Shown here: one piece after another, positions 1-27,973 of the stretch
How positions within the stretch are numbered: position 1 is the first letter of the stretch
How the letters are laid out: every line of letters starts with the position of its first letter
Origin: a virus
Lineage: Duplodnaviria > Caudoviricetes
Virus record (IMG/VR): IMGVR_UViG_3300010376_000107
Location: 1-27,973 of that record
DNA: 27,973 bases
Reading direction: 5' to 3' (one strand)
Program-made: the position numbers and the translations under genes
Notes under the pieces: generated by a model
The model's database searches: none
What the model was told of the DNA's origin: nothing
What the model saw: only the letters and a program-made list of their open reading frames with translations

Positions 1-55
1 CGCCCGCGAAGGCGGCGAGGCCGGCGAGCGCGAGCAGGATCCGACGAGCGATCAC
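1..55 (-). CDS. 5' end of a gene running off the window, encoding a probable signal peptide (MIARRILLALAGLAAFAG...)
   Basis: GTG at 55-53 overlaps the TGA of the upstream gene (an in-frame ATG at 58 is an alternative start). Basic n-region followed by a hydrophobic h-region. Confidence 0.6.
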   Translation of the reverse strand, partial: MIARRILLALAGLAAFAG

Positions 56-366
56 CATTTCACCCCCGAAAACTTGTGGCCGGACGAGGTCGCGTTGACG
101 CTCGTGGCGGTGGTCTGCCCGACGATCGCGGTCCAGGTCTGCCCCGCCTCGAGGCGGAACGTCGAGCCGTTCCCGGCGAGCGTCGCCGGGTTGCCCGTCG
201 GGTCGACGTAGAGCGGCTCGGTGTTGGCGAGCCCCTGGTCGGCCGGCGCCACTGGGTTCTGGATGAAACCGCCGCCGATCCCGCCGGGGGTCGCGACGAT
301 CGCGTTGACGGGCGAGCCGCCCACCGCGACCGCCGTGGCGTCGGCCGGGACCGGAGTGACGGCCAT
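52..366 (-). CDS. 104-aa putative virion protein, paralogous to the N-terminal domain of 2616..3689
   Basis: ORF track. Shares DQG..EPLYVD..G..GQ..GQTT..SVNA..SGHxFS with that domain. Confidence 0.85.
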   Translation of the reverse strand: MAVTPVPADATAVAVGGSPVNAIVATPGGIGGGFIQNPVAPADQGLANTEPLYVDPTGNPATLAGNGSTFRLEAGQTWTAIVGQTTATSVNATSSGHKFSGVKW

Positions 367-367
367 C

Positions 368-1756
368 TCACGCCGCCTTTCTGGCGAAGCCGAGCGGAAA
401 ATTGTCGTTCGCGCCCATGATCTCGCGCCAGAACGCGCAACCGTTGGACGTGACGCTGGTCAGCGTACCGCCGTCTGGCCAGGTGCTGTTCCCCAGGGAA
501 GAACCCTTGACGGTGTAAGTCGGCGTGGCGGTGCCGGGGAAGTCGATCCACTGGGAAATCGCCGCCGGCACCCGCGGCGCCGCCGTCGCGGCGCTATCGT
601 TGATCGAGCGAGCGACCGGCCCGACCTGAGTCGTCCCGCGGAACATGGCGATCTGGGCGGTTTGACCGACGCCGCCCATGGCGATGCTTCCGCTCGCGGA
701 GAACTCAATCGCGTTCGCCGCGGAAGAAAGCGTCGGGGAGGTCGTCACCGGGGTCGAGGTATAGCTCCCGCTCGCGAGAGTGGTCGGCGACGTCGTGCAG
801 ACCTGGATAGCGGGCCCGACTTGAGTGCCAGGGCGCGCGACGCCGGGGCCGAAAAGTTGTACGAAATTCGGCGTCGTCCAATTTCCGGCGGTCGTCAGCG
901 TCGTGTACTCGACGTAACCGATATAACGAACGGCGACCCCAGACAGCGACGAGGCGTTGCAGAAGATCGACTGCGTGGCCGACCCGCCGCCCGTGCCGGC
1001 CCCGCTCGACTGAAGCGTTCCTTCGTTGACCGCGAGGATGGGGGTGCTCCCCGAGGCGGACGCGGCGTTGTAGGCGCACACCTGAACCGTGCCGGCGTTG
1101 TCCGCGGCGAGGAGCCACAGCCGGCACGGGCTTGCGGAGACGCAACCCATCGTGTTGCCGCCGCTGATCGTGAACGAGGCCGCCGAGGTGACCGTGCGCC
1201 AGACGACACCGCCGTTCGCGGAGGTCGCGTTGCGAAACGGCACGTAGATCGGGGAGAGCGCGCTCGGGTTTCCGCCGGTCTGCCCGGAGAGCATCGAGCA
1301 GGTCAGCGCGTTCGAGACGGCGGTGCAGGACAGCGAGAGGTTGATCGGCGACGAGAAACCGTTCTGCGCCTGGACCGTCCCCAGGTTGAGGTTCGGCCCG
1401 GTCAGCTCGAACACCGTGCCGTCGAACGTGAACTCGTTGATCTGACCGGTGACGATCTCGCCGCCCGAGAGCGCCGCGAGGCCGGCCGTCGTCGGCTTGC
1501 TTACCGTCGTCGCGACGAGGCTGTTCACCTGCAGGGTGACGGGGCCGCTCGCGTTGGTCGACGACATGAGCACGCGCAGCGGCACGCCCTTCAGGTCCGC
1601 GAGCTGGCTCACGTTCGGCACGATGACCTGGATCGCGGTCCCCGACCCGGTGGAGGAGGCCACGTAGGTTTGCGGCGCGTCGAACTGCGCCGCGGCCGGG
1701 ACGACCGCGGCGAGGAGGACGGCGAGGAGGGCGAGGGCGCGGGTGATCCTGGTCAC
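368..1756 (-). CDS. Tail fibre / receptor-binding-like protein with N-terminal signal peptide (462 aa)
   Basis: Start re-called to GTG at 1756, which overlaps the upstream stop (GTGA). Begins MTRITRALALLAVLLAAVVPAAA|QFD. S/T/G-rich beta sequence with a fibre-type segment (TNASGPVTLQVNSL...LSGGEIVTGQINEFTFDGTVFEL). Lies in the fibre position of the module. Confidence 0.8.
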   Translation of the reverse strand: MTRITRALALLAVLLAAVVPAAAQFDAPQTYVASSTGSGTAIQVIVPNVSQLADLKGVPLRVLMSSTNASGPVTLQVNSLVATTVSKPTTAGLAALSGGEIVTGQINEFTFDGTVFELTGPNLNLGTVQAQNGFSSPINLSLSCTAVSNALTCSMLSGQTGGNPSALSPIYVPFRNATSANGGVVWRTVTSAASFTISGGNTMGCVSASPCRLWLLAADNAGTVQVCAYNAASASGSTPILAVNEGTLQSSGAGTGGGSATQSIFCNASSLSGVAVRYIGYVEYTTLTTAGNWTTPNFVQLFGPGVARPGTQVGPAIQVCTTSPTTLASGSYTSTPVTTSPTLSSAANAIEFSASGSIAMGGVGQTAQIAMFRGTTQVGPVARSINDSAATAAPRVPAAISQWIDFPGTATPTYTVKGSSLGNSTWPDGGTLTSVTSNGCAFWREIMGANDNFPLGFARKAA

Positions 1757-2385
1757 TGCTTGAAGCTCCACGTGTTGGCGGCCGCGACCCATTGCAGGAT
1801 CGCGACCTGACCGTTGACGCTCAGGGTGGCGTTGCCGGGCAGGCCGGCGATGCTCTGTCCCGCGTTCGGGACGACCGTGATCGGGAACTGCTGGAAGTTG
1901 CGCGCGCCGTCCGAGAGCGTGACGACCTGGCCGTTCGCGGGCCCCGGGGGCAACGTCACCTGCGTGGCGGCAGGCGCCACGGTGCGGACGAACATCACGG
2001 CGCCGTCGCTGTTGCTCAGGATGATCGGCGTCGAGGTCGTGACCTGACGAGCCGGGAAAGCCTGCCCCTGCTGGAGGAACGACGACGAGGTGCCGGCGGT
2101 CATCTGGTGGGCGAAGATGTCGCCCGCGAGGTAGCTCTGGGCGGTCGTCCCCTCCTGGCCGCGGACCATGGTGGTCACGTTGTCGCCCGAGATGGCGGTG
2201 ACGAGCACGATCTCCTTGATGAGCCCCGTCGCGGCGTCGATCAGGGTCGCGAGGAACCCCTGGCCCGGGATCGGGTTCGGGAATTTCACCCCCGTGCCGG
2301 CGGCGAGCGCGCAGTTCGTCTGGGTCGAGTTGATCGCGCCGGCGAGCGTCGACGAGGCGTCGTTCGTGAACAGGAGGATCGTCAT
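1753..2385 (-). CDS. Proximal tail fibre / baseplate-anchoring protein (210 aa)
   Basis: N-terminal LFTNDASSTLAGAI...EIVLVTAISGD..TMVRGQEGTTA is typical of fibre N-termini. C-terminal VTLPPGPANGQVVTLSD...PITVVPN..QSI resembles a fibre repeat. Follows the baseplate wedge genes. Confidence 0.8.
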   Translation of the reverse strand: MTILLFTNDASSTLAGAINSTQTNCALAAGTGVKFPNPIPGQGFLATLIDAATGLIKEIVLVTAISGDNVTTMVRGQEGTTAQSYLAGDIFAHQMTAGTSSSFLQQGQAFPARQVTTSTPIILSNSDGAVMFVRTVAPAATQVTLPPGPANGQVVTLSDGARNFQQFPITVVPNAGQSIAGLPGNATLSVNGQVAILQWVAAANTWSFKQ

Positions 2386-2597
2386 CGCCTGCCAAGCCCC
2401 TTCTGCAGCGCCTCGATAGACGCCGAGTCCCCGCGCCTACAGGCGTCCATGTACCCCGAGATCGGGTCGGCCGCCGAATCGACCCCACCGATGGTGCCCT
2501 TGTTCTTGCTCGCGTAAAAGACCCTCTCGCCTTCTTTGGCGCCGTACTCGCGCTCCATGGCGCCCTTGATCTTCTCGCCTTTCGCCGTCAGCGGCAT
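2382..2597 (-). CDS. Small basic phage protein (71 aa, MPLTAKGEKIKGAM...FYASKNKG)
   Basis: GGAGG RBS; stop overlaps the next start (ATGA). The N-terminal ~40 aa resemble a small conserved phage hypothetical domain. Confidence 0.8.
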   Translation of the reverse strand: MPLTAKGEKIKGAMEREYGAKEGERVFYASKNKGTIGGVDSAADPISGYMDACRRGDSASIEALQKGLGRR

Positions 2598-2615
2598 CGG
2601 GACCTCCCCCGGGGG

Positions 2616-3689
2616 TTAGATCGTCACGACCACGTTCGAGAATTGGAACGGGAGCTGGAGCGCGCCCGACTGGAGAGCCTCCTGCAGGATCGCCGCGTTC
2701 GGCAGCGGGGTCAGCGCCTGCGTCGTGACCGCGGCCTGGTTGAACACGCGGCTGTTGAAGGTCCATGTGTCGTACACCATGCTCTTGCCGAGCTTGCCGA
2801 CCTTGTTGACCAGCGTGATGTTGACCTGGTTGGCGACCCCGAAGGTGATGCTCACCTGGTAGGTCTGGTCGACGTTCGGCGCGGCGCCGTTCGCCCCGTT
2901 GATGAAGCGCATGATTCGCCGCTTCAAAAACGCGATGTTGAACACGCGCCCGTCGCCCTTCCAGAAATTCCACGTGATGATGCGCTTGAAGATGTCGTCG
3001 GTCGTGACGGTCACGTTCTGCGCGCCGACCACCTTGTCGCCGTCGAAGGGGATCGAGTTGAAGGTCCACGTGTTGTAGGGGCCGACGTTGCGGTTGCGCC
3101 CGCTCGAGAGCGACGGCCGGACGATCCCGTACAAGCCCTGCGCGACCCAGTCGAGGAGCGGCCCGGAGATCGAGGCGTCGGTGTAGATCGGCAGGGGCGT
3201 GTCGTTGAGCCAGTCGAGGTATTCCTGCGCGATCTGATTGTAGCTCGCCACGAACGCCTGCAGGTCGTCGTCGTCCTGGTACTGCTGATAGAGGTACGAC
3301 GGGATGATTTCGAGGACGGTCGTCTGCTCGGCCGGCGGGAACGGCCCGGGCTGCGGCGTCGGCGGAAATTGCGTCGGCGGCTGCAGGACGATCGCGCTGA
3401 ACTGGTGGCCCGAGGTCCTCGCGTTGACGCTCACGTTCGTCGTCTGCCCCGCCGGCACGACGAACCACTGCCCGGGCTGGACCTCGTAGGTGGTCGCCGT
3501 CTCGGCGAGCGCCGCCGGCCCGACGAGGTCGACGTAGAGCGGCTCGACCGGGCTCACGCCCTGGTCGGCGACGTTCGACGGGTTGACGATCAGGCCGCCC
3601 GCGACGCCGCCGAAGATGGCGACGACGGGCGAGCCCCCGGTGGTCACCACCGTGACGGCCGCGCGGTACGGGACTATCGGCGCGGTCAT
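2616..3689 (-). CDS. Baseplate wedge protein (DUF2612/gpI-like) with an extra N-terminal domain
   Basis: Immediately downstream of baseplate J. Motifs YLYQQYQDDDDLQAFV, LLDWVAQGLYGIVRP and TDDIFKRIITWNFWKGDG. Confidence 0.8.
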   Translation of the reverse strand: MTAPIVPYRAAVTVVTTGGSPVVAIFGGVAGGLIVNPSNVADQGVSPVEPLYVDLVGPAALAETATTYEVQPGQWFVVPAGQTTNVSVNARTSGHQFSAIVLQPPTQFPPTPQPGPFPPAEQTTVLEIIPSYLYQQYQDDDDLQAFVASYNQIAQEYLDWLNDTPLPIYTDASISGPLLDWVAQGLYGIVRPSLSSGRNRNVGPYNTWTFNSIPFDGDKVVGAQNVTVTTDDIFKRIITWNFWKGDGRVFNIAFLKRRIMRFINGANGAAPNVDQTYQVSITFGVANQVNITLVNKVGKLGKSMVYDTWTFNSRVFNQAAVTTQALTPLPNAAILQEALQSGALQLPFQFSNVVVTI

Positions 3690-3693
3690 CCGC

Positions 3694-5112
3694 TCACCCC
3701 TGCGTGATCGTGACGCCGGCCGAGGTCGCGAAGAAATACGACTCAGGGTCGCCCGCGATGACGCCCGTGCCGGCGCTCGGCGGCGTCGATATCCCGTTGA
3801 TGCTGACCGCGAACACCATGCGGGTGAGCAGCTGCGCCGGGATCACGCTCTCGATCGACTGCTGGAAAACGGATTGGAGCTCGAACAGGTTGATCGGCTG
3901 GCCGACCGCGATCGAGTTGACGTAGTCGACCAGGGCCGGCGCGCCGAGCTGCGAGACGGCGGCGGCGCTCACGAAGTTGGTGGCGATCGTGTTCCAGGTG
4001 ACCGAGACGGTCACCGTCTGCTGCGGCGGGCTCACGAAGCGCACCGCGTACGTGTCCGGGTAATTGTTGATGTTCACCGTCACGTTGCGCAGGACCGGCG
4101 AGAGCGTGCCGCCGCCGGTGTAGGCGCCCGAGCTGGTCGTGTTGGTCCCGGTGGTGAAAGTCTTCTGCCCGGTGACGGTGATCGTGAGCGGCACGCCGTT
4201 GATGCCGCTGATCCCGGTCGCCCCGGTGATCGTCGCGACCTGCCCGGTCGCGTAGTTGTGGTTCTTGTCGGTCGTGACGACGCCCGGGTTCGCGTTGGTG
4301 ATGGACACCACGTTGAGCGTCGACCCGACGAGGTTGTTGATGTCGAACAGCGCTTCGAAGATCGCGAGCGCGACCTGGTACTGGTCGCCGCCGCCGACGA
4401 GGACCTCCCAGAACCCGCCGCTCTGCTGCTGCACCGAAACGAGGCGCGGCTGGACGCCCGGCACCCGGGCGAGCGCGGTCTTCAGGTTCGTCGTCATGCC
4501 CTGGGAGATCGCGAGGCCCGCCTGCAGCACGCTCGCGCGGTAGTCGGCCGGGTCCTGCGGGCCGGTCGCGGGCGTGCCCGAGGTCGGGTTGTTCACCGAG
4601 AGGGTGATCCCCGTCGGTACCGACGTGACGAGCTGCTGAACGGTGCCCGACGGGATCGCCCAGGCGCCCGAGAGGACCGCGATCGCGAGCACGGGCAGGC
4701 TCGAGCCGCCCGCGCCGATGATCGCCGGCGCCTGCGTCACGTACTGGTAGGTGCCGTCCGAGACGACGAAGCCCTGCGAGACGGTGAACCCGACCGAGCC
4801 GCTGAACACCACGGGCACGCTCGTGTTCGTCGCCTGCCCCTGGGGGACACCGTAGATGTTGCCGAGCTGGACGAGGAGGAACTCGTTCGCGCCGAACGGG
4901 GTGAGCGAGTTGACGAGCTCCACCTTGGCGGCGTCGATGAGCGCGAGCGCCCCCACGTCGGTCGACGAGATGTCCTCGACGAGCGAGCCGGGGAGGTTCG
5001 CCGTGTAGCCGGGGTTCGTCGCCGCCACGTTGGCGAGCAGCGCGGCCAGCAGGGTGGCCGGCGGGGTCGGCTGGAGGCCCGCGGCCGTCACGACGGTCGG
5101 GATCTGTGTCAT
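3694..5112 (-). CDS. Baseplate J/gp47-like protein (472 aa)
   Basis: Start re-called to ATG 5112 (ATGA overlap). Motifs LPGSLVEDISST, LGNIYGVPQG.ATNTSV.VVFSG, DYRASVLQAG and VGGGDQYQVALAIF. Confidence 0.88.
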   Translation of the reverse strand: MTQIPTVVTAAGLQPTPPATLLAALLANVAATNPGYTANLPGSLVEDISSTDVGALALIDAAKVELVNSLTPFGANEFLLVQLGNIYGVPQGQATNTSVPVVFSGSVGFTVSQGFVVSDGTYQYVTQAPAIIGAGGSSLPVLAIAVLSGAWAIPSGTVQQLVTSVPTGITLSVNNPTSGTPATGPQDPADYRASVLQAGLAISQGMTTNLKTALARVPGVQPRLVSVQQQSGGFWEVLVGGGDQYQVALAIFEALFDINNLVGSTLNVVSITNANPGVVTTDKNHNYATGQVATITGATGISGINGVPLTITVTGQKTFTTGTNTTSSGAYTGGGTLSPVLRNVTVNINNYPDTYAVRFVSPPQQTVTVSVTWNTIATNFVSAAAVSQLGAPALVDYVNSIAVGQPINLFELQSVFQQSIESVIPAQLLTRMVFAVSINGISTPPSAGTGVIAGDPESYFFATSAGVTITQG

Positions 5113-5486
5113 GCCGGGACGCTCGTCGCGATTTTCACGCCCTGGTGGGTCGTGACGTTGATCTTGTAGGTCGGGACCTGCGAGCTTTCGCGCGCGACCA
5201 CGAGGTTGGCGAAGCGCGAGGCGAACTGCTGCTGCGTGCGCGCGACGTAGTAGTCGGGCGCGATCTGCTGCGCGACGGACTGGCGCGCCGGGATGCCGTA
5301 GTTCGCCCAGAACGGCGACTCGCCCAGGCCGAGCTTGAGGCACTGCAGCAGCGTGGTGAGCCACACGTAGTCGTCGAACCCGTTGGCGTCGGTCGACACC
5401 TGCGCCCACTGCGGGAATCCCGCCGGCTGGGGAACGCGGCGCGAGCCGTCCGGGTTGAGGGCGAAGATGCGGCCGTAGGTCCTCAC
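5109..5486 (-). CDS. Baseplate wedge / sheath initiator (gp25/gp46-like, 125 aa)
   Basis: Lies between spike and J genes. LKLGLGESPFWANYGIP motif; size fits. Confidence 0.72.
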   Translation of the reverse strand: MRTYGRIFALNPDGSRRVPQPAGFPQWAQVSTDANGFDDYVWLTTLLQCLKLGLGESPFWANYGIPARQSVAQQIAPDYYVARTQQQFASRFANLVVARESSQVPTYKINVTTHQGVKIATSVPA

Positions 5487-5491
5487 CTCGG

Positions 5492-6196
5492 TCAGCTCCC
5501 CGGCGTCGGCGGGCTCGTCGTGCCACCGCCGCTCTGCGGGTGGGTGTGGGTCTGGAGGCCGACCTGGTCGGCGCCGCCGACGCCCGCGATGACGTTGCCC
5601 GAGGTCTGGATCGCGCCGCCGTACGTCCCGCCAGCCAGCGCCTGGATGGTCCCGCCGAGGAAGATGCTTCCGGTCACCGCGAGGTCCCCCGTGATCGCGA
5701 CCCTATCGCCCGCCTGGAGTGTTACCACGATTCCCCCCGCGGTCAGCGTCACCTTCGTCTTGCTGTTCGTGTCGCGCAGGATCACGCCGTCGGGCCCGTA
5801 GATCACGACCGCGTTCGGGTCGTCGGGCGCCGTCCACGCCTTGCTCGCGACCGGCACGAACACGAGCGCCGAGAGGTTGCCGGGCATCGTGAGGTCGGCC
5901 GTGCCGTGGCCGAGGCCGTCGATGCCCCCGAGGTCGGCGTCGGCCGGGACCACCACGCCGGTGTCGCCGACCTGGATCGGGATCCTGAGGTACTGCCACA
6001 TGAGCGCCGGGATGGTGACCTTCGGGAGCGTGAACCGACTCTGGACCTCGAACTTGACGGTCACGATCGAGCCGCTCACCGCCGTGACGCTCGCCGGCAG
6101 CGCCTTGCCGAGCAGCTGGATGGCGTCGAGGGCCTTGCGCTGCGCGAACAGGTTCGTCGAGCGGACGAACGGGAGTTTCTGTGCATTGTCTGCCAC
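5492..6196 (-). CDS. Baseplate central spike (gpV/gp45/Gp138-like, 234 aa)
   Basis: OB-fold-like N-terminus (RIPIQVGDTGVV), beta-helix-like Gly/Thr repeats, and a C-terminal THTH metal-binding tip motif. Confidence 0.85.
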   Translation of the reverse strand: MADNAQKLPFVRSTNLFAQRKALDAIQLLGKALPASVTAVSGSIVTVKFEVQSRFTLPKVTIPALMWQYLRIPIQVGDTGVVVPADADLGGIDGLGHGTADLTMPGNLSALVFVPVASKAWTAPDDPNAVVIYGPDGVILRDTNSKTKVTLTAGGIVVTLQAGDRVAITGDLAVTGSIFLGGTIQALAGGTYGGAIQTSGNVIAGVGGADQVGLQTHTHPQSGGGTTSPPTPGS

Positions 6197-6199
6197 GGC

Positions 6200-7207
6200 T
6201 CAATCCCCCTGACCCACGCCGCCGTTCTGCGCCGCGTCGATGATCGTGCACCACGAAGCCGCGTCGGGCTGGCGCGAGCTCCCCACGTGACGGAGCTGGA
6301 TGATGGTGAACGTCCCCTGGAACGCGCTCGAGGAGCGGAACTGCGGGAACGACTCGGCCGTCACCGTCGCCTGCGCCGGCGGGAGCGTGATCTGACCGCC
6401 CACCTGCAGGTCGCCGCGCATGACGACCTTGGCCTGGACGGTCTGCAGGCCGAGCCACGTCGGCTGACCGATCAGGTCGGTGAAGGCGATCGCGGTCGGC
6501 CCCGCTCCGCCGCCGCTCGACTGCGAGCCGTCGTACACGCTGATCGTCGTCCCCGACACGGTCACGTTGACGCCGATGTAGGTCGGCGAGTTGTTCAGCT
6601 TCTGGCTCAGGTCCTTGATGTAGGAGGCGTACTGCCCCATCGTCTCGTAGTAGCCGACGTCGTCGCGCGGCAGCGAGAGGTTCGCGCCGATGTTCACGTT
6701 GACGGTGTAATTCGGGAAGGCGGTCCGCAGCGCCTGCTGCACCGCGTTCGACAGCGGCGTCCCCTGTTTCCAGTTGTGCACGATGTTCGCGACCTGCCCG
6801 CCGGGCGGCGCACCCTGGCCGACCTGCTGCCCGCTCGCGCCCCCCGGGGTGCCGAACGGCGGCGCGATGATGAGGTCGAGAGTCTGGTCGGTGCCGATCC
6901 AGTTGGCGAACGCCGGGAAGATCGTGCCCTGCACGAGGAGGCCCGCCTGCGCGGGGTTCGCGAGCGGCAGGCCGCGCGCCATGCCGCCGAACACCTTCAC
7001 ACTCTTGTTGTTGAGGTCCTTGGTCTGCGCGACCTGTTGCAGCGGGACGCCCCACACTCGCACCCAGGCGGCGCCGACCGGCGTGGCGTAGGGCGCGACG
7101 GGAACGTCCATCTCGACCTGCAGGGCGGCGGGGTTCGTCGAGCCGTCGTCGTTGAGGCTCGTGAACACCGTGCCGCCGTCGTCGATGTCGATCTTGTAGT
7201 AGCGCAC
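6200..7207 (-). CDS. Baseplate hub protein (335 aa)
   Basis: Position upstream of the spike. Motifs GGMARGLPLANPAQAGLL, DLIGQPTW and RHVGSSRQPD. Confidence 0.8.
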   Translation of the reverse strand: MRYYKIDIDDGGTVFTSLNDDGSTNPAALQVEMDVPVAPYATPVGAAWVRVWGVPLQQVAQTKDLNNKSVKVFGGMARGLPLANPAQAGLLVQGTIFPAFANWIGTDQTLDLIIAPPFGTPGGASGQQVGQGAPPGGQVANIVHNWKQGTPLSNAVQQALRTAFPNYTVNVNIGANLSLPRDDVGYYETMGQYASYIKDLSQKLNNSPTYIGVNVTVSGTTISVYDGSQSSGGGAGPTAIAFTDLIGQPTWLGLQTVQAKVVMRGDLQVGGQITLPPAQATVTAESFPQFRSSSAFQGTFTIIQLRHVGSSRQPDAASWCTIIDAAQNGGVGQGD

Positions 7208-7208
7208 G

Positions 7209-7550
7209 TCACCACACCCTGCGCATCGCGGCGATCGCGTCGTCGAGCTGCTCGTCGGTCGGGGGCGAGCCCCGCCGCCTCCGGGGCGGGAGGCGCGCGA
7301 TCTTGGTCGGCTGCTTGCCGTTGCGAGGAAGCTCCGGCGGCTCGGCCGCCGGCACGAGGTGCCGCGGCATCTGCCGGCGGAACTTCCACGCGAGCCGCTC
7401 CAGGCACAGCGCCTGGCGCCCGCTGATCGGCTTGCCCGGCGCCTTGTCGGCGCGCTCGCCCATGTCGCTGGCGAATTTCTTCTCCCAGGTGCCCGGGAGG
7501 AACGAGCACTCGCTCAGAGCGCGCGCGACCTCTCGCTCGTGCCGCGTCAC
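7209..7550 (-). CDS. Hypothetical basic protein inserted in the baseplate cluster (113 aa)
   Basis: GTG 7550 overlaps the upstream TGA, and the ORF fills the gap exactly. Sequence begins MTRHEREVARALSECSFLPGTWEKKFASDM. Confidence 0.65.
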   Translation of the reverse strand: MTRHEREVARALSECSFLPGTWEKKFASDMGERADKAPGKPISGRQALCLERLAWKFRRQMPRHLVPAAEPPELPRNGKQPTKIARLPPRRRRGSPPTDEQLDDAIAAMRRVW

Positions 7551-8032
7551 GGGTTCACCTCGAACTGGCCGTCGCGGAAAGCGAGCGTCGAGGTCTGGAA
7601 GTACCCGGCCGCGAGGTTCACCGTGTAGGCGGCCTGCCCCACCGTCGTCGCCTGCCCCGGGTCGGACGAGAGAGGGTACGTGAACGTGATCGGGTCGATC
7701 ACGAAGGCGTCGACCGCCCCGTTGTAGGCGTCGGGCGCGCACCCGCTCACCGTCAACGCCACCGTGGCGTTTAGGTCGAGCTTGTGCGGCGCCGAGGCGA
7801 CCGCCGTGACGAGGCCGTTCGCCCAGGTGATCTCCTGCAGCACGATCCCGGCCGGCGAGGCGATCAGCGGCAGCGTGAACACCGGCACGCCCGCGACGGT
7901 CGCGAGGTTGAGGTACCAGCGCGCGCCGAAAACGTTCCACGTGACCGACGCCGAGTACTGCGCGCCGTCGAGCGTCGGCAGGAACGTGACGGGCCCCTGG
8001 GGCGTCGGGTTGAAGGGGAAGAACGTCGTCAC
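7547..8032 (-). CDS. Small baseplate protein with an inserted beta module (161 aa)
   Basis: Start re-called to GTG 8032 (GTGA overlap). Begins MTTFFPFNPTPQGPVTFLPTLDGAQYSASVTWNVFGARWYLNL. Confidence 0.78.
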   Translation of the reverse strand: MTTFFPFNPTPQGPVTFLPTLDGAQYSASVTWNVFGARWYLNLATVAGVPVFTLPLIASPAGIVLQEITWANGLVTAVASAPHKLDLNATVALTVSGCAPDAYNGAVDAFVIDPITFTYPLSSDPGQATTVGQAAYTVNLAAGYFQTSTLAFRDGQFEVNP

Positions 8033-8775
8033 GGCGCCCCCGTGGTGAATGCTGGCTCGGCGACGCTCGAGCCCGGGAGGTTGGCGGCGGCCGGCGCCAC
8101 GTTCGGCGTCATCAGGCTCGGCGGCAGGCCGACCGAGGGGTTGAGGCCCGACCACGTCGGCTGCCCGTTGATCTGCGTGCCGGCGGTGATCTTGCTCATG
8201 AGCGAGTTCTGCGCCGCCGCCGCCGCCGAGAGCGAAAGGAGCGGCTGCTCGAAATCGAACTGCCACGCCATCTGCACCTGCTTGGACGCCGCCGGGGTCA
8301 CGTCGAACATCTCGCGCAGGAGGCAGTCGGTGTAGAAATACGACGGCGTCGCCACCGTGTAGGTCCCGCCCGCCGCGTTGTGCTGCTTGAGCGTCGCGAC
8401 GAGCGCCGTCATGGTCGCGAGCTTGGTCGCGTAGCCGCCCGACCCGCGGGCCGGCGCGAACATGATGAGCGACACGTTGAGCGGCTTTCCGATCACGCTG
8501 TTCGCCGCGGTCTGCTGGTTGGCGAACGGATACTTCCCGAACTCCTGGCTGATGAGGCGCGCCCCGGGGAGCGGCTCGAACGCCGAGAAGAAGTCGTCGA
8601 GGTCGGTGTCGACCCCGCCGCCGAGCAGGCCGAACGCGAAGTCGACCGCCTGGGTGATCGAGATCAGCGGCAGCATGCCGCCGGGGATGAAGCTCGCCAC
8701 GCCGCCGTTCAAGATGACCGGGCAGTTTTGGAACGAGAGCTTGAAGGCGACGAGGCCGGGGCTGAGGTTGCTCAT
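8029..8775 (-). CDS. Tail tube initiator / baseplate-associated protein (248 aa)
   Basis: Directly after the tape measure with ATGA overlap. YPFANQQTAANSVI and YTVATPSYFYTDCLL motifs. Confidence 0.72.
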   Translation of the reverse strand: MSNLSPGLVAFKLSFQNCPVILNGGVASFIPGGMLPLISITQAVDFAFGLLGGGVDTDLDDFFSAFEPLPGARLISQEFGKYPFANQQTAANSVIGKPLNVSLIMFAPARGSGGYATKLATMTALVATLKQHNAAGGTYTVATPSYFYTDCLLREMFDVTPAASKQVQMAWQFDFEQPLLSLSAAAAAQNSLMSKITAGTQINGQPTWSGLNPSVGLPPSLMTPNVAPAAANLPGSSVAEPAFTTGAP

Positions 8776-10451
8776 TGCGGGATCTGGCTCGCGCTGACGA
8801 CGGCGTTCCCGCCGGTGTTGTTCGTGATCTCGACCTTCGCGTTGTAGCCGGTCATCGCGTGCGCGCGCGACAGGTAGCCTTGCGTCTCGCCCGGCAGGGT
8901 CGCGGCGTTGTCGCCCGCGTCGCGGAACCGGTTGGCGCGGCCCGGCCCGGCGTTGTAGGCGGCGAGGACCTCGTCGACGTTGCCGTGGTAGCGGCGCACG
9001 AGGTCGCGCAGCACGGCGCGCGCCGCCTGCTCGTTGTAGGCGGGATCGGTGAGCCGCCCGGGGTCGTAGCCGTACTGGCGCGCCGTCCCGGGCATGATCT
9101 GGTAACGGCCGATCGCGCCGGCCGGCGACACCGCCTGGTCACCGCTCCGCTCGAGGCCGCGCACCATCGCGAGCAGCTGGTCCTCGTTGAGCGGCTGGCC
9201 CGGCGTCGCGGCGGGGGAGTTGAGGCCGAGCAGGCGCCCCAGGACCGACTTGCTGGACACCGAGCCGAACCCGCCGCCGGCCGCGGACGGGGCGGGCGCC
9301 GTGGTGGCGACCTGACCCGGCGCGATCAGGCGGGCGACGCGCATCACCGCGCCGGCGAGCACGCCGATCCCGTCCACGAAGTTGCGCACGTCGTTCTGGA
9401 ACTGGTCGGAACCGACGTATTTCGCGGCCTTCTCAATGCCTTCTCCGAACTCGTTGACGAAGGTCTTCAGCTTCTCGCTGCCGAGGAACGTCTCGATGGT
9501 CCGCTCGACCGAACCGGAGAGCTTGTCGAGCGGCCCGGCGAGGCCGACGAGGGCGCGAACGAACGTGTTTTCAATGCGATCCCCGGCGCGGCTCATCTGG
9601 GTCGCGAAGTCTTGCCACGCCCTCGTGGTGCTCGGGTCGAGCGCGAGGCGCTCCACGTCGCCCCGGTAGCGGCGCTCCTGCGACCTGCGTTCCTCGGGCG
9701 TCGCTTGAAGATACCGCGTTACGTCCTGGACGCTAAAGAGTTCGTCGAGGTTGAGCGCCTTCAGGCGTGAGCCGAGCAGGGCCTGGGGCGTGCCGCCGAA
9801 CAGCGAGGGCAGGCGGCGCAGCAGCTCGACCGACACCTCGGCCGCGTCCTTGCCGGCGAGCGTCTTCGGGTCGAGCCCCGCCGCGAGCAGGCCCACGTAC
9901 GAGCGGCTCGTCACGTCGCGCAGCGCGCCCGAGACGCCGCCCAGGACCTGGGAGGGTTCGACGAACCGGCCGAAGTTGAGCCCGAAGGCGCGCGCCTCCC
10001 CGGGGGTGACGCCGAGACCGGCGGCGCCGCGGCGCAGGCCCGCCACCGACTCGGCGAGGCGGTCGAGGCCGAACAGGCTGCCGACCGCGAGCGCCCCCGT
10101 GACGGCGGTGCCGATCCCGCCCCACTTGAGGACCGAGCGCGTGGCCGTGGCGATCGATTCGGAGGTCGACTTCGCGTGGGCGGCGATCTTGCGCCACGCC
10201 GACTCGCTCCGCTCCGTCTCGCGGCGCGAGGTCTCCAGCTCGCGACTCTGCCGGCGCATCAACTCGCCCTGCGCGAGGAGCGCGGCCGCGACCGCCTGGA
10301 ACCCTTTCACCTGCTGCTGCTGTTCCTTGGTCGCCGCCGCCCACCACGCGGGCGCCTTGGCGAGCTGCGTGTTGTACTTGTCGAACAGCGCCTGGAATCG
10401 CTTGAAGGCCTCGTCTTGGACGTCGACCTCGATGATCGACTTGACGGCCAT
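8772..10451 (-). CDS. Tape measure protein with C-terminal lytic transglycosylase domain (559 aa)
   Basis: Helical, Ala-rich N-terminal region. SLT motifs LERSG (catalytic Glu), AVSPAGAIGRYQIMPGTA and LAAYNAGPG. Confidence 0.9.
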   Translation of the reverse strand: MAVKSIIEVDVQDEAFKRFQALFDKYNTQLAKAPAWWAAATKEQQQQVKGFQAVAAALLAQGELMRRQSRELETSRRETERSESAWRKIAAHAKSTSESIATATRSVLKWGGIGTAVTGALAVGSLFGLDRLAESVAGLRRGAAGLGVTPGEARAFGLNFGRFVEPSQVLGGVSGALRDVTSRSYVGLLAAGLDPKTLAGKDAAEVSVELLRRLPSLFGGTPQALLGSRLKALNLDELFSVQDVTRYLQATPEERRSQERRYRGDVERLALDPSTTRAWQDFATQMSRAGDRIENTFVRALVGLAGPLDKLSGSVERTIETFLGSEKLKTFVNEFGEGIEKAAKYVGSDQFQNDVRNFVDGIGVLAGAVMRVARLIAPGQVATTAPAPSAAGGGFGSVSSKSVLGRLLGLNSPAATPGQPLNEDQLLAMVRGLERSGDQAVSPAGAIGRYQIMPGTARQYGYDPGRLTDPAYNEQAARAVLRDLVRRYHGNVDEVLAAYNAGPGRANRFRDAGDNAATLPGETQGYLSRAHAMTGYNAKVEITNNTGGNAVVSASQIPQ

Positions 10452-10455
10452 GACC

Positions 10456-11162
10456 TCAACCTCCCCGTCGCGCCAGAATCAGGTGGCGCTGCCGAAACTC
10501 GTGCGCCGAAGCATACTCGAATCCGTTGCTTCGCAGGAAGGCCGGGAGGCCCTCGTTCGCGAGCCAGTCTAGGAGGGAATGGACGACGGTGTCGGCTTCG
10601 CGCTCGAACTGTCTGTCTCGGTCGACGTCCGCAAGGAAGCGGTGAACCCCGTACAATTCAGCGAGGTGTATTCCACGCCCAAGAGCGCCGCCGTCATCTG
10701 ACGCGCCGTCTCGAGCTCCTCCCCCCGCTGCATCGCACAGGCCACAATAAAAAAAACCAGGATGTTCTCCACGTCCTCCCAGTCGTCGGCCGAGATCACG
10801 CCGCGGTTGCGCGCCTCCTCGCACGGGATCGTTTCCCAACCCCTGGGCGTCGGCATCGACACGTTCGACAGGCGGCGGATCTCGGCGAGTAGCCCGTCGG
10901 CCTCGCGCGCGGCGACCTCCGCGGCTTGCGCGCCCGCCCCCACGGGGGCGAGGTCCTTCGCCGTCTCGCGGAGGAGCAACGCCGCGACCCTCGGGCCGGC
11001 GAGCGCGCCGAGCCCCTGGTTGTAAATCCGCGCGAAGGTTTTCGCGATGATGAGGTGGTAGCGGTGGAACGCGTCGGTCGAGATCGGCATCGAGTGAACG
11101 TGGACGAGGCCCGTGTCCGTCTCGACGGGGATCACGATGTTCAGGTTGCGGTCGATGCGCAC
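10456..11162 (-). CDS. Predicted -1 frameshift product of the tail chaperone (gpGT analogue)
   Basis: GTT TTT TTT at 10757-10749. The -1 frame stays open to TGA at 10456, 4 nt before the tape measure start. Confidence 0.7.
10569..11162 (-). CDS. Tail assembly chaperone (197 aa; lambda gpG analogue)
   Basis: Lies between tube and tape measure. AAGGAGG RBS with GTG start; contains a slippery T8 run. Confidence 0.82.
   Translation of the reverse strand: MRIDRNLNIVIPVETDTGLVHVHSMPISTDAFHRYHLIIAKTFARIYNQGLGALAGPRVAALLLRETAKDLAPVGAGAQAAEVAAREADGLLAEIRRLSNVSMPTPRGWETIPCEEARNRGVISADDWEDVENILVFFIVACAMQRGEELETARQMTAALLGVEYTSLNCTGFTASLRTSTETDSSSAKPTPSSIPS
10749..10757 (-). promoter_or_regulatory. Slippery site for programmed -1 ribosomal frameshift (T TTT TTT)
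   Basis: A8 run on the + strand (10749-10756) in an otherwise very GC-rich sequence, correctly phased as X XXY YYZ. Confidence 0.75.
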
Positions 11163-11194
11163 GGATGCCTCCTTGCCTGCCTGCGTGCGAAGAT

Positions 11195-11280
11195 GCGGGG
11201 GACGCGCGTCGTCTGTGGGTGGATGGGTGGAACGCGCGCGCCCCCCGCGGGATAGCCCGGGGCTTCGCCCTGGGGGCTAT
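11195..11280 (-). terminator. Two stem-loops after the tail tube gene (attenuator or mRNA-stabilising structure)
   Basis: ATAGCCC..CAGGGC-GAA-GCCCCGGGCTAT followed by an imperfect GCGGGGG..CGCGCGT / ACGCGCG.CCCCCGC stem. Only a weak U tract follows. Confidence 0.45.
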
Positions 11281-11720
11281 AGGTTGAACAGGCTCGAGTT
11301 GACCGGGTAGTAGCCGCGGATCGTCACCGCGAAGCCGGCGTCCTCGCCCGAGAAGTTGAGCTCCCGCACGCTCTGGATCGCGCAGTTGATGATCCCGTAG
11401 GGCGGCAGGGTGATGCTGTCCGGCCGCACCGTCCCGTCGCCGAGTAGCGCGTTGAGCTCCATCTGCTGCTTGTAGAGCGACGAGAGCGACTGCGTCTTGA
11501 GCAGGTTCATCACCAGCGAGACGGGCATGTACGGCTCGGGCGACGTGACCGCGCCGGTCATCGTGTTGATGAAGGTCGTCGTCTCGCCCTCGAGCGCGAG
11601 CCGGACGCCCTCGCGGCCGAGGAACGACGCCGTGACGTTGAGCTGCGGGAACGAGGTCCACACGACGCTCGCTCGAAGCCGGTTGAGCGTGCCCTGGGCG
11701 ATCAGCGGATTGGTCGCCAT
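11277..11720 (-). CDS. Tail tube protein (147 aa)
   Basis: Follows the sheath; size fits. NPLIAQGTLNRLRASV and TMTGAVTSPEPY motifs. Confidence 0.85.
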   Translation of the reverse strand: MATNPLIAQGTLNRLRASVVWTSFPQLNVTASFLGREGVRLALEGETTTFINTMTGAVTSPEPYMPVSLVMNLLKTQSLSSLYKQQMELNALLGDGTVRPDSITLPPYGIINCAIQSVRELNFSGEDAGFAVTIRGYYPVNSSLFNL

Positions 11721-11737
11721 GTCCTAGCCTCCCCCGC

Positions 11738-13111
11738 TCAGGCCGCCACGAACTGCGACACGAGCACGTTGAACACGATCGCCTTGAAGCCCCGCGCCGG
11801 CACGTAGACGATGGTGAGCCCCGCGTACTTGCCGAGCTTGTAGTCGCCCGGGTTGAGCTGGCTGTAGGGGATGAAGGGCACCGCGTTGACGTCGGTGATC
11901 CCGGTGAAGGCCCCGGCGGCGATCGCCGCGTTGAGGTCGTTCGGCACGAGCGCGGTCTGCGTCGGCACGCCGAGCACCAAGCCGAACGCGACGCCGCTGT
12001 TCATGGTCGACGTGGCGACCGCCTGCAGCCGGTTGATGCCGTCCTGGTTGTAGTAGAGCGGGTTCGCGGGGTTGTTCGACCCGTTGAGGATCGCGTTCGC
12101 GATGGCCTGGTCGACCGTGATCTGCACCCAGTCGATCGAGTACCAGTACGTGAAGTCGTTGCCGTCCGCGGTCGTGCCGTTGAACAGCACCGCGTTCGAC
12201 AGCCCGCCCTCGGCGCCGGTCCCCACGTAGTTGACGTTCGCGGCGAGGATCGCCGCCAGCACGGCGTTGTTGCCCTTGAGCGGGTACGGCGTGACGCCGA
12301 CCAGGAACGAGAACGCGAACGGCGTGACCCGGTTGGAGCTCGACGGCGCGTAATTGAGCATCACGTAGAACGCGGCCGCGAGCGAGAACTCGGTCGACGG
12401 GATGCCCGGCGCCTCGACCAGCGCGACCACGTCTTTCATCAGCGCCGTGTAGCTCGTGTAGGTCCCGGTCGTCGTGGTGACGAAGAAATAGGTCTTCGCC
12501 GTGGTCGACTCGAAACCCGCCAGGAAGGTGAGGAACGACGCCGCCGCGTCCCAGAACCGCGGGACGAGGTAGGCGTAGAACGCGTTCGGGTTCGCCGTGA
12601 TGTACGTCCCGAGCGCGGTCACGCCGTCGGCCGCGTTGCCGGGGCCAAGCTCGAGCACGAACACGCCCTGGTGGGTGCCCTGCGCGAAGAACGTCGTCGC
12701 CATCGCGAGCAGCTCGGTCACGTCCTCGGGCGTCCACGTCCCCGGCACCGTGTTGACCCCGGGGTTGCTCACCAGCGGGTAGGTGAACGTCGACACCCCG
12801 GTGACCGTGCACTGGAACGTGCCGTTGTAGCCGGACGGGCTCGCGCCCGCGATCGTGAGCGGGAGCACGTCTGCGTTCGTCAGGCCGTGCGGCGCCGCCG
12901 TGGTGACCGTGACCGTGCCGGAGCTCCACACGAGCGTCGAGTTCGCCAGCGCGCCCTTGAGGATCGCGGTGAGGTCCGACAGCTGGGTGAGGAACGTCGA
13001 GGTGTTCGGCGCGGTGGTGGTGGCGCCCTGCGAGATCAGGGCGCCGGTCTTCTGCAGCGTGTTCGGCGTCGGCGCCGACTGCTGCGAGACGTTGACCGTC
13101 ACGATGCCCAT
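11738..13111 (-). CDS. Tail sheath protein (DUF3383-like, 457 aa)
   Basis: IVTVNVSQQSAPTP N-terminus. C-terminal FTYWYSIDWVQI..NAILNGSNNPANPLYYNQDGINRLQ; size and position fit. Confidence 0.88.
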   Translation of the reverse strand: MGIVTVNVSQQSAPTPNTLQKTGALISQGATTTAPNTSTFLTQLSDLTAILKGALANSTLVWSSGTVTVTTAAPHGLTNADVLPLTIAGASPSGYNGTFQCTVTGVSTFTYPLVSNPGVNTVPGTWTPEDVTELLAMATTFFAQGTHQGVFVLELGPGNAADGVTALGTYITANPNAFYAYLVPRFWDAAASFLTFLAGFESTTAKTYFFVTTTTGTYTSYTALMKDVVALVEAPGIPSTEFSLAAAFYVMLNYAPSSSNRVTPFAFSFLVGVTPYPLKGNNAVLAAILAANVNYVGTGAEGGLSNAVLFNGTTADGNDFTYWYSIDWVQITVDQAIANAILNGSNNPANPLYYNQDGINRLQAVATSTMNSGVAFGLVLGVPTQTALVPNDLNAAIAAGAFTGITDVNAVPFIPYSQLNPGDYKLGKYAGLTIVYVPARGFKAIVFNVLVSQFVAA

Positions 13112-13138
13112 GGGCTCTCCCCCGTTGGGTCGGGCCCG

Positions 13139-13807
13139 TTACGGCGCGACCTCGTCCCACTCGATCGAGCCGAGGAAGCCCGACGCGCCGGACGCCAGCA
13201 GGTTGCCGAGGGCGAGGTAACCGCCCGGCGGGATGATGAGCGCGCCGCGGCAGTCGTAGTTCGCGGTCGGGAGCTGCGTCGCCACCGGGTCGGTCGCGAG
13301 CCACGACGCCCACCGGGGCGTGCCGACGATGGTGCAGGCCGAGTCGACGTGGGCCTTCGAGGCCGTGATCGTCGCCGAGCCGCTCGACGTCGCCGCGCCC
13401 ACGTAGTTCGGGATGATGTTCGCGTCGAGCGAGGTCGTGTGGGTCACGACGCCCGCGGCGGACCACCCGGTGATGAGGCCGAGCGCCGTCTCGCCGGCCG
13501 CGGCCACGATGTTGAGGATGTTCACCCGCTTGGGCACGAGGTTGACGCCGGAGCCCGCCGGGTTCGACAGGCAGAGGCCCACGTAGGTGGTGGCGAGCGC
13601 CGCCGACGAGGTGACCGCCGAGGGGTTCGCGCACGAGAACGACTGGCCGGCGACGCCCGACGCGGCCTTGTTCTGCCCGTAGGTCGCGGCGTAATAGTCG
13701 GGGGCGAGCTGCGAGGACAAGAAGCCGCCCTGGTTGTCGAGCTTGGCGGCGGCGAAAACCCGACCGAAAGTCAGGGCGACGAAAGCCTGAAGCGGCGACT
13801 GCGGCAT
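13139..13807 (-). CDS. Putative virion accessory protein (222 aa)
   Basis: Start re-called to ATG 13807 with GGGAGAGG RBS. Beta-rich A/S/T/G composition; ends LIIPPGGYLAL...SIEWDEVAP. Confidence 0.75.
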   Translation of the reverse strand: MPQSPLQAFVALTFGRVFAAAKLDNQGGFLSSQLAPDYYAATYGQNKAASGVAGQSFSCANPSAVTSSAALATTYVGLCLSNPAGSGVNLVPKRVNILNIVAAAGETALGLITGWSAAGVVTHTTSLDANIIPNYVGAATSSGSATITASKAHVDSACTIVGTPRWASWLATDPVATQLPTANYDCRGALIIPPGGYLALGNLLASGASGFLGSIEWDEVAP

Positions 13808-13899
13808 GATCCCTCTCCCGTTAGCCCGATAGCGCGATAAGCCTGTGCCGAATCTGCGGGCGCGAGCGTAGCGCGACTCGCCCACCCCCGCATAGGGGG

Positions 13900-14958
13900 T
13901 TAGTCGACGGCGGCGAGCGGGCCGACGACGAACGTCGGGATGCAGGACGCGATGAGCTGCGTGCCCACCCGGCGCGAGGTCGACTGGTAGTAGCTGACCT
14001 CGATCTCGATCTCCTTGCGCTGCGCGAGCGTGAAGAACTCGACCTGCCCCTGCTTGGCGTCGCGCGGGATCGGCATGTTCATGAGGCCGATGTTGTCCGT
14101 CTCGAGGCTGTACTGGTCGACGGCCGCCATCAGGTTGAGCACGTCCGCGTTGCGCAGCCCGAACGTCGTGAGCTTGACGAGGTCGCGCGCGAGTTGGGTC
14201 TGGCCGAGGTTCGCGTCGAACAGCGGCGCCGCCTGCAGGGCGCGCGTCGCCTCGGGGGCGACGTGGACCACCACGTAGGGCGGCCGCTGGTTGTCGGGGA
14301 CCGCCATCGAGGGGAAGAACGGCGCCGTGACCGGGAAGAACCCCGTGGGCGACGCGTACCCCGGGATCTGCAGCCACATCGGCAGGCTGTTCGACACCAC
14401 GGGGCCGATCGCGTTGAACTGGAGGGGCGAGTCGACGATCTGCGTCGCCATGTTCGAGGTGATGCTCGCCCCGAGGTAGTGATACAGCGGGCCCGCCTGC
14501 TGATAGAGGTTCTTGCGCGCCGAGAAGGCGTAGCGCCGGTTGTGAGGCTCGCTCGCCGGCAGCTGCGCGATCCACATCGTCTGCGGGTCGATCGAGTTGA
14601 AGAAGTCGAGCGGGATCTCGGACGTGAACACCACGTCGTTCGCGGCCGCGTTCGCCTCCTCGCTCTGGTAGCGGCGCGTCGCGAAATGCAGCGACCCGGT
14701 CGCGACGATCGTGTCGGCCGCCACGACGGTCGGGCTCTTGTCGAACAGCCAGTCGTCGTAGGGGCCGGCCGCGTCGAAGATCGCGCCGCCGGTGACGAGG
14801 TCGGCCTTCACCCAGAACACGAACCCGTCGACCGGCAGGACCACGCGCCGGTACTGCGTGAACGTGACCTGCTGGTTGAGCGAGATCGCCTCGACGCCCG
14901 CGGCGAGGTCGGCGCCGAGCGGCGTCCTAGCGGCGGTCGCTTCGGCGGCGCTGGTCAC
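13900..14958 (-). CDS. Head-closure / tail-completion protein (352 aa)
   Basis: Start re-called to GTG 14958 (GTGA overlap). YRRVVLPVDGFVFWVK and VVSNSLPMWL..PDNQRPPYVVVHV motifs; position before the sheath. Confidence 0.7.
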   Translation of the reverse strand: MTSAAEATAARTPLGADLAAGVEAISLNQQVTFTQYRRVVLPVDGFVFWVKADLVTGGAIFDAAGPYDDWLFDKSPTVVAADTIVATGSLHFATRRYQSEEANAAANDVVFTSEIPLDFFNSIDPQTMWIAQLPASEPHNRRYAFSARKNLYQQAGPLYHYLGASITSNMATQIVDSPLQFNAIGPVVSNSLPMWLQIPGYASPTGFFPVTAPFFPSMAVPDNQRPPYVVVHVAPEATRALQAAPLFDANLGQTQLARDLVKLTTFGLRNADVLNLMAAVDQYSLETDNIGLMNMPIPRDAKQGQVEFFTLAQRKEIEIEVSYYQSTSRRVGTQLIASCIPTFVVGPLAAVD

Positions 14959-15638
14959 GGCGCCCCCGTGGCGAGCTGCGCGAGGCCGGCCCGGTCGTAC
15001 TCGGCCCACACCTGGCCGAGCCACGTGAAGACCTTGCCCCGCAGGGTGCGCGACTCGTGCTTGCCGGCGAACTCCGAGAACGTCCACGCGTCGCGGTCGA
15101 TGAGGCCCGCGGCCTTGTCGTCCAGGTGGGGGATCGTCACCGCGGAGAGCTGATCGAGCACGGAGCTGACCTGCGGGTCGTCGGCCCACTGCAGGTAGTC
15201 CGCCGTGCTCGACACGTAATTCTTGACCGGGAAATGGTGCGCCCGGCCGATCGACCGGACGACCTCGAAAATCTCGCCGAGCGACTGCTGCGTCGGTCCG
15301 AGCACGTGCAGCACCGCGAGATTGACGGCGCCGTTCTTCACGTCCTCGAGCAGGCGGACCTCGTCGAGCATCCGCAGGAGGGGCGAGAGCATTCCGGCCC
15401 GCACGTCGATCAGGATGTTGCCCTCGACCTTGTCGAACACCGCCATCTGCCCGTCGATGGTTTCCAGGTTGACGACCTGCGCGAGCGGGTGGAACCGCTT
15501 GAGCCCGCCCTTCGGGTGCTCGGTGTCGATGTCCTCGCGCACGACGCCCTTGCCTTCGAGGTACTCGCCCAACGTCCTCGCCACCGTGGTCTTGCCGGTG
15601 CCGCCCTTGTCGGCGCCGACGATGAAGATCGAACCCAT
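14955..15638 (-). CDS. ParA/MinD-like P-loop ATPase (227 aa; alternative GTG start at 15713)
   Basis: Deviant Walker A DKGGTGKTT, DIDTE (Walker A') and ILIDVRAG (Walker B). GGGAGG RBS precedes both candidate starts. Confidence 0.85.
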   Translation of the reverse strand: MGSIFIVGADKGGTGKTTVARTLGEYLEGKGVVREDIDTEHPKGGLKRFHPLAQVVNLETIDGQMAVFDKVEGNILIDVRAGMLSPLLRMLDEVRLLEDVKNGAVNLAVLHVLGPTQQSLGEIFEVVRSIGRAHHFPVKNYVSSTADYLQWADDPQVSSVLDQLSAVTIPHLDDKAAGLIDRDAWTFSEFAGKHESRTLRGKVFTWLGQVWAEYDRAGLAQLATGAP

Positions 15639-15723
15639 GAGGTGCCTCCCGTACTGCCTGCCTCTCGGCGTGAAACCCGGCCCGGGCGACGATTGCCGCC
15701 AGACGTGGTCCACCCGAACCTCC

Positions 15724-16206
15724 CTAGTCGACCCAGGCCCTCGCGCTCGCGCTGTAGAGCCCCGAGTCCACGAACGAAACCGCCGCCCCCGTGGCGCGCG
15801 CCGACTTGAACCGCGCGCCGCGCTTCGCCCCCGAGGCGCGGTCGAGCGACGCCTGCGTCGGGATGCCTGGGTAGCCGAGCGCGTCGAGCTCCCGCTGGTC
15901 GAGCATGCGGCGGAACCGCTCGGCGATCTTCTCGGTGCCCGTCTCGAACAGCGAGGGCGGCGGCGGCGCGCCGAGCATCAGCGATTCGAGCGACCCCGCG
16001 AGCGCGTCCTCGAGCGCCGGCACGATGGTGTCGGCCAAGTGGAGCTGAACGAAGTGCTCCATGACGTGGTAGCGGTCCTCGAGCCAGCCGGCCACGTCGC
16101 CCGTGGTCTGCGTCCCGCCCGCGCCGCGGCGCCGCCGCCGGCCGCGCCCCGAGGGCGGCGACCGGACGTAGGGGATGTCGACGACGCCGAGGTGGAGCGT
16201 GGGCAT
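15724..16206 (-). CDS. Neck / virion morphogenesis protein (160 aa)
   Basis: LHLGVVDIPY, TTGDVAGWLEDRYHVM, GIPTQASL and SFVDSGLYSASARAWVD motifs; neck position. Confidence 0.75.
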   Translation of the reverse strand: MPTLHLGVVDIPYVRSPPSGRGRRRRRGAGGTQTTGDVAGWLEDRYHVMEHFVQLHLADTIVPALEDALAGSLESLMLGAPPPPSLFETGTEKIAERFRRMLDQRELDALGYPGIPTQASLDRASGAKRGARFKSARATGAAVSFVDSGLYSASARAWVD

Positions 16207-16454
16207 CAGCCGTCCGCCGGTTCGAGCGTGATGACGATCAGGCCGCCGACCGCGTGGGTGAGGAGCACGCGCTGCGCGCGACCGATCTTCTCGTGCACGG
16301 CGTCGGCGTAGTCCTGGGGCGAGCCCCGCATCGGCCCTTTGACGCTCACCTGGATGTGGTCGGTGTTCGTCTCGTCCACGTAGGCGCCGTCGGGGTCGGC
16401 GTCGCTCGGGGCGACGCGCACGCCGCGCGGGAGGGGAAGCAACTCGATGGCCAT
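16206..16454 (-). CDS. Hypothetical protein (82 aa)
   Basis: GAGGA RBS; TGATG coupling to the next gene. Confidence 0.7.
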   Translation of the reverse strand: MAIELLPLPRGVRVAPSDADPDGAYVDETNTDHIQVSVKGPMRGSPQDYADAVHEKIGRAQRVLLTHAVGGLIVITLEPADG

Positions 16455-16461
16455 GGCGTCC

Positions 16462-16830
16462 TCACTTCGACGGGCACACCGACAGCTGCGTGATGCGCAG
16501 CGTCCCGGTCGCGGTGCCCGCGAGGGCGGCGACCCAGGTGTTCGGCCCGATGTTCAGGCACACCCCGTTCGCCGGCAGAGCGGGGCTCGTGTTCGTCGCC
16601 GTCACAGTGTTGTCGACGCCGAACTTGTAGAAAATCTCGTTCGTCGAGGCGCCGACGCCGTACTGGAGCATGACGAACGGGTAGGACGACGGCGCGCCGG
16701 TGAGCTGCACGTTCGCGCTCGTCGTGGTCGCCGAGATCGAGAAATTCCCGCCGATCGCCTGGGCCTCGGCCGGGGCGGCGAGCGCGGCCGCCGCCAGGGC
16801 GGCGAGCGCGAGGGAACGCAGAAACCTCAT
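16462..16830 (-). CDS. Signal-peptide-bearing beta-rich protein (122 aa)
   Basis: Start re-called to ATG 16830 with GAGGAGAGG RBS. Begins MRFLRSLALAALAAAALAAPAEA|QAIG; two Cys in the mature part. Confidence 0.82.
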   Translation of the reverse strand: MRFLRSLALAALAAAALAAPAEAQAIGGNFSISATTTSANVQLTGAPSSYPFVMLQYGVGASTNEIFYKFGVDNTVTATNTSPALPANGVCLNIGPNTWVAALAGTATGTLRITQLSVCPSK

Positions 16831-16841
16831 GGGGCCTCTCC

Positions 16842-17117
16842 TCACGTGATGGTGACCGGGACCTTGCCGCCGACCAGGAGGCCGGCGCTGTTGTAGGCCT
16901 TGCCCGAAAACGACGCCGCGACGGTCGTCTGCTGCGTCGCGCCGTACCGCCCGTGGTGGGTCTGGATCGCGGTCACCGCGTTCGCGTCGGCCGCCTGGAT
17001 GACGAGCTGCCCGCCGGGCGGGATGTCGCGCCGGTTGCCGAGGCGGATGTCGTCGAGCGAGGCGGTGCTGTCCAGCACCTGCCTCGTCCCGTTGTACAGG
17101 TAGAGCGCCGTCGTCAT
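16842..17117 (-). CDS. 91-aa protein, paralogue of the N-terminal domain of 17842..18369
   Basis: ATG 17117 overlaps the upstream stop. LYLYNGTRQV..DIPPGGQLVI..AIQTHHGRYG..FSGKAY. Confidence 0.78.
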   Translation of the reverse strand: MTTALYLYNGTRQVLDSTASLDDIRLGNRRDIPPGGQLVIQAADANAVTAIQTHHGRYGATQQTTVAASFSGKAYNSAGLLVGGKVPVTIT

Positions 17118-17344
17118 CGCCGATCTCCCTCTCGGTCGCCCGTCTGCTCGCCATCGACCGTCTCGGCGACCTCGCGCTTGAAGTAAGCGGTCACCACGCC
17201 GTGGTTCTCGACCGCGACGAGATCCCACCCCTCGGCGCCGAACCGGTCGAGGACGAGCTGCTGCGCGGCCGCCTGGCCGCCCGAGATCGGCTCGCCGCTC
17301 GCGGTGCGCAACTCGACCACCTTGTGCTCGAACTTCGTCGCCAT
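17114..17344 (-). CDS. DUF4177-like small protein (76 aa)
   Basis: GGGGAGG RBS. KFEHKVVEL...LDRFGAEGWDLVAV...YFKRE matches the DUF4177 pattern. Confidence 0.75.
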   Translation of the reverse strand: MATKFEHKVVELRTASGEPISGGQAAAQQLVLDRFGAEGWDLVAVENHGVVTAYFKREVAETVDGEQTGDREGDRR

Positions 17345-17358
17345 CGGCCCGCCTCCCC

Positions 17359-17823
17359 TCAACTGATCCCGACCAAGTACCCGCCCTGCTGCGCGAGCGC
17401 CATGTACTGACGCCCCCACGGGGTCTTGAGCGTCTGCAGGTCGAGCATCGTGAACAGCTCGGCCGCCTTCTGGACGACCATCGACTGCGACGTCGACTCG
17501 TCCGCCGAGGAGCTTATCACGCCCGACACGAACTCGTTGATGTGGAGCTTCGTCCGCAGGTCGGAGAAAAACGTCTGCGGGGGCGGGCCCGCCTGGTCGG
17601 GGCAGACGTTCACCAGCGCGTCGGCGCCCAGGTTGTAGAGCGCCTGGGCGTAGTAGTTCGGGCTCGTCGCCGGCGAGGGCACGCTCGCGAGCGTCGGGTC
17701 GACGATCATCACGGCGAAGTCGTAGGCCGTCTGGATGAAAGGCGAGTTGTCGGGGAGCGCCGTGGTCGGGATCGCCACGGTGGTCCGCAGGAAGTTGAGG
17801 AACCCCGCGAGCGTCGGCCCCAC
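17359..17823 (-). CDS. Head-tail adaptor (DUF4054-like, 154 aa)
   Basis: ALYNLGAD.L, GVISSSADESTS and LQTLKTPWGRQYMALAQ motifs; position after the capsid gene. Confidence 0.8.
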   Translation of the reverse strand: MGPTLAGFLNFLRTTVAIPTTALPDNSPFIQTAYDFAVMIVDPTLASVPSPATSPNYYAQALYNLGADALVNVCPDQAGPPPQTFFSDLRTKLHINEFVSGVISSSADESTSQSMVVQKAAELFTMLDLQTLKTPWGRQYMALAQQGGYLVGIS

Positions 17824-17841
17824 GGCGCGCCCCCCTCGGCT

Positions 17842-18369
17842 CTACTGCTTGCCGCGAGAGCGGCGGCGCCGCGCGGCGGTCTTGGCGTCGTCGCGCGTGA
17901 CCCGCACGCCCTCGCCGAACGGCTTCTCGCGGTACCCGCCGCGGGGCTCTTCCTCGGCCGCGCTCATCTCGACCTCGCGCAGGCGCGTGCCCGTGCCCAT
18001 CTCGTCGAGCTGGCCCTCGATGACGTTGTTCACCGCGATCGCCGCGTCCCTGCGCAGCTGCTCGCCGCGGGCCTGGAGGACGATCTGGTTGGAGTCGATC
18101 GCGAGCTGCAGGCGCTCGACCTTGATCGGCTTGCCGATCGAGTAGCAGAGGCCGGCGAAGTTCTTCACCTTGCCCGCCTCCTCGGCGGGGATCAGCCCGT
18201 ACACGCGGTGCTGGTCGACGATGGCGTCGATCTGCGCCGTGTTGAGGTCGCCGGAGATTCTGACCTGCGTGCCGATGGCGATGTCCTGCACGCGCACCCC
18301 GCCCTGCTCGGGGACGCGGTAGCAAAACTGCTGCACCTGTTTCGTGGCGTTGCCGATGTAGAGGTCCAT
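17842..18369 (-). CDS. Conserved-position head-associated hypothetical protein (175 aa)
   Basis: AAGGA RBS; lies between capsid and adaptor genes; strong codon bias. Confidence 0.8.
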   Translation of the reverse strand: MDLYIGNATKQVQQFCYRVPEQGGVRVQDIAIGTQVRISGDLNTAQIDAIVDQHRVYGLIPAEEAGKVKNFAGLCYSIGKPIKVERLQLAIDSNQIVLQARGEQLRRDAAIAVNNVIEGQLDEMGTGTRLREVEMSAAEEEPRGGYREKPFGEGVRVTRDDAKTAARRRRSRGKQ

Positions 18370-18374
18370 GGTCC

Positions 18375-18608
18375 TTAGTCCTTCCTGTCCTGCCTCTCCG
18401 AAAACTTCTCGATGGTGTCGCCCTGGCCGTTGAGCACGTAGGCGGTACCCTTGAACACCACCCGCTCGGTCAGCCCGCCGCTCGGGGAGGTCACTTCGGC
18501 GTACACGAAAGGCCCGCCGTCGTCACGCCCCCGGCCGAACGTCACGCCCGCGATCTCGATGAGGCGAAACCCGTCCGGGCGCCCTGGCTCGGTCACCTTG
18601 AGGAACAC
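18375..18608 (-). CDS. Hypothetical protein (77 aa)
   Basis: AGGAGG RBS with GTG start; ends ...GTAYVLNGQGDTIEKF... Confidence 0.75.
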   Translation of the reverse strand: MFLKVTEPGRPDGFRLIEIAGVTFGRGRDDGGPFVYAEVTSPSGGLTERVVFKGTAYVLNGQGDTIEKFSERQDRKD

Positions 18609-18620
18609 TGCCTGCCTCCT

Positions 18621-18668
18621 GAAATCGAAACCGGGGGCGAGGTCGGCTCCTGATGCCCTCGCCCCCGG
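18621..18668 (-). terminator. Probable intrinsic terminator after the major capsid gene
   Basis: Perfect 12-bp inverted repeat CCGGGGGCGAGG / CCTCGCCCCCGG (18631-18642 and 18657-18668), followed by TTTCGATTTC on the minus strand. Confidence 0.65.
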
Positions 18669-18699
18669 CCCGCCTCTCCCCCAGCTCCGAGGCTGGAGA

Positions 18700-19722
18700 T
18701 TACTGATACTGCATCGAGATGATCGTGACCGCCTCGGGGCGGACGCCCCACCCGGAGGTCACGCGGAACTCCGACAGCACGTCGATCGCGCCGCCCGGCA
18801 GCGGGGTCGGGATCTCCTTCGGCGCCGCCATGTCGCAGAGCATGAGCGTGCACGCCTCGAGGCCCGGCGCGAGCTTGGCGAACTCGTTCGTGTTGAAGTT
18901 CGAGCCCTGCGGCTTCTCGACCTCGGGCATCACGATGATGACCGCGTCGACGCCGCCCGAGCCCTTGCCGATCAGCGTGTCGTCGTAGACCCAACTGATC
19001 TCGTCGTCGTTCATGTTCGCCGCGTCCTTGACCACGCCCGCGGTCGAGGTCGAGCCGGCGCCGACGCGCTGGTACTGAACGAGCTGCACGATGTTCTGGT
19101 ACTCGAAAGCGCCGAGCACGCGCTGCGGGCCGAGGATCGTGAACTTGCGACCGATGCCGAGCTGGTTGGTGCGCGTCTTGATCGCCGAGAGCTGCGCGAT
19201 CAGGAAGAAGGCCATCTGGCCGTTGTCGTAGGTCACGACGGTGAAATTGCCGTTCGAGTCCGGCGGCAGGTTAACGGCCGTCGCCCCGTTGGTGTTGATG
19301 AGGCCTTCGCCGTTCGCCGGGTTGAAACCGTACAGCAGCGCCGAGCGCGCGAGCTGGAAGTGACCCTGACGCATCCCGAGCCGTTGCGCCTCGACGATCG
19401 ACACGCCCCAGTGGCCCATGGCGGCCGTGTCGTGGTGGTCGTACTCGGCCCTCACCCGCTGGAGGTAGGTCGGCGTGCTGATCTGGCTCATCGCGACCGA
19501 GCAGGACGGCAGGAGGTTGTAGGCGCTCTGGCCGGCCGCCACGCGGGTGCGCACGTCGACCCGCTTGATGTAGGCGACGAGGTCGCCGTCCGAGAGACGC
19601 ACGAGCGGCTCGCCGGTGGGCAGCAGGTGGAACGCGCCCGACGCCTGGCTGTACGGCAGCAGGAGCTCGGGGACCGTGTAGGACGGGTGGACCTGGATGA
19701 AGGCCGGGGCGATGTTCGCCAT
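18700..19722 (-). CDS. Major capsid protein (340 aa)
   Basis: Size and position after the protease/scaffold and decoration genes. LLYGFNPANGEGLIN and C-terminal RVTSGWGVRPEAVTII fit an HK97-fold capsid. Strong codon bias. Confidence 0.88.
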   Translation of the reverse strand: MANIAPAFIQVHPSYTVPELLLPYSQASGAFHLLPTGEPLVRLSDGDLVAYIKRVDVRTRVAAGQSAYNLLPSCSVAMSQISTPTYLQRVRAEYDHHDTAAMGHWGVSIVEAQRLGMRQGHFQLARSALLYGFNPANGEGLINTNGATAVNLPPDSNGNFTVVTYDNGQMAFFLIAQLSAIKTRTNQLGIGRKFTILGPQRVLGAFEYQNIVQLVQYQRVGAGSTSTAGVVKDAANMNDDEISWVYDDTLIGKGSGGVDAVIIVMPEVEKPQGSNFNTNEFAKLAPGLEACTLMLCDMAAPKEIPTPLPGGAIDVLSEFRVTSGWGVRPEAVTIISMQYQ

Positions 19723-19757
19723 GGTGGTGTGCTCCTAGGAGGGTTTGCCTGCCGACC

Positions 19758-20630
19758 TCAGATGAGGATGACCGCGACGTTGCCCGCGCGGTTCCAGGTC
19801 GCGAATCCGGTGTTCGGGTCGAACGACACCGTCATCGAGTTGCCGAACTGGAAGTCGAGGACCTTCACCGGCACCGCGCCGCCGCCGGCCGGGACGATGC
19901 CGCCCGACACGTAGGCGCCGGGGTTGCTGGCGAGGGCGACCACGATGGTCGAGCCCGCGGTGCCGGCCAGCGTCTTGTAGAAGCCGTTGTATCCGGCCGG
20001 GACGACGCCGCTCACCTGGATGTCCGAGCCGACGCTGATGCCGTGGCCCGCCGAGGTGGTGAACGTCGCCTGACCGCCCGAGGTCGACGCCCACGTGGCG
20101 TTCGTGATGGTCGCCTGCGACCACGCCGCCTGGAACGGGGAGAGCTGCTGCGCCCCGAAGTCCCACGACACCTGCTGCGTCTCGGGCGAGCTTTCGAGCG
20201 AGGCGAGCGCGGGGTCGCACGCGACGCAGATGCGCGCCCCCGAGCCGAGCCGGAAGAAGTTCACCAGCATGCCGGCGGCCGCGAGCGGCACCGGCGACTG
20301 CGGGCTGTTGATCATCGCGTGGTCTTGGTTGAACACGCTGAAGCCCTGCAGGGCGCCCGCCGCCCCGGTGGCGCTGATCGTCGTCGCGCGGGCGACCGAC
20401 GGGCCGAGGTTCGGCAGCGGCGTGCCGGCCGCGCCCGGGATGCCGAGGTTCACGCCGACGCCGCCCCACATGGGCAGCGTGTCGGTCGAGGCGAGATAGC
20501 CGCCGGCGAGCTGGTTGCGGATCGCCGGGTCGTCGAGCATCGTGCCGGCGATGAAGCCCTCGCTCGAAACCTGGAAGGAGCCCGACGCCACGGTCGTGGT
20601 GATCGGGTTGAAGGTGATCGTGGAGACCAT
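19758..20630 (-). CDS. Head decoration / cement protein with an inserted beta module (290 aa)
   Basis: Lies between scaffold and capsid genes. LPMWGGVGV, GFSVFNQDHAMINSPQSPVP and FFRLGSGARI motifs. Confidence 0.78.
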   Translation of the reverse strand: MVSTITFNPITTTVASGSFQVSSEGFIAGTMLDDPAIRNQLAGGYLASTDTLPMWGGVGVNLGIPGAAGTPLPNLGPSVARATTISATGAAGALQGFSVFNQDHAMINSPQSPVPLAAAGMLVNFFRLGSGARICVACDPALASLESSPETQQVSWDFGAQQLSPFQAAWSQATITNATWASTSGGQATFTTSAGHGISVGSDIQVSGVVPAGYNGFYKTLAGTAGSTIVVALASNPGAYVSGGIVPAGGGAVPVKVLDFQFGNSMTVSFDPNTGFATWNRAGNVAVILI

Positions 20631-20673
20631 GGCGCTCTAGCTCCCCTGTGGGCCGCCGGTTTCGGGTTTCTGC

Positions 20674-21624
20674 TCAGGCGTCCTGGCGCGTGACGATGCG
20701 CCCGACCTTCCGCGCCGGCCGGCTGAGGCCGGCGATGAACGTGTTCTTGCCGAAGAACATGGTCACGCGCCCCCCGGTGGCGGGGTTGACGCGGTGGACC
20801 TCGCGCATCTGACCCGGCTGCAGGTCGGTCGGCGCGTTCGCCGCCGTCACCGAGTCGGCGTAGATCTGCCGCTCGGCGATCGTGAAGGCGGCGCCGTCCG
20901 CGGCGACCACGCCGAGGTTGACGTCCTTCCACGCCGGGCTGTGCGTCTTGAGCTTGTTCGCGACGCGCAGGCGGTAGGCGGCGAGGCTCTCGCCGACGAG
21001 GGGGCGCGGGGCCCGCTCGCCGAAGGCGCACATCACGTCGTCGGCGCGCGACTGAGCGTCGGCGAGGTCGTGGTAGTCCTTGTCGGAGAGCTGCATGGGC
21101 ACCAGGCGCTCGACCCGGGCGAGGCGGCCGAGGACGTCGGCGCCGGCCGAATCTTTCTTGGCGTCTTCTTTGCCTTCGTCGTCGTCGTCGCGCTTGCGGC
21201 CGTCGCCGCGCGCGGGTTCCTTCTTGTCAGGTTCCTCGGCGTCGCGGCGCTTGGCGTCTTTTTTGTCGGCTGCCTTCTCGTCGTCGCCGTCCTCGTCGTC
21301 GTCTTTCTTGCGGGAGGCGTCGTCTCGCGCCTTGTCGTCGCGGGCCTTGTCGTCCCGGTGCTTGTCGTCGCGCTTCGCGGCGTCGTCGCGAGCCTTGTCC
21401 TTCGCCTCCATGGCGTCCATGCGATCGTGCAGGTTTTTCATGGAGTCCTTGACCGACCCGAGCCCGGCGAGGATCGTGTCGAGCTTGTCGCCCGCGTCGG
21501 CGTCGGCCTTCTTGTCGGCCTTGTCCCCGCCCTCGTCTTCGCCTTTCTTCGGGGGAAACTCGTCTTTGCGCTTCGCCGCGTCCTCGCGCTTCTCGTCCGC
21601 GTCGGCTCGCACTGCATCGGCCAT
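20674..21624 (-). CDS. Nested in-frame scaffold protein from an internal start (316 aa)
   Basis: GCGGGAGACTTAGCC-ATG at 21624 is in frame, and A/T-ending codons increase locally around this start. Confidence 0.6.
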   Translation of the reverse strand: MADAVRADADEKREDAAKRKDEFPPKKGEDEGGDKADKKADADAGDKLDTILAGLGSVKDSMKNLHDRMDAMEAKDKARDDAAKRDDKHRDDKARDDKARDDASRKKDDDEDGDDEKAADKKDAKRRDAEEPDKKEPARGDGRKRDDDDEGKEDAKKDSAGADVLGRLARVERLVPMQLSDKDYHDLADAQSRADDVMCAFGERAPRPLVGESLAAYRLRVANKLKTHSPAWKDVNLGVVAADGAAFTIAERQIYADSVTAANAPTDLQPGQMREVHRVNPATGGRVTMFFGKNTFIAGLSRPARKVGRIVTRQDA

Positions 21625-22683
21625 GGCTAAGTCTCCCGCTGCCTCTGTCCGCACCCCAGAGGGTGCTTTGCCCTTGTCCCAGACGCCGACCTCGCAGACC
21701 GCGAGGTGATCCAGGAGCGATGGTTTGCCCTCGATCAACAGGGTGGAGCCGTCCTCGAGCTTCACCTGGTCGTTCACGCTCGGATCGCGGAACACGACCG
21801 CCGGGGAGGTCGACAGCTGCTCGGTCTCCATCAGGCGACCAGCCGCCTCGTCGTAAATCTTGGCGACCCCCCAGACCTCGTCGCCCTTGATGTAGGGCAA
21901 CAGGATCGTGCCGATGACCCGATCGGCGAACTCTTTCGAGTTGAGCGTAGCACGAGTCGGGTGCTCCCACACAACGGGTAGCCCGTTGCACCGCGCGAGA
22001 AACTCGGGGTTGAGGTAGTGCTCGGGCCGCCGGTAGGCGTACTCGTCGAGCTTCTTGCGGTAGGCCGTGCCGGTCCCGGTCACGCGCAGGTCGAACAGCC
22101 ACAGCGTCTCGTAGCGCTGCGGCGAGGCGAGCTCCCCCGCGGCGATCAGGCGCGCGACACCCAGCTCGTCGAGCGCGAGGCGCGCGAGCGCGACGCGGCA
22201 GCCGGGGTGCAGAGGCTCGGGCGGCTGGTCGGGCGGCGCCCACGCGTAGCCCACGTGCTCGTCGTTCACCTCGGGGTCGAACGGTTTCATGCCGCGCGCC
22301 GCGAACGTGGTGAAGTCGACGGGCTCGACCTCCGGGGCCTGCGCGGGGGCGGTCGGCGGCGCCACAGGGGCGGCTGCTGGATTGCCGTTCGCAGCCTCGA
22401 TCTGCGCCCTCGCCGTCGCCTCGACCGACGCAGGCGGGGCCGAGATCACCGCCCCCGGGGGATCGGCTTTCACGCGGCGCGTCCACGGCAGCAGGTCGCC
22501 CTTGAGCGCGACGCCCGTCTCTTCCTTGAACTCGCGCCGCGCCGCCTGCTCGGGCGTCTCGCCGTCCTCGACGCGCCCCCCGGGCAGGCACCACTCGCCC
22601 GGGTGGTCGGCCGTCGGCGCGCGCTTGAGGAACAGCACGCGGCCGTTGACCATGCAGAGGACGCCGGCGCCGCGGATCGTCAT
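20674..22683 (-). CDS. NUDIX hydrolase - DUF2213-type prohead protease - scaffold fusion (669 aa)
   Basis: Complete Nudix box GGRVEDGETPEQAARREFKEETGV. Protease-like region GLPVVWEHP..LSTSPAV..LLDHLAVC. D/K/R-rich C-terminal scaffold. Confidence 0.88.
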   Translation of the reverse strand: MTIRGAGVLCMVNGRVLFLKRAPTADHPGEWCLPGGRVEDGETPEQAARREFKEETGVALKGDLLPWTRRVKADPPGAVISAPPASVEATARAQIEAANGNPAAAPVAPPTAPAQAPEVEPVDFTTFAARGMKPFDPEVNDEHVGYAWAPPDQPPEPLHPGCRVALARLALDELGVARLIAAGELASPQRYETLWLFDLRVTGTGTAYRKKLDEYAYRRPEHYLNPEFLARCNGLPVVWEHPTRATLNSKEFADRVIGTILLPYIKGDEVWGVAKIYDEAAGRLMETEQLSTSPAVVFRDPSVNDQVKLEDGSTLLIEGKPSLLDHLAVCEVGVWDKGKAPSGVRTEAAGDLAMADAVRADADEKREDAAKRKDEFPPKKGEDEGGDKADKKADADAGDKLDTILAGLGSVKDSMKNLHDRMDAMEAKDKARDDAAKRDDKHRDDKARDDKARDDASRKKDDDEDGDDEKAADKKDAKRRDAEEPDKKEPARGDGRKRDDDDEGKEDAKKDSAGADVLGRLARVERLVPMQLSDKDYHDLADAQSRADDVMCAFGERAPRPLVGESLAAYRLRVANKLKTHSPAWKDVNLGVVAADGAAFTIAERQIYADSVTAANAPTDLQPGQMREVHRVNPATGGRVTMFFGKNTFIAGLSRPARKVGRIVTRQDA
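21170..21610 (-). repeat. Low-complexity K/R-x-D-[D/A] repeats in the scaffold (e.g. RDDKARDDKARDD)
   Basis: Imperfect 15-bp tandem units at about 21320-21400, within a wider D/K/R-rich tract. Confidence 0.8.
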
Positions 22684-23432
22684 CGATGGTCAGCCTCGCC
22701 GTGGCTCGCCTCGCCGCCGCCCGGCATCGGCTTGCGGTCGCCCTCGTGGTCATTGCGTTTCTGCCACGCGACCTCGCCGTCGTATTTGCCGCCCTTCGAC
22801 TCGACGTATTCGGCGCCCTGCTTTTTCGCCTCGGCGACTGCCTCACGGAACGTCTTGCGCGACCCGATGACCCGGTCGCCCTTGTAGATCAAATATGATT
22901 CCGCATCATCGTCGCCGCGCCGCTGCGCGCGGTCGGCCGCCTCGCCCGCCGCCTCGATCGCCTTGACGACGGAGCCGCGGTCGTAGGTCCCCGGGGGCGG
23001 CGCCCCGTAATCCTCGGCGCCCTCGGGGCCCGCCGCGTCGCTGCGCTTCCCCGCCTCGGTGACCTTCCACCCGGGGTTCTCGGCTTCCGCCTGCTCGGAA
23101 GGGTTCTTGTACTTTTGGTCAGGCGACAGCGTGACCGTCTTCGTCTCTTTGCCCTTGCGCAGCTTGGCGTAGTACGTCCCGGCGTCGCCACGCGCGAGCC
23201 CCTTCGACAGCGCGAAATCTCCCTCGGCGCGCTCGAGCCGGGCCTCGGCGGCGCGCACGTCGAGCTGGCTGCAGTCGCCGTTCTCGAAACGTTGCCGCGC
23301 GAGGCCCAGCTCGTCGCGGGCGCGGGCGACCAGGATCTCGTTGATCTCGACCTGGGTGTGGTCGTCGCCGCGGACGATGCTCTTGACGGTGGCGACCCCG
23401 GCGTCGAGGCGGGCGCGGTCGAGGATGGTCAT
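22680..23432 (-). CDS. Modular 250-aa protein with R-x-D junctions (candidate internal head protein)
   Basis: Start re-called to ATG 23432 (GGAG RBS, ATGA overlap). Its stop overlaps the protease start. Confidence 0.78.
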   Translation of the reverse strand: MTILDRARLDAGVATVKSIVRGDDHTQVEINEILVARARDELGLARQRFENGDCSQLDVRAAEARLERAEGDFALSKGLARGDAGTYYAKLRKGKETKTVTLSPDQKYKNPSEQAEAENPGWKVTEAGKRSDAAGPEGAEDYGAPPPGTYDRGSVVKAIEAAGEAADRAQRRGDDDAESYLIYKGDRVIGSRKTFREAVAEAKKQGAEYVESKGGKYDGEVAWQKRNDHEGDRKPMPGGGEASHGEADHR

Positions 23433-23605
23433 CGTCGTTGCTCCGGGGAAACCCAGGGATCGAGCATGCCGGCCGTCGTGCGCCCCTGGAAGACGCAGCC
23501 GTACTTGAAACCGAGGCGGCGCCGGCGCCACACGCTCTCGGCGCGCGCGCCGTAACAGACCTGCAGCACCGCCCACTCGATCAGCGCCTCGAGGGTCGCG
23601 TTCAC
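23429..23605 (-). CDS. Hypothetical protein (58 aa, MNATLEALIEWAVLQVCYG...)
   Basis: Not in the ORF track; translated by hand. GTGA overlap at the start and ATGA overlap at the end. Confidence 0.55.
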   Translation of the reverse strand: MNATLEALIEWAVLQVCYGARAESVWRRRRLGFKYGCVFQGRTTAGMLDPWVSPEQRR

Positions 23606-23727
23606 GGCAGCCTCGTGCCCGGGAAGAACGGCAGGGCTGCTGCGGGCCCCCTGACCATGATCTCGATCGCGAGGGCGACGAGGCCGAGCAGCACGGCCCA
23701 GGCGCCGACGAAGAGCAGGACGTCCAT
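23602..23727 (-). CDS. Single-TM micro-protein (41 aa, MDVLLFVGAWAVLLGLVALAIEIMVRG...)
   Basis: ATG 8 nt after the upstream stop; one hydrophobic helix; coupled to the next ORF. Confidence 0.55.
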   Translation of the reverse strand: MDVLLFVGAWAVLLGLVALAIEIMVRGPAAALPFFPGTRLP

Positions 23728-23735
23728 CGGGGCGC

Positions 23736-23855
23736 CTACTTGCCGCGCATCGCGGCGACGATCTCGCGCAGCTTGCGCTTGATCTGGGCCTGGGTCTTGC
23801 CCTTGACCCACCGGTCGACGACGAGTTTCGCGCCGATCTGCTGGAGCTTCTTCAT
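23736..23855 (-). CDS. Basic micro-protein (39 aa, MKKLQQIGAKLVVDRWVKGKTQAQIKRKLREIVAAMRGK)
   Basis: Not in the ORF track; translated by hand. Strong GGGGAGAGG RBS and near-uniform G/C third positions. Confidence 0.65.
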   Translation of the reverse strand: MKKLQQIGAKLVVDRWVKGKTQAQIKRKLREIVAAMRGK

Positions 23856-23895
23856 GGTGTGACCTCTCCCCGAATCGAAACCACGACGCGCCGCG

Positions 23896-23925
23896 ACGAT
23901 AACACCGCCCCGGGGGCGATCACAA
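23896..23925 (-). promoter_or_regulatory. Candidate sigma70-type promoter for the micro-gene cluster
   Basis: TTGTGA-N18-TATCGT with a TG extended -10 motif, in the gap after the MuF gene. Confidence 0.35.
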
Positions 23926-25206
23926 TCGGCCGCGCCAAAACTCGCGCAGCTGGCCCGGCATGTCGAGGTCGAGGCAGAAGCGGGCGTAGCTCTCGGCGAA
24001 CACTTCCTCGGCGAGCTCCCGGCCGCGCGCGCCGCGCCGCCGGTGCGCCGTGTTCGCCATCGACTTGAACGCCGCCCCGGTGGCGAGGCCGGCCTTGACG
24101 AACGCGTCCCAGGTGGGGCCGTCGACCTCCTGCCCCCGGTGGCCCGCCTCGTGCAGCAGCATGTGGACGCGCTCGTCGAGCGGGCGCTTGGCGAAATTCG
24201 GCTTGAGGCCGATCTCGTCGTCGTCGGGGTCGTACCACGAGTGGAAGTCGTCGCCTTCCTGCTCGACCTCGCCGACGCGCGAGAGGCCGACGAGGTACTC
24301 GAGGCGGTCCGCCCGTTTCGCCGCCGCCAGCGCGCGGGCGTTGCGCTCGCTCAAGCCGTCCTCCGCGTCCCCGGGGGCGTCGGCCGAGTCGGCGATGGCG
24401 AGGCGGACCTGCGCGAGGCTCGCGCGCCCCTTGGCGGTTAGCATGTCCGCCGGCAGGTCGCGTAGGTTGAACAGCCACTGGTACTTGCAGCGGCAGAACA
24501 CTTCCTCGCCCGGCTTGGTGACCTGGTCGGCGTAGCCGGCCGGCCCGGGCCTCACGAGGCCCTCGCGCTGCGCCCACGAGCCGCGCACGAGGAAGACCTC
24601 GCCGTCGCGGTCCTTGTGGTCTTTCCGATAGTCGTACCCCGGCTGCCGCCAGCGCGAGCGCCACGTGCCGGCGATCGCGCCCCCGTCGGTGGCGATGATC
24701 TCCGAGAGGTTCGACAGGAACTTGTGCCCCTGGTCGATCGCCACGCGCCGCTCGCGGAACGGAAGCTGCGTGAGGCCCTTGCGGATGTCGCGCTTCTCGT
24801 CCGCCTTGTCCACGGCGCGCGAGCCCCCCGGGGGGATCGAGGTGGCCCACCCGCGGAAGCGCCGCAGCGTGTCGCTGATCGCCTCGCGCCGGTTGAGCTT
24901 GATGAGGTCGGCCGACGCCAGGATCCGACGGTCGAGCTCCAGGCGCAGGCGCGGCTTGACCTGTTGCAGGGTGAACCGGTCGGCGAGCCCCTCGCGCACG
25001 GCGCCGCCGCGCTCGACGAAACGGTCGTAGGTCGCCTGCAGGGCGTCGCGCAGGCGCCGTTGCGCCACCGCCTCGGGGACGAGGGCGTCGGCCGCGGCGC
25101 GCTCGATGCGCTCGACCCACCGCTGCACCCGTTCGGGCGAATCGTACCCGCTCGCCGCGATGTCGTTCACGGCCGCGGTCAACACCTCTTGGAACGTCTC
25201 GGGCAT
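23920..25206 (-). CDS. MuF/SPP1-gp7-like head morphogenesis protein fused to a C-terminal zinc metallopeptidase-like domain (428 aa)
   Basis: MuF motifs RRVAIDQGHK, W(RS)RW..YDYRKDHKDRDG and PGEEVFCRC. C-terminal LLHEAGH ... EEVFAESYA. Confidence 0.85.
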   Translation of the reverse strand: MPETFQEVLTAAVNDIAASGYDSPERVQRWVERIERAAADALVPEAVAQRRLRDALQATYDRFVERGGAVREGLADRFTLQQVKPRLRLELDRRILASADLIKLNRREAISDTLRRFRGWATSIPPGGSRAVDKADEKRDIRKGLTQLPFRERRVAIDQGHKFLSNLSEIIATDGGAIAGTWRSRWRQPGYDYRKDHKDRDGEVFLVRGSWAQREGLVRPGPAGYADQVTKPGEEVFCRCKYQWLFNLRDLPADMLTAKGRASLAQVRLAIADSADAPGDAEDGLSERNARALAAAKRADRLEYLVGLSRVGEVEQEGDDFHSWYDPDDDEIGLKPNFAKRPLDERVHMLLHEAGHRGQEVDGPTWDAFVKAGLATGAAFKSMANTAHRRRGARGRELAEEVFAESYARFCLDLDMPGQLREFWRGRL

Positions 25207-25238
25207 GATTCGCGTTTCACCGTGCGGAGGCTGAACCC

Positions 25239-25493
25239 ATGTGCTTCTCGTGGCAATGGCTCGGGCACCTGCTGGTGTGGCTCGTGATCGTGGTCGCGAT
25301 CATCACCATCATCCGCATCCTGGTCCCCTGGCTGCTTTCCTTGGCCGGGGGCGTCCCGGCCCCGATCATGGCCATCATCAACGTGGTGCTATGGGCCATC
25401 GTGGCGATCGCGTGCATCTGGATCGTCGTCGACCTGTTGTCCTGCCTGACCTCCGGGGGCGCCGGGTTCAGCCTCGCGCCGCCACACCGCTAG
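25239..25493 (+). CDS. Two-TM small membrane protein on the opposite strand (84 aa)
   Basis: CGGAGG RBS, two long hydrophobic helices and G/C-ending codons. Its stop overlaps the stop of the convergent gene. Confidence 0.8.
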   Translation: MCFSWQWLGHLLVWLVIVVAIITIIRILVPWLLSLAGGVPAPIMAIINVVLWAIVAIACIWIVVDLLSCLTSGGAGFSLAPPHR

Positions 25494-25726
25494 CTCCGCG
25501 TCGGCCGCCCCATGAAGGTGCGCACGAGTCCGCCGATCACGGCGGTCTGCACCTGGGGCGAGCCGGGCAGCGTCGGGTCGATGACGATCGCCCCGTTCAC
25601 GTACTCGGTCCCCGTCGGCCAGAGGTTGCCGTCCACGTCGTTGTGCGGGCCGATCATCACGTAAACCTGGTCGCCGACGAACTGGCTGCGGGGCGTCCCC
25701 TGGATCGGCACGTTGAAGTAACCCAC
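25490..25726 (-). CDS. Hypothetical protein (78 aa)
   Basis: GAGG RBS with GTG start just after the portal stop; normal codon bias. Confidence 0.7.
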   Translation of the reverse strand: MGYFNVPIQGTPRSQFVGDQVYVMIGPHNDVDGNLWPTGTEYVNGAIVIDPTLPGSPQVQTAVIGGLVRTFMGRPTRS

Positions 25727-25736
25727 GGCGGCGACC

Positions 25737-27299
25737 TCACCTCGTCGTCGAGTTGTCCCGCCCGATCATGCGCACGACCTCGTGGGTCGGGCCCTTGCCC
25801 CGGTGGCGGGGCAGGAAGCGCGGCAAGGCCGCGCCGGTGTTCGCGCGGTCGCCGCGCCCGGGGTTCGGCGCCTCGGGCTCGTCGCCCTGTTCCTCGGCGG
25901 CGAGCTCCGGCGTCGGCGGCTGCCACTCGCGCAGGGCGTCGACGTCGATCTCGAGCGGCGTCGGGACCATCATCTTGTTCGAGTTGAGCACGTCGGCCGC
26001 CCAGGCGAGGAGGTTCGCCTTGTTCTCGGGGTCCATGAGCGGCGCCATGACCTCGATGGTTTTCACCACCATCTCGTGGCGGACCTTCTCGGCCTCGGAT
26101 TTCTCGCTGTCCGGCTCGGTGAGCAGGTTCGGCCACTTCGTCTCGAAACTGTTGACCCACTCGTAGAACGCCTGCCGGTACGGCTTGCGGCCGTACTGGT
26201 CGGGGAACTCGCGCTGCAGGTCGGCGTAGAAACGCGGCGTCCAGGCGCGGTACTGCGCCACGGTGGTGAAGAACGCGTACAGCGGTTCCAGCTCGCGGCG
26301 CATGCGGTCGACGTACTTCGCGACGTACTTGGCGTCTTCGGTGCCCTCGCCGAACCCCTCGGCGAACGTCTCGGCGTTGAGGATCTTCGCCGGCATGTCG
26401 GCCGCGCTCGCGATGTTTTCCAAGATGTTCTTGCGCGCGAACCCGCCGGCGCCGTCGATGTTCTGCAGGTTGAGCGACTCGACCGCCTCCTCGTTGTTGA
26501 CGCTGAGCACGTTGCCGGTCGCCGCGCCCTTGAGCAGCGTGCGCTTGACGCCGGCGAGCGCCTGCATGGCGGCGTTGACGATCGACCCCGCCGGCTTGAG
26601 CTTCATGATGAGCAAGCCGGCCTTCGTCGCGATCATCTCGTCGGTCAGCATCGTCTTGATGAACGATTTCATCGGGAAGAGCGCGCGCTGGTAGACCGAG
26701 CGGCCGACGAACCCGAACGCCGAGGTCGTGAACGCGATGTAGATCGGCTGCTCGTTCATGTGCACGACGCAGCGCGAGGGGTGGACGCGCTGGCCCTGGA
26801 CCGTGATCCCCCCGGGGGATTTCATGAAGTCGGGCGCGCCCGGGTTCTGGTTGAGCACGAGCGAGCCCGACGTGTTGAGCGGGTCGTACACGTTGAAGGA
26901 GACCGAGAGGTTCGGCAGCTCCTTGAGGTCGACGGGCCGGTAGGTCGGCACGCCCTCGGCGATCAGCGCGACCGAGGCGATGCCGTACACGCGCGCGAGC
27001 GTCGCGACCTGGAAGATGACGTCCTCGGCCTTGAGCGCGCACCATTCGTCGACGAACGCGTCGCGCACGCGGTCGGGGCCGTTCTGCACCGTGACCTCGC
27101 GCGGCTGGCTCTGCGCCATGCGGATCGGCCACTCGGTCATTTTGAGCCCGAGCGGGTGGTACAGGTAGATGTCCTTGCAGAGCTGGTAGGAAGGGTCGAA
27201 GCCCGGCTGGATCTCGTCGGCCAGCAGGATGTTCATCAGGGCCGTGCCGAGGCCCGAGTTGCCGACCGAAACGCTGGCGGTGCCGTCCGAGCTTCCCAC
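25737..27299 (-). CDS. Portal protein (DUF1073-like, 520 aa)
   Basis: Size and position fit. ARVYGIASV, VHPSRCVV, FGFVGRSVYQRAL and ENIASAADMPAKIL..GFGEGTED motifs. GGGAGGGGAG RBS. Confidence 0.9.
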   Translation of the reverse strand: MGSSDGTASVSVGNSGLGTALMNILLADEIQPGFDPSYQLCKDIYLYHPLGLKMTEWPIRMAQSQPREVTVQNGPDRVRDAFVDEWCALKAEDVIFQVATLARVYGIASVALIAEGVPTYRPVDLKELPNLSVSFNVYDPLNTSGSLVLNQNPGAPDFMKSPGGITVQGQRVHPSRCVVHMNEQPIYIAFTTSAFGFVGRSVYQRALFPMKSFIKTMLTDEMIATKAGLLIMKLKPAGSIVNAAMQALAGVKRTLLKGAATGNVLSVNNEEAVESLNLQNIDGAGGFARKNILENIASAADMPAKILNAETFAEGFGEGTEDAKYVAKYVDRMRRELEPLYAFFTTVAQYRAWTPRFYADLQREFPDQYGRKPYRQAFYEWVNSFETKWPNLLTEPDSEKSEAEKVRHEMVVKTIEVMAPLMDPENKANLLAWAADVLNSNKMMVPTPLEIDVDALREWQPPTPELAAEEQGDEPEAPNPGRGDRANTGAALPRFLPRHRGKGPTHEVVRMIGRDNSTTR

Positions 27300-27320
27300 G
27301 CTCCCCTCCCCGGGGCGCCG

Positions 27321-27713
27321 CTACCCCGGGGGGCGCGGGGCCTGTTGCGCCGCCCCGCCCGCGACCGCCACGCTGGCGGGCACCGAGGCGAGGCCGGCCT
27401 CGAACTGTTTCTTGATCTCGGCCCGGTACCGGAACATCGTCGGCAGGTCCGCCGCCTGCATGCCGGCGCCGAGCGTGCGGCCGAGCAGGAAGGCGAGCCT
27501 CGTCATCACGCGGTCGAGCGGTAGGAACGCCATCAGCGACGCGCTCGTCCCGTTCACCACCACCGCGGTCACGGGACCGAGGAAGGCGTCGATCTGCGCC
27601 TCCACGGTGCCCGCCTTGCCGTTCTGCTGCTTGACCGGCTCGGGCGGCTGGCGCGCCGCGAGCCTGTCCGCCGTGAGCTGGTCGATCTCGTCCTTGGTCA
27701 TGTCCGGCGCCAT
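27321..27713 (-). CDS. Hypothetical protein (130 aa)
   Basis: GGGAGAG RBS; ORF track. Confidence 0.72.
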   Translation of the reverse strand: MAPDMTKDEIDQLTADRLAARQPPEPVKQQNGKAGTVEAQIDAFLGPVTAVVVNGTSASLMAFLPLDRVMTRLAFLLGRTLGAGMQAADLPTMFRYRAEIKKQFEAGLASVPASVAVAGGAAQQAPRPPG

Positions 27714-27750
27714 CGTTCTCTCCCTGCCTGCCTCGGGGCCCGAACCGCCT

Positions 27751-27973
27751 TTAGGCGCGGGCGACGTACGCGCTCACGTTGACGCTCGCGCCCGTGAACA
27801 CGTTGTCCTCTTGCCAGCTGAGCGAGCCGGAGACCGACACGCCCAAGTACTCACCCTCGCCGGGGTCGCGCACGACGGCGACGAACGCCTTCACGGCGTC
27901 CTCGGCCGCCTGGCGGTCGCTCGCGTGGGTCGGTTGACCGACGACGACCTTGTCCAGCTCGGCGGCGACTTCC
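27751..27973 (-). CDS. 3' part of a hypothetical gene (…EVAAELDKVVVGQPTHASDRQAA…VSVSGSLSW…VSAYVARA)
   Basis: Open frame from the window edge to TAA at 27753-27751 with G/C-ending codons; translated by hand. Confidence 0.7.
   Translation of the reverse strand, partial: EVAAELDKVVVGQPTHASDRQAAEDAVKAFVAVVRDPGEGEYLGVSVSGSLSWQEDNVFTGASVNVSAYVARA

Follow-up and report, generated by a model that had tools for sequence, protein, structure and literature searches.

A split tail fibre with a signal-peptide-type leader in a contractile-tailed soil phage points to probable fibre maturation outside the cytoplasm

Gene content of the locus

The stretch of DNA analysed here (the window; 27,973 bases) carries on its minus strand genes for portal, head morphogenesis, capsid, sheath, hub, baseplate wedge and a tape measure that contains a transglycosylase domain, and is, to judge from this gene content, the structural operon of a contractile-tailed phage (myovirus). 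Its capsid protein shares 54-60% identity with those of cultured Pantoea, Klebsiella, Yersinia and Shewanella phages, with Klebsiella phage RothD and its relatives at about 60%. The stretch was found in six sequencing runs, all of them soil metagenomes. A host within Hyphomicrobiales is likely because the anchor-fibre module described below also sits on contigs of one Xanthobacteraceae and one Rhizobiales metagenome-assembled genome, bearing in mind that bins can misplace phage contigs. After the myovirus baseplate genes comes a fibre gene (368-1756, minus strand) whose product, according to the initial annotation, might be exported, disulfide-bonded in the periplasm and either docked on particles at lysis or used as a free receptor-masking protein. 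The features at this end of the window are:

1-55, minus strand: first part of a further gene, truncated at the window end, whose N-terminus is leader-like; the slot in relatives holds a 440-1238-aa Cys-rich signal-peptide protein
52-366, minus strand: leaderless 104-aa protein, kept 3' of the fibre in split and fused forms and homologous to the N-terminal domain of the 2616-3689 product
368-1756, minus strand: distal tail-fibre subunit (462 aa) made up of leader, D1, middle domain, TNF-like tip and tag-like tail
371-412, minus strand: tail ANDNFPLGFARKAA (residues 449-462), a tmRNA (ssrA)-tag look-alike with pLDDT under 50
413-814, minus strand: C-terminal TNF/C1q-like beta sandwich (residues 315-448), carrying Cys 320 and 440
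827-1369, minus strand: beta domain in the middle of the protein (about residues 130-310), which contains three Cys pairs, 144/153, 205/211 and 227/266
1391-1687, minus strand: D1 fibre module (residues 24-122) without Cys, directly behind the anchor where fibres are fused and leaderless; residues 24-29 and 47-56 are the predicted docking face
1688-1756, minus strand: signal-peptide-type leader (residues 1-23) with two Arg, a hydrophobic core and AAA ahead of Q; helix at 3-17 in the model
1753-2385, minus strand: leaderless anchor/adaptor (210 aa) with a baseplate-binding fibre N-domain (1-104) and an XD1-like domain (106-210), the predicted dock
1766-1769, minus strand: GGAG Shine-Dalgarno-like motif, 9 nt before the coupled GTG and within the anchor's last Trp-Ser codons
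2616-5112, minus strand: baseplate wedge genes (3694-5112, Baseplate_J-like; 2616-3689), which set the fibre slot

An assembly slip at the junction between anchor stop and fibre start was ruled out by a contig of a second assembly that spans 1272-2700 gap-free with five differing letters, from a run that is possibly the window's own sample.

Other genes of the operon are listed here as observations in their own right. The 104-aa protein (52-366) and the wedge protein of 2616-3689 are both leaderless, occur also in fused-fibre phages and could be further side-fibre sockets. In two relatives the slot of the 1-55 gene is filled by a leader protein that belongs to no Pfam or PHROG family and contains as many as 22 Cys (L002:11739-15455 and L003:11665-15354), and the L003 protein terminates in an ANDN..KAA tail. 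Within the head-completion block, a 122-aa gene (16462-16830, minus strand) with a leader and two Cys possibly encodes an exported head or neck decoration; it had no PHROG and no cultured match, and its Atlas neighbours were unnamed viral clusters. A NUDIX domain is fused ahead of a DUF2213-like head-maturation protein (20674-22683, minus strand), an arrangement retained in the complete genomes G001 and G002, and a ParA/MinD-like ATPase gene lies amid neck and tail genes (14955-15638, minus strand). An 84-aa hydrophobic gene occupies the opposite strand within the head block (25239-25493, plus strand), with a homologue at a like place in G001, and a 71-aa gene between wedge and anchor (2382-2597, minus strand) has homologues in G001 and G002 that instead precede the head-maturation gene.

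A fibre divided between two genes

The 368-1756 product is identified as a fibre by its slot after the baseplate genes and by its homology to fibre domains of virions. Its D1 module matches the gp47 tail fibre of PDB 9B45 (residues 234-365, E 2.8e-8) in a sequence search of solved structures, its middle domain has a tblastn match to gp15 of Pseudomonas phage AH02, annotated as a major tropism determinant (E 3e-5), and its C-terminal sandwich is likely a trimeric lectin-type tip. No Pfam match, S74 included, was found for this protein. An N-terminal baseplate-anchoring domain of its own is absent, and sits, as initially proposed, in the separate leaderless product of 1753-2385, residues 1-105 of which match tail-fibre PHROGs (phrog_8469, E 6e-20) and the N-domain of which matches the solved tail fibre 8JOV (E 1.9e-17). 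By its domain content, the 368-1756 product is the distal fibre subunit only. The C-domain of the anchor matches residues 104-169 of CBA120 TSP4 (E 1.6e-5) and T4-type gp10 only at E 0.04-0.3. That stretch of TSP4 is XD1, which the published account terms a spacer, the known docks being XD2 and XD3 (PMC8825819); no XD2/XD3 module follows the XD1-matching stretch in the anchor sequence.

Viral contigs were scanned with an anchor alignment, and the counts that follow refer to the best 80 of 338 relatives. Among these 80, D1 was fused behind the anchor N-domain in one leaderless chain in at least 17 proteins, beginning at residue 108-138 in 15 of the 17. Several such fused fibres have the neighbours that the split fibre has in the window, namely the wedge gene on one side and the small downstream gene on the other. 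In the window group, the anchor ends at about 210 residues with the extra C-domain, and the leader sits where D1 begins. Within the same best 80 of 338, anchors with an XD1-type C-domain were followed by a leader gene at 11 of 12 loci in the script's count, which became 13 of 13 once two starts had been read by eye, against none of 41 loci with anchors lacking this domain, three of the 13 having belonged to the profile-building set and the group probably being one lineage. The partner fibre always has D1 and its distal part is exchanged, as in the L142 leader protein with a Pfam Collar domain. Comparison of these genes shows the window fibre to be, at the level of sequence, a split version of the single leaderless anchor-plus-D1 chain of sister phages, with an anchor that appears to have gained a gp10/TSP4-like XD1 domain.

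The arrangement recurs in the complete genomes G001 and G002, where all long fibre-like genes after the baseplate carry leaders. At three near-identical loci (L228-L230), a 110-aa gene lies between anchor and fibre (about 6320-6660); it encodes 4-5 Cys and a hydrophobic N-terminal stretch. We found no cultured phage with this anchor form, the 116 matching phage records matching the anchor N-domain only.

Start codon and leader

The fibre gene is a 462-codon frame that begins (M)TRITRALALLAVLLAAVVPAAA, followed directly by QFD, and reads as the basic n-region, hydrophobic core and AxA site already described for it. Its GTG (1756-1754) overlaps the TGA of the anchor gene as GTGA, with the GGAG motif 9 nt upstream, in agreement with the translational coupling claimed earlier. 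At the 15 loci examined, GGAG or GAGG lay ahead of the leader start in every case, and an ATGA or GTGA stop-start overlap was present in 12. The leader start is taken as the true N-terminus because the overlap and the Shine-Dalgarno motif back it; a start downstream of the hydrophobic stretch, which would have overturned the initial reading, received no support, as no such motif preceded in-frame starts at codons 9-55 in the 15 loci.

That reading also depended on homologues keeping the leader, and 31 of 35 did so (protein search, best 7,999 candidates scored; leaders read by eye), the other four being two fragments and two proteins with other N-termini. We aligned the leaders of 39 D1-bearing homologue rows of our own choosing, in which Ala occupied position -1 in 39, Ala position -3 in 32 and Gln position +1 in 38. 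Leaders were 20-42 residues long, all 39 contained Lys or Arg, 35 lacked Asp and Glu, and the first 18 mature residues had a net charge of 0 or -1 in all 39. The pattern is thus conserved across homologues although the leader sequence varies. Small residues at -3 and -1 and an uncharged mature start form the signal-peptidase pattern, and the active site of that enzyme faces the periplasm. The sequence traits of Sec export and signal peptidase I cleavage are present (basic n-region, uncharged h-region, AxA), with a twin-Arg motif in none of the 39 rows and a lipobox pattern in one.

Leaders were called with our own heuristic script for n-, h- and c-regions. It flagged 2 of 38 called window genes and, in related loci, 1 of 53 core virion gene homologues; two complete relatives, with 184 called genes between them, gave 13 flags, four of which looked false. 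As a sequence pattern, the leader of the fibre exceeds chance. Supported tree branches place at least seven gains or losses of the leader within the fibre family.

Leader-bearing genes were also seen elsewhere. In loci with other tail gene sets (L013, L015, L020, L023, L025, L028 and L044), the fibre region contains series of genes that are rich in Cys and carry leaders; L023 has up to seven of them within about 9 kb. A leader-bearing 268-271-aa gene without a Pfam match follows the lysis genes in two relatives (L002:18523-19338 and L003:17360-18166), its product presumably resembling a rhizobial outer-membrane protein. Leader-like Cys-containing genes lie upstream of the wedge gene at L188:3548-6167 and L149:3874-6204, and L188 combines these with a fused leaderless fibre.

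Distribution of cysteines

The eight Cys claimed for the fibre are present (residues 144, 153, 205, 211, 227, 266, 320 and 440), and include the two closely spaced pairs CTAVSNALTC and CVSASPC. For comparison across the family, 157 hits less 24 (self, truncated and fragments) were merged at 70% identity to give 101 members, which the script divided into 57 with and 44 without a leader and which became 61 and 40 after four were moved by eye. C205 and C211 were both present in 44 of the 61 leader forms and in none of the 40 leaderless forms (41 of 57 against 3 of 44 before the by-eye move), leaving 17 of 61 leader forms without this pair. The median number of core Cys was six in leader forms compared to two in leaderless forms; even core Cys counts failed to separate the groups (47/61 against 28/40, zeros counted). 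The columns 144/153, 205/211 and 227/266 each co-occur (Jaccard 1.0, 0.98 and 0.94, respectively), and Cys 320 and 440, carried by the first and the last tip strand, are private to the window protein.

A quick tree recovered a supported clade of 48 members, made up of 45 leader forms (44 with C205 and C211) and three leaderless rows, which are nested at two places and have lost both Cys. The co-variation of leader and Cys pairs foreseen in the initial annotation therefore stands as a count (44/61 against 0/40), and falls short of significance in a tree-aware test because only about two of seven independent pairs are informative, none pointing the opposite way. Other leader proteins of these loci had even Cys counts in 75 of 93 cases, against 140 of 361 leaderless proteins.

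The Cys pairs back export without proving it. On their own such pairs need no export, because extensive virion disulfides are known in Agrobacterium phage Milano, where they crosslink capsid, collar and sheath (PMC10491603). Milano resembles the present case in its alphaproteobacterial myophage setting; its disulfides were seen in virion parts, and those of the window fibre are suggested by its Cys pairs. It differs in that the core virion proteins of the window contain few Cys (three in the capsid protein, one each in sheath and tube, none in the wedge proteins) and Cys pairs are confined to leader-bearing proteins, and a Milano-type disulfide-crosslinked virion was rejected on these counts.

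Predicted docking of fibre and anchor

Three copies of anchor residues 98-210 and three of fibre residues 24-128 were modelled as a complex. The predicted complex scored 0.86, against 0.02 for the best of three controls, in a 3+3 job that differs from what the tool was calibrated on and may be reproducing an end-on, trimer-on-trimer fibre geometry that is already known; in that calibration, the complex-score mark was reached by 116 of 157 solved pairs and 2 of 215 mismatched pairs. The runs shared at least 75% of contacts, and partner pLDDT was 87 or above. In the model the fibre interface comprises residues 24-26, 28-29 and 47-56, the part that cleavage would free. Conservation at the predicted interface did not exceed that of the remaining residues in either domain (p 0.37 and 0.94). 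The mature fibre N-terminus is accordingly only predicted, from modelling, to dock on the XD1-like domain of the anchor, which is the partnership that the initial annotation had put up for modelling.

A C-terminal tail resembling the tmRNA tag

One feature absent from the initial annotation is the tmRNA-tag-like tail. The tmRNA tag is ANDNYAPVALAA in both genomes that hold the anchor-fibre module, and that of Caulobacter is AANDNFAEEFAVAA (PMC1233412); SspB hands such tags to ClpXP in Escherichia coli and Caulobacter (PMC8138137, PMC6386880). The window tail shares with this tag of the likely host an ANDN head, a free disordered C-terminus and an Ala-Ala end, which are sequence traits of a degron. 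It differs in being gene-encoded, in standing on a leader-bearing protein and in having 10 residues after ANDN; in 25 of 35 family tails there are 7-8 (the host tag has 8), with varying synonymous codons.

By a loose pattern, ANDN-type tails were found in 35 of 61 leader forms and none of 40 leaderless forms, and were missing in 26 of the 61. The strict pattern AND[ND] occurred in 26 of 101 family members, compared to about 0.0004 per protein by chance. Endings are Gly in 30 of the 35 tails and AA in four, most relatives having MVG or another Gly ending. Outside the fibre family the tail was present in 3 of 112 leader proteins and none of 598 others, and in G001 and G002 the motif is confined to leader-bearing fibres. 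A tree-aware test of tail against leader was not significant, with about one of seven independent pairs informative and none opposite. We infer from these patterns that the tail may serve to clear precursor that has not been exported. Alternatively, such a tail could be read by a tail-specific protease in the periplasm.

Assembly route and alternatives

Overall, the initial interpretation is supported, and the checks run here turned up none of the findings that would have overturned it. We consider it fairly probable that the window encodes a split distal fibre which is exported through Sec, folds and acquires disulfides in the periplasm, and docks on the anchor of finished particles at lysis; while the architecture is read from the genes, the route is one that we infer. 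Fibre translation is coupled behind the anchor gene, the anchor joining a baseplate-binding to an XD1-like domain and the fibre a leader to D1 and an exchangeable distal part, compared to one leaderless chain in the sisters. By homology, anchor trimers would join the baseplate in the cytoplasm. Signal peptidase I would cut the exported fibre after Ala23, DsbA-type oxidation would close four Cys pairs and the tip would trimerise in the periplasm. Following holin and endolysin action, particles would meet fibres inside the outer membrane or just after release, and three D1 modules are predicted to sit on three XD1-like domains via Gln24-Phe25-Asp26, residues 28-29 and residues 47-56. The ANDN..AA tail would meanwhile pass cytoplasmic precursor to SspB-ClpXP, and its removal would mean that unoxidised fibre therefore cannot occupy the docks. 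The wider proposition, that a widespread group of Hyphomicrobiales soil phages has periplasm-built tips, a docking face made by cleavage, an XD1 socket filled at lysis and ssrA-like quality control, is offered tentatively and with slightly less than even confidence.

The leader could instead be a membrane tether, or be removed on the cytoplasmic side, so that the fibre docks in or at the cytoplasm and its disulfides form by air oxidation after lysis. All docking evidence fits this course too, Milano virions are disulfide-rich, and a cytoplasmic degron is easier to use on a protein that spends time in the cytoplasm. We nevertheless regard it as unlikely, given the invariant Ala at -1, the near-invariant small residue at -3 and the uncharged mature start of the signal-peptidase pattern, Cys enrichment and even Cys counts that track the leader amid Cys-poor core virion proteins, and the loss of the Cys pair in leaderless rows nested within the leader clade.

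Less likely again is an exported, non-virion decoy or adhesin derived from a fibre, which would mask the receptor, block superinfection or alter the lysogen surface. Exported fibre-like adhesins are known, as described for the MAT proteins of Bdellovibrio (PMC10769870), the fibre tip resembles bacterial lectins, and relatives encode the leader-bearing, membrane-protein-like gene after their lysis genes. The fibre gene, however, belongs to a late structural operon, has its translation coupled to that of the anchor and takes the slot of the fused fibre, its product co-occurs with the extra domain of the anchor and is predicted to bind it, and no long leaderless fibre candidate was seen in G001 or G002. 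Of the two options first put forward, these points favour the one in which the fibre docks on particles over receptor masking by a free protein.

Skipping of the leader, by an internal start or an anchor frameshift that yields a leaderless or fused cytoplasmic fibre with an incidental hydrophobic stretch, is very improbable: the fibre frame is open upstream to 2488 and its residues 32, 46 and 49 are encoded by GTG, but these GTGs lack a Shine-Dalgarno motif, the 15 loci have no common internal start (four have none whatever), no slippery heptamer precedes the anchor stop, some loci have a gap or an extra gene between anchor and fibre, and it is the leader pattern that is conserved and not its sequence.

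Relation to known systems

Sec export with docking at lysis, our preferred reading, has partial parallels. The XD adaptors (T4 gp9/gp10-gp11-gp12 and the N-terminal part of CBA120 TSP4; PDB 7REJ, 7RFO and 7RFV) likewise combine a trimeric anchor and an XD-family domain with a separate trimeric fibre, predicted here to bind end-on by its N-terminal face. They differ in that the window match is XD1 without XD2 or XD3 and, as far as the available text on CBA120 extends, in that only the window partner has a leader, Cys pairs and a tag-like tail (PMC8825819). The one-chain leaderless fibres and tailspikes of RothD and its relatives and of the uncultured L166, L194 and L195 share the baseplate genes, the slot and the anchor N-domain, the latter three also sharing D1 and the small downstream gene with the window; they differ in having anchor and distal part in one polypeptide without a leader or an XD1-like domain.

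Amongst bacterial proteins, MAT fibres are described as a surface family with a conserved domain of ~130 aa after a signal peptide, with or without S74 (PMC10769870). They are bacterial surface genes of a predator, whereas the window fibre is a gene of a phage structural operon, and a Bdellovibrio bacteriovorus MAT fibre was rejected on this ground, S74 being absent and no MAT chain appearing among the sequence matches to solved structures. The pIII protein of filamentous phages, which sits in the virion and binds the receptor, has a cleavable signal peptide and disulfides formed in the periplasm, and by analogy the window fibre may likewise be an adsorption protein matured via Sec and the periplasm. 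Inoviruses, however, are put together at the membrane and leave the cell by extrusion instead of lysis, pIII remaining membrane-anchored, whereas the window phage is a contractile-tailed dsDNA phage. In sum, parts resemble XD adaptors, MAT fibres, pIII and the ssrA tag, and the combination fits none of these. A literature search on signal peptides in tail fibres and on ANDN with SspB, with most subscription journals outside its range, found neither feature for tailed phages.

Implications

Tailed phages are taken to complete their particles in the cytoplasm. A Sec and periplasm route for the fibre tip, if true, would bring a second compartment and a late step of joining into tailed-phage assembly, which would then span two compartments and have a quality control of its own. 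Virion assembly would come to include the export and disulfide machinery of the host, which could become a target of defence, and the route would account for the making and swapping of Cys-stabilised lectin tips. Annotation pipelines may misfile such fibres as exported host-modifying cargo. Ultimately, the idea is directly testable, even in a laboratory strain without the phage, as the locus pinpoints where the fibre is split, a dock of 105 residues, the face that would dock and a putative degron.

Follow-up and report, generated by a model that had tools for sequence, protein, structure and literature searches.

The 462-residue fibre-like protein described here carries an export signal at its N-terminus and closes with a short tail that resembles an ssrA tag. 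Our reading, drawn from sequence comparison and held with confidence about evenly divided, is that the phage genome itself would encode, on a fibre bearing an export signal, a copy of the tmRNA tag of Alphaproteobacteria, and that this tail would serve as an SspB-dependent ClpXP degron clearing cysteine-rich precursors stranded in the cytoplasm. The window, by which we mean the whole stretch of DNA that was analysed, comprises the 27,973 bases of one virus record and spans head and tail genes of a phage with a contractile tail, among them those for portal, capsid and head morphogenesis, for sheath, baseplate hub and wedge and for a lytic tail protein. The fibre-like gene occupies positions 368-1756 on the minus strand and begins with GTG.

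The protein starts with a Sec-type signal peptide (residues 1-23; 1688..1756, minus strand) showing the n/h/c pattern of a basic start, a hydrophobic core and an AxA motif followed by Q, with cleavage predicted between A-A-A and Q. Signal peptides were called throughout by an in-house hydrophobicity score together with inspection by eye; A23 and Q24 are invariant among the 27 aligned members of alignment A2. Judging from the cleavable signal peptide pattern and the cysteine content of the family, the protein appears to be exported by the Sec pathway. It continues with an N-terminal fibre module (residues 31-123; 1388..1666, minus strand) whose match is 9b45_2, a chain in the complex of baseplate and tail fibre from Pseudomonas phage Pa193 (Z 8.5 over 88 residues, 25% identity), and with a middle beta domain containing conserved cysteines, which constitutes the family core (827..1354, minus strand; C205 and C211 invariant in the 27 members). 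The C-terminal knob, extending from about residue 315 to 447 (416..814, minus strand), is a TNF/C1q-like jelly roll by structure match, aligning with the PLTL lectin 9ib6 (Z 14.4, rmsd 2.2, 123 residues) and with the Pgp3 C-terminal domain (Z 13.6), and on the modelled fold it is likely to be trimeric and sugar-binding.

The AlphaFold2 monomer model has a mean pLDDT of 79.7 and the whole chain gave only weak Foldseek matches to the PDB. Pfam and PHROG searches yielded no family match for the protein itself and no close family member was found among 50,697 cultured phage records; there is a weak match to the tropism protein of phage AH02 (E 3e-5). The predicted fibre modules, the trimeric-type knob and the position in the tail module place the protein among phage tail fibres of the receptor-binding type.

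Upstream, and overlapping the start of the fibre gene, lies a gene for a 210-residue tail-fibre-type protein (1753..2385, minus strand; phrog_8469 tail fibre, E 6e-20) that lacks a signal peptide and is a candidate anchor. Downstream is a 104-residue protein (52..366, minus strand), a paralogue of the N-terminal 100 residues encoded by the baseplate-region gene 2616-3689 on the minus strand (49% identity, E 1e-24). Its homologues follow the exported fibre in many other loci and it is a possible adaptor, docking that fibre onto the baseplate. The fibre family occurs both in the sheath-bearing phage of the window and in a prophage of genome G003 (locus L551) whose tail genes are, by inspection, apparently non-contractile, and the module therefore moves between tail types. 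In the tail regions of related phages (loci L001-L115), 31 of 115 same-strand neighbouring ORFs, some exceeding 1,000 residues, score as signal-peptide proteins, and these signal-peptide-rich regions form an exported accessory module.

Several other features of the window were recorded. A second signal-peptide protein of about 122 residues with two cysteines, lacking a tag tail, is encoded among the neck genes (16462-16830, minus strand), and a gene for a ParA/CbiA-like ATPase lies between the neck and tail genes (14955-15641, minus strand). A NUDIX hydrolase domain is fused ahead of a DUF2213 head-maturation/scaffold protein (20674-22683, minus strand). ARAGORN predicted a 66-base tRNA-Val at 3527-3592 on the plus strand, opposite a coding gene and with no Rfam match, which is probably spurious.

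The tail itself comprises residues 449-462 and the stop codon (368..412, minus strand), the protein ending in frame as WREIMG-ANDNFPLGFARKAA-stop; it is predicted to be disordered and is conserved in the family. The first-pass annotation had placed it beyond a natural domain end at WREIMG, and the structural model bears this out, with its last strand at residues 439-446 and pLDDT below 50 over residues 449-462. Relatives give the same boundary: among 35 homologues besides the query, 11 stop at the last strand of the knob (E-I/V-M/Q-x), 20 continue into an ND[ND] tail, 2 carry a degenerate tail and 2 end otherwise. The ANDN head (401..412, minus strand) is identical to the start of Xanthobacteraceae tmRNA tags and is a putative SspB site. 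The terminal KAA (371..379, minus strand) is a putative ClpX end, and bases 373-379, within its codons, also resemble the ribosome-binding site of the next gene. From ANDN to the end there are 14 residues, against 12 in the host-type tag. In the 25 genes of the window (7194 residues) this tail contains the only AND[ND] word, with 0.18 expected anywhere; the composition-based chance of one falling 10-16 residues from a stop in any of the genes is about 0.004, dropping to 6.5e-5 if an Ala-Ala end is also required, all of these figures having been computed post hoc. The host-type head, the modelled free and unstructured C-terminal position and the tag-like spacing mark the tail, on present predictions, as ssrA-like. 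The Caulobacter and E. coli tags that had been quoted for comparison agree with the accessible text of PMC9393093 and PMC3064785, respectively.

Comparison with tmRNA tags of the relatives' host group upheld the suggested likeness, since the ANDN head is shared with all of 31 tmRNA loci and the spacing is close to that of the tag: 28 of these loci encode the 12-residue ANDNYAPVA[Q/L/V]AA and three a 14-residue ANDN...LAA. Tailed members of the fibre family were found in a Xanthobacteraceae MAG (L360), in an uncultured alphaproteobacterial MAG (L362) and in G003, which belongs to the same family as the first. In the three relatives' genomes with tailed members that were tested, SspB is encoded beside ssrA, and these SspB proteins are homologous to the solved alphaproteobacterial structures 2nys, 2qas and 2qaz. 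The tag form had been taken to indicate an alphaproteobacterial host, and such a host, for this phage a putative one, rests on the fibre family and the tag form; the nearest cultured capsids (up to 60%) belong to gammaproteobacterial phages of Pantoea, Klebsiella and Yersinia. A search of 301 genomes of the order of G001, run without a positive control, found no match to the window capsid. At L393, L394 and L395 there are alpha tmRNA matches of low score whose 14-residue tag is another one, and G004 has one low-scoring tmRNA-like match as a second such gene, perhaps on a mobile element.

The distribution of the tail was examined across the fibre family, using 39 loci added from viral contigs, 76 from metagenomes and 30 taken from 33 matching genomes among the 401 of the family of G001. 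The first set consisted of 136 distinct ends, from which 31 were excluded as 5-prime open, truncated, duplicate or, in five cases, found by the tail pattern; after a 90% filter 103 members remained. The tail is present in 37 of the 59 with a signal peptide and in none of the 44 without (18/29 against 0/43 when only loci are counted). A second set, from the best 150 of 30,450 profile matches (about 1,700 relatives fall below E 1e-30), contributed 139 new proteins, 26 of which were excluded as truncated or lacking the knob, and here the counts are 36/61 and 0/52. Merging the sets at below 90% identity gives 69 tailed proteins among 116 signal-peptide members and none among 94 signal-less members; in the protein sets, members with both features are favoured by a search profile containing signal peptide and tail. 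Seven of the 26 exclusions were tailed proteins judged to be N-terminally truncated, and if any of them is truly signal-less the zero count fails. The tail is missing from 47 of the 116 exported members (40%) and must therefore be dispensable.

The consensus of the tails is A(LEP)AND[ND]-x4-8-(MVG/MAG/MTG/KAA). Among the 69, the head reads ANDN in 38 and ANDD in 16; the last two residues are VG in 41, AA in 8, TG in 6, AG in 5 and others in 9. In all, 55 end in Gly, mostly as MVG. The distance from ANDN to the end is 11-12 residues in 50 tails, 10-16 in 67 and 35 in two. Long tails, up to 35 residues past ANDD and still ending in RAV or KAA, occur at L012, L017, L019 and L022. Head and end are thus conserved at the host-tag spacing among proteins that are only 35-55% identical. 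In 16 tails the codons vary synonymously (Ala as GCG 7, GCC 3 and GCA 2; Asn as AAC 13 and AAT 3), which implies that selection acts on the peptide. The terminal AA, earlier proposed as the feature read by ClpX or Tsp, is present as KAA in the 462-residue protein and is exceptional in the family, and direct reading through AA is therefore not a family rule. The median number of core cysteines is 6 in members with a signal peptide against 2 in those without, and exported members have a mean of 6.1 cysteines when tailed and 4.6 when untailed, kinship being uncontrolled in both comparisons; the higher content of exported members fits oxidative folding outside the cytoplasm.

Kinship was taken into account with a FastTree of the core, leaving out the tail, on which at least 17 changes of the signal peptide and 30 of the tail are needed. 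Tests on independent pairs yielded 3.0-3.6 informative pairs, never opposite in direction and not significant. Pagel's dependent model is strongly favoured (LR 37.5, df 4), although this test overstates association for traits of rare origin. None of 662 accepted simulations of independent traits gave zero overlap. The harshest null, in which the tail is gained and then lost, gave zero overlap in 8.6% of runs with one gain, 4.5% with two and 2.2% with three. Within the family the link between tail and export is consequently real in counts and borderline in independent events (p 0.02-0.09). The conservation and co-occurrence with the signal peptide that the first-pass annotation had called for were found in the raw counts, but the co-occurrence is only borderline once kinship is allowed for.

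This borderline result leaves some room for a permissive or lineage effect. ANDN mimics would then occur on many proteins of alphaproteobacterial phages, and the fibre tail would have arisen once or a few times in an exported clade and persisted because it is hidden there, with no quality control specific to export. We regard this as unlikely, though the gain-then-loss null and the tail-less exported members speak for it, as does the wide occurrence of PANDN and ANDN...KAA ends on cytoplasmic phage proteins. These ends are common on signal-peptide-less proteins across the viral contigs; only 2 of 27 complete ORFs ending in ANDN...KAA in the viral scan pass the in-house signal-peptide score, and a signal-less 523-residue protein at L466 ends in ANDNFPWGIFERKAA, nearly the fibre tail. 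Tag mimicry must accordingly be a general habit of such phages. Set against this, a useless hidden tail would hardly keep its head, its end and the host-tag spacing at such low identities while its codons change synonymously, and unrelated exported proteins of the same phages bear a like tail, their cytoplasmic proteins mostly not.

The last point rests on several surveys. Among unrelated same-strand neighbours in 30 loci, such a tail occurs on 4 of 31 proteins with a signal peptide and on none of 84 without (p 0.005), or on 2/31 against 0/84 when only degron-like KAA ends are counted (p 0.07). Five whole phage records contain 11 AND[ND] matches. Five of these lie 11-13 residues from a stop, each of them on a protein with a signal peptide; four of the records had been chosen for a tailed family member, and four of the five matches are those members. 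One further match, 18 residues from a stop, is also on a signal-peptide protein, and no terminal AND[ND] tag was found on a clear cytoplasmic gene in the five records. The 60 kb around the G003 member hold a single such motif in an ORF, on the fibre. What is particular to this phage group is the placing of the tag mimic on exported proteins. The earlier argument from signal peptide plus tag mimic to compartment-specific quality control accordingly holds in part: within the family the tail is confined to signal-peptide members, but ANDN...KAA is present on many signal-less phage proteins.

A scan for ND[ND]...M[V/A]G-stop gave 22 distinct in-frame ends from 120 matches, and as 9 of them come from the fibre family, the MVG form is largely its own. 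The tail pattern matched six times in genome contigs, twice in true members and four times out of register in HipA-like genes of Bacteroidota. Large proteins at L004 (7664 on), L061 (423 on), L484, L461, L544 and L546 share an end-piece of about LLxRDLDP-A/S-NDN-x-P-x-x-x-EKAA, and signal peptides are present in those of L004 and L061, where the N-terminus is whole.

In the proposed degron mechanism, the fibre would be exported by Sec and would fold with disulfides in the periplasm. SspB would bind the ANDN head and ClpX would grip the end, either the KAA of the 462-residue protein or the weaker MVG of most relatives, which would need the adaptor. The tail would then be a complete degron, strong with KAA and adaptor-dependent with MVG. 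SspB and ClpXP being cytoplasmic, its action would be limited to precursor yet to cross the membrane; export would hide it from ClpXP, so that only stranded, reduced precursors would be destroyed, before they aggregate or occupy positions meant for sound fibres on cytoplasmically built tail parts. Reduced precursors of cysteine-rich fibres would be useless or would block anchor sites, and herein would lie the benefit of a rule of export or destruction. For fibres assembled in the cytoplasm the tag would be too costly, and signal-less members would lack it for that reason.

Published work bears on the steps of this scheme in both directions. ClpX reads the last three residues of the tag and SspB the head, and a weaker ClpX end makes degradation dependent on SspB (PMC3064785, text in part). 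In the portion of PMC9393093 consulted, deletion of sspB in Caulobacter slows the breakdown of an ssrA-tagged protein, and the excerpt of PMC8119881 gives AA as the classical end. A Gly-ended ClpX degron is known in Caulobacter PdeA, which ends in ARG (PMC8138137, partial text), while in an E. coli screen each of the five terminal positions was depleted of Gly, and 39% of the tags ending in AA were weak (PMC10862746, partial text). Failed Sec substrates are cleared mostly by Lon and FtsH, as far as the available part of PMC8076867 indicates. The Gly-ended tails, the tail-less exported members and the role of Lon and FtsH as the known cleaners count against the degron reading.

More broadly, and more tentatively, with belief falling short of an even balance, we suggest an "export or die" switch, by which soil phages of Xanthobacteraceae-like hosts would build part of their host-recognition fibres periplasmically and, by means of an SspB-dependent tag that is portable (ANDN-x-MVG/KAA), would turn the host's ribosome-rescue disposal system on every precursor that misses export.

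The tail would also remain on the protein after maturation and occurs on exported members only, as would be expected if it were instead a periplasmic signal, by which a PDZ protease such as Prc/Tsp trims it or degrades the exported protein. Tsp does act on ssrA-tagged periplasmic proteins. It disfavours Gly ends, in which most of the tails terminate, and the best-conserved part of the tail is the ANDN head, matching the site of cytoplasmic SspB; a periplasmic role is quite improbable.

We see only a slight chance that the tail is an SspB tether that leads to no degradation, ANDN holding the precursor export-competent via SspB or SspB plus ClpX, or soaking up SspB, with the Gly end chosen as a poor degron. 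To our knowledge no holdase role has been described for SspB. The fixed spacing of 11-12 residues and the apolar x-V/A-G/A end fit a complete degron, and AA is retained in eight members including the 462-residue protein, even though the head is conserved while the end drifts from AA to VG, TG or AG and Gly ends are poor degrons in E. coli (PMC10862746, in the part available).

Little probability, too, attaches to the tail being no protease signal at all, serving instead to dock onto a partner protein of the phage or owing its sequence to the ribosome-binding site that the following gene needs. That gene often starts no more than 6 bases away, and the final codons are Shine-Dalgarno-like, in the 462-residue gene as well. 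Yet codon choice at the final four positions shows no bias toward anti-SD pairing (mean quantile 0.48 across 15 loci, the start being doubtful in three) and lends no support to Shine-Dalgarno shaping of the end, and of seven loci with the next ATG more than 6 bases off, five keep VG. The tail precedes at least three types of downstream gene and is absent before the same 104-residue type in L001 and L050, and partner-specific docking is dismissed because tail presence does not track the type of downstream gene; neither version explains ANDN. A fragment of a tmRNA gene or attachment-site relic was discarded, since ARAGORN and Rfam detected no tmRNA in the window and the DNA is unlike the host tag beyond the head. 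So was programmed readthrough or recent tail loss, as no ND[ND] relic follows the stop in any frame, either in 11 exported loci that lack a tail or in 43 loci without a signal peptide.

Should the degron reading prove true, it would provide natural alphaproteobacterial SspB substrates besides tmRNA-tagged proteins and a phage that couples Sec export to host proteolysis, and it would strengthen the unusual proposition that certain virion fibres complete their maturation outside the cytoplasm. For work in Rhizobiales, an MVG end with natural dependence on the adaptor would also serve as a ready-made tunable degron. Phage proteins with encoded ClpX degrons are already known, as is one natural SspB substrate, RseA; new here are the difference that separates exported from non-exported fibres throughout the family, the spacing shared with the host tag, the MVG end and the association with cysteine content. 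Encoded ANDN tags, tagged exported phage fibres or a compartment-gated degron in bacteria or phages were not found in the literature searched, made up mainly of open-access papers.

Among known systems, the eukaryotic degron pathways that clear mislocalised secretory proteins share the principle of a degron hidden by correct targeting, in the sections available of PMC8013793 and PMC11178506; they use ubiquitin ligases, and the likeness is by analogy only. The C-terminus of MuA and the N-terminus of lambda O are, like the proposed fibre degron, phage-encoded and use host ClpXP (PMC8138137, in part). Unlike the fibre, MuA and lambda O are cytoplasmic DNA-handling proteins with neither an ssrA-head mimic nor an export signal. 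E. coli RseA(1-108) resembles the fibre in being genome-encoded and envelope-linked and is a natural SspB-delivered ClpXP substrate, but its degron is exposed by cleavage, carries no copy of the ANDN head in the available description, and is regulatory (PMC8138137, partial text). In the engineered DAS+4 tag an SspB head is combined with a weakened ClpX end to produce adaptor dependence (PMC3064785, text in part), and ANDN...MVG looks like a natural version of it, although DAS+4 is artificial and the adaptor dependence of MVG putative. With the alphaproteobacterial tmRNA tag, read by SspB and ClpXP, the fibre tail has in common the ANDN head, an unstructured C-terminal stretch of 11-14 residues and a small apolar end, AA in the present protein. 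It differs in being gene-encoded and not added by trans-translation, in its place on an exported protein, in the MVG end of most relatives and in its middle residues, and at most 8 of 24 bases are alike in the DNA after the head. By its sequence, then, the fibre tail is not a true tmRNA tag but is tag-like in its anatomy.
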